In this document: in pieces, positions 1 through 41,676 of the stretch
Layout: every line of letters begins with the position of its first letter
Numbering within the stretch: the first letter of the stretch is position 1
Virus record (IMG/VR): IMGVR_UViG_3300037515_000203
Coordinates: 1-41,676 of that record
Source: a virus
Taxonomy: Duplodnaviria > Caudoviricetes
DNA: 41,676 nt
Direction: 5' to 3' (one strand)
The notes under the pieces: model-generated
Database searches by the model: none
Seen by the model: only the letters and a program-made list of their open reading frames with translations
Told to the model about the DNA's origin: nothing
Program-made: the position numbers and the translations under genes

Positions 1-77
1 CACTCAGTCGCGAATTCACGAGCGGGAAATTCAGGAGGGGGGTATAGGCACAAGGGGTATCTCCCTAGGGTGAAATT

Positions 78-602
78 ATGAGTAATGTCGGACGGCCGGC
101 GGTGCCGGGAAATCTGCATCTGCTGCGAGGAAATCCGAGCAAGAAGCCGATGGCGGCTCTACTCGACGAGCAGGTGCGGCCAGCGGTGGCGATTCCGGAA
201 TGCCCGAAGCATCTCGACGCAGAGGCGCGAGCGGAGTGGTCACGGATCACGCCGCACCTGGAGAAGCTGGGGTTGATTTCGGAAATTGACATGGCGGCGC
301 TGGCCGGCTATTGCACGGCCTGGTCGGATTACGTGTGGGCGTCGCGGCGGATCGACGAGCTCAATAAGAAAGCGAAGGACAAGACAGGCGAGGCGGGCAG
401 GATCTGGGATACGCCCTCCGGTTACAAGCAGATCTCCGTGCCGATGCAGATCCGCAACCGGGCGCTCGAGCAGATGGCGAAGTTCCTCTCCGAGTTCGGC
501 ATGTCGCCGGCGGCGCGGTCGCGGGTGACGGCGAGCGATCCGCAGATGGGTCTGCCAGGCATGGACAAGCCGCAAGAGGGCGGATGGGGCGAATTCAAGT
601 AG
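78..602 (+). CDS. terS: Terminase small subunit (P27-like family)
   Basis: N-terminal GRP..P..L..LRGNPSK motif; C-terminal EFGMSPAARSRV motif; lies just upstream of TerL. Confidence 0.9.
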   Translation: MSNVGRPAVPGNLHLLRGNPSKKPMAALLDEQVRPAVAIPECPKHLDAEARAEWSRITPHLEKLGLISEIDMAALAGYCTAWSDYVWASRRIDELNKKAKDKTGEAGRIWDTPSGYKQISVPMQIRNRALEQMAKFLSEFGMSPAARSRVTASDPQMGLPGMDKPQEGGWGEFK

Positions 603-2359
603 ACCACGTCGCCGAGGCAATCGAGTATGCGCAGGAGGTCTTGGCCGGGATAGTCCCGGCGTGCAAGTGGGTGAAGGCGGCCTGCCAGCGGCAGCTCGAT
701 GATCTCGAGCGCTGGCGCGATGACCCCGACTGGCCGTATGAGTGGCGGCCGGCGCTCGCCGATCGGGTCATCCGGTTTGTCGGGATGTTCCCGCACGTCA
801 AGAGCGGGAAGTCCTGGACTGCGGGGACGCCGATCGAGCTCGTGCCGGCGCAGAAGTTCGGCTATGCCTGCGTGTTCGGATGGGTCAGCAAGGCGGATGG
901 CACGCGACGCTTCCGCACGGTTTATGAAGAGGTGCCGCGCAAGAACGCCAAGACGACACGGCTCGCGCCGATCTGCCTCTACATGCTCACGGCGGACGGG
1001 GAGATTGGCGCCGAAGTGTATTCGGCGGCGACCAAGGAAGAGCAGGCCCGGATCGTATTCGAGATCGCGCAGCAGATGGCGCGGCTCGAGCCCGAGTTCC
1101 GGGCCCGGTTCGGGGTGGAGGTGTTTCGCAAGGCACTCGTCGTACGGGGGACGGCATCCTCATTCAAGCCGCTGGCAGCGGATGCGGACAGCATGGACGG
1201 GCTCAACGTCAGCTTCGCGGGGGTTGATGAGCTCCACGCGCACAAGACGCGCGCAGTTTATGACGTGCTCGATTCCGGGCGCGGCTCGCGCGCGCAGTCG
1301 CTTTTGTGGTCGATCACGACGGCCGGATCGAACCGGGCCGGCGTCTGTTTCGACGTCAGAAGCTACCTGACGAAAATTCTCAACAGCGTATTGAAGCGGC
1401 ACGAAGGGCTTGGCTACCCGGTCAAGGGCGAGACGACCGAGGACGAAACGTTCTGGGGGATCATCTACACGATCGACGAGGGCGACGACCCGTTCGACGA
1501 GGAGGTCTGGCGCAAGGCCAATCCGCTTTATGGGATCTCGGTCGATCCCGAGGACATGCGCCGGATGGCAGGCGTCGCGCAAATCCAGGCGCAGGCGCTG
1601 AATGAGTTCCTGACCAAACGGCTGAATATCTGGGTCAACGCGGACTCGGCCTGGATGAACATGCTCCAGTGGGACGCGTGCGCGGACCGCAATCTCAAAA
1701 TCGAGGCCTTCGCCGGCGAGGAATGTGTCGTCGCGCTCGATGCCGCGTTCAAGAAGGACCTCTTCGCGAAGGTCAAGGTCTTTCGCAGGATGCTCGACGG
1801 CGTCGCGCACTACTACATTTTCGGGCGCTACTACACGCACGAGGAACTCGTTCAGATGAAGGGCAACGAACACCTGCAGGGCTGGGTGCGTGAGGGATGG
1901 ATCCGCATCAACCCGGGCAACGTCCTCGACATCGCGAGCGTGCGCGAGGAGTTGATCGGTCGCAAGGGGACGGATGGCAAGGTGGACAAGCCCGGCGACC
2001 TGCAGCAGCACCATCTGCTGGAAGTCGCCTACGATCCCGCGCAGCTCACGCAGTTCTCGACCGAGATGATGGCGGAGGGCGTGCCGATGGTGGAGATCCG
2101 CCCGACCGTCCTCAATTTCTCGCCGGCGATGAAGGAAGTCGAGGAGCTGGTCGTGTCCAAACGCCTGCACCACAGCGGCGACCCGGTGCTCACGTGGGCG
2201 ATCGCGAACGTCGTTTGCCATCGCGATGCGAAGGACAACATCTACCCGCGGAAGGACGACGCGGCGAAAAAGATCGACCCGGCAATCGCGCTCTTCATGG
2301 CGATGGCGCGTTTAATGGCTGCTGGCGCCCCGAAGGAATATACCCTCATAGTGCTTTAG
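584..2359 (+). CDS. terL: Terminase large subunit (HK97-like, Terminase_1)
   Basis: Walker A-like VPRKNAKTT, Walker B VDELHAH, ITTAG coupling motif, C-terminal KIDPAIA nuclease motif. Confidence 0.95.
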   Translation: MGRIQVDHVAEAIEYAQEVLAGIVPACKWVKAACQRQLDDLERWRDDPDWPYEWRPALADRVIRFVGMFPHVKSGKSWTAGTPIELVPAQKFGYACVFGWVSKADGTRRFRTVYEEVPRKNAKTTRLAPICLYMLTADGEIGAEVYSAATKEEQARIVFEIAQQMARLEPEFRARFGVEVFRKALVVRGTASSFKPLAADADSMDGLNVSFAGVDELHAHKTRAVYDVLDSGRGSRAQSLLWSITTAGSNRAGVCFDVRSYLTKILNSVLKRHEGLGYPVKGETTEDETFWGIIYTIDEGDDPFDEEVWRKANPLYGISVDPEDMRRMAGVAQIQAQALNEFLTKRLNIWVNADSAWMNMLQWDACADRNLKIEAFAGEECVVALDAAFKKDLFAKVKVFRRMLDGVAHYYIFGRYYTHEELVQMKGNEHLQGWVREGWIRINPGNVLDIASVREELIGRKGTDGKVDKPGDLQQHHLLEVAYDPAQLTQFSTEMMAEGVPMVEIRPTVLNFSPAMKEVEELVVSKRLHHSGDPVLTWAIANVVCHRDAKDNIYPRKDDAAKKIDPAIALFMAMARLMAAGAPKEYTLIVL

Positions 2360-2368
2360 GAGATTCGG

Positions 2369-4363
2369 ATGAACCGCGCGTATTCGATCCTGGAAGTGAA
2401 ACAGCTCGATGACGATCAGCGGGTGATTGAGGGGCTGGCGACGTCGCCGACGCCAGACCGCGTCGGCGACATCGTCGAGCCGGATGGCGCGGAATTCAGC
2501 CTGCCGCTGCCCCTCCTGTGGCAGCATGATTCGCGCCAGCCGATCGGGCATGTGACCCGCGCGAAGGTGAGCAAGGACGGCATCAGCATCACGGCACGTT
2601 TCGTCAAGATCGCTGAAGCGGGCCGATTGAAAGACCGTCTCGATGAGGCATGGCAATCGATCAAGAGCGGCCTGGTGAAAGGCCTCTCGATCGGCTTCCG
2701 CCCGACGAAAGATCCCGAGCCGCTGGATCCCAAGGATCCGTGGTTCGGAGGTCTACGCTTCACCGATTGGGAATGGCTCGAACTTTCGGCCGTGACCATT
2801 CCGGCGAATGCGGAAGCAACGATTCAAACCATCAAGAGCCTGGACCGGGCGAGCCTGAGCGCGGCGCTTCGCGCTAAGACGGCGGACGCGGGTGGCTCTC
2901 CTCCCACGCCGGGCGCTGCCGGCAAAACCGTGTACTTGAGGAACAAGGCTATGCCAACCATCAGAGAAAGCATTGCCGCGTATGAGGCCAAGCGGGCCGC
3001 TACGCTGGCCGCGGCGAACAAGGTCGCCGAGGCGTCGATCGCCAAGGGCGAATCGATGAACGAGGAAGATCAGAAGGAGTTCGACGGCTACCAGTCCGAG
3101 ATCGAGGTCATCGACGGGCAGATTGTCCGACTGAAGAACCTCGAGAGGCTGAATGCGGAGAAGGCAGTGGCCGTGCCGGCCAACGCGGGCACCGACGCTG
3201 AGGCAGCCGCAAAAGCAAGGGCGCCGGCGTTGTCCGGCGTGCGGGTGACGACGAAGCTTGAGCCGGGCATCCGGTTCGCGCGCATGGCGATGTGCGTCGT
3301 GCGGGCGCACATGGAGAAGAAGGGTTACACGCCCGAGGAATACTACCGCATGAATCAGCGGTGGATGGACACAGCGCCCGATGTCGCGATTGCGCTGAAG
3401 GCGAACGAGATCAACGCAGCCGACACGACCACTTCCGGCTGGGCCTCCCAGATCGCCTATGCGCAGGACATCGCCTCCGAGTTCATCGCGTATCTGCGCC
3501 CGATGACCATCATCGGCAGGATTCCGGGGTGGCGCCGCGTTCCGTTCAATATCCGCGTCGGTAGCATGACCACGGGCCTGACCGGGTACTGGGTGGGGCA
3601 AGGCCAGGGGATCCCGATGTCGCAGGGAGTTGTCGGCTCCGCGACGCTTGGCATCACAAAGGTCGCGGGCGTGACGGCGATCGACAAGGAACTCGCGCGG
3701 GTATCGAACCCCGATGCAGAGGCGCTGGTCCGGGGAGATTTGGCGAGAGCGTGCATCCAGGTCGCCGATCTCTCACTCATCGACCCCAACCAGGGCGGCG
3801 TCGCCAACGTCCAGCCGGCATCGCTCACCTACGGAGTGACTCCCGTCACGCCGACCGGGACGAACTACGCGGCGTTCGTTGCGGACTGGAAGTCCCTCAC
3901 CTCGACCGCTCTGGCGGCGAATCTGTCCATGGCGGGGGCGGTGCTGGTGATGTCTGAGGTTACCGCACAGGCGCTCTCGATGATGGTCACCTCGCTCGGC
4001 AACCCGCAATTCCCTGGGTTGACGATGACGGGTGGGATGATTCAGGGACTCCCGGTGATCACTTCCAGCCAGGCGACGATTGCCGGCTCGCCGCAGTTCG
4101 CCAATATCATCGTCCTGATTTTCCCGGGCGAGGTGCTCATGGCGGACGATGGCACGGTGACGGTCGAGGCAAGCGATCAAGTCTCCCTCGAGATGAAGGA
4201 CGCCACCGGCAGCACGATCCAGTCCACCGCAACGTCGGCCGGCGCCTCCATGGTCTCGATGTGGCAGACCGAGAGTATCGCCGTCAAGGCCGTCCGGTAT
4301 CTCAACTGGACCAAGGCGCGCACGCAAGCCTGCGCCTTCATTGAAGCCGCGGCGTACGCGTAA
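2369..4363 (+). CDS. Fused prohead protease and HK97-fold major capsid protein
   Basis: N-terminal protease motifs (DRVGDIV, LLWQHD, GLSIGF, ELSAVTIPAN), then a coiled-coil delta-like region and an HK97-type capsid body. Possible internal start at ATG 2951, 8 nt after GAGGA. Confidence 0.9.
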   Translation: MNRAYSILEVKQLDDDQRVIEGLATSPTPDRVGDIVEPDGAEFSLPLPLLWQHDSRQPIGHVTRAKVSKDGISITARFVKIAEAGRLKDRLDEAWQSIKSGLVKGLSIGFRPTKDPEPLDPKDPWFGGLRFTDWEWLELSAVTIPANAEATIQTIKSLDRASLSAALRAKTADAGGSPPTPGAAGKTVYLRNKAMPTIRESIAAYEAKRAATLAAANKVAEASIAKGESMNEEDQKEFDGYQSEIEVIDGQIVRLKNLERLNAEKAVAVPANAGTDAEAAAKARAPALSGVRVTTKLEPGIRFARMAMCVVRAHMEKKGYTPEEYYRMNQRWMDTAPDVAIALKANEINAADTTTSGWASQIAYAQDIASEFIAYLRPMTIIGRIPGWRRVPFNIRVGSMTTGLTGYWVGQGQGIPMSQGVVGSATLGITKVAGVTAIDKELARVSNPDAEALVRGDLARACIQVADLSLIDPNQGGVANVQPASLTYGVTPVTPTGTNYAAFVADWKSLTSTALAANLSMAGAVLVMSEVTAQALSMMVTSLGNPQFPGLTMTGGMIQGLPVITSSQATIAGSPQFANIIVLIFPGEVLMADDGTVTVEASDQVSLEMKDATGSTIQSTATSAGASMVSMWQTESIAVKAVRYLNWTKARTQACAFIEAAAYA

Positions 4364-4378
4364 CAACCCTCCCCTGTT

Positions 4379-4411
4379 GCATCCGGCCCTCTCGGGGGCC
4401 GGGTGCTTTTT
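4379..4411 (+). terminator. Rho-independent terminator after capsid gene
   Basis: GCATCCGGCCCT-CTCG-GGGGCCGGGTGC stem-loop followed by TTTTT. Confidence 0.7.
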
Positions 4412-4438
4412 CCAGCGCGCTTTAGAGAGGAGAACGCG

Positions 4439-4642
4439 GTGCGAAAGATGATTGCAGACCGGGAATTCACCTACCGCTCGGTCGAGTTGAAGGCGGGCGA
4501 AAGGTTCGACTGCGACGACGAGCATGTCTCGGTTTTCGAGGTGATCGGGTTTGCTCACGTTCCGAGGTCGCAGGCCTATTCCACCCGAGTGATGGAAGCG
4601 GACACCACCTCACGCCGTCGCCGGAAGGCCGAGACCGCTTGA
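4439..4642 (+). CDS. Small hypothetical head-module protein
   Basis: GTG start after GAGGAG; stop overlaps the portal start. Confidence 0.7.
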   Translation: MRKMIADREFTYRSVELKAGERFDCDDEHVSVFEVIGFAHVPRSQAYSTRVMEADTTSRRRRKAETA

Positions 4643-6033
4643 AGATCCTCGGCTGGCACGTTCCGTTCACGAAGCAAAGCGACACGAATCTCGTGACGCC
4701 CTTGCGCCCGCCGTTCGGTCTCTCGACGAGCTTCGGGCTCATTACGGAAGCCTTCGGGGGGATGTGGCAGCGCCATCTTCACCTGGACAACACGCAGTCG
4801 CAGCTCGCGTTCTCTGCGGTCTACGCGTGTATTGGGCTCATCTCCGGCGATATCGGCAAGATCCGCCTGCTGCTGCAACGCCGCAGCGAGGGCGACATAT
4901 GGGACGAAGCCGAATCGGGAGCGTTTTCGCCCGTCATCCGGAAGCCCAACCGCTACCAGACGCGGATGCAGTTCATCGAGCAGTGGCTGCTCTCGAAGCT
5001 TATCTGGGGGAACACCTACGTGCTCAAGGAGCGCGACCAGCGGGGCGTGGTAACGGCGATGTACGTGCTCGATTCCCAGCGCACGAAGCCGCTGATTGCC
5101 CCGGACGGGGCCATTTATTACCAGGTGCAGGAGGACTGGCTCGCCGGCGTCGACTTGGAGATCCCGGCGCTGCCGGCGTCTGAAATCATCCACGATCGGT
5201 CCAGGCCGCTCTTCCACCCGCTATGCGGCGTGCCGCCGCTTTGGGCGTGTGCGCTCTCGACGACGCAGGGGCGCCGCATTCAGACCATGAGCTCGCGTTT
5301 CTTCGAGAACATGTCGCGCCCGTCCGGTCAGTTGACCGCGCCCGGCACCATTTCGAACGAAACAGCCGAGCGGCTCAAGGATAAATTCGAGTCCACCTTC
5401 TCCGGAACCAATATCGGGCGGTTGCTCGTTTCAGGCGACGGGCTCAAGTTCGAGCCGATCAACGTGCCGGCCGACCAGGCGCAGTTGATCGAGCAGCTTG
5501 GCTGGTCCGTGGAGGACGTCTGTCGGGCCTACGGCGTGCCGCTCTACAAGGTTGCCGCACAGAAGGACGTCAAGGTCGATCCCGCGATGAAGCAGGAGTA
5601 CTACGACACGACGCTCTTCCCCTACATCGAGGCGATCGAGCTGCTGCTCGACGATGGACTTGCACTGCCCTCCGATATTGCCGTCAAGTTCGATATCGAG
5701 GAGCTTCTGCGCATGGATCCGAAAACGCGCTTCGAGCGCTACGAGGTCGGCGTGCGCTCCGCGGTGCTCGCACCCAATGAAGCGCGGGCGAGCGAGAATC
5801 TGAAGCCCGCGAAGGGTGGCGACACGCCGTTCCTGCAGCAACAGAACTGGCCCATTGCCGATCTCGCTGAATTTCACAAGCGGGAGATCGACGTGAAGAT
5901 CAACCCGCCGGCAGCGCCTGTGGCGGTAACTGAAGAGGAGGACGAGGAGGACATTCCGACTGAAGAGGAGGCTTTCAACCTTTTCGTGCAACGCGCCGAC
6001 GTTGCGCGCGAGAAGGCTAAATGTCAAAACTGA
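4639..6033 (+). CDS. Portal protein (HK97 family)
   Basis: AVYACI..IS.DI, KPNRYQT, GNTY, IIHDR, YGVP, PNEARA.ENL.P..GGD motifs. Confidence 0.93.
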   Translation: MKILGWHVPFTKQSDTNLVTPLRPPFGLSTSFGLITEAFGGMWQRHLHLDNTQSQLAFSAVYACIGLISGDIGKIRLLLQRRSEGDIWDEAESGAFSPVIRKPNRYQTRMQFIEQWLLSKLIWGNTYVLKERDQRGVVTAMYVLDSQRTKPLIAPDGAIYYQVQEDWLAGVDLEIPALPASEIIHDRSRPLFHPLCGVPPLWACALSTTQGRRIQTMSSRFFENMSRPSGQLTAPGTISNETAERLKDKFESTFSGTNIGRLLVSGDGLKFEPINVPADQAQLIEQLGWSVEDVCRAYGVPLYKVAAQKDVKVDPAMKQEYYDTTLFPYIEAIELLLDDGLALPSDIAVKFDIEELLRMDPKTRFERYEVGVRSAVLAPNEARASENLKPAKGGDTPFLQQQNWPIADLAEFHKREIDVKINPPAAPVAVTEEEDEEDIPTEEEAFNLFVQRADVAREKAKCQN

Positions 6034-6962
6034 CGCAGAAGCAGGAACGTCTCGCACAGGCGATCGGGCTGCTCACGCACCGCGCGGTCGAAGAGAAATG
6101 GCAGCCGCTGCTCGAACGTATCGCCGAGTGCGAGCGGAAAGCGGTCCCGGGCCCGCGTGGAGAAAAGGGCGAGGACGGCAAGAGCGTCGATACCGAATAC
6201 CTGTGGGGACAGATGGTCAATTTCATCACGAGTGAAATTGACCACAAGACGCAACCGCTGCTCGAACGTATCGCCGAGTGCGAGCGGAAAGCGGTCCCGG
6301 GCCCGCGCGGCGATCGCGGCGAAAAGGGCGATCGTGGCGAGGACGGCAAGAGTGTCGATACCATCGCGCTCCATGGTCTCATCAGCGAGCTCGTGTCCAA
6401 GGCATTCTCGAGCCTTCCTGTGCCCAAGGACGGGCGCGACGGCCGCGATGGCGCCGCCGGCCGCGATGCGCTGGAGCTCGAGGTGGTCGATCTCGACCCG
6501 CGCAAGAGCTACCCGCGCGGTACCTGGGCGAGCTTCCGCGGCGGCACGTTCCACGCCACGCGGCAGTCTGACGCTTTCGAGGAGCCGATCGAGCAGGACA
6601 CGCTGTCGCGAGCGGGCTGGCGCTGCATGCTTGACGGCATCCACGAAGAGCGCGAGGAATTCAGCGACGAGGATCGCGAGATCACCAAGACGACGATCTG
6701 GTCCAGCGGCAAGCAGACCGTCGCGACGCGCACCGGGCGCGGAACCATCTGGCGCGGCATCTATAAGCTCGACGTGGAATACCGGCGCGGCGATTGGGTC
6801 ACGTACGGCGGCTCGGGGTGGTACTGCCGTGCCGAGAAGAGCCAGGGCACCGTTCCTGGCGGCGGCTCCGAGGATTGGGTGCTCTGCGTCAAGAAGGGCG
6901 ACCCGGGCAAATCGGCGAGATCCGATCCGCCAGATGGTCCTAAGGTCGTCAAGTTCAGATGA
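6021..6962 (+). CDS. Portal-adjacent virion protein with collagen-like G-X-Y stretches and an internal duplication
   Basis: GPRGEKGEDG, GDRGEKGDRGEDG and DGRDGRDG stretches; C-terminal Y.RGD.VT.GGS.W...W.LCVKKG module. Confidence 0.75.
   Translation: MSKLTQKQERLAQAIGLLTHRAVEEKWQPLLERIAECERKAVPGPRGEKGEDGKSVDTEYLWGQMVNFITSEIDHKTQPLLERIAECERKAVPGPRGDRGEKGDRGEDGKSVDTIALHGLISELVSKAFSSLPVPKDGRDGRDGAAGRDALELEVVDLDPRKSYPRGTWASFRGGTFHATRQSDAFEEPIEQDTLSRAGWRCMLDGIHEEREEFSDEDREITKTTIWSSGKQTVATRTGRGTIWRGIYKLDVEYRRGDWVTYGGSGWYCRAEKSQGTVPGGGSEDWVLCVKKGDPGKSARSDPPDGPKVVKFR
6105..6307 (+). repeat. Intragenic direct repeat, 53 bp identical (6105-6157 and 6255-6307)
   Basis: Encodes QPLLERIAECERKAVPGPRG twice, 150 nt apart. 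Confidence 0.9.
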
Positions 6963-7555
6963 TCGTCAGGCAGCTCACTGTGCCGGCCTGGGAAGCCGCG
7001 ACACTCGACGAGGCGAAGCTGTGGTGCCGGGTCGACGATGACGACACCACGCAGGACGCGATGTTGTTGATGTTGATTGCCGCGGCCCGAGAGAAAGTCG
7101 AGGACATCACCGGGCTCGCGCTGGTGGAGCGCACGTTCGAGGTTCAGCTAGACGAGTTTCCGAAAGGGGACGCGCCCATACTGCTGCCCTATCCACCGCT
7201 GCAATCGGTGGACTATCTGCGCTACGCCACCGCGGACGGGGACGAGGAGATCGACGTGGGCAGCCCGACGTCGATCATCGTGGATTCCGCCAGCAAGCCC
7301 GCCCGCGTAAGTCCGCTCTACGCGGAGAGCTGGCCCGCGGCGCAAAAGCAACCGGGCTCCGTCCGGCTGGGCTACACGGCCGGCTACACGCATTCGAACG
7401 CGATCCCCCGGCGCGCGCGGCTGTGGATCCAGCAGCGGGTGTCGACCTGGTTCGACAACCGCGAGCACCTGGTAGGGGGGAACATGAAGGATCTTCCGCG
7501 CGACTTCGTCGACGGGCTGCTCGACGATCTTCGCTACCGGGAATTCTTCGCGTGA
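6959..7555 (+). CDS. Head-tail connector (gp6-like)
   Basis: TLDEAKLWCRVD, LI.AARE.VE..TG, WFDNRE motifs; position after portal. Confidence 0.85.
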   Translation: MIVRQLTVPAWEAATLDEAKLWCRVDDDDTTQDAMLLMLIAAAREKVEDITGLALVERTFEVQLDEFPKGDAPILLPYPPLQSVDYLRYATADGDEEIDVGSPTSIIVDSASKPARVSPLYAESWPAAQKQPGSVRLGYTAGYTHSNAIPRRARLWIQQRVSTWFDNREHLVGGNMKDLPRDFVDGLLDDLRYREFFA

Positions 7556-7587
7556 CAGGTGAGCCGCTCCTCGTCCGCGAGGGTGAG

Positions 7588-8274
7588 ATGAGCCGGGTCA
7601 ACCGGCTATGGGATGGCAGGACGGCGGTCTGCATCGCCACGGGGCCGTCGCTGACGCGCGAGCAGATTGAGCGGGTTAGAGCTTCGGGCGCCGCAACGAT
7701 CGCGGTGAATGACGCCTACCTTCTGGCCGATTTCGCGGATGTCTGCTATTTCGCCGACGAGAAGTGGTATCGCTGGCAGATGGAGGGCAAAGACAAGCCA
7801 GTCTTGGGACTTTCCGCGTCTGACGTTCAGGACCGCTGGCGGGGGTTTCGTGGCCAGAAGGTTTCGATCCGGATCGACGGGAAAGCGAGGCTCGTCGGTC
7901 CGGAGGTTCACCTGCTATGGAAAAGCAAGGCGATGGGACCGCTCTCACTGTCACCGACCGAGCTCTACACCGGGGCGCACAGCGGCTACCAGGCAGTCAA
8001 TCTGGCGGTGCTGTCCGGGGCGAACCGGATCATCCTGCTGGGTTACGACTTCCGGGAGGACGGCGGCCGGCATCATTTTTTCGGAGGCCATCCGGACAGG
8101 TCTAAGGTCGACTACGGAAACCGGCGTCAGTACGTGTTTCTCGCTGGCGCGTTACGGCCGCTGGGCATAGAAGTCCTCAATGCGACCCCTGAGAGCGCGA
8201 TAGGATGTTTCAGACGAGTGACGCTCGATGAAAGCCTATTGCCTGATCCGCCAGCAGCCGTGGTACCGGCGTGA
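7588..8274 (+). CDS. Putative glycosyltransferase, DUF115/Maf (sialyltransferase-like) type
   Basis: IATGPSL, IAVNDA, HSGYQAVNLA..GA.RIILLGYD motifs. Alternative start GTG 7552. Confidence 0.65.
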   Translation: MSRVNRLWDGRTAVCIATGPSLTREQIERVRASGAATIAVNDAYLLADFADVCYFADEKWYRWQMEGKDKPVLGLSASDVQDRWRGFRGQKVSIRIDGKARLVGPEVHLLWKSKAMGPLSLSPTELYTGAHSGYQAVNLAVLSGANRIILLGYDFREDGGRHHFFGGHPDRSKVDYGNRRQYVFLAGALRPLGIEVLNATPESAIGCFRRVTLDESLLPDPPAAVVPA

Positions 8275-9097
8275 GGCGTTCGTCCGCGGTCTGGAGGCGG
8301 ACGGGAACATCGTCAATGCAGGGCGTCCGGCCCGTGTCGACGCGCAGACGTTGGTGCTCATGTGGAACCGCTACGGCGAACTGCACGATCTCGCCTGCCG
8401 CGTCGAGAAGGCGGGCGGCACCGTTCTCGTCGCGGAGAACGGCTACCTTGGCCGCGGCGGCTCCGTGCCCAAGTGGGATGTGCATCCGCGTGGTCCGCGG
8501 CCGGATGGCTATTACGCGTTGGCGATCGGAGGGCACAACGGCAGTGGCACGTGGAAGAGCGGCGGACCGGAACGCTGGGAGCGGCTGGGCATCGAGCTTA
8601 AGCCGTGGCGAACGGAGGGCGGCCACGTCCTCATCTGCCCGAGCCGCAGTTTCGGCCGGCCCGACACGACGATGCCGGCGACGTGGGTGGAGCGCATCGC
8701 GGCGGAACTGCGGAAGTACACGAAGCGCGAGATCCGCATACGGAAACATCCGGGGAACAATGCGCCGGAGCGCCCGCTCGCGGAGGACCTTAAAGATGCC
8801 TGGGCGGTCGTGATCTGGGCGAGTTCGGCGGGGGTGCATGCGTTGATTGCCGGCATCCCGGTCGTCTGCATGGCACCGTGGTGGATCTGCAAGAACGCGG
8901 CGATCGACGACATTCATCAGGTTGATGCGTTCGATTTGTCCCAACCTTGGGAACGCATGGGCGCGGATGGGACACGACTCGAGGCAATGCAACGCCTCGC
9001 CTGGGCGCAGTGGACCATCGAGGAGATCGCCGGCGGTGAGCCCTTCCGTTACCTGCTATCCGATACCCGCCAAGCCGAAGGCGCTGCGGCTGTGTGA
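8228..9097 (+). CDS. Putative GT-B glycosyltransferase (capsule-synthesis KpsC/KpsS-like)
   Basis: ENGY, IRIRKHP, AVV..SSAG..ALIAGIPV motifs. Confidence 0.6.
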   Translation: MKAYCLIRQQPWYRREAFVRGLEADGNIVNAGRPARVDAQTLVLMWNRYGELHDLACRVEKAGGTVLVAENGYLGRGGSVPKWDVHPRGPRPDGYYALAIGGHNGSGTWKSGGPERWERLGIELKPWRTEGGHVLICPSRSFGRPDTTMPATWVERIAAELRKYTKREIRIRKHPGNNAPERPLAEDLKDAWAVVIWASSAGVHALIAGIPVVCMAPWWICKNAAIDDIHQVDAFDLSQPWERMGADGTRLEAMQRLAWAQWTIEEIAGGEPFRYLLSDTRQAEGAAAV

Positions 9098-9845
9098 GGC
9101 GTTCGCCGCGGGGGTGCGGGCGTGCGGCGGGCGGGCACAGGTATGCACGGAGCCGCCGGCGGAGCTCCTGCCCGGGGCGGCGGTGTTCTACGGCGTGCGG
9201 CCGGCGGTGGCGCACCTGTGGCGCCAGGCGAAGCAGCAAGGGCGGGACTGGTATTACATCGACAACGCTTACCTCGATGCGCACCGGGAGAGGTGCTTCC
9301 GGGTAACCAAGAACGCGGTCCAGGTGCAGGGGCCGTTCGTGCTGCCGGTCGATCATGAGTGGTTGTCGGGCACCATCAAAGTCGCGCCCTGGCGCAAGAG
9401 GGGCGATCACATCGTCGTCTGCCCACAATCCGAGGAGTACATGCGGGTTGTGGCCGAGTGGCCCGGGGACTGGCTCGCGGTGGTGACGCAGGAGTTGCGG
9501 CGGCTGACCGCCCGGCCGCTGCGGATCCGGAAGAAGGGCGAGACGCGGCCGCTCGCGGAGGACCTGAAAGATGCCTGGGCGCTGGTAACGCACACCAGCG
9601 CGGCGGCGATAGAGGCCGCGATCGCGGGCGTGCCGGTGTTCGTGACCGGACCGTGCGCTGCCGCGTGCATCTCGATGAATCAGGGCCTCTGCAGCTTCAA
9701 GCGCATCGAGGAGCGGCCGGCCGGTCCCGATATCCGGGCGACGTGGCTGGAAGGCCTCGTGCGCCTGCAATGGTCGGTCGACGAAATCCGCGCCGGCGCG
9801 GCGTGGCGGGCATGGAACGAGACAACCGAGGAGGCTGCGGCATGA
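9036..9845 (+). CDS. Putative GT-B glycosyltransferase, paralogue of 8228-9097
   Basis: DNAY, LRIRKK, SAAAIEAAIAGVPV; shares RPLAEDLKDAWA with the upstream gene; GTG start after GAGGAG. Confidence 0.6.
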   Translation: MSPSVTCYPIPAKPKALRLCEAFAAGVRACGGRAQVCTEPPAELLPGAAVFYGVRPAVAHLWRQAKQQGRDWYYIDNAYLDAHRERCFRVTKNAVQVQGPFVLPVDHEWLSGTIKVAPWRKRGDHIVVCPQSEEYMRVVAEWPGDWLAVVTQELRRLTARPLRIRKKGETRPLAEDLKDAWALVTHTSAAAIEAAIAGVPVFVTGPCAAACISMNQGLCSFKRIEERPAGPDIRATWLEGLVRLQWSVDEIRAGAAWRAWNETTEEAAA

Positions 9846-10219
9846 GCACGAAAGCGGTGGTGTATCCGGACTCGAACCGGATCGGGAAGTTCAACATCCT
9901 GCACGAGGTCCTGCAGAACGGGCGCGAGCGGGCGATGCTGCAGGCGCTGTTCGGGCTGTGCGTGGTGCTGGAGGCCTACGAGAACGAATCGGGCCGGGGC
10001 AAGACGTTCGTGGTCGCGAGCGATCTCTTCGAGCCGCTGCGCGAGGGCGAGGAAGTGCCCGAATACCGCATCGAGATGGCGCACCAGCGCGCATTCGAGC
10101 GCGAGGATCTCGAGCAGCGGCGCGTGAACAGCGGCGAATTCGGTTTCGTCGCTATCCGCAAAATCATCATGCGGGTACCGCCGGTATCCGTGCGCCTCGA
10201 TCCACAGTTACTTCACTGA
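9842..10219 (+). CDS. Hypothetical protein
   Basis: ATGA overlap with the upstream gene, GAGGAGG RBS, phage-like codon usage. Confidence 0.7.
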   Translation: MSTKAVVYPDSNRIGKFNILHEVLQNGRERAMLQALFGLCVVLEAYENESGRGKTFVVASDLFEPLREGEEVPEYRIEMAHQRAFEREDLEQRRVNSGEFGFVAIRKIIMRVPPVSVRLDPQLLH

Positions 10220-10230
10220 CGGAGGCCAAC

Positions 10231-10512
10231 ATGGCCGAGCAACAACTGCCTGCGCTCTTCAAGGGCGCGACGCACCGCCACCTGGGGACCGGCGAGCCGG
10301 TCAAGGCAGTGCAATGGAAAAAGGACGGCGATCATCCCAAGGTCGAGCGCTATCCGATCGAGAAACGCAGCTACAAAGGGCTCCTCATCGCCGGCGAGAA
10401 GGATAGCTACGCCCTCCGCTTCGGCGACTGGGTGGTCGAAACGGAAAGCGGCAAGCTCCGGGTCGTCAATGCCGGCCGCTTCGAATCGCAGTATAAGCCT
10501 GTGGGGGCCTGA
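10231..10512 (+). CDS. Hypothetical protein
   Basis: GGAGG RBS; VKAVQW...GDWVV...F...Y pattern common in small phage proteins. Confidence 0.7.
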   Translation: MAEQQLPALFKGATHRHLGTGEPVKAVQWKKDGDHPKVERYPIEKRSYKGLLIAGEKDSYALRFGDWVVETESGKLRVVNAGRFESQYKPVGA

Positions 10513-10513
10513 C

Positions 10514-11038
10514 ATGAAAAGACTCGGATTGCTGCTTGCGCTGCTCGTCGCCGTCTATTGGGAGCGTTTCCTCGCCTTCGGCGTGACGCATCTCATGTAC
10601 TACTCGGCACTCCTCGGACAGTGGAACGGTCTCGCCAACGCCGTGTTCGATCTCGATACCGACGAGATGTGGGTGAGCGCGCACACGAACACCTACACCC
10701 CGAACCAGGACACGCACGACTTTTATAACGATGTGACCAATGAGGTAACCGGAAACAACTACGTCGCCGGCGGCGCGCTCCTGACGAGCGTGACCGTCAG
10801 CCGGTCGACGAACACGGTCACTTTCGATGCGGCGGACGTCGTCTGGAGCCAGGATGCAGGCGGATTTTCCACCGCGCGCAAGTTCGTGATTTATCGAAAA
10901 GGACCGGGCTCCCCGATCGAGAGCTCGGTCTCCAGGCTGTTCAGCGTAGTGACCGCGGACGCGGATGTCGGCAACGTGACCGGTGATCTGACGCTCGCCT
11001 GGAACGCCAGCGGAATCGCGACCTGGTCGACGACCTGA
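10514..11038 (+). CDS. Putative virion structural protein (beta-rich) with hydrophobic N-terminus
   Basis: NEVTG.NY.AGG, FDAADV.W, LAWNASGI pattern seen in phage minor structural proteins. Confidence 0.6.
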   Translation: MKRLGLLLALLVAVYWERFLAFGVTHLMYYSALLGQWNGLANAVFDLDTDEMWVSAHTNTYTPNQDTHDFYNDVTNEVTGNNYVAGGALLTSVTVSRSTNTVTFDAADVVWSQDAGGFSTARKFVIYRKGPGSPIESSVSRLFSVVTADADVGNVTGDLTLAWNASGIATWSTT

Positions 11039-11146
11039 TCGCAGCGTTAAGGCGTTCACGCGCGCAGGACACGAGAGTCCCGCTGGAGCGCGATCGGGCA
11101 ATTGCACGATGCGAACTACGGGCCGGATCACACGCGGGGATAAGTC

Positions 11147-11212
11147 ATGCCGCTTCAGGACTGGAACGACAAGGCTGGTGACCTGATGCTCACCTGGATG
11201 CCTGATTTATGA
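11147..11212 (+). other. 21-aa mini-ORF (MPLQDWNDKAGDLMLTWMPDL), possibly a truncated gene
   Basis: GGGGA upstream; its TGA overlaps ATG 11209; sits at the start of a lower-GC block. Confidence 0.35.
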
Positions 11213-11670
11213 GCTTTACTGTCACGGTTGGTCACGCCCAGAAAGATGGCCGCAAGTACGTGCTTGAGGTCCATTCAGACGCTCAGGGTGAGTTCACGCG
11301 CGTCGAGTACCTCGCCGAACCGGACGCGGATTTCAACGCGATAGCGCTTGCGCGCGAGCCGGTGCTGCTGGAATCGATGGCTCAATCTGATCTCGATCAG
11401 GCGATTGCCGATGAGGTAATGCCACGGTTGCGCTTTTTCGACGTGAACGGATTGGTCGCGCGGATACGTGAATTATTCAGAAATAATGAGCGCGAGCGGT
11501 TGTGCGAGATTGCCCACTGGATTCTTGAGCGCATCAATGCCGGAGACTTGACTGATCTCCAGGTGCGCGAGGCTTTCGGGCTTACTCCCGGTCAGTACAA
11601 TGCGTTGAAGAGCCGGATCAGTGCCTTGGCGGCGGCGCTCGATACTGTGCGCGGGGCTAAAGGTGAATAG
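11209..11670 (+). CDS. Hypothetical protein
   Basis: 153-aa ORF within the operon, abutting the next gene. Confidence 0.7.
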   Translation: MSFTVTVGHAQKDGRKYVLEVHSDAQGEFTRVEYLAEPDADFNAIALAREPVLLESMAQSDLDQAIADEVMPRLRFFDVNGLVARIRELFRNNERERLCEIAHWILERINAGDLTDLQVREAFGLTPGQYNALKSRISALAAALDTVRGAKGE

Positions 11671-12998
11671 TGGCTGACAGATACGTTGATTCGAATGCCG
11701 CTGGCGCCGCCGACGGCACAACCTGGGCGGATGCCTTCACGACGCTTGCGGCTGCAGCTGCGGTTGATGTTGCGGGCGATAACATCTGGGTGGCGAGCGA
11801 TCACTCGGAGAGCACGGCTGGGAACGTGCTGCTCTCATGGGCCGGTACTGCTGCTTCACCGACTCGGATTATCAGCGCAGATAAGACGAGCGGTGCGCCG
11901 CCAGCCACCATGCAAGCTGGGGCGTCTGTGGCGGCCACAGGCGCTAACAATATCACGGTTTTCAATAGCGGGTTCGGCTATGCCTTCGGCATTACATTCG
12001 GTGCCGGTAACGGCGGAACCACTGGATTTGTGTCTGTCAATGGATCAACAGGAGATGTGGTCTGCGAGCAATGTAGTTTTAAGTTAGTGGGGTCTGGGGC
12101 AACGGCCCGTATCAATTTGTCGAACAATCCCGGCGGAAAATCCAAGCTCGTAGACTGCACATTCAAGTTCGCCAGCACGTCCCAAGCAATAAGAAGCGGA
12201 ACGCTGACCGGAACGAGCGCACAGGTTACTGGTGGGAGCATTCTTTCAGGCGGCTCCGCAATCGCGCAACTGCTAAATCCATCTGACGGGCAGACATTTC
12301 TCTTCGATGGCTTCGATCTATCGAACGCAGCGGCAACCGCAGACATTGTATCCGGCACATCCGAGAACGTCTTTGTAACGCTAAGAAACTGCAAACTTCC
12401 AGCGTCATGGTCTGGCAACCTGTGCAGCGCAGTCATCGGGGTTGGCAGCATTATCAATCTGCATGGCACGGATTCGACGGACACGAATTACAGACTCGCG
12501 AAAGGGACGATATATGGCAATGTAGTCCACGAAACGACGCTCGTGCGCTCCGATGGCGCATCAGACGGAACTACGTCTTTATCTTGGAATATGACGAGTA
12601 CAGCGGATGCGGAATGGAACCACCAGACGCTCGATTCTCCCGAGATCGTCCGTTGGAACGAGACCGTCGGCTCTGCGATCACTGCGACCATAGAGATCTT
12701 GCACGACTCAGCGACCAACATTCAGGATGATGAAATCTGGATGGAAATGCAATATCTGGGGACGAGCGGGGTACCGTTGAGCCTGTTCGTGGATGATGCT
12801 GCGGCCGACTATCTCGCGACGCCCGCCGATCAAGCGGATTCGAGCGCGAGTTGGACGACAACCGGAATGACCAATCCCAACACGCAGAAGCTCAGCGTCA
12901 CCTTTACTCCACAGGAGAAGGGCTTCATCCATGCGGTGGTGAAGCTGGCGAAGGCGTCCTATACGGTTTACGTTGATCCGAAGATCACGGTGAGTTGA
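11670..12998 (+). CDS. Putative virion appendage or carbohydrate-interacting protein (beta-helix-like)
   Basis: N-terminal YVDS.A.GA.DGTTWADAFTTL..A motif typical of right-handed beta-helix proteins; G/S/T-rich; AT-richer codons. Confidence 0.55.
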   Translation: MADRYVDSNAAGAADGTTWADAFTTLAAAAAVDVAGDNIWVASDHSESTAGNVLLSWAGTAASPTRIISADKTSGAPPATMQAGASVAATGANNITVFNSGFGYAFGITFGAGNGGTTGFVSVNGSTGDVVCEQCSFKLVGSGATARINLSNNPGGKSKLVDCTFKFASTSQAIRSGTLTGTSAQVTGGSILSGGSAIAQLLNPSDGQTFLFDGFDLSNAAATADIVSGTSENVFVTLRNCKLPASWSGNLCSAVIGVGSIINLHGTDSTDTNYRLAKGTIYGNVVHETTLVRSDGASDGTTSLSWNMTSTADAEWNHQTLDSPEIVRWNETVGSAITATIEILHDSATNIQDDEIWMEMQYLGTSGVPLSLFVDDAAADYLATPADQADSSASWTTTGMTNPNTQKLSVTFTPQEKGFIHAVVKLAKASYTVYVDPKITVS

Positions 12999-14296
12999 TG
13001 GCCGACCGGCAGGCACAGATACCGGGCGGAGCGTACTTCAACGATGTAGAGGAAGCCTCGCTCTCTCAACGCCAGATACCGGGGTTTCAGTATGTCAATG
13101 AAACCCAGGAGGCGGCGGGGGGCGAGACCGTCGCGCCAGGAGTTGTCAGTCACACCTATACCGCTCAGGCGCCGAAAGTGAGCGCGGCGGTTGCGCCGGG
13201 AGAGGTCACTCATAGCTACACCGCGCAGACGCCGAAGGTGAGCGCAGCGGTCGCACCGGGCGAGGTGACGCACAGCTACACCGCCCAGGCACCGCAGGTG
13301 CGGGCGGCTGTCATGCCGAGCGAGGTGATGCACGCCTACAGCGCCGAGACGCCGGCAGTGACGGCCGGTGCGTCGGTGCAGCCGGGCGCCGTGGTGCACA
13401 CGTACACCGCGCTTGCCCCGAAGGCCTCGGCGAGTATCGCGCCGGGCCAGGTCACGCACACGTACACCGCGGAGGCCCCGAAGGTAAGCGCAGCGGTTGC
13501 GGCGGGCGAACTGACGCACAGCTACACCGCGCAGGCGCCGAAGGTGAGCGCAGCCGTTGCGCCTGCCGAAGTCACGCACAGCTACACCGCCCAGGCGCCG
13601 CAGGCGCGGGCCGCCGTGATGCCGGGCGAAGTGACGCAAGCCTATAGCGCCGAGACGCCGGCGGTGACGGCCGGCGCGTCGGTGCAGCCGGGCGCTGTGG
13701 TGCACACGTATACCGCGCTCACCCCGAAGGCCTCGGCGAGTGTGGCGCCGGACGAGGCAGCGCACAGCTACAGCGCCGAGACGCCCGCGGTGGGCGCGGG
13801 CGCGTCGGTCGCGCCGCCGGAAGCGATGCATGTCTACAGCGCGGGCGCGCCGCAGCTCCAGGCGAGCGTCATGCCGGAGGAGGCGACACACGCATACGAT
13901 GCGCTGGCCCCGCGCACGAACCTGGATGTCCAAGTTTCGGAAGTCGAGCATGCTTACATGGCGGGCGCGCCGCAACTCCAGGCGAGCGTTATGCCGCAGG
14001 AGGCGACGCACGCATACGACGCGCTGGCCCCGCGCACGAACCTGGACGTCCAAGTCGCGGAAGTCGAGCACAGCTACACGGCCGTCGTCCCGGCGATCCC
14101 GCTCCGGGTGGCGGCGCCCGCGGTGACGCACATCTATAGCGGGTTGGCGCCGGATTTTGCCGGGCCGGTATCGCCCGGCGTCATCACCTCGAGCAATCGG
14201 ACGCGCGGTACCGTGACGGCATCAGACACGGCGCGGTCGACGACGAGCAGCGCCGCGCGCCTTGGAAGCATTACGAAGTCTGACGGACCCACCTGA
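12998..14296 (+). CDS. Repeat-rich putative fibre/virion protein
   Basis: About 17 copies of a ~20-aa unit, consensus VAPGEVTHSYTAQAPKVSAA. Confidence 0.7.
   Translation: MADRQAQIPGGAYFNDVEEASLSQRQIPGFQYVNETQEAAGGETVAPGVVSHTYTAQAPKVSAAVAPGEVTHSYTAQTPKVSAAVAPGEVTHSYTAQAPQVRAAVMPSEVMHAYSAETPAVTAGASVQPGAVVHTYTALAPKASASIAPGQVTHTYTAEAPKVSAAVAAGELTHSYTAQAPKVSAAVAPAEVTHSYTAQAPQARAAVMPGEVTQAYSAETPAVTAGASVQPGAVVHTYTALTPKASASVAPDEAAHSYSAETPAVGAGASVAPPEAMHVYSAGAPQLQASVMPEEATHAYDALAPRTNLDVQVSEVEHAYMAGAPQLQASVMPQEATHAYDALAPRTNLDVQVAEVEHSYTAVVPAIPLRVAAPAVTHIYSGLAPDFAGPVSPGVITSSNRTRGTVTASDTARSTTSSAARLGSITKSDGPT
13129..14150 (+). repeat. Degenerate ~60-bp coding tandem repeat with higher-order duplications
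   Basis: Five-unit block duplicated about 303 nt apart; 120-bp duplication at 13841 and 13961. Confidence 0.85.
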
Positions 14297-14334
14297 CAAA
14301 GGCAGAAGTCAGGAGTCAGAAGGCAGAAAACGAC

Positions 14335-14634
14335 GTGGGGATCAACGTTCATCACAAGGGCGATCTCGTCCGGGTATCCGGGGTGTTCAAGGATATCAAC
14401 GGCACCGAAGTCGACCCGACGACGATCACGCTCAAGGTGCTCGATCCGTCCGGCAACGAGACGAGCTACGGCTACGGCGAATCGCCCGAGACCGTCGAGC
14501 GCGACTCGACGGGGAATTTTCACGTCGACGTCGAGGCCGACGAGGCGGGGGACTGGTTCTACTGGTGGGAATCCACCGGGGCCGGCCAGGGCGCCGAGCC
14601 CGGGCAGTGGGTGGTCGAGCCGACGGCATTCTGA
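14335..14634 (+). CDS. Small Ig-like/BppU-like virion protein
   Basis: GD.VR....F.D..G..VDP....L.V.DPSG...G.W.Y.W pattern. Confidence 0.55.
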   Translation: MGINVHHKGDLVRVSGVFKDINGTEVDPTTITLKVLDPSGNETSYGYGESPETVERDSTGNFHVDVEADEAGDWFYWWESTGAGQGAEPGQWVVEPTAF

Positions 14635-15209
14635 TGCGGCGTGGGTGGTTCATCATCCCCGGCGTGCAGACGGGCGATCGCACGATCGAGGAGCAGATGA
14701 CTGGCGTCACGCCGGCGCTGGCGGAGGCCTCGGGCAAGACGGTGCTGGATCTGGGGTGCGCCGAGGGCCTGGTCGGGCGGGAATTCGCGCTGGCGGCCGC
14801 CAAGTCGGTGCATGGGGTGGACAGCATCGAAGATCACCTCGCCTGCGCGCGCAAGCAGTGCCGCGGCTTGCCGATGACATTCGAGCACGCGAACCTGAAC
14901 GAATGGATACCGCCGCAGCTCGAGAACGGAACGATCCAGCGCTACGACATCGTGCTCTCGCTTGGGGTCGCCCACAAAATGATGTTCCCGGAGCTCGGTG
15001 TGAGGTTCTCCGCGCGTGCCTGCGACGACCTGTGCCTGATCCGTGTATCAGCCTATGAGGAAGCGCGTGACGGGCTGATTCGCAGCAAGCATTTCCGGAC
15101 GAACACCTGCAGCGTGTTCGAAGTGATGCCTGAGGAAGGGTTCGAGCTGCAGACGATACTGCCGGGGCCGCGCGACGAAACGGTCCATTACTGGCGGCGG
15201 AAACGGTGA
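14634..15209 (+). CDS. Class I SAM-dependent methyltransferase
   Basis: VLDLGCAEG motif I, VHGVD motif II, YDIVL. Confidence 0.85.
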   Translation: MRRGWFIIPGVQTGDRTIEEQMTGVTPALAEASGKTVLDLGCAEGLVGREFALAAAKSVHGVDSIEDHLACARKQCRGLPMTFEHANLNEWIPPQLENGTIQRYDIVLSLGVAHKMMFPELGVRFSARACDDLCLIRVSAYEEARDGLIRSKHFRTNTCSVFEVMPEEGFELQTILPGPRDETVHYWRRKR

Positions 15210-15817
15210 TTTTTCTGCCGTCGCGCGGGCGGCGAGCGCTGCTCGAGGAGTTTTTACGGGATTGCCGGCCAGTGCTTCCGGGGCGCGTTCTGATCGATGA
15301 GGACGATCGGGGCACTTATGCGGGAATGCAGCTGCCTCGGAACTGGGACTGGATGATCGGGGAACGCGCCGGCCTCGTCGAGATCCAGAACAGGGCCTGG
15401 CGCTCATTCCCCGACGAACCGTGGTATGCCGTCTGCGGCGACGATCTGCGATTCACGCCCCCGGGATGGGATTCGATTTTGTCAACGGCGGCTGGGCGGC
15501 ATCATGTCGCATGGGCCGATGATGGCGTCAAGCGAGACCGGCTGTGCACCGCCTACTTTGTCGGCGGGGATCTCGTGCGCGCGATGGGCTGGTTGGCGCA
15601 TCCCGCATTCGGACATCTGTATGCGGACACTGTGTGGTGGGAGATCGCGACCCGTGGAGGCCTCGCCCGGTATCAGCCCCAAGTCAAAATGCGCCACATT
15701 CGGTTGCCAGACCGGACATTTGCAGAGCGCAGAATCGCGGGGGATCGAGAGCGATTCATCGAGTTGCGGAGTTCTTCGCTGCCCGCTCTTATCGAAAAGG
15801 CGCGCGTGCTGTGCTGA
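15206..15817 (+). CDS. Putative GT-A glycosyltransferase (GT2-like)
   Basis: LPSRGR start, GDD (DxD-like) motif, HLYAD motif. Confidence 0.6.
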   Translation: MIFLPSRGRRALLEEFLRDCRPVLPGRVLIDEDDRGTYAGMQLPRNWDWMIGERAGLVEIQNRAWRSFPDEPWYAVCGDDLRFTPPGWDSILSTAAGRHHVAWADDGVKRDRLCTAYFVGGDLVRAMGWLAHPAFGHLYADTVWWEIATRGGLARYQPQVKMRHIRLPDRTFAERRIAGDRERFIELRSSSLPALIEKARVLC

Positions 15818-16374
15818 CGGTGGTCTGCGTCGAGACGGGGAATTATCTCTGTCGCGGCGCGGAATATGTCGAGAAATTAGCGGTGATGGTTGGGCGGCAT
15901 CTGACGGCACCGTATCGGTTTGAGTGCTTGCGGCCGGACACCGGCCTCGAAGGATGGTGGAACAAGGTCGAGCTCTTCCGGCCCCGGCGATTCTGTGGGC
16001 GAGTGCTCTATCTCGACCTCGATACGGTGATCGTCGGGCCGATCGACGAACTCGTCGAGCATAAGGGTTGTCTGCATCTGGATCGCTGGGGCTGGACAGA
16101 GAAGGTTTACGGCTCCGGCGTCATGGTGTGGGACGCCGGCGAGCACGCGGAAGTGTTCGAGCGCTTTACGCCGGAGGTGCCGAAACGCTATCGCGGGGAC
16201 CAGGACTGGATGACGTCTCTCGGCGGCTGGGACGCACTGCCGGACGGAATCTGCGTCTCGTATCGCTATCACAGCATCGGCGGGCCGCCGAAGGGGGCAT
16301 CCGTGGTGTGCTTCCACGGAATACCGAAGCCGCATGAGTTCACCTCGGGATGGGTCGCGGAGGCGTGGCGTTGA
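15811..16374 (+). CDS. Putative GT-A glycosyltransferase (GT8-like)
   Basis: GWWNK, LYLDLD (DxD), GDQDW, FHG.PKP motifs. Confidence 0.8.
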   Translation: MLTVVCVETGNYLCRGAEYVEKLAVMVGRHLTAPYRFECLRPDTGLEGWWNKVELFRPRRFCGRVLYLDLDTVIVGPIDELVEHKGCLHLDRWGWTEKVYGSGVMVWDAGEHAEVFERFTPEVPKRYRGDQDWMTSLGGWDALPDGICVSYRYHSIGGPPKGASVVCFHGIPKPHEFTSGWVAEAWR

Positions 16375-17166
16375 ATGGGCTGGGGCGACGAGCTGATGGT
16401 TACCGGCCAGGTGCGGGTGATGCAGGAGTCAGATCCGCGCAAGGTGCGGATCATCTATGAACGCTCTCGCTGGCATGAGGCCTGGAACGGAAATCCCCGG
16501 ATCGCGCGGCCGGAGGAGAAGGGGGATTTTCAGGAGTTGAGGCCGCGGACGGATTGGCTGCGGCCGTACTGCCAGGAAAAACGGCCCGACCGCTGGATCT
16601 GGAAACCCTACCAGCCGCCCGTCGGGGAGCTTTATTTGAGCGAGGAGGAAATGGCATTCGGTGAGCGCCACGCCGGGAGAATCATCCTCGAGCCGCATCT
16701 CAAACCCGGCGCGAGCCCGAACAAGCAATTGGGCTGGGTGCGATGGAACAAGCTCGCCTGGCTGATCCGCGAGCATCTCGGTCTGTCGGTCACGCAGATC
16801 GGATCGGGGAGCGTGCCGGTGCTCGATGGCGCGGAACACATCGGCACGAAAACGATGCGGCACGCGGCGGCGGTCATCGCCCGGGCTCGTGCGGTCGTGG
16901 TTCCAGAGGGTGGCCTGCACCACGTCGCCGCTGCGGTTGAGGCGCCGGCGGTGGTGATCTACGGCGGCTACATCTCGCCGGCGGTGACGGGATACCGGGG
17001 GCAGCGGCCGTTCTTTATCGGAGGTGAGCGCTATCCACTCGGCTGCGGGATGCGCGTGCCGTGCGAGCACTGCAAGGCGGCGATGGCGTCGATCGTGCCG
17101 GAGGCCGTTTTTGAACAACTGACGGAGATCCTGAATGTTCGAACATCAAGCGATCTGGTTGCCTGA
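16375..17166 (+). CDS. Putative GT9 (heptosyltransferase-like) glycosyltransferase
   Basis: MGWGDELM N-terminus, EGGLHHVAAA, AVVIYGG, C-terminal C..C..C..AM..I motif. Confidence 0.75.
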   Translation: MGWGDELMVTGQVRVMQESDPRKVRIIYERSRWHEAWNGNPRIARPEEKGDFQELRPRTDWLRPYCQEKRPDRWIWKPYQPPVGELYLSEEEMAFGERHAGRIILEPHLKPGASPNKQLGWVRWNKLAWLIREHLGLSVTQIGSGSVPVLDGAEHIGTKTMRHAAAVIARARAVVVPEGGLHHVAAAVEAPAVVIYGGYISPAVTGYRGQRPFFIGGERYPLGCGMRVPCEHCKAAMASIVPEAVFEQLTEILNVRTSSDLVA

Positions 17167-17791
17167 CGGCGAGAAGCACTTTCCGGAGTGGATGGATCGC
17201 AACGGGGAGATGGTCGACGGCAAGGGCACGTACCAGATCAAGAAGTGGCGCGCCTGCATCCCGCATATCAAGCAGTGGCGCGTCGCAGTAGACGTCGGCG
17301 CGCACGTCGGATTGTGGTCGATGCAGATGACGAAACGATTCGAGAACGTGTTCGCCTTCGAGCCGGTCAACGCGTTTCGCGAGTGTTTCTACAAGAACGC
17401 CTGGATGCGCGGGGTGAAGCTCTTCCCGTACGCCCTTGGCGCCGCTCCCGGCCGCGTGGCCATGAAGACGCCGCCGCTCGAGGGGGGACTGGACACCGGC
17501 GGAACGCACGTCTGCGGCGACGGAGACATCGAGATGCGCACGCTCGACTCGTTCAACTTGCAGCACGTCGACTTTGTGAAGATCGATTGCGAGGGCTATG
17601 AGCTTCAGGTCGTAGAAGGAGCGGTCGAGACGCTGAAGCGCTGGAAGCCGTGTGTGATCGTTGAGCAGAAGGCGCACAAGCTGGCGGTGAATTTCGGGAT
17701 CAAGGGCACGCCAGCCGCCGATTTCGTGATGGGGCTCGGCGCGTCGCTGCGCCACGTATTGAGCGGCGACTACATCCTGTCGTGGGACTAG
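17135..17791 (+). CDS. FkbM-family methyltransferase
   Basis: VDVGAHVG, AFEP, TLDS, KIDCEGYE..V.EGA motifs. Confidence 0.9.
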   Translation: MFEHQAIWLPDGEKHFPEWMDRNGEMVDGKGTYQIKKWRACIPHIKQWRVAVDVGAHVGLWSMQMTKRFENVFAFEPVNAFRECFYKNAWMRGVKLFPYALGAAPGRVAMKTPPLEGGLDTGGTHVCGDGDIEMRTLDSFNLQHVDFVKIDCEGYELQVVEGAVETLKRWKPCVIVEQKAHKLAVNFGIKGTPAADFVMGLGASLRHVLSGDYILSWD

Positions 17792-17793
17792 AC

Positions 17794-18522
17794 ATGCGGG
17801 CGCTCTATTCCCTGAGCCGTTCTATCGCGAGCTTCGACTTTTACAGTTGGCTGGTGATGGCGAAGGCGCGCGGAGCGACCGAGATCGTGATCGATACCGC
17901 GAATCCGAGGACATCGAAATGGGACCTGGAAACGGTATTGCGCAGGATCTCGAGCATCATCCTGCCCGGTCCCGCCTTCGCGGGGCTCCGGTGTTCAATC
18001 GGAAATGAGGGCGGCTATTTCGGCGAGCCGAACATGTCGCATCTCGTGCAATTCTGCCGGGACGGCCATCAGTTCGAGCGGCTGCAAGCACCGCAAAAGA
18101 GGCGGGGCGGGCCACGCTATACCGTAACCCTGCGGCGCACCGCTCGCCGGCCGGAGCGCAACTCGAATGAGACTGCCTGGCGCGCGTTCGCAGACGAAAT
18201 CGGAGCGCTGATCTTCGAGGATTTCGATGTGGCGCCGGTGCCGCTAAAAGAACGGATGGCGCTCTATGCAGGGGCCGAAATGAATTTCGGCGTGACAAAC
18301 GGGCCGATGCACCTGTGCAGCCTCACGCCTTATCCGATGATGATGTTTGCGTGCGACAAGGCTGCCGGAGCGTTCGCCAACTGCGGTATCGGATTCGGGG
18401 AACAGTATCCGTGGGCGAGCCCCGACCAGCGGCTGGTGTGGGAAGGCGATGAACTGAGTATCATGCGGCGCATCTTCGAGGAATGGCGACATTGCAGGCG
18501 GGAAAGCTGCGCCACAGCGTGA
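17794..18522 (+). CDS. Putative GT-B-like glycan-modifying protein
   Basis: R...RNS and ALY.GA.MNFGV.NGPMHL, reminiscent of GT9-type C-terminal domains; cluster context. Confidence 0.45.
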   Translation: MRALYSLSRSIASFDFYSWLVMAKARGATEIVIDTANPRTSKWDLETVLRRISSIILPGPAFAGLRCSIGNEGGYFGEPNMSHLVQFCRDGHQFERLQAPQKRRGGPRYTVTLRRTARRPERNSNETAWRAFADEIGALIFEDFDVAPVPLKERMALYAGAEMNFGVTNGPMHLCSLTPYPMMMFACDKAAGAFANCGIGFGEQYPWASPDQRLVWEGDELSIMRRIFEEWRHCRRESCATA

Positions 18523-18716
18523 CGATCCAGCAGCTCGTCGCCGGCAGTCCGCAGCAGACCGCGAGCGGCCAGCCGGATGAGAGCTGGACGATGCTTGCGA
18601 CGTGCTGGGCGAGCGTCGAGCCGCTGAACGGCCGGGAGCTGTTCGCAGCGCCATGGACTACTTGCGGGGCCTCGGCGCACAGCTCCGCCAGGTCATCTCT
18701 GGCGACTACATCATGA
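18483..18716 (+). pseudogene. Truncated head-closure (head-tail adaptor) gene
   Basis: AGKLRHSVTIQ...W.....WASVEPLNGRELFAA is the N-terminal half of a head-closure protein; similarity stops at about 18650; an intact paralogue follows. Confidence 0.8.
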
Positions 18717-18727
18717 GCTGGGACTGA
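18650..18727 (+). pseudogene. Orphan 3' end of a second FkbM methyltransferase
   Basis: Reads AMDYLRGLGAQLRQVISGDYIMSWD*, 17/25 identical to the C-terminus of 17135-17791 (AADFVMGLGASLRHVLSGDYILSWD*). Confidence 0.85.
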
Positions 18728-18731
18728 CGCC

Positions 18732-19043
18732 ATGATGGCCGGCAAACTCGATCGGCGGATCGTGATCAAGACGCCGACGGTGACGCAGGACAGTCACGGG
18801 GGCAAGGTGACGACGTGGACGACGCTGGCCACGGTCTACGCGAGCGTGACGCACCTCAAGGGCCGCGAGCACCTAGTGGGAGGGCAGTTCACGCCCGAGG
18901 CCGAAGTCAAGTTCCGGCTGCGCTACCGGTCGGACTTCGATGAGAGTGCGCAAATCACGCACGACGGGGTCGCCTACGACATCTTACACATCGCCGAGAT
19001 CGGGCGCAGGCGCGGGCTCGAAGTGCTCGCCAAGAAGCCATGA
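18732..19043 (+). CDS. Head-closure protein (SPP1 gp16-like)
   Basis: AGKLDRRI.I, W.TLATVYA.V..L.GRE, F.LRYR, YDI..I motifs. Confidence 0.88.
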   Translation: MMAGKLDRRIVIKTPTVTQDSHGGKVTTWTTLATVYASVTHLKGREHLVGGQFTPEAEVKFRLRYRSDFDESAQITHDGVAYDILHIAEIGRRRGLEVLAKKP

Positions 19044-19486
19044 TCGAGCTAAAGATCGAAGGACTGGATGAGCTGCGGCGCGCGCTGCTCCAATTACCGA
19101 AAGAACTTCGCAAGGGGCCACTGCGGTCCGCGGTGTCGGCGGGCGCGCGGATAGTGCAGCGCAAGGCCGCGGAGCTCGCCCCGATCGACGAAGGAACGCT
19201 CAAGAAGGCGATCTACCGCACGCGCAGCCGCGAGGGATCGAGCAGCGTGCAGGAAATGGCCATCGTCGGGGTTCGCTACGGGAAACGCTTCCGGCGTCGC
19301 GGGCTCGACGCATGGTACTGGCGGTTCATCGAGTTCGGCACACGCAAGATGCGTGCGCGGCCCTTCATGCGGCCGGCCTTCGAGCAGACGAAGCCGGAGC
19401 AGCTCGAGGCGATCCGGAAGCGCCTCGGGGCGGCCATAGAGCGCGCTGCGGCGAAGCTGAGGGTAAGGATACGCGGACGTGGTTGA
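19040..19486 (+). CDS. HK97 gp10-like tail-completion protein
   Basis: IEGLDEL, AP.D.G.LK, YWRFIEFGT.KM.ARPFMRPAF. Confidence 0.9.
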   Translation: MIELKIEGLDELRRALLQLPKELRKGPLRSAVSAGARIVQRKAAELAPIDEGTLKKAIYRTRSREGSSSVQEMAIVGVRYGKRFRRRGLDAWYWRFIEFGTRKMRARPFMRPAFEQTKPEQLEAIRKRLGAAIERAAAKLRVRIRGRG

Positions 19487-19838
19487 GGAGGACATCCTCG
19501 CCGCGCTGACTGGCTCGCCGCCAGCGACGAGCGCGGGCGACAATGTCTATGCGCTCGTGCTGCCGGATGGCACGGACTACCCGGCCCTCACGTACCAGCG
19601 CATCTCGACCGTGCCGGTCAATTCGCTCGCGGGATCGAGCGGGCTTGACCAGGTGCGCGTGCAGATCGATTGCTGGGCGGCGACCTACGGCGCGGCAAAG
19701 GCGCTCGCCGACGAGGTGCGGCCGGTGATGGAAGCGGCCGCCTTCAAGGGGCTGCTCGTCACCGATACCGACGACTACGACGAAGTCACGCGGCTCTACC
19801 GCATATCGATGGACTTTTACTGCTGGCAAAAGGAGTGA
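19479..19838 (+). CDS. Tail terminator (DUF3168-like)
   Basis: YPALTYQRIS, RVQIDCWA.TY..A..LA motifs. Confidence 0.85.
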   Translation: MVEEDILAALTGSPPATSAGDNVYALVLPDGTDYPALTYQRISTVPVNSLAGSSGLDQVRVQIDCWAATYGAAKALADEVRPVMEAAAFKGLLVTDTDDYDEVTRLYRISMDFYCWQKE

Positions 19839-19844
19839 TCGCCG

Positions 19845-20267
19845 ATGAGCTCAAACGCACTGGAAGCACAAGGCACGAGCGTAGAATGGTTGGATTCGCA
19901 GGCCTCGCCGAACGAATTCCGGGTGATCCCGGAGATCAAGCAGATCTCCGGCCCGTCGGGATCGGCGAGCGTGATCGATGTCAGCGATGTCGGCTCGGGC
20001 GCGCGCGAGAAGCGCATGGGACTGCCCGACGAGGGCCAGCTCCAGTTGACGCTGAACTACATCGCCGACAATGAGATCCACTCCGGCATGCGGGCGGCGC
20101 GCGTGGCGCGCACGCTCGAGCAGTTCCGTATCACGTGGACGGACGACACGGCGACGCAATTCACCTTCGACGGCTATATCAGCGGGTTCGCGCCGTCGGC
20201 AGCGGTGGATGGCACCGTCGAGGCGCAGGTCACCATCGAGATCAGCGGCGCGATTACCGAAGCGTAA
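19845..20267 (+). CDS. Major tail tube protein
   Basis: IDVS.......GLPDEG, F.F.GY, TIEISG motifs; position in the tail module. Confidence 0.85.
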   Translation: MSSNALEAQGTSVEWLDSQASPNEFRVIPEIKQISGPSGSASVIDVSDVGSGAREKRMGLPDEGQLQLTLNYIADNEIHSGMRAARVARTLEQFRITWTDDTATQFTFDGYISGFAPSAAVDGTVEAQVTIEISGAITEA

Positions 20268-20288
20268 TCGGCAGCAAAGGAGGAGCAC

Positions 20289-20642
20289 ATGGCGGCATTG
20301 ACGCGCGAACAGATCCTGGGCGCGAAGGATATCCAGACCGAAATTGTCAAAGTCCCGGAGTGGGGCGGCGAGGTGCTGATTGGGGCGATGAGCGGGACCG
20401 CGCGCGACACCTGGGAACAGTCGCTCATCGGCGCCAAGCGCGGCGAGGTGCGCATGGAAAACATGCGCGCGCGTCTGCTCGTCGCGTGCGCGGTAGACGA
20501 AAAGGGCGAGCGGCTGTTCAAGGAAGATGATGCGCTGGCGCTCGGTCGCAAATCGTCGGTCGCTCTCGATCGCTGCATCCGGATCATCCAGCGACTCAAC
20601 GGCCTTACGGATACCGATCTCGAGGCCGCCAAGGGAAACTGA
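20289..20642 (+). CDS. Tail assembly chaperone (gpG-like)
   Basis: V.VPEWGGEV, VDEKGERLF; ends at slippery site G GGA AAC. Confidence 0.85.
   Translation: MAALTREQILGAKDIQTEIVKVPEWGGEVLIGAMSGTARDTWEQSLIGAKRGEVRMENMRARLLVACAVDEKGERLFKEDDALALGRKSSVALDRCIRIIQRLNGLTDTDLEAAKGN
20633..20639 (+). other. Programmed -1 frameshift slippery site GGGAAAC
   Basis: X XXY YYZ heptamer just before the stop; the -1 frame is open into ORF 20693-20920. Confidence 0.85.
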
Positions 20643-20920
20643 GGGCCCGGCCGCAGCGGGAGTTTTATTTCTCGCTCGCACTGCGGCTGGGCATGACGGT
20701 CTCTGATCTGCTCGCGCGCATCTCGAGCCGCGAGTTGACGGAGTGGATGGCGTATTTCGATCTCATCGCCGAGCGCTCGGAGCGCGGCACGAAGGAATCC
20801 CCACACAAAACCATGAGCAGGAATCCAGACGAAATGAAAGACGGTTTTAGAGCGCTGGCGGCAAAGCATAAAGCGAGGCAGGCCCGGCTCGCAGGGCGCG
20901 CCCGGAAAGGCAGGCGCTGA
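20639..20920 (+). CDS. Tail assembly chaperone frameshift extension (gpT-like)
   Basis: LALRLGMTV.DLL.RISSRELTEW.AY motif; in frame after a -1 shift. Confidence 0.8.
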   Translation: MRARPQREFYFSLALRLGMTVSDLLARISSRELTEWMAYFDLIAERSERGTKESPHKTMSRNPDEMKDGFRALAAKHKARQARLAGRARKGRR

Positions 20921-22893
20921 TGGCCTCACTCGGCTCGCTTGTCGTCTCTCTCGCGGCGAATACCGCGGCGTTTACCTCCGATCTCGGGAAGGCGGCGCAT
21001 ATTTCCGAGCGGAACATGGCACGCATCCGGCGCGACGCCGAGCGCGCCGGCAAGGCGATCGCGCTCATGTTCGCCGCCGGCGCGGCCACCGCGGCCGTGC
21101 TGGTCAAGCAGGCGATCGATTCCCAGGACGCGATGCTCAAGATGGCCCAGGGCGCGGGGGTCACGAGCGAGACATTCTCCGAGCTGGCCTTCGCCGCGGA
21201 ATTGGCGGGGGTCAACGTCGAGGCCTTCTCGACCTCGATCACACGCCTCAATCGCAACATCTCCGATACCGCGGCCAAAACGGGTGAGGCACGCCAGGCG
21301 TTTGCGGCGCTCGGGATCGACGTCAAGAATGCGGACGGCAGCCTCAAGAACGCCGACCAGGTGATGGGCGAGGTTGCCGAGCAATTCAAGCAAATGGAAG
21401 ACGGCGCCGGCAAGAGCGCGATCGCGGTCATGCTTTTCGGACGCGCCGGGGCGGCCATGATCCCGTTCCTCAACCAGGGCGCCGACGGGATGCGCCAACT
21501 GCGTGAGGAAGCGGTTGCACTGGGCGCTTCAATCTCAACCGAGGCCGGGCAAGCGGCGGAGCGCTTCAACGACAATCTGACGCGGCTCAACCAGGTGAAG
21601 AAGGGCCTGGCGAACACGATCGCGCAGGAATTGCTGCCCGTGCTCAACCAGTTGACCGATCAATTCGTCGATACGGCGAAGGGTTCAACGCTCCTCAAAG
21701 ACACCGCGCAGCAAACGGCTGATGCGCTGCGCGTGCTGCTCACCGGCGGGACGCTCATCTTCACCGTATTCAAGCGCATCGGTGAAGGTCTCGGGGCGCT
21801 GCTTGCTTCCGCTGCTGCTGTTATCCGCGGCGATCTCTCAGAAGCAATCGAGACCCTCAAATTACGCCAGCAGGACTTGGCGGAACAAAACCAGGCGGTC
21901 GCGACGGCGATCCTGGACATCTGGGATAAAACCGCCAGGGCAGCGGAAAACGCGAGCGAGCGCACGGCGAAGGCTGCGGCTCCGATGGTGCAAAGCATCG
22001 AGCAGGTGAACAAGGCGCGTAAGGAGGCGCTGCGGCTGGTCAAGGAACAGGAAAAGGCCGAGCAGGCGTTCGCCGATCTGATGGCGAAGGCCGCAATGAA
22101 ACGCCAGGAGATGCAGGAAGCGGCCGAAGCGCGGGCGACGGAAGCCCACGAACTGGAGACGGAGCTGCGCCAGCGCAACATCGATGCCGTGGTGGAATCG
22201 CTGCTCACGGAAGAGGAGCGCGAGCTCGAGAGCTACGAGCGGCGCGCGGAAATGATCCAGGATGCCTATGACCGGATGCTCATCTCGCAGGAGGAGGCGC
22301 AAGGCATCGCCGAGAAGCTCGCCGCGCAGCACGAGAAACGCATGGCGGATATCAAGAAGCGGAACTTGACCGATATCGAGAAGTTCAACGCGATGAGCTG
22401 GCAAAAGCAGACCCAGACGATCCTGGGTGAGCTTGTGAATCTCACCGCCGGCGTCGCGCAGCACAGCAAGTCAATGTTCGATCTCAACAAGGCCGCCGGT
22501 ATCGCCAACGCGATCATCAACGCCTATATCGGGATTTCCAAAACGCTCGCCACCTATCCCTTTCCGTTTAATATCGCGCTGGCCGCCGCACATGCCGTGG
22601 TCGCTTTCGCCCAGGTGCGCGCGATTTCATCGCAATCGTTTCAGGGCGGCGGCGGTGCCGCACCGTCGCTCGCCGGGGCCACCGCCGCCACGCCGGTGAC
22701 GCCGGTCAGCCAGGGCGCGCCGCCCGTGCTCGGAACGCAGGCGCAAGAACAGGCACGGCCACCCATCGAGGTCACGTTGATATTGCAAGGCGGCCGGGCA
22801 TCGCAACGCGCCGCGCTCGAAGAGTTGCTTGGCGAAATGCAGGAACTCACACAAGACGGATTCCCGGTTAGATTTACCCAAAAGACTGCTTGA
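20920..22893 (+). CDS. Tail tape measure protein
   Basis: SLGSLVVSL.A.TA.F N-terminus; Ala-rich and helical; directly after the chaperones. Confidence 0.92.
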   Translation: MASLGSLVVSLAANTAAFTSDLGKAAHISERNMARIRRDAERAGKAIALMFAAGAATAAVLVKQAIDSQDAMLKMAQGAGVTSETFSELAFAAELAGVNVEAFSTSITRLNRNISDTAAKTGEARQAFAALGIDVKNADGSLKNADQVMGEVAEQFKQMEDGAGKSAIAVMLFGRAGAAMIPFLNQGADGMRQLREEAVALGASISTEAGQAAERFNDNLTRLNQVKKGLANTIAQELLPVLNQLTDQFVDTAKGSTLLKDTAQQTADALRVLLTGGTLIFTVFKRIGEGLGALLASAAAVIRGDLSEAIETLKLRQQDLAEQNQAVATAILDIWDKTARAAENASERTAKAAAPMVQSIEQVNKARKEALRLVKEQEKAEQAFADLMAKAAMKRQEMQEAAEARATEAHELETELRQRNIDAVVESLLTEEERELESYERRAEMIQDAYDRMLISQEEAQGIAEKLAAQHEKRMADIKKRNLTDIEKFNAMSWQKQTQTILGELVNLTAGVAQHSKSMFDLNKAAGIANAIINAYIGISKTLATYPFPFNIALAAAHAVVAFAQVRAISSQSFQGGGGAAPSLAGATAATPVTPVSQGAPPVLGTQAQEQARPPIEVTLILQGGRASQRAALEELLGEMQELTQDGFPVRFTQKTA

Positions 22894-22894
22894 T

Positions 22895-23698
22895 ATGACG
22901 GCCATCACGCGCACCGGCTTGACGGGCGCGGCGCTCGCAAATCCGAAGTTGCCGCGCGTCGGCTACGACAATATCCTGCGCGACGGGATCGTTTCCGCCT
23001 CCAGTGAAAATGCCGCCGGTCCGGTCGAGAATGCGTTCAACGGGCTCACGTACGATTCTTGGATGTCGACCGGTTCCGCGACCGAGTGGATACAGGTCGA
23101 GCCGCCGGGATCTCCTACCTGGTCGGAGACCGTCGACTACATGGCAGTCGCCGCACACACGCTACAAGGGTGTGATGTCACGCCGCAATCGTCTGAGGAT
23201 GGTGTCATCTGGGATAACCTGAATTCAGCATTTACTGTCCCCGACGATACGCCGTTCGTTCTGGAATTCTCGGCGGTGAGCGCGCCATTTTTTCGTCTGC
23301 TGATCGAAAATGCGGTGGCCTCCGTGGCAATCGGCGTCCTCAACATGGGCGAGAAGCTTGAGCTCGAGCGCGGCCTGCGCGCGGGATGGAGCCCGCCGAC
23401 ACTCAACGAGTCAATCGATTACGACACGTTGATCAGCCAGGGCGGGCAAATTCTATCGCGCAACGTGGTGCGCCGCGGCGCGCAGGCGCGCGTGACGATC
23501 GATCCGGCGACCTGGCTGTGGGCGCGCGACAGCTTCGGGGCGTTCCTCGATTCCGCAGAGCTGCATGCGTTTTTCTTCTGGTGGGCGCTGGAGGATCGCG
23601 CTGAAGTGCTGTTCGGCGCGCTGAAATCGCATGACGTCGTATTCACGAGCGAAGTGTTCGTCGGCGTCAACATGGAAATCGTCGGGGTCAACCGGTGA
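22895..23698 (+). CDS. Tail tip protein (distal-tail position)
   Basis: First gene after the tape measure; beta-rich. Confidence 0.6.
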   Translation: MTAITRTGLTGAALANPKLPRVGYDNILRDGIVSASSENAAGPVENAFNGLTYDSWMSTGSATEWIQVEPPGSPTWSETVDYMAVAAHTLQGCDVTPQSSEDGVIWDNLNSAFTVPDDTPFVLEFSAVSAPFFRLLIENAVASVAIGVLNMGEKLELERGLRAGWSPPTLNESIDYDTLISQGGQILSRNVVRRGAQARVTIDPATWLWARDSFGAFLDSAELHAFFFWWALEDRAEVLFGALKSHDVVFTSEVFVGVNMEIVGVNR

Positions 23699-25569
23699 CC
23701 TGGGACGCGCAGCGATCGAGATCCGGAAAGCGGCCGTGGAACTGGATCGAGATCGAGCTCGACCGTTGCACGAATAGTTACGGCGATGGCTTCGAGAGCC
23801 CGACCGGCCTGTGCCTGGCCCAGCTCGGCATCACCGGCGACGACAAGTGCTTCAACTCCTGGGAGACGTGCCAGGACCAGGACAACTTCGTCAGGGCGCC
23901 ATTCTGGGTGCGGTTCGCGGAGCCCGTTACCGACATGCCGCGGGCCTTCGATTTCGATAGCGCGAGTCCTTCCGAGGACGGGTTGGCGGTTTTTCTGCCG
24001 TTTCTGCGCTCCATCAGTCATTCGCCGACGTTGCCGGATCCCGGCGAATCGATGGGCCTGCGCATCAGCCTGCGGGTGACGCTCGACGACGCACCCCATC
24101 ACGATCGCGGCATCGACAAGTACGTCGACGAGCGGACCTATGACGCGATGCGGCAGGGGACGTTCCTGCGCAAACTGCGCGCGCGCTGGCCGCATTACAT
24201 CGGCCGGCGCTTGCGCTGGTATCAGGGCTATATCACCGACACGCCCAGCGCGTCCGACTTCCGGATGCGCGAATATGTGATGGAGCGCTTCGAGGGCCCC
24301 GATGCGCGCGGCCGCGTGCAGATCATCGCGAAGGACGTGCTGAAGCTCGTCGACAACGACCGGGCACAGGCGCCGCTGGCTTCGACCGGCAAACTGTCCG
24401 CCGACATGGCCGACACCGATACGCCGAGCACGATCGATGTCACCACGACCGACACCTCGGAATACGACCCGGTCGGATCACCCTCGATCGGCTACGTTCG
24501 CATCGGGGGCGAGATCATCACCTACACTGGAACGACCGTGATCGATGCGGCGACCGTTCGATTGACGGGCGTGACGCGGAGTGCGCCGGCGCCGTATACC
24601 ACGCCACTCGAGGACCATGACACCGGCGACCTGGTCCAGCTGTGCCATTATTTCGCCGGCTCGATCCCGGACGTCCTCAACGAGCTCCTGACCGATTTCG
24701 GCGGGATTTCGTCTGCCTATGTGCCGTTCACCGATTGGGACACGGAGGCGACGACCTGGCTCGCCGGCGAGACAATCCAGCGCCTGGTGACGGACCCCGA
24801 GGGCGTGCAGGACCTGGTAAACGAGATCATTGAGCAGACGCTGGTATGGGGCGTATGGTTCGACGAGGTGGCACAGGAGATCCGATTCCGGGTGATCCGA
24901 CCGGCCGACCAGACCGATACCGTGGTCCAGATCACTGATGATGCCAACATCGTGGCCGATTCGATCAAGTTGATCGACGAGCCGGAACGCCTCATCAACG
25001 AGGTCCAGGCGCTCTACGGGCAAATCGATCCGACGAAATCGCGCGACGAGTTGGAGAACTACCGCGCCGGCATCGCCGTCATCGACCAGGATTCCCAATC
25101 GGCGAACGAAGCCAACCAGCGCCGCATCCGGCGCATCTTCGCGCGCTGGCATCCCGTCGCCAATGAATCAAACATCACGGCCTGGGCGCAGCGCACACTC
25201 TCATCGCGGGCCAAGAATTTGCGTACGATCGAATTCGATGTCGACCGCAAGGACGAGGATATCGAGACCGGCAACTTTGCCGATATCACGAGCCGCTTCG
25301 TGATCGATGTTTTCGGCGCGGCGCTGTCAACGCGCTTCCAGATGCTGCGCGTCGATTCGACCGGCGAGCGGGTGCGGATGCGCGCGCGCGAGGATTTTTT
25401 CAAGGCATCGAAGTTCGGCCGCTGGGGGCCGGACGAGTCGCCGGATATCGATTGGGAATTTGCCAACGACGCCGAGCGCGAACGCTACATCTTCTGGACC
25501 GATGATGACGGCAACAATGGCACCTCCTTCAGCCCTCAAGAGCCCGTCGAAGGCAGACGCTGGCTTTAG
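23695..25569 (+). CDS. Tail tip/hub protein
   Basis: 624 aa in tail-tip position; N-terminal Cys cluster (C...C...CFNSWETC). Confidence 0.65.
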   Translation: MTWDAQRSRSGKRPWNWIEIELDRCTNSYGDGFESPTGLCLAQLGITGDDKCFNSWETCQDQDNFVRAPFWVRFAEPVTDMPRAFDFDSASPSEDGLAVFLPFLRSISHSPTLPDPGESMGLRISLRVTLDDAPHHDRGIDKYVDERTYDAMRQGTFLRKLRARWPHYIGRRLRWYQGYITDTPSASDFRMREYVMERFEGPDARGRVQIIAKDVLKLVDNDRAQAPLASTGKLSADMADTDTPSTIDVTTTDTSEYDPVGSPSIGYVRIGGEIITYTGTTVIDAATVRLTGVTRSAPAPYTTPLEDHDTGDLVQLCHYFAGSIPDVLNELLTDFGGISSAYVPFTDWDTEATTWLAGETIQRLVTDPEGVQDLVNEIIEQTLVWGVWFDEVAQEIRFRVIRPADQTDTVVQITDDANIVADSIKLIDEPERLINEVQALYGQIDPTKSRDELENYRAGIAVIDQDSQSANEANQRRIRRIFARWHPVANESNITAWAQRTLSSRAKNLRTIEFDVDRKDEDIETGNFADITSRFVIDVFGAALSTRFQMLRVDSTGERVRMRAREDFFKASKFGRWGPDESPDIDWEFANDAERERYIFWTDDDGNNGTSFSPQEPVEGRRWL

Positions 25570-25584
25570 CAAACCGGAATAGTC

Positions 25585-26607
25585 ATGACGACCTGGGTAG
25601 AACTGACCGCGAACGAGCTGGGAGTCGACAAGTTCGCTAAATCAACGACGGTCACGGCGCTGTTCAACAACGTCAAGGCCTTCGCCGAAAAGGCGAGCGG
25701 CGCGCCACAACTGGCGAATGATTACATCACCGCGGTGATGATCGCCGCCGGCCAGGTGACGACGCCGAAGATCGCGAGCGGCAACATCACGCAAGGATTG
25801 CTTGCGAATTCAGCGGTTGCGCAAGCGAAGCTGAAAGGTGCGTCAGGTGAAATTTCCACGACCGGGACGCTGCACGGGATATTGCCCGGAGGTAACTACG
25901 GATTCTATCCGACGCTCAGGACCGACGTCCTATCGGGGACTCAGGAAGCGCATATCAGGAATCCAGCACAAATCAGCACGACTTTCACTCCCTATATCAC
26001 CATCATTACCGACAGCAGCACGATGCGTGCTCAGCAGCTCTACATCCAGGCCTCGCCGCCGTACGATCTGGGAGACGGCGAGGTACCGCTGTTCGTCTAT
26101 GCTGCGATCGATGCCGCCGGCAACGTCGTGGCCACCTGGATCGCACCCGATCCGCCGTGGGCGAATAACGGACCGACCGATATCCGTCCCGCGGGCGAGG
26201 ATGTGGCTGGCCGGCCATTTCGATGGGTGCGGCAGATCACGCCACTGATCCAGGCCAAGCTCGACAGTGCGGATCCAAACGTGCGCGCAGAGGGCTACGC
26301 CGAGCGCGACACAATGCCTCGCGTGCCGGTGCTGATTACGTACGAATTCAAGAACACGGATATGGCGCTTGTGCCTCAACCGTTTAACCGAATTTCCTCA
26401 GATCGGGAAGGATTGATCGAGCTTCCAACGACCAAGATCCTGATCGATCCGGTGTCTGAGCTCTGCGAAAAGCTCCGCATCCTGCACGCTAACGGGGAGA
26501 GTGTGGGCGAGATCGTGCAGAACTATCTGAACATCGACAACGTTCCACTTGCCCGCCAGATACCGCCCGGGGTGCAGGCGTTCGGAGCAACGTGGAAACA
26601 AACGTAG
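25585..26607 (+). CDS. Putative tail fibre or receptor-binding protein
   Basis: Last gene of the tail block; IT..MIA/VT..KIA/IT..LLA short repeats. Confidence 0.55.
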   Translation: MTTWVELTANELGVDKFAKSTTVTALFNNVKAFAEKASGAPQLANDYITAVMIAAGQVTTPKIASGNITQGLLANSAVAQAKLKGASGEISTTGTLHGILPGGNYGFYPTLRTDVLSGTQEAHIRNPAQISTTFTPYITIITDSSTMRAQQLYIQASPPYDLGDGEVPLFVYAAIDAAGNVVATWIAPDPPWANNGPTDIRPAGEDVAGRPFRWVRQITPLIQAKLDSADPNVRAEGYAERDTMPRVPVLITYEFKNTDMALVPQPFNRISSDREGLIELPTTKILIDPVSELCEKLRILHANGESVGEIVQNYLNIDNVPLARQIPPGVQAFGATWKQT

Positions 26608-26688
26608 TGAATTCTGCTCATGCAGCGTCTCGCACGCTCCTGGGAAATAACCCCTTGCTAGCGCTGAACGACAACGGGGAGGTCAAAC

Positions 26689-27138
26689 ATGTGGGCGATT
26701 GAATGGCTGGCAACATGGCTTTTGGCGGCGGCCGTGATCGGGCTGCTGGTCGGCTGGATCTTCGGGCGCGAGTACGTCTCGAGCGGCTGGATGTTCACCT
26801 GGCCGTGGACCCGGCCCGCTTGGTCCGACCTCTCGCCGCACACGCCACCCGGGGCGCGTGCGTTCATCGAGCTCAACTGGGGGCGCTGGATGCGGCCCGT
26901 TTTGCGTCCGCGCTATTGGTTCTCTGACGTGAACCCATGGACCGGCGCGATCCCGCAGACGCTGTGGTTCACGATCGACTTCCCGTTTGCCGGTCCGCTC
27001 GTCGGCTGGAGCTGGAACGGCGATGGCAAGTACATCGGCTTCAAGCGCTTCCCGCTCGACGATCCGCGCTATGTCCACTGGACCGCCGCGCCGACGCTCG
27101 AAGGCGGCAGCGCGATCACGTTTTCGGCGCGCTGGTGA
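26689..27138 (+). CDS. Trp/Pro-rich membrane-anchored hypothetical protein
   Basis: GGGAGG RBS; N-terminal hydrophobic helix. Confidence 0.6.
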   Translation: MWAIEWLATWLLAAAVIGLLVGWIFGREYVSSGWMFTWPWTRPAWSDLSPHTPPGARAFIELNWGRWMRPVLRPRYWFSDVNPWTGAIPQTLWFTIDFPFAGPLVGWSWNGDGKYIGFKRFPLDDPRYVHWTAAPTLEGGSAITFSARW

Positions 27139-27196
27139 CCGCGGCGTGGATCTGCGCCTGACTCTGAAATTTCTTTGATCTAAATGGAGCGCATTG

Positions 27197-27517
27197 ATGG
27201 CTGAGGATAACGGACCTACCGAAGGCGGCGTGACGACGCCGTTGGGAAGTTTTTCCTTCAAGGGGAAACGGACTGCAGAGTTCATCACGATCCTTGTGGC
27301 GTTCATCATGGTGGGACTGCTCGTGCTCTATTGGAAGCACGAGGAGTCTTCGAAGCACACGAACGAAGCCGTCGCGCGGGCAATCGACAAGACTGCAACG
27401 GCCATCGACGGACAGACTGCGGCGCAACGCATGACCGGATGCCTCATCTGGATGCGGCGTGAACCCGGCACAACCTATGCCTCGGCGCGCGCCGAGTGCG
27501 AGCAAATTACGCGCTGA
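27197..27517 (+). CDS. Single-TM membrane protein, holin candidate
   Basis: GGAG RBS; TM segment FITILVAFIMVGLLVLYW; directly upstream of the endolysin. Confidence 0.5.
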   Translation: MAEDNGPTEGGVTTPLGSFSFKGKRTAEFITILVAFIMVGLLVLYWKHEESSKHTNEAVARAIDKTATAIDGQTAAQRMTGCLIWMRREPGTTYASARAECEQITR

Positions 27518-27544
27518 ATTCCACTCCCTGAGAGCATCAGCTCT

Positions 27545-27572
27545 CCCTCTCCCCGCACAAGCGGGGAGAGGG
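27545..27572. repeat. REP-like perfect 12-bp stem-loop
   Basis: CCCTCTCCCCGC-ACAA-GCGGGGAGAGGG with no U-tract. Confidence 0.6.
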
Positions 27573-27596
27573 TCGTGGTGAATGGAGCAAACCACT

Positions 27597-28121
27597 ATGA
27601 AAACCAGCGACGACGGCATCGCGCTGATCAAGGCCTTCGAGGGCATCCGCGACGGCGATCCGTCGACCGTCAACCTCGATCCCTATCTCTGCCCGGCCGA
27701 CGTCGCGACGATCGGATGGGGCCACGCGATCGTCACGCCGCTCGGGCACCAGCTGCGCGGCCGCGCCGGCCTCAATGAAGCGCGACAGATGTATCCGAAC
27801 GGCATCACCATCGAGGAGGCCGAGGAGCTCTTGCGTCTCGACCTACTCGAACGCGAGCGCGCCGTGGAGAGCATGGTCAACGTCCCTCTCAGCCAGGGGC
27901 AGTTCGACGCGCTCGTCTCGTTCGCCTTCAACGTCGGCACCGATATCGACGAGGACGACATTCCCGAAGGCCTCGGCGACTCGACGCTGCTCAGGAAACT
28001 CAACGCCGGCGACTACCAGGGCGCGGCCGACGAATTCCTGAAGTGGGTCTACGCCGGCGGCCGCAAGCTCCTCGGCCTCGAGCGCCGGCGCGCGGCGGAG
28101 CGGGAGTTGTTCCTGACGTGA
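27597..28121 (+). CDS. Endolysin, GH24 lysozyme
   Basis: FEG...YLCPA.V.TIGWGH; QGQFDALVSFAFNVG; STLLRKLNAGDY; GLERRR.AE. Confidence 0.93.
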   Translation: MKTSDDGIALIKAFEGIRDGDPSTVNLDPYLCPADVATIGWGHAIVTPLGHQLRGRAGLNEARQMYPNGITIEEAEELLRLDLLERERAVESMVNVPLSQGQFDALVSFAFNVGTDIDEDDIPEGLGDSTLLRKLNAGDYQGAADEFLKWVYAGGRKLLGLERRRAAERELFLT

Positions 28122-28789
28122 TAGATCCGTGGAAGCGCCGTGAGCTGATCGGTAACGCCACTTTGTATTTAGGCGATTGCCTTGAAATCCTTCCGACGCT
28201 GCCGAAGGTGGATGCTGTGATTACTGATCCGCCGTATGGGATTGGCTGGGTTCATAGCGGGATCGGATACCTGAAGAATGGGAAGATGTTAGGCACGAAA
28301 CACGGCGGCGAGAATGTTGTGGGGGACGACAAGCCTTTCGATCCGACGCCGTTCCTGCCGCTGGCAAGGGACGCCCTGTTCTGGGGGGCAAATAACTTTG
28401 CCGATAAGCTGCCGCCCTCGACTGGCTGGATTAACTGGGACAAGGGGATTGCGCCCGGCCTCTCATTCTCGGATTTTGAAATGGCGTGGACGAATCAGCC
28501 CGTGAAAGCGGTCATGTGGAGGCAGCAATGGTGCGGGTTTAACCGCGAGGGTGAGCGAGAGCCAAGAGAACACCCGACACAGAAGCCCGTAGGAATCATG
28601 ACGAAGTGTGTGGAGCGGTTCCCGAGGGCGCAGACGGTCCTAGACCCATTCATGGGCAGCGGCACCACGGGCGTGGCCTGCATGAATCTGGGGCGCAAGT
28701 TCATCGGCATTGAAATCGAGCCCAAGTACTTCGACATCGCCTGCGAACGCATAGAGAACGCGCAGCGGCAGCAAAGAATGTTCGCATGA
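28118..28789 (+). CDS. DNA amino-methyltransferase (N6_N4_Mtase, beta class)
   Basis: GDCLE, TDPPYG, HPTQKP, VLDPFMGSGTTG, FIGIE. Confidence 0.92.
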   Translation: MIDPWKRRELIGNATLYLGDCLEILPTLPKVDAVITDPPYGIGWVHSGIGYLKNGKMLGTKHGGENVVGDDKPFDPTPFLPLARDALFWGANNFADKLPPSTGWINWDKGIAPGLSFSDFEMAWTNQPVKAVMWRQQWCGFNREGEREPREHPTQKPVGIMTKCVERFPRAQTVLDPFMGSGTTGVACMNLGRKFIGIEIEPKYFDIACERIENAQRQQRMFA

Positions 28790-28989
28790 GATCGACCGCC
28801 TACGATCTGGCTCTGTGGGAGTCGACCTGGCACGACTTCGGCGTCGGGTTGCCCAATCGCACGAACAGCCAGCCGCCACCCGACTATCGTCCGTTCTTCA
28901 TAACGCGCTGGGACGGCAATCAGCTCTCGCCGGCGCCAACGCCGCGCATTGTCCATTTCGGCAACGACAGCAGGAACCTGCGCGAATGA
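28786..28989 (+). CDS. Hypothetical protein
   Basis: ATGA overlaps at both ends. Confidence 0.45.
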   Translation: MRSTAYDLALWESTWHDFGVGLPNRTNSQPPPDYRPFFITRWDGNQLSPAPTPRIVHFGNDSRNLRE

Positions 28990-29480
28990 ATGCACGCAAC
29001 CAACGCGGTTTCTCCATGATGCTGATCGGCGGCATTGCCATTGCCGTAGTCATCGGCGGACTTGGGCTTGCCGTCAAGGTGCAAAGCGCCCGGCTTGAAA
29101 GCTGCAAGGAGGAATATGCTGCCTTCGTCTCCAGGACCCAGCGGCTAGGCGAAGAGGCTCAGAAATGGGCGGATGACGAGAAGGCCAGATTTGAGAAGGA
29201 GAGAAAAGATGCGGATACGCTCATTGTCAAATTACAGCGTAATCTTGCTGCTACTCAGCAGCGGCTGCGCGACGAACGTGCCCGTAGCAACCTCGTGCCC
29301 CCCGCCTCCGCAACCTCCCGCAGTCCTCGGCTCGCCTGCTTCGACCGGCCCGAGCTTGAGCGAGCGCTATCAAATTTTGTGGAAGCAGTTGCAGGACTCC
29401 TTGCGGAAGGCGACGCGAGAACCGCAGAACTAGATACCGCAAAAACATGGGTAAGAGGAGTGATCAAGCCCGCACCCTGA
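28986..29480 (+). CDS. Rz: Inner-membrane spanin
   Basis: N-terminal TM, coiled coil, embedded lipoprotein gene in the +1 frame. Confidence 0.8.
   Translation: MNARNQRGFSMMLIGGIAIAVVIGGLGLAVKVQSARLESCKEEYAAFVSRTQRLGEEAQKWADDEKARFEKERKDADTLIVKLQRNLAATQQRLRDERARSNLVPPASATSRSPRLACFDRPELERALSNFVEAVAGLLAEGDARTAELDTAKTWVRGVIKPAP
29209..29433 (+). CDS. Rz1: Outer-membrane lipoprotein spanin, embedded in Rz
   Basis: AAGGAG RBS; signal peptide with lipobox LSSG-C; Pro-rich mature part. Confidence 0.8.
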   Translation: MRIRSLSNYSVILLLLSSGCATNVPVATSCPPPPQPPAVLGSPASTGPSLSERYQILWKQLQDSLRKATREPQN

Positions 29481-29528
29481 AGGAGTGCCCATGCCGTGAC
29501 GCCGGATCGCGGAACGGCTCCTAACCCC

Positions 29529-29602
29529 GCCGCCGTAGCTCAACGGCAAGAGCAGCAGACTCCTCCCTGCGGTCGCGGGTTCAACTCCCGCCGGCGGCTC
29601 CA
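29529..29602 (+). tRNA. tRNA-like gene with Thr-type body and aberrant anticodon arm (pseudo/undetermined)
   Basis: Acceptor GCCGCCG/CGGCGGC, T discriminator, CCA; D-arm GCTC/GAGC; T-arm GCGGG-TTCAACT-CCCGC; anticodon arm GCAG-ACTCCTCC-CTGC is 1 nt short. Confidence 0.75.
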
Positions 29603-29631
29603 CCCCTGTCCCCTGACCCATTCCTCCGTTC

Positions 29632-29659
29632 GCCCCGGCCCCGGCCGGGGCATTTTTTT
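29632..29659 (+). terminator. Rho-independent terminator ending the late operon
   Basis: GCCCCGGC-CCCG-GCCGGGGC followed by ATTTTTTT. Confidence 0.85.
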
Positions 29660-29826
29660 ATGTACGGCGCGGGAGGCGCGAAATTCCTTGCGACGTTGGC
29701 GGTGGCGGAGCTCCTGGTGGGTGGCTAAGGGTGGGCATCCATTGGGCGTCCGGAGCGCTTTAAACGCATCCTGGCGCCTTTTATTGCGCTGTGAAATCGA
29801 CGTAGTGCAATAAGCGGCCTAACGGC

Positions 29827-29871
29827 CTTTTAATCCGTTGGTCCGGGGTTCGAGTCCCCGACCGCCTACCA
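29827..29871 (+). other. attP core: 3' part of tRNA-Lys(TTT)
   Basis: CTTTTAA anticodon loop, T-arm CGGGG-TTCGAGT-CCCCG, ACCGCCT-A-CCA; no 5' acceptor strand or D-arm; 16 bp from the integrase stop. Confidence 0.85.
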
Positions 29872-29887
29872 TCTCTGAATCAATCAC

Positions 29888-30919
29888 TTAGACGCGTTTC
29901 CGCGATCGAGAGCGCCAGGCCTGGTGGGCATGTTTTTGGCGTTTCCTGCCTATTTTCAGCATGATAGCGCGGAGGCGCTCGGGATAGAGATGGGCATAGC
30001 GGCGGGCGCTGGTGACGCTTTTGTGGTGCAGCGCGGCCTGCACGTCTGGCAGGGTGCCACCCTGGCTGATGATGGCCGAGGCGAGGGAGTGCCGCAGGTC
30101 GTGCATAGTGACGTGTCCCAGGCCGACACGCTCGCGCGCGGCCTCGAACGCGTGGTAGTAGTCGCGCCAGTGCCGGCGGAAGGGCAGGCGGCGGAGGTCG
30201 GCGCGGATCGCGGGATGCACGGGGACCATGCGCGGGGTCGCGTTCTTCGTGTGCGCCACGCTGAGCCAGAGTTGGCGGCCGTGGCGGACCAGGTCCCCGG
30301 GCTCGAGGGGCAGCAGCTCGGAAATCCAGCGCAGGCCGGTGTAGTAGGCGATGCGCATGATCGCGCGCACGTCGGGATCGCGGCAGGCGCGGACCAGGCG
30401 CGCGAGCTCGGCCGGGCGCAGGTAGACTTGGCGCTCGTTGTTCGCCGGCGGGACGCGCATGCGGGCGGTTGGGTCGTTCTCGCCGATGCCGTGCTCGCGC
30501 CAGGCGTAGCGGCACGCGGCGCGGAGGTAGGCGAGGCGGTTGTGGATGGTTCCGGCGGCGAGCTTGCCGGCGTTGTCGGTGGCGTAGGCGCGCGCGATCG
30601 CCGGAAGCTCCGCCAGATCCCGGCCCTCATACCAGGGCAGGAGCGCGGCCAGGTGGAGCGTCGCCTTGTGGCCGGCGCGGTGCTGCGGGATGCGGTGCTC
30701 GAGGTAGAGGCGGACGGCCTCGTCGATCAGCCGGGCTTGTGGTTCGACACCAGTCGCAACGGCGTAGAGGCGGCCGGTTTCGATGCGGTCGTACGCCTCG
30801 GCCCGGGCTCGACCCCACGCTTGCGGAAGCAGGCGCGAAGCGCGTCGCCGGCGGCCGGCCACAATGCGGTTGAACGTGAAGCGCCAGCGGTTTTTTTGCT
30901 TGTCGATATAGACCGGCAT
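29888..30919 (-). CDS. int: Tyrosine integrase
   Basis: YTGLR, TKN, HDLRH, LHH, RRYAH catalytic motifs; next to attP. Confidence 0.95.
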   Translation of the reverse strand: MPVYIDKQKNRWRFTFNRIVAGRRRRASRLLPQAWGRARAEAYDRIETGRLYAVATGVEPQARLIDEAVRLYLEHRIPQHRAGHKATLHLAALLPWYEGRDLAELPAIARAYATDNAGKLAAGTIHNRLAYLRAACRYAWREHGIGENDPTARMRVPPANNERQVYLRPAELARLVRACRDPDVRAIMRIAYYTGLRWISELLPLEPGDLVRHGRQLWLSVAHTKNATPRMVPVHPAIRADLRRLPFRRHWRDYYHAFEAARERVGLGHVTMHDLRHSLASAIISQGGTLPDVQAALHHKSVTSARRYAHLYPERLRAIMLKIGRKRQKHAHQAWRSRSRKRV

Positions 30920-31065
30920 CGCGCCTTGAAAGCCTCGAGGTCCTCGCGTGCCCAGCGGGTGAGCCGCGGCCCGAAACGATAGCACGGCAGCCCGAGGGCG
31001 TAAAACGCACGCACCGAGACGCCGAGCAGCTCGGCGGCCTGGCGGGCGGTGAGGAGGCTATTCAT
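30727..31065 (-). CDS. Excisionase-like HTH protein; 3' end overlaps int
   Basis: LLTARQAAELLGVS..FY...P..RFG.RLTRW..EDL (AlpA/Xis type). Confidence 0.75.
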   Translation of the reverse strand: MNSLLTARQAAELLGVSVRAFYALGLPCYRFGPRLTRWAREDLEAFKARCRSISTSKKTAGASRSTALWPAAGDALRACFRKRGVEPGPRRTTASKPAASTPLRLVSNHKPG

Positions 31066-31101
31066 CGGTTCGGGGATCGAACAGCGCGCGCACGGCGCGG
31101 G

Positions 31102-31455
31102 TCACTTCCCCTCCCCCGGCGCGGCGGCGAGCATGGCTTTGTAAATTCGCGTAAATGCTGCCAGCGGGTTATCCTCCCCCTCATCGCAGTCTTGCGCCGC
31201 TTCTAGCATTTCCTGCGTCGGCTCCCTCGGCACCCTCACGCAGTCGTCGGGCGAGGCGAGGGCGCGGCGGTTCCATGATTCAACGGCGGCCTTCGCATTG
31301 GTATTTTCCCATACTTGATTGCCGGGGCAATTCGGAGTCGTACAGCCCACCCAGTACGAATTATCGTGAATGCTTCTGCGTGGGCGTGGCCTCGACCGTA
31401 CCTTCGCTTCTTTCTCACAAAACGGACACGCCTCAATCGTCGCCTTGTCCATCAC
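31102..31455 (-). CDS. Lar-like zinc-finger protein with C-terminal PREPT module
   Basis: CPFC...C....C...AV.SWNRR; VPREPTQEML...YKAMLAAAP. Confidence 0.7.
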   Translation of the reverse strand: MMDKATIEACPFCEKEAKVRSRPRPRRSIHDNSYWVGCTTPNCPGNQVWENTNAKAAVESWNRRALASPDDCVRVPREPTQEMLEAAQDCDEGEDNPLAAFTRIYKAMLAAAPGEGK

Positions 31456-31698
31456 TCACCTCTTACTCTTGTATCGCGTACGTAGAAAGGCTTCTGTGAT
31501 CGGTGATCGCCAATATTCTCCTGTGTAAATCACGTCAGATTCCGAAAACTCCAAGCCTAATATCTTGTCCTCGCTATCTGCGTAGATGGCTTCGTTGGGG
31601 CCGTAATGATTAGCCCTCATCCACTGAAGGTATTGTCGATAGTTTCCGGCGATCACGATTTTCCTACTCATTCCCGGCGTCTCGGTCTTGGCGGTCAT
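31456..31698 (-). CDS. Hypothetical protein (MTAKTETP family, copy 3)
   Basis: Shared N-terminus; ATGA overlap with the upstream gene. Confidence 0.65.
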   Translation of the reverse strand: MTAKTETPGMSRKIVIAGNYRQYLQWMRANHYGPNEAIYADSEDKILGLEFSESDVIYTGEYWRSPITEAFLRTRYKSKR

Positions 31699-32018
31699 TT
31701 CATTTCCTCCCCCGGCGCGGCGGAGAGCATGGCTTTGTAAATTCGCGTAAATGCTGCCAGCGGGTCATCCTCCCCCTCATTGCAGTCTTGCGCCGCTTCT
31801 AGCATTTCCTGCGTCGGCTCCCTCGGCACCCTCACGCTGTCGTCCTGCGAGGCAAGGGCGCGCGTAAGATCGACCATTAATTCCTCAAAGCAGGTGCATG
31901 GTCCGTAGCGATCTGGATACCGACAACGCCAGCTATGAAAAGCTGTGTTTTCAACACTATCAACGCTGTGCTCGATGAGCACCTTCCGCAACCGTTCAAT
32001 CGTCGCCTTATCCATCAC
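31695..32018 (-). CDS. Hypothetical protein (MDKATIE family, copy 2) with PREPT module
   Basis: N-half identical to 32298-32501; C-half near-identical to that of 31102-31455. Confidence 0.7.
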   Translation of the reverse strand: MMDKATIERLRKVLIEHSVDSVENTAFHSWRCRYPDRYGPCTCFEELMVDLTRALASQDDSVRVPREPTQEMLEAAQDCNEGEDDPLAAFTRIYKAMLSAAPGEEMK

Positions 32019-32301
32019 TCATCTCCTTGGTGACGGCGTAAAGCCTGTCCATAAAGTCACGGTATTTCGATGTCCAGCAATTCTGCCCAAGCGGTTCGCC
32101 GTTCTCCCCCCCCGCTTGCCATGTTCTGCATTCCTGTAACAACGCCTCCGCCTTCTTCAGCCGCTCGCGCAGCGCGGCGTTTTCGCGTTCGACTCCCCCA
32201 CACTCATCAAGCAACCATTCAATCAGCTCACTGGTTTCCTTGTTCCGTTTGAACTCAGTGCGGTAGTGATCTGCCCTCGGCGTCTCGGTCTTGGCGGTCA
32301 T
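32008..32301 (-). CDS. Hypothetical protein (MTAKTETP family, copy 2), coiled coil
   Basis: Shared N-terminus and ERENAALRERL box. Confidence 0.65.
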   Translation of the reverse strand: MTAKTETPRADHYRTEFKRNKETSELIEWLLDECGGVERENAALRERLKKAEALLQECRTWQAGGENGEPLGQNCWTSKYRDFMDRLYAVTKEMSDG

Positions 32302-32501
32302 GGCCTCTTCCCTGTAAGTGCACCGATTGCTTTATAGAGGGCGCGCGTAAGATCGACCATTAATTCCTCAAAGCAGGTGCATGGTCCGTAGCGATCTGGA
32401 TACCGACAACGCCAGCTATGAAAAGCTGTGTTTTCAACACTATCAACGCTGTGCTCGATGAGCACCTTCCGCAACCGTTCAATCGTCGCCTTATCCATCA
32501 C
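32298..32501 (-). CDS. Hypothetical protein (MDKATIE family, copy 1)
   Basis: 167-bp duplicate of 31855-32021; His/Cys cluster. Confidence 0.65.
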   Translation of the reverse strand: MMDKATIERLRKVLIEHSVDSVENTAFHSWRCRYPDRYGPCTCFEELMVDLTRALYKAIGALTGKRP

Positions 32502-32797
32502 TCACCTCCTGCGCGGGCGGCTCGAATTAATTGCAACATTTTCTCCTCAAGAGCAACGGTAGTCTCGTAACTACGCGCGTTCGCCCATTTACGAGCTACC
32601 TCGGCTAAGGCACTTTGCTTCTCCGCCCTCTCCAGCCGCTCGCGCAGCGCGGCGTTTTCGCGTTCCAAATCTCCTGCATCATCTGGATGGATACACTTTA
32701 TCTGCTCACACTTATCAGGTTGTGGGCAATCGTCGCAACGTAGGTAGAACGTGCCGGTAAGGCAGTCCGTTCTCGGCGTCTCGGTCTTGGCGGTCAT
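32498..32797 (-). CDS. Hypothetical protein (MTAKTETP family, copy 1)
   Basis: AGGAGG RBS; Cys cluster, then ERENAALRERL coiled coil. Confidence 0.7.
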   Translation of the reverse strand: MTAKTETPRTDCLTGTFYLRCDDCPQPDKCEQIKCIHPDDAGDLERENAALRERLERAEKQSALAEVARKWANARSYETTVALEEKMLQLIRAARAGGE

Positions 32798-32818
32798 GGC
32801 TTTAACCTCCTATCCATC

Positions 32819-33025
32819 TTACTCATGGGCCTTCAACCTTTGATATGCCGCAATCATTCTGACGAGATCGCCGCTCACCGCTGCCTCGTCAGCTTCGCGG
32901 AGTGACGCTTCGATCATTGCCGCACCGAAGCCGCCAGTGGGTATCTGTTTGTAGGCAGCGAGCAGCTCGCAACACCTTGCCTGTTCCTTCGGTAACTCAG
33001 TTGCGAGTGTTTTCTGCTCACTCAT
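32819..33025 (-). CDS. Hypothetical protein
   Basis: GGAGG RBS; 68-aa helical ORF in the operon. Confidence 0.7.
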   Translation of the reverse strand: MSEQKTLATELPKEQARCCELLAAYKQIPTGGFGAAMIEASLREADEAAVSGDLVRMIAAYQRLKAHE

Positions 33026-33147
33026 ACCCCCTCCACACAGTTAGCCCTCGGCGTGAACGGCTCGCAGGCGATTACCGCGCAGCCGTTCAGCGATTCAACG
33101 ACGAGCAGGATCAGGATGAGCAGGACGATAACTCCGACGATTCTCAT
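33022..33147 (-). CDS. Small putative lipoprotein (41 aa, not in ORF track)
   Basis: MRIVGVIVLLILILLVVESLNG-C; overlaps both neighbouring genes by 4 nt. Confidence 0.5.
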   Translation of the reverse strand: MRIVGVIVLLILILLVVESLNGCAVIACEPFTPRANCVEGV

Positions 33148-33422
33148 TTACGTTTCTCTCTCAACGCCTGCCAGATTGCGACAGCCTGGCGGCGATCAAC
33201 GGGGACGGCGCCGGCCTCGATCGCGGCGACGCGGCGCACGGGCGTCAGGTCGTAGTGCGGCGTCGAGGCTTGGCCCTGGAACCATTTGCGCTTCATGCCG
33301 ATCGCGGCCGCGATCGCGTGCAGCTCCTTGAGCGGGCCATCGGTGAACAGGTGGCAGTTCCGCACGCCCCGGCCACGGAGGCGCCAGCCGTTGTTGACGA
33401 GCGGGTCGACGTAGACGGTCAC
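33144..33422 (-). CDS. DUF4031-like protein
   Basis: MTVYVD, HL..D...ELH..A..IG..R.WFQ, HYDL...RR..AI..GA. Confidence 0.8.
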   Translation of the reverse strand: MTVYVDPLVNNGWRLRGRGVRNCHLFTDGPLKELHAIAAAIGMKRKWFQGQASTPHYDLTPVRRVAAIEAGAVPVDRRQAVAIWQALREKRK

Positions 33423-34414
33423 GCTGGATACTCCGAATGCTCGCGGCCGTCGAGCATATGGCCGGCGCGTTTTTTTCCGAACTTACCGATTATTTCGGCC
33501 GATCCGTCTTCCGGGCTGGCGATGACTTCCAGCCCTTCAAGATGCGTGCCATCTGAGCAAACAACGCTGAGCGTGGCCGTGCCGGCTGGATGAAGCCCGC
33601 ACGGTCCATACTCACCCCACTGCTTGAAAAAGAACGCGACGCCCGCGGCAGCGCACTGATCGCGCACGCTCCTGAACCAATCCGGATGTGCCGGCCGCGC
33701 ATTCGGCCCGCTCTCGCCGCCAGCGATGAGCCAATGGAGCAGACCGCGCAGATCATCGTGATTAGGGTCGAGCCCGAAGTGCATCGAGAAATCTACTGGC
33801 GCCAATGCCGGCTCGTAGGAGACGAACCGGATCGCGGCCGGCGTCTGGAGCAGAAGCGGTATGCGCTCGTCGGCAGTCTCCTGGTCCTCGACGCTCGTGC
33901 CCAGCCAGACGTTGGGAAGCGGCCACGCCAGAAACGATTTTTCGTATAGATGGTTTCTTATCGAGCAATCCCAGATCTGCCATCTTCTATAGACGGCTTC
34001 TCGACGCCGGTCGCCCAGATACTCACGCATCCGCTCTGGCCGCTTCGTCAGGACCTGAAACGTGTGCCTCGGCGATAGCGCCATCACGGCGAATATATCG
34101 TCAATGAACTCGTCCGGCACATCCTCGTGAAAGAGATCGGACATTGAGTTCACGAAAATGCGCCGTGGCTTTCTCCAGCGCAGCGGCTGATCGAGGCGCT
34201 CGGGATGGCAGAGCACATCAGTGAATTCTCTCGGTCGCGGTGGCATCCCGCCGTTGGGCAATTCGACGTAGTGATCCTGCATCATTTGCCGCCCGTAGAC
34301 GCGCGGAAACAATCTCTCCGCATAGCAGTTCTTGCAGCCCTGGCTGACCTTGGTGCAGCCCGTTGTCGGGTTCCACGTGGAATCGGTCCACTCAATCGGA
34401 GATTTGTCACCCAT
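33419..34414 (-). CDS. Phage Gp37/Gp68 (DUF5131) radical-SAM-like protein
   Basis: IEWTD.TWNP.TGC.KVS.GC.NCYA, FVNSMSDLFH, FQVLTKRP, GGESG, FFFKQWG. Confidence 0.92.
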   Translation of the reverse strand: MGDKSPIEWTDSTWNPTTGCTKVSQGCKNCYAERLFPRVYGRQMMQDHYVELPNGGMPPRPREFTDVLCHPERLDQPLRWRKPRRIFVNSMSDLFHEDVPDEFIDDIFAVMALSPRHTFQVLTKRPERMREYLGDRRREAVYRRWQIWDCSIRNHLYEKSFLAWPLPNVWLGTSVEDQETADERIPLLLQTPAAIRFVSYEPALAPVDFSMHFGLDPNHDDLRGLLHWLIAGGESGPNARPAHPDWFRSVRDQCAAAGVAFFFKQWGEYGPCGLHPAGTATLSVVCSDGTHLEGLEVIASPEDGSAEIIGKFGKKRAGHMLDGREHSEYPA

Positions 34415-34626
34415 TACGCCTCCCGCAGCCGGCGGACGACGTCGCCGGCGAGCTGGTTGTGGAAGCGCGCGGCGCGGTCGTCGCCGCGATCGGCGGCGCG
34501 GCGGGCGCAGGCGCGGTGGGCCTCGCTGATCGCCTTGGCGGTGCGCTCGAGGTCGTCGTCACGGCATTCGCGCAGGAGCGCGAGCAGCGGATCGCCGGCG
34601 TTGCGGAGGGGCGGGTAGTCGTTCAC
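34414..34626 (-). CDS. Hypothetical protein
   Basis: Coupled to both neighbouring genes. Confidence 0.55.
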   Translation of the reverse strand: MNDYPPLRNAGDPLLALLRECRDDDLERTAKAISEAHRACARRAADRGDDRAARFHNQLAGDVVRRLREA

Positions 34627-34898
34627 TCGATTCGCTCCAGGGTGACGGTGTCGCCCGTCCTTGTGATGCGGAACGATTTTCCCTGGGCGTTCGCGAGCAT
34701 TCGAAGCCCCACGGCCGAATACCGCATTCCCTCGATCAACCAGGTATCTGTCCGAATGTCGTAACCGCGCGTTTTACTCAATTTCCAACAGAGAAAATCG
34801 AGCGGGAAAAGCATCGCGGATATCGTGAGAGCCCACCAGGGCAATATTGAGCCTTCCGGCATACCTGCTCTAACCCAATTCCAGATCGCGTTTCTCAT
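34623..34898 (-). CDS. Hypothetical protein
   Basis: GGAGG RBS; overlapping start/stop; lower GC. Confidence 0.6.
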   Translation of the reverse strand: MRNAIWNWVRAGMPEGSILPWWALTISAMLFPLDFLCWKLSKTRGYDIRTDTWLIEGMRYSAVGLRMLANAQGKSFRITRTGDTVTLERIE

Positions 34899-35188
34899 CC
34901 GACCCTCCGATACGGCGGCACCAGGCCGCGGCGGGAGAGGCGGCGGTGCAGGAAATCGTGGACGGCCATCGCGGCGACGATGCCGAGCGGGCCGCCGACG
35001 AGATAGGCGGCGAGGTCGAGGCCGCTCGTCTCGTGCGGCACGAGCTTGTAGAGCGCGAGCTGCGCGGTGCCGATCGCGACGCTGTTGACGAACGCCGGCA
35101 GGTAGCGCCGGCCGTGGACCAGGAGCTGCTGCAGCCCGAGCAGGAACACGACGGCGAAACTGGCGGCGAAGAGGGTCAGGGCGGTCAC
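34895..35188 (-). CDS. Small multi-pass membrane protein
   Basis: About three hydrophobic segments; GTG start overlaps the MTase stop. Confidence 0.6.
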   Translation of the reverse strand: MTALTLFAASFAVVFLLGLQQLLVHGRRYLPAFVNSVAIGTAQLALYKLVPHETSGLDLAAYLVGGPLGIVAAMAVHDFLHRRLSRRGLVPPYRRVG

Positions 35189-36237
35189 AGCACTAGTCCT
35201 TGCTGCGCCGTGCGCCGATCTTGCAGCTTCGCGTATTCGGGATTGAGTTCGCAGCCGAGCCACTGGCGCCCGAGTGCCTGTGCCACTTCCGCCGTCGTGC
35301 CACTGCCGAGAAAGGGATCGAGAACAACATCGCCCGGGCGCGAGCCGGCGAGGATACAGCGGCGCGGGATTTCCGAAGGAAATACGGCGAAATGCGCGTC
35401 AGGAAACGGGTCCGGGCCGAGTACCCAGTAATTGCGCATGTTGCTGCCGCAGGCCATCTGCTCCTCTTTCGTCATGGAATCCCATCGATCGTTTAACCCA
35501 GCGTGACGCCGGGAATGCCCGCGCTGCTTGTCTACACGCTTGCGGGCGTTGTCAATGATTCGTGACTTCACTTCGCTCGCGTTCTGAACGCCAGCATCAT
35601 CGAACATCTTGACCGCGTGGCCGTTATAGCCTTCCGCTACCTCACGGAGCATGGCTTCGCTCGGCGGGTTTCGCACGGCATCAGCGTCGTAGTAATAGGA
35701 CTCTGCTTCGGTGAGCAGGAATATCTTCTCCGTTGCTGATGTGGGCCGGTCAGTTACCGACTCTGGCATCGGCGCCTTCTTGCACCAGGTAATCTCTGAA
35801 CGCAGCCACCAACCGTCGGCGCGAAGGGCAAGCGCTACCGACCAGGGGATGCCGACAAGGTCCTTCGGTTTCAGTAAGGGATGTGGCTGGCGATTCGGCG
35901 CACCGATGAAGTTGGCACCGAGGTTTGATTTCTGGAGTGAGTCTTCGGCCTTAACGCGGTCCTTGGCGTAACCGCCCTTATCGCCATTGTGATAGCAGTC
36001 CCCAAGATTCAGCCACAGCGTCCCGTCGTCAGCCAGCAACTCGCGCACCAGCCGGAACACCTCGACCATATTGGCGACGTACCCCTCCGGCGTGGCTTCG
36101 AGACCGAGCTGCCCGGGTACACCGTAGTCGCGTAGCCCCCAGTACGGCGGGCTAGTCACGCACATCCGCACCTTCACGCCGTCCGCGATCCAGCGGCGCA
36201 TGATGTCCCGGCAATCTCCGATCTGGCAGTGGTTCAC
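35185..36237 (-). CDS. DNA amino-methyltransferase (N6_N4_Mtase, SPPY type, probably m4C)
   Basis: GDCR, VTSPPYWGLRDY, HFAVFP, VLDPFLGSGTT, GCELN. Confidence 0.92.
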   Translation of the reverse strand: MNHCQIGDCRDIMRRWIADGVKVRMCVTSPPYWGLRDYGVPGQLGLEATPEGYVANMVEVFRLVRELLADDGTLWLNLGDCYHNGDKGGYAKDRVKAEDSLQKSNLGANFIGAPNRQPHPLLKPKDLVGIPWSVALALRADGWWLRSEITWCKKAPMPESVTDRPTSATEKIFLLTEAESYYYDADAVRNPPSEAMLREVAEGYNGHAVKMFDDAGVQNASEVKSRIIDNARKRVDKQRGHSRRHAGLNDRWDSMTKEEQMACGSNMRNYWVLGPDPFPDAHFAVFPSEIPRRCILAGSRPGDVVLDPFLGSGTTAEVAQALGRQWLGCELNPEYAKLQDRRTAQQGLVL

Positions 36238-36566
36238 CTTCCGTCCTCGCCCCACGGCCGGATCATGTGCGGCGCGTCGGGCTTGCGGGTGAGATTGCCG
36301 CGCGCTTCGAGGTAGGCGATGGCCTGGTCGATCATGTAGCAGTCGTCGCTCGCGACGAGGGTGGTGTCATACCAGATCGTCGCGCCTTTGCCCTCGTAGG
36401 GCAGGTTGCACTCGATGTCGGCGCGGGCGGTGCTGTCGGCGATCTCGATCGCGTCGGCGAGGAAGCGCAGGCTGGCGCGGTCGAAGGTGAAGTAGCGCGG
36501 GAAGCACATGGGGTCATTCGCCCAGGCGCGCAGTTCCTCGACGTCGAGCTTTTTCGGGTCGCTCAT
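36234..36566 (-). CDS. Hypothetical protein
   Basis: MSDPKK start coupled to the upstream stop; GC3-rich codons. Confidence 0.6.
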   Translation of the reverse strand: MSDPKKLDVEELRAWANDPMCFPRYFTFDRASLRFLADAIEIADSTARADIECNLPYEGKGATIWYDTTLVASDDCYMIDQAIAYLEARGNLTRKPDAPHMIRPWGEDGR

Positions 36567-36778
36567 GGGCGCGGGTCCAAGTTCTGCCGGATGATCTTCG
36601 GACAATCCCGGCATTTGATGCCGCGGCGGCGGCGGCCGGCGCGGGGGTCGAAGAAGTAGTCGTAGCCGTGGCGGTGCATGCCCAAGTTGCAGCGCACGAA
36701 GCGCCAGGCGCGGCGGGCCCACCGCCGAGCGCGATGGGCCGCGCGGCGGAGGTCGGCAGTCAGTCGGCGGAGCGACAT
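36563..36778 (-). CDS. Small basic Cys/His protein
   Basis: C.LG.H...C.DC putative zinc-binding motif. Confidence 0.5.
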   Translation of the reverse strand: MSLRRLTADLRRAAHRARRWARRAWRFVRCNLGMHRHGYDYFFDPRAGRRRRGIKCRDCPKIIRQNLDPRP

Positions 36779-36996
36779 AGTGGAACGCGCCGGTATAGAA
36801 AACCGAAGTCGGGCGGCTCGATCTGCACGGTGACGATGGTCTCGGCCGGGACGCAGCGGTAACCCTGCGTCTGCGCGTAAGGCCAGATGGCGATCCGGCC
36901 GCGCAGGAGTTTGAAAATCGCCCGGCCCGGATAGATCCCGCGGGTCCACGGGCAGGGGCGGCCGTCGGGGGCGAGGATGAGCCATGACTCGCGCAT
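36760..36996 (-). CDS. Hypothetical protein
   Basis: Start overlaps the upstream stop. Confidence 0.5.
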   Translation of the reverse strand: MRESWLILAPDGRPCPWTRGIYPGRAIFKLLRGRIAIWPYAQTQGYRCVPAETIVTVQIEPPDFGFLYRRVPLCRSAD

Positions 36997-37508
36997 CAGC
37001 GGTTATTCGGATTGCTCTTCGGTGGGGGGATTTGCGGAGTCCCACTGATTTTTGACGAAGGCAGAATATTGAGTTGGCTTTTCCGCGATTCGCGATCGAC
37101 GTTACCCAGGAGCAAACACTGGTGATCGCGAATTTTGCGTTGCTCGTCAGTTGCCTCCTTGATCGTGTGCAGCGCCGTTCTCTGATCTCGCATGATGCGG
37201 CCGACGGATTTGAATGCGGGTCGGGTGTTTGCTATGATCTGATCCGCACTCGCAACATAGAACGCGAGGGTTTGCTGGCAATAAATCACCACGCCTTTTT
37301 TCTTCATTTCATTGCGCCAGCGGTTCGTGATCGTCCAAAAACGGCGGTTGTCCCGCGTCACGCCGATGAGTTTCGCTATCGTGGCGTAATCGAAGCGGTC
37401 TCCGATTTTCGGTTCCGGCCAGGTCCTCATCAAAACCTCGACGTCGGGTCCCGTGGGGAGTCCTTCGTCCCAGCGGTAATGTTTCTGGTCCTTGTCATCG
37501 TCGCTCAT
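36996..37508 (-). CDS. Hypothetical protein, possible winged-HTH; candidate accessory of the RAMP/array locus
   Basis: GAGGAG RBS right after the array 4 hairpin; YATIAKLIGV helix pattern. Confidence 0.65.
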   Translation of the reverse strand: MSDDDKDQKHYRWDEGLPTGPDVEVLMRTWPEPKIGDRFDYATIAKLIGVTRDNRRFWTITNRWRNEMKKKGVVIYCQQTLAFYVASADQIIANTRPAFKSVGRIMRDQRTALHTIKEATDEQRKIRDHQCLLLGNVDRESRKSQLNILPSSKISGTPQIPPPKSNPNNR

Positions 37509-37527
37509 CGTTTCTCCTCAAATCGTT

Positions 37528-37642
37528 GGTCATTGACCCCGTGCCCCGCCCCGCTTCGCCGAGCCATGCCGAGCCCTGCCCTGCCAGGCCGAGCCCTGCC
37601 GTGCCGAGCCCTGCCGTGCCGCGAGCCCAACATGAATTCGGT
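37528..37642 (-). ncRNA. GGC-NN pentamer array 4 with linker and terminal hairpin (candidate guide RNA)
   Basis: Linker ACCGAATTCATGTTGGGCTCGC; 16 pentamers at 37541-37620 (one AGC variant); then GG-GGTC-AAT-GACC. Confidence 0.7.
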
Positions 37643-37648
37643 TGTATC

Positions 37649-37751
37649 AGCCATTGGCTCCTTGCCCTGCCACGCCACGCCCCGCCAGGCCGCGCCGGAC
37701 CGTGCCCAGCCGCGCCTAGGCCTGCCCGGCCCGGCCTGGCCTGGCCCAGCC
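37649..37751 (-). ncRNA. GGC-NN pentamer array 3 with terminal hairpin (candidate guide RNA)
   Basis: 18 pentamers at 37662-37751 (one GGT, one GCC); then GG-AGCC-AAT-GGCT. Confidence 0.7.
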
Positions 37752-37778
37752 CGACACTCCAGAATGTCAAAAAACATC

Positions 37779-38435
37779 TCATCCCAAGCGCGCCTCGAAG
37801 GTTCCATACGGCCCCGGCGTTCTCCCACCCGGGCGCCAGTCGCAGAGGCCCTTGTATTGCCCCGCGTATTCGAGGATGTTCAGCAGCGCCTTGTCGTCGA
37901 GCTGCTCGTCCCAGATAACGAACGTTCCGCTGATGCTCCAGTTCGAAAATTGCGGCCGCACGCGAATATGTTTCGAGGAGCCGATCTTGGCGCGCTTGAT
38001 CAAGAGATCAAAGCCTAGGTCCTGCGCGGCTTTTTTGTGAGCGGCAAATTTTGGAACGTCTTTCAGCTGCTCGATCGACTTCCACGTGATGGTGTCATTC
38101 TCGACCTTGAGCGGCCACAACGGTTCCTGCGACATCATCCCGCTCTGCGTCTGCGCCTTGAAGGTCTTGCCGGATTTCCCGCCCGGCACAGGCACCATCG
38201 CTCCGCCTTCCATGAGGCAGCGCATGATGTTGGCCGACGGAATGCCGAGCAGTTTGCCGTCGTGGTAGCAGCAACCGAGCCAACGCCAGGCGGGCGTGCG
38301 GTCATCCCCCGCCTTGCTGTGCTTCTTGTTGGCCGGATCGGACTTCCATTCATCCATGAAGTCCGCCCACTCGATGTTATCGTGATGCATCAACAGCGGG
38401 GTTTTCCCCGTGAAGGTGACTTTATAGGTGCGCAT
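37779..38435 (-). CDS. Stand-alone RAMP/Cas7-like protein (Vipr-like candidate), 218 aa
   Basis: AGGAG RBS; YKVTFTGKTPLLMH first strand, GIPSANIMRCL (IPxxx+K/R-like), R.RP.F..W, C-terminal Gly-rich loop AGQYKGLCDWRPGG..PGPYGTF; flanked by GGC-NN arrays. Confidence 0.7.
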   Translation of the reverse strand: MRTYKVTFTGKTPLLMHHDNIEWADFMDEWKSDPANKKHSKAGDDRTPAWRWLGCCYHDGKLLGIPSANIMRCLMEGGAMVPVPGGKSGKTFKAQTQSGMMSQEPLWPLKVENDTITWKSIEQLKDVPKFAAHKKAAQDLGFDLLIKRAKIGSSKHIRVRPQFSNWSISGTFVIWDEQLDDKALLNILEYAGQYKGLCDWRPGGRTPGPYGTFEARLG

Positions 38436-38496
38436 GTGTTCTCCTGGGCTGGTGCGCAATTGCACCGGAAGGGCGCCTCGTCAGAAGCGCCTATCC

Positions 38497-38607
38497 ATTG
38501 CATTGCAATCCTTGCCTCGCCCCGCCTGGCCCCGCCACGCCAAGCCTGGCCCCGCCACGCCATGCCTCGCCGCGCCATGCCTGGCCGCGAGCCCAACAGA
38601 ATTCGGT
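38497..38607 (-). ncRNA. GGC-NN pentamer array 2 with linker and terminal hairpin (candidate guide RNA)
   Basis: Linker ACCGAATTCTGTTGGGCTCGC; 15 perfect GGC-NN units at 38512-38586; then GG-ATTGC-AAT-GCAAT. Confidence 0.7.
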
Positions 38608-38614
38608 GATGCGT

Positions 38615-38682
38615 GGTCATAGACCCCTTGCCTTGCCCAGCGCTGCCCGGACCGGCCAAGCCCTGCCAAGCCCTGGCCCGCC
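38615..38682 (-). ncRNA. Degenerate GGC-NN array 1 with terminal hairpin
   Basis: 11 pentamers at 38628-38682 (3 imperfect); then GG-GGTC-TAT-GACC. Confidence 0.55.
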
Positions 38683-38844
38683 CCGATGGAAAACCCAGCG
38701 ACAACCGAGCCATGCGATCGCCCGTGCGCGCGCCTCGTCATAACGCGCAGGTTTGTCTGGCTTGAACCCGCGAATTCGTTCGATCGTATGCGCGATGTCT
38801 TCGGCATAGGCTTCGCGCGTATTCATGGGTTGATGCAGACTCAT
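38617..38844 (-). CDS. Hypothetical protein; 3' end runs through array 1
   Basis: ATGA overlap with the upstream ORF; protein-like up to AIAWLGCRWVFH. Confidence 0.5.
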   Translation of the reverse strand: MSLHQPMNTREAYAEDIAHTIERIRGFKPDKPARYDEARARAIAWLGCRWVFHRGGPGLGRAWPVRAALGKARGL

Positions 38845-38975
38845 GGTTTTGCCTTTCCAAGATTGCCGCGGCCGCGTTTAACGGCGAGCTCGGCGTCCTC
38901 CCGCCGCCGCTCGACGTGCAGCCGCCAGATGCCGAGGATGGCGATGGCGAGTAGGAGGATGAGGTCGAGGCTCAC
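38841..38975 (-). CDS. Small membrane protein (44 aa, not in ORF track)
   Basis: MSLDLILLLAIAILGIWRL...; coupled to neighbours at both ends. Confidence 0.5.
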   Translation of the reverse strand: MSLDLILLLAIAILGIWRLHVERRREDAELAVKRGRGNLGKAKP

Positions 38976-39160
38976 CGCTGTGGCCTCGGCGGCAAGCTGA
39001 TGTTGCGGCGCACCTGGCGGTCCATGCGTGCGGCGCCGGAGCGCTCGCCCAGGGCGAAGCCGAACAGATAGCCCGCTAGGAACGCGAACACGCCGACGAG
39101 AAGCAGTAGCACGAAAAGCTGCGACTCGAAAACCGGCGGGACGGGGACGGGGGCGATCAT
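38972..39160 (-). CDS. Small membrane protein, first gene of the leftward early operon
   Basis: One long TM segment; ATG 6 nt after the pL -10 box, so probably leaderless. Confidence 0.55.
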   Translation of the reverse strand: MIAPVPVPPVFESQLFVLLLLVGVFAFLAGYLFGFALGERSGAARMDRQVRRNISLPPRPQR

Positions 39161-39166
39161 GCAGGC

Positions 39167-39208
39167 ATGATAGGACATAGATGTCCCTCCGTCAAGACAT
39201 TTATGTCT
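39167..39208 (-). promoter_or_regulatory. pL-like promoter with two palindromic operators
   Basis: TTGACG-17-TATCAT on the - strand; GGACAT-AG-ATGTCC at 39173-39186 and AGACAT-TT-ATGTCT at 39195-39208. Confidence 0.85.
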
Positions 39209-39299
39209 CGCCTGAGGCGAAAACGAACAGACTGGACCCGGCGGGGAGCGCTCAGGCGGCCTGTCGACTTAGTTTCTCAGCTATACGGGAGTCGATCGA

Positions 39300-39677
39300 C
39301 TAGTTCTTGATCAGGAGATCGTAGACGACCTCCTTGCTATCGACGCACACGCCTGTTGCTTGCGTCATCAACATATCGAACGCGAAATCGCAGCGAATCT
39401 GTCCGGCGGTGCCCAACAGCAGCGCCGAGGCCTTGTTCGTGTGTGTCGTCGACGTAGCGGGTCCCCAAAGCCCCGCCATGGTCGTGCTCGTCTCCATGAT
39501 CATTGGGCCTCGGTATTCATTGCCCTGGATCTGCACGGTGAGCGTGTTCGTGATCCGATCAAGCTCACCATAACCTTGCGTACGGTCCGCGCCGCGCGGA
39601 AAAAGTGTGGCGGATTGCCGGGCGGCGCAAGCCGAGAGCAGCACCACAATCAATAGTGAAAACAGACGTTTCTCCAT
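39300..39677 (-). CDS. Lipoprotein downstream of the repressor (possible superinfection exclusion)
   Basis: GAGGAG RBS; signal peptide with lipobox LLSA-C. Confidence 0.75.
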   Translation of the reverse strand: MEKRLFSLLIVVLLSACAARQSATLFPRGADRTQGYGELDRITNTLTVQIQGNEYRGPMIMETSTTMAGLWGPATSTTHTNKASALLLGTAGQIRCDFAFDMLMTQATGVCVDSKEVVYDLLIKN

Positions 39678-39693
39678 TGTTGGCTCCTCGTTG

Positions 39694-40131
39694 TCAGCGC
39701 GTGCGCGTCTTGTCGGAGGGCAGGCTGGCGGGCTGGCGCGCTACAAAACTGCTGGTTTCCTCCGGATTTCCGCTGAAAAGCCTGCTCACTTCGTCGCGTG
39801 CGTTCGGGGAGAGACTGACGATGCGCTGGGCGAGCTGCATCGATGTGGCGTCCGGGATCTGTGGGCCCGGCGGGTGTTTGGGATCTAGGCCGGACAGAAA
39901 CAAACACCAAAGCGGGACACGCAGTGAGTCTGCGATCGCGATCATGGTGTCGAGCTGCGGCCATATTTCCTCGCCGCTCTTGATGCGGTTGATGGTGCGG
40001 GCGCTGACGCGCGTGCCGTCGCTGGGTTTGACGGTGCGGCGCGCCAGCTTGGCGCCGGAGTTGACGCGTGGGTCCGATTCCATGAGCCGTTTCACGTTGT
40101 CCGCGAAGATTTTTCGGTAATCGCCGGGCAT
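39694..40131 (-). CDS. CI-like XRE HTH repressor without a peptidase domain
   Basis: FADNVKRLM, LARR...VSARTINRI.SGE..PQLDT..AIA..L.VP.W.L; divergent from cro. Confidence 0.8.
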   Translation of the reverse strand: MPGDYRKIFADNVKRLMESDPRVNSGAKLARRTVKPSDGTRVSARTINRIKSGEEIWPQLDTMIAIADSLRVPLWCLFLSGLDPKHPPGPQIPDATSMQLAQRIVSLSPNARDEVSRLFSGNPEETSSFVARQPASLPSDKTRTR

Positions 40132-40155
40132 GAGGCGATGATATTCGCCCCGTTC

Positions 40156-40198
40156 GGCCATTGGTGTCTTGACCGCCGGGACAATAATGGCGCAGAAT
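40156..40198 (+). promoter_or_regulatory. pR-like promoter with two degenerate operators
   Basis: TTGACC-18-CAGAAT; GGCCAT-TG-GTGTCT and GGACAA-TA-ATGGCG arranged as at pL. Confidence 0.6.
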
Positions 40199-40206
40199 GT
40201 GCTCGT

Positions 40207-40449
40207 ATGCAAGAAACAACGCTCCTTGAGTTTGTCATCATCGGGCTGCGCCGGCACAAAGGTGCCTGGGTGGCGATCGCTCGCGAGACTGGCGTCAACT
40301 ACAAGACGATTTGCAATATCGTCAATGGCGTAAGCGAAGATCCAGGCGTGCGCAAATGCGAGGCACTGGCGAAGAACATCCGCTTGCGCGACGAGCAGGC
40401 GCTAGCTCGCCAGGGCACCACGTTTACCTCGGTTCGCACGCCCGCATGA
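40207..40449 (+). CDS. Cro-like HTH protein
   Basis: W.AIARETGVNYKTI.NI.NG...DPGV...EAL. Confidence 0.8.
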   Translation: MQETTLLEFVIIGLRRHKGAWVAIARETGVNYKTICNIVNGVSEDPGVRKCEALAKNIRLRDEQALARQGTTFTSVRTPA

Positions 40450-40919
40450 GCCTCCGTCGCAAGGATTTCCGCTGCGAGCTCGATGCCGAGCTGCACGAGT
40501 GGCTGACAATCATTGCGGAATTCGAGGCTAGGGATATTTCCGATCTCGGTCGAATGTTGCTCGAAAAGACGATCGTCGGAGAGTCGTTGCGGTATGAGCG
40601 CCTTGGGCACCGTGCGCTCACCATCGGAGGCGGCAATGATTCGGCAGAGGCTCAACGCGCCGGATTCGTCTATGTGATTCAGATCGGAGATCGATACAAA
40701 ATCGGGAAGGCCGAGGATTGGAGAAAGCGCCTCTCGAACGCAATGTTCCCGGCGCCGCCGCGCGTTGTATGTGTCATCGAGACAGATGATCGGCATGAAC
40801 TCGAGCAGACGCTCCATCGCAGATATTCCGAAATGAGAACGCACGGCGAATGGTTCAGCCTCGCCCTGGCGCAGGTGGAAGAATTGAAAAATCATCCCGG
40901 TGCGTCGGTGCCTATATGA
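40446..40919 (+). CDS. RHH-like N-terminus fused to a T5orf172/GIY-YIG-like domain
   Basis: GFVYVI.....KIG......RL...LE..LH.......GEWF; the N-terminal ~50 aa resemble the next gene. Confidence 0.75.
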   Translation: MSLRRKDFRCELDAELHEWLTIIAEFEARDISDLGRMLLEKTIVGESLRYERLGHRALTIGGGNDSAEAQRAGFVYVIQIGDRYKIGKAEDWRKRLSNAMFPAPPRVVCVIETDDRHELEQTLHRRYSEMRTHGEWFSLALAQVEELKNHPGASVPI

Positions 40920-41143
40920 GCGAACCGTTGAAATCGATTCACGTTCGTCTGTCGCCGGAAGCGCACAAGGTTCTCTCGGCGATCGGCGAGATCGAGGATA
41001 AGGACAACGCCGAAATGGCGCGCTTGATTCTCGAGGAAGTTCTGTTGGGCCGAATCCATACCCTGATGTTAGCGGCGCGACGCTATCGCGGCTTGGGATT
41101 CAGCGGGATCTTGCGGGATTTGGAGGGAGGCAAGGGGAAATGA
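40916..41143 (+). CDS. RHH-type regulator in the CII position
   Basis: KSIHVRLSPEAHKVL..I.......AEMARLILEE. Confidence 0.65.
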   Translation: MSEPLKSIHVRLSPEAHKVLSAIGEIEDKDNAEMARLILEEVLLGRIHTLMLAARRYRGLGFSGILRDLEGGKGK

Positions 41144-41325
41144 CCCCCTCCGACCTCACGCCCGACCTGTTCGGCGCTCCCGCTCTCAGCCGATCACAGC
41201 AGTGCATCGCGGCGGCGAGACGCTACGCCGAGAAGCTGCCGCACGCGCGTGGCGGGGCGAAGCCGCTCGTGTACCGACAGATGATCGACGCGCTGAAACG
41301 CGCCACCAGCGGGGGCCGGGGTTGA
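41140..41325 (+). CDS. Hypothetical protein
   Basis: ATGA overlap; purine-rich RBS. Confidence 0.5.
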   Translation: MTPSDLTPDLFGAPALSRSQQCIAAARRYAEKLPHARGGAKPLVYRQMIDALKRATSGGRG

Positions 41326-41676
41326 AAATCACCGATCTGAAACCCCGCGTGGTGCGACCAGACGCGGAGCGCGAAAGGTCCGCGCTCGTAGTCGAGCGGA
41401 TGGAATTCCGCCAGCGCCGCAGCGCGGCGAGCAAGAAGGCGTTGGCCGACCCGGCGGTGCGCGCGCGGATGAGCGCGGCGAGCAAGAAGGCGTTGGCCGA
41501 CCCGGCGGTGCGCGCGCGGATGAGCGCGGCGAGCAAGAAGGCGTGGGCCGACCCGGCGGTGCGCGCGCGGATGAGCGCGGCGAGCAAGAAGGCGTGGGCC
41601 GACCCGGCGGTGCGCGCGCGGATGAGCGCGGCGGGCAAGAAGGCGTGGGCCGACCCGGCGGTGCGCGGGGGGCTGG
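41322..41676 (+). CDS. Partial protein with NUMOD3-like 17-aa repeats (runs off the window)
   Basis: TTG start overlapping the upstream stop; SAASKKA(L/W)ADPAVRARM about 5 times. Confidence 0.6.
   Translation, partial: MKITDLKPRVVRPDAERERSALVVERMEFRQRRSAASKKALADPAVRARMSAASKKALADPAVRARMSAASKKAWADPAVRARMSAASKKAWADPAVRARMSAAGKKAWADPAVRGGL
41421..41667 (+). repeat. 51-bp tandem repeat, about 4.8 copies
   Basis: Near-identical units starting at 41421, 41472, 41523, 41574, 41625. Confidence 0.95.

What the first reader, a model, noticed from the sequence alone, without database searches (positions are those of the whole stretch)
37528..38627. Every array ends in GG plus a covarying hairpin, and arrays 2 and 4 share a leader
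Seen on the - strand: GG-GGTC-TAT-GACC, GG-ATTGC-AAT-GCAAT, GG-AGCC-AAT-GGCT and GG-GGTC-AAT-GACC. Three different stem sequences all pair perfectly around a WAT loop. The last pentamer is GGCAA three times and GGCAC once. The linker ACCGAATTC(A)TGTTGGGCTCGC precedes arrays 2 and 4. Further hairpins lie at 37753-37768 and 38451-38466. Inference: compensatory changes indicate selection on RNA structure, so these are discrete processed RNA units with a 5' handle and 3' cap, not a microsatellite.
Basis: partly seen in the sequence, partly recalled or inferred. Interest (0 to 1): 0.85.

Follow-up and report, generated by a model that had tools for sequence, protein, structure and literature searches.

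The report
Hairpin caps of phage VIPR guides
The four repeat arrays lie around a phage gene for Vipr, the protein of a CRISPR-related gene-silencing system (VIPR) described in 2026, and each ends in a tiny hairpin that keeps its pairing across related phages, so they are likely guide RNAs with a hairpin cap; this is a new example of a known system.

Summary
Four GGY-NN arrays on the minus strand each end in GG plus a perfect 4-5 bp hairpin, and arrays 2 and 4 share a 21-22 nt linker. They surround a 218-aa Vipr gene (SUSP1 Vipr structure hit, E 1.7e-9) and precede a Vap1 homologue in a temperate phage. This is a VIPR locus.

The hairpin recurs in 122 of 164 unique tails from related loci (shuffle mean 4.4), with 21 stem variants. 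It sits where the first stem of SUSP1's published pseudoknot tail sits, but its 3-nt loop leaves no room for that pseudoknot.

In one close relative, 24 of 30 NN letters of array 2 differ against 2 of 45 GGY letters, with no listed change in linker or tails.

No convincing target and no RNA data were found. The scan noted similar mini-hairpin VIPR tails before on other DNA.

The parts
39167..39195 (-). Sigma-70-like promoter (10 of 12 consensus matches) upstream of the operon; candidate early promoter
   Evidence: consensus match only
38617..38844 (-). 75-aa ORF whose last codons run through array 1; its stop codon falls in tail hairpin 1
   Evidence: no Pfam family
38628..38682 (-). Array 1 (candidate vrRNA1 guide), 11 pentamers, 8 GGY
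38615..38627 (-). Terminal GG plus tail hairpin P1 of array 1 (4 bp, 3-nt loop)
   Evidence: no listed change in a close relative
38587..38607 (-). Linker shared with the linker before array 4; its last three letters fit the first YNN of the next array
38512..38586 (-). Array 2 (candidate vrRNA2 guide), 15 perfect GGY-NN units; NN letters rewritten in a close relative
38451..38511 (-). Long tail of array 2: P1 (5 bp), P2 (about 38496-38467) and P3 (38466-38451), followed by the vipr ribosome site
37779..38435 (-). vipr gene, 218 aa, RAMP fold with thumb and G-loop
37753..37768 (-). Small hairpin between vipr stop and array 3; significance not shown
   Evidence: z 0.30
37662..37751 (-). Array 3 (candidate vrRNA3 guide), 18 pentamers, 17 GGY
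37649..37661 (-). Terminal GG plus tail hairpin P1 of array 3
37621..37642 (-). Second copy of the linker
37541..37620 (-). Array 4 (candidate vrRNA4 guide), 16 pentamers, 15 GGY
37528..37540 (-). Terminal GG plus tail hairpin P1 of array 4, followed by the vap ribosome site
36996..37508 (-). vap1-like accessory gene, 170 aa, predicted winged helix plus long helix
   Evidence: (low confidence)

Best explanation
This is a VIPR locus of a temperate phage: four GGY-NN arrays flank a Vipr gene and a Vap1-like gene, and each array is likely a guide RNA whose 4-5 bp hairpin would serve as the 3' cap at which the Vipr filament ends.

Shown here: the gene identities, the arrays, hairpin covariation, and NN hypervariability on a fixed GGY scaffold.

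[quoted passage not shown] One Vipr binds each pentamer and buries GGY. The NN pairs read double-stranded DNA with one skipped base per unit, starting near the 3' tail, and the complex silences genes of competing phages or prophages.

The hairpin corresponds to the first stem of SUSP1's pseudoknot tail, reduced to a plain stem-loop. It probably blocks 3' trimming and sets the filament register. The extra P2-P3 hairpins after array 2 probably act as a spacer or cutting signal between units. The shared linker is probably a relic of duplication or gene conversion between the two guide pairs rather than a binding handle.
For: Protein: only significant PDB sequence hit is SUSP1 Vipr, E 1.7e-9 (profile 3.9e-11); 24% identity over residues 1-202. 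AlphaFold model pLDDT 85; all 35 Foldseek rows listed are type III or VII CRISPR effector complexes. SUSP1's GGY-reading residues H17, R138, D177, W178 map to H17, R158, D199, W200, kept in 84/84, 84/84, 82/83 and 83/83 homologues. R201 is invariant in the 67-row alignment.

Arrays: 82 of 84 homologous loci hold at least 5 perfect GGY-NN units on the vipr strand, 1 on the other strand.

Tail: 122 of 164 unique tails, shuffle mean 4.4 and max 12; 1 at offsets -1 and -2, 2-9 at offsets +2 to +20; arm swap 120 of 141 vs 12.6; 17 of 31 loci with two or more hairpin tails hold different paired stems. The three SUSP1 tails my script caught also start GG plus a 4-bp stem. P2 covaries in 9 of 11 pairs across 22 long tails.

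Close relative: 24 of 30 NN positions changed against 2 of 45 GGY positions.

Vap: a profile of 40 family members hits SUSP1 Vap1 at 34.6 bits, best of 22 decoys 0 bits. Context: terminase, capsid, integrase, repressor-like genes.
Against: No RNA ends or binding were observed; expression and processing are inferred. No convincing natural target was found. SUSP1 K82, needed for repression, aligns to M80 here (M in 52 of the homologues), and direct BLAST of the Vap to SUSP1 Vap1 is not significant (E 0.22). RNAfold prefers other pairings for tails 2 and 3 when folded alone. 42 of 164 tails lack the hairpin; these include mis-called array ends and loci with other tail types. The close-relative result rests on one contig of depth 3.2, and 5 of its 31 differences are not placed.
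Confidence: 0.9

Rival explanations
1. Same VIPR system, but the hairpin is mainly a processing or protein-recognition mark (for a host nuclease, Vipr itself or Vap1) rather than a protective cap retained on the mature RNA.
For: The first pair is G-C in 116 of 119 stems and the last NN is AA in 74 of 119, which suggests sequence reading at the junction. A 4-bp stem is weak on its own. The P2-P3 extension lies before another array in 23 of 27 long tails.
Against: In SUSP1 the tail is retained and resolved at the 3' end of the filament, and its first stem starts at the same position. Stem sequence is otherwise free (21 variants).
Confidence: 0.3
2. The linker is a functional 5' handle (cut site or loading signal).
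For: Two near-identical copies in the window; no listed change in a close relative whose guide is rewritten.
Against: Best match in the other loci was 17 of 22 letters. No conserved upstream motif in 155 flanks. Short linkers in homologues range from 7 to 67 nt. Arrays 1 and 3 lack it.
Confidence: 0.15
3. The arrays are neutral GC-rich microsatellites and the hairpins are chance or DNA-level features.
For: Arrays 2 and 4 hold internal duplicated blocks (TRF periods 15 and 20). Short tails have no unusual folding energy.
Against: Strand-locked association with vipr (82 of 84 vs 1), position-locked covarying stems, and changes confined to NN without indels.
Confidence: 0.02

Closest known systems
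Type II VIPR of Escherichia phage SUSP1 (bioRxiv 10.64898/2026.04.26.720920, .720927, 10.64898/2026.10.15.759431; PDB 36PP)
   Same: Vipr RAMP with the same GGY-reading residues, Vap1 homologue, four GGY-NN arrays, and a structured 3' tail that starts GG plus a 4-bp stem.
   Different: Vipr only 24% identical. Tail loop is 3 nt with no room for the pseudoknot. Two arrays sit between vipr and vap, whereas SUSP1's two genes are adjacent. The phage is temperate. K82 is replaced by M.
VIPR of the Pseudomonas fulva prophage (same preprints), and the locus of Pseudomonas phage vB_Pae_LESphi2 (OQ594955)
   Same: Prophage setting next to the repressor. LESphi2 tails are plain hairpins with the same P1-P2-P3 layout. 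The P. fulva structure lacked a pseudoknot-like marker.
   Different: I could not see the P. fulva sequences or figures, so treating LESphi2 as a stand-in for that clade is my assumption. LESphi2 Vipr is 25% identical to this one.
Class 1 CRISPR-Cas crRNA with a 3' stem-loop handle and Cas7-family backbone
   Same: RAMP filament on a guide with a structured end.
   Different: No repeat-spacer array and no cas family hit among the 30 ORFs scanned against PHROGs. The guide is a gapped pentamer code.

Membership tests
VIPR system | Vipr: single RAMP protein with RRM core, thumb and G-loop | tested here: met
VIPR system | Adjacent arrays of alternating GGY/NN, typically 9-16 units | tested here: met
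   11, 15, 18 and 16 units; one is above the typical range
VIPR system | NN hypervariable, GGY fixed | tested here: met
   24 of 30 vs 2 of 45 positions changed in one close relative; all 16 dinucleotides used in 222 homologous arrays
VIPR system | Structurally conserved 3' tail after the repeats | tested here: met
VIPR system | Minimal locus of vipr plus a vap gene, mostly in phages, without cas genes or CRISPR array | tested here: met
   (30 of the window's ORFs scanned); vap hit downstream of vipr in 47 of 84 loci
VIPR system | Arrays expressed as discrete RNAs that co-purify with Vipr | not testable with these tools
   needs small RNA-seq or pull-down
VIPR system | NN string matches a DNA target with one skipped base per unit | tested here: inconclusive
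   seeded exact scans for arrays 2-4 gave no clear full-length match; array 1 not scanned in collections
Type II VIPR | Vap1-type DNA-binding accessory gene | tested here: met
   family profile hits SUSP1 Vap1 at 34.6 bits; pairwise BLAST not significant
Type II VIPR | Placement in the type II Vipr clade | not tested
   no tree built; the reference set (data S4) was not available
SUSP1-clade vrRNA tail | 3' pseudoknot (large loop pairing with a downstream segment) | tested here: not met
   3-nt loops against 10-nt loops in SUSP1; judged by inspection
Known Rfam RNA family or ribozyme spacer | Match to an Rfam covariance model | tested here: not met
   0 matches at E up to 5 over 36900-39400

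The most novel reading that the evidence does not exclude
This Vipr clade rewrites its guides as whole cassettes. A close relative has an array 2 of the same length with nearly all NN letters different between unchanged flanks, while its vipr gene is about 96% identical. The linker and hairpin tail would then be the homology arms or signals of a guide-exchange step, which is the unexplained 'adaptation' stage of VIPR. The pseudoknot-free mini-hairpin and the P1-P2-P3 spacer would define a distinct tail subtype with a very compact scaffold.
Probability: 0.2. Interest if true: 0.75.

Novelty: new member of a known kind. Interest (0 to 1): 0.3.

Why it matters
VIPR and its structured 3' tail are already in print, so the class is not new. 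What this adds: covariation evidence that a 4-5 bp stem directly after the last repeat is the shared core of tails well beyond the SUSP1 clade, while the pseudoknot is not general; a minimal natural tail of about 11-13 nt that could shorten engineered guides; and a pair of close relatives showing a guide fully rewritten between fixed flanks, which gives a handle on how new guides arise.

Tried and rejected
Target search under the one-skip rule. Viral scans gave 22, 4, 0, 58 and 0 seeded matches. Best full scores: 23 of 30 for array 2, 25 of 32 for array 4 (L106; 16 forced by the seed, 9 of 16 outside it), and 23 of 32 among 51 unique matches. The metagenome scan gave 5 matches scoring 25, 24, 24, 22 and 21 of 30, with 20 forced by the seed. 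Three reach the paper's 80% line numerically, but only 5, 4 and 4 of 10 free letters match in a very large collection, so I treat them as unproven. 0 of 401 genomes matched array 2 with up to 3 mismatches; the host is unknown, so that sample may be the wrong group. Array 1 was not scanned in collections. Best self-matches were 15/22, 22/30, 22/36 and 21/32.

No RNA holder listed. Rfam: no match. Pfam: nothing for Vipr or Vap. The single-sequence Vap model had pLDDT 47 and was not used for a fold search; Atlas structure hits to winged-helix regulators were under TM 0.5.

One search used a structure string that I had misregistered, and its null result is void; one search repeats it with the RNAalifold structure. 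That structure was derived from the same alignment, and those 22 tails were selected for having P1, so only P2 is informative there. P3 was found in 20 of 27 long tails with G-U allowed and no shuffle control; RNAalifold did not predict it.

The fate of the hairpin at 37753-37768 in the close relative is unclear, because that region did not align. A mini-tRNA reading of the long tail (lead from e1-5812001) was checked by eye only and not adopted.

Full report
Observation. Only one other GG-stem-WAT-stem occurs in the whole window.

Setting. The window is a whole 41,676-base virus record. It has terminase, capsid, portal, tape measure, lysin, integrase and repressor-like genes, so it is a temperate phage. 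The arrays lie downstream of a repressor-like gene and a consensus promoter at 39195-39167. The order is: 75-aa ORF overlapping array 1, linker, array 2, long tail, a 218-aa ORF, array 3, linker, array 4, a 170-aa ORF. The host is unknown; the run that holds nearly all of the locus is a sediment metagenome.

The proteins. The 218-aa protein has 1,618 relatives and no Pfam family. Its only significant PDB sequence match is SUSP1 Vipr (E 1.7e-9; 3.9e-11 with a profile; 24% identity). Its model (pLDDT 85) matches type III and VII CRISPR complexes. The residues that read GGY in SUSP1 (H17, R138, D177, W178, R179) map to H17, R158, D199, W200 and R201 and are near-invariant in homologues. K82, needed for repression in SUSP1, aligns to M80. 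A profile of 40 relatives of the 170-aa protein hits SUSP1 Vap1 at 34.6 bits, with the best of 22 decoys at 0, although pairwise BLAST does not. In 84 loci with a vipr homologue, 82 carry GGY-NN arrays on the same strand and 1 on the other; 47 have the vap downstream, 30 of them with an array in between.

The hairpin. From 80 viral loci (L001 and L002 dropped as duplicates) plus the window I called 336 array ends, dropped 95 where a shifted array continues at once, and merged the remaining 241 to 164 unique tails. 122 form a Watson-Crick stem of at least 4 bp starting exactly two bases after the last pentamer. Shuffles give 4.4 (max 12). Offsets -2 and -1 give 1 each, +2 to +20 give 2-9, and +1 gives 34 because 5-bp stems still contain a 4-bp stem. 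Among 141 GG-starting tails from 59 homologous loci, 120 pair against 12.6 after arm swaps between loci. There are 21 different 4-nt arms, and 17 of 31 multi-tail loci hold more than one stem. These counts are sequences, not independent events, and no phylogenetic correction was made. WAT loops are 34 of 119. The three SUSP1 tails caught by my script begin the same way, GG plus a 4-bp stem, but with a 10-nt loop complementary to a downstream segment, which fits the published pseudoknot. I therefore read the window's hairpin as the same first stem without the pseudoknot. Folding energy alone does not support the small hairpins, and RNAfold prefers other pairings for tails 2 and 3.

Long tail. 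Array 2 continues into two more hairpins. A similar P1-P2-P3 layout occurs in 27 of 161 unique tails, 23 of them before another array. In the window it precedes the vipr ribosome site. P2 shows changes on both sides in 9 of 11 pairs, and 0 of 500 shuffles reach the covariation score (structure from then on the same alignment). P3 is weaker.

The linker. It has no good match in other loci (best 17 of 22), and upstream flanks carry no motif beyond a pyrimidine at -3 (117 of 155), which is the published YNNGG register. It is therefore not a family-wide 5' handle. A contig from another study (run X5, depth 3.2) covers 38400-38637 without gaps. It differs at 24 of 30 NN positions of array 2 and 2 of 45 GGY positions (one keeps the pyrimidine), and has no listed change in tail 1, the linker or the long tail. 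26 of its 31 differences are placed there; three more lie in the gene start. Its vipr pieces differ at 8 of 208 and 11 of 247 bases. This shows NN hypervariability directly and leaves cassette-like exchange open.

Mechanism. By membership in VIPR I infer guide RNAs coated by one Vipr per pentamer, gapped recognition of double-stranded DNA nucleating near the 3' tail, and silencing of rival phage genes, helped by Vap1. None of these steps was observed for this locus. Target searches were inconclusive.

Literature seen. 10.64898/2026.04.26.720920: whole text in six parts and a term search of its one held supplement. 10.64898/2026.04.26.720927: parts 1-2 of 6 and passages. 10.64898/2026.10.15.759431: part 1 of 8 and passages. 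10.64898/2026.10.21.760802: passages. These describe the structured tail and covariation for the SUSP1 clade. I found no text describing a plain mini-hairpin tail or the P1-P2-P3 spacer (searches; term look-ups). Figures (S8, S17, 5A) and data files were not visible and may show them, so the claim that this tail form is undescribed is weak. Earlier scan notes report a similar mini-hairpin on another genome.

Verdict. A real feature and a new member of a known system. Interest 0.3.

Noticed in passing
window 41421-41667: A 51-bp repeat, 4.8 copies at 98% identity, running to the contig end; it reads as a 17-residue basic repeat in an open frame on the - strand. No Pfam hit in the one frame scanned.
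   Followed up: partly
window 13151-14070: 60-bp and 120-bp coding repeats (20-residue units) inside the 433-aa ORF at 12995-14296; no Pfam or PHROG family.
   Followed up: partly
window 38617-38844 (-): A 75-aa ORF reads through array 1 and stops inside its tail hairpin; array 1 is the most degenerate of the four.
   Followed up: partly
window 38451-38511 (-): The P3 loop is complementary to the 3' arm of P1, and RNAfold predicts that alternative pairing next to the vipr ribosome site; it could be a switch linking guide loading to vipr translation.
   Followed up: no
L071-L073, L075, L076, L078-L080: Homologous loci with long staggered arrays of up to about 12 guides separated only by a 7-nt GGAAC-type spacer and no hairpin: a second architecture within the same Vipr family.
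   Followed up: no
window 28043-28789 (+) and 35185-36255 (-): Two separate DNA methyltransferase genes in this small phage.
   Followed up: no
window 38512-38586 and 37541-37620: Arrays 2 and 4 contain internal repeats of 3-unit NN blocks, suggesting slippage contributes to guide change.
   Followed up: no
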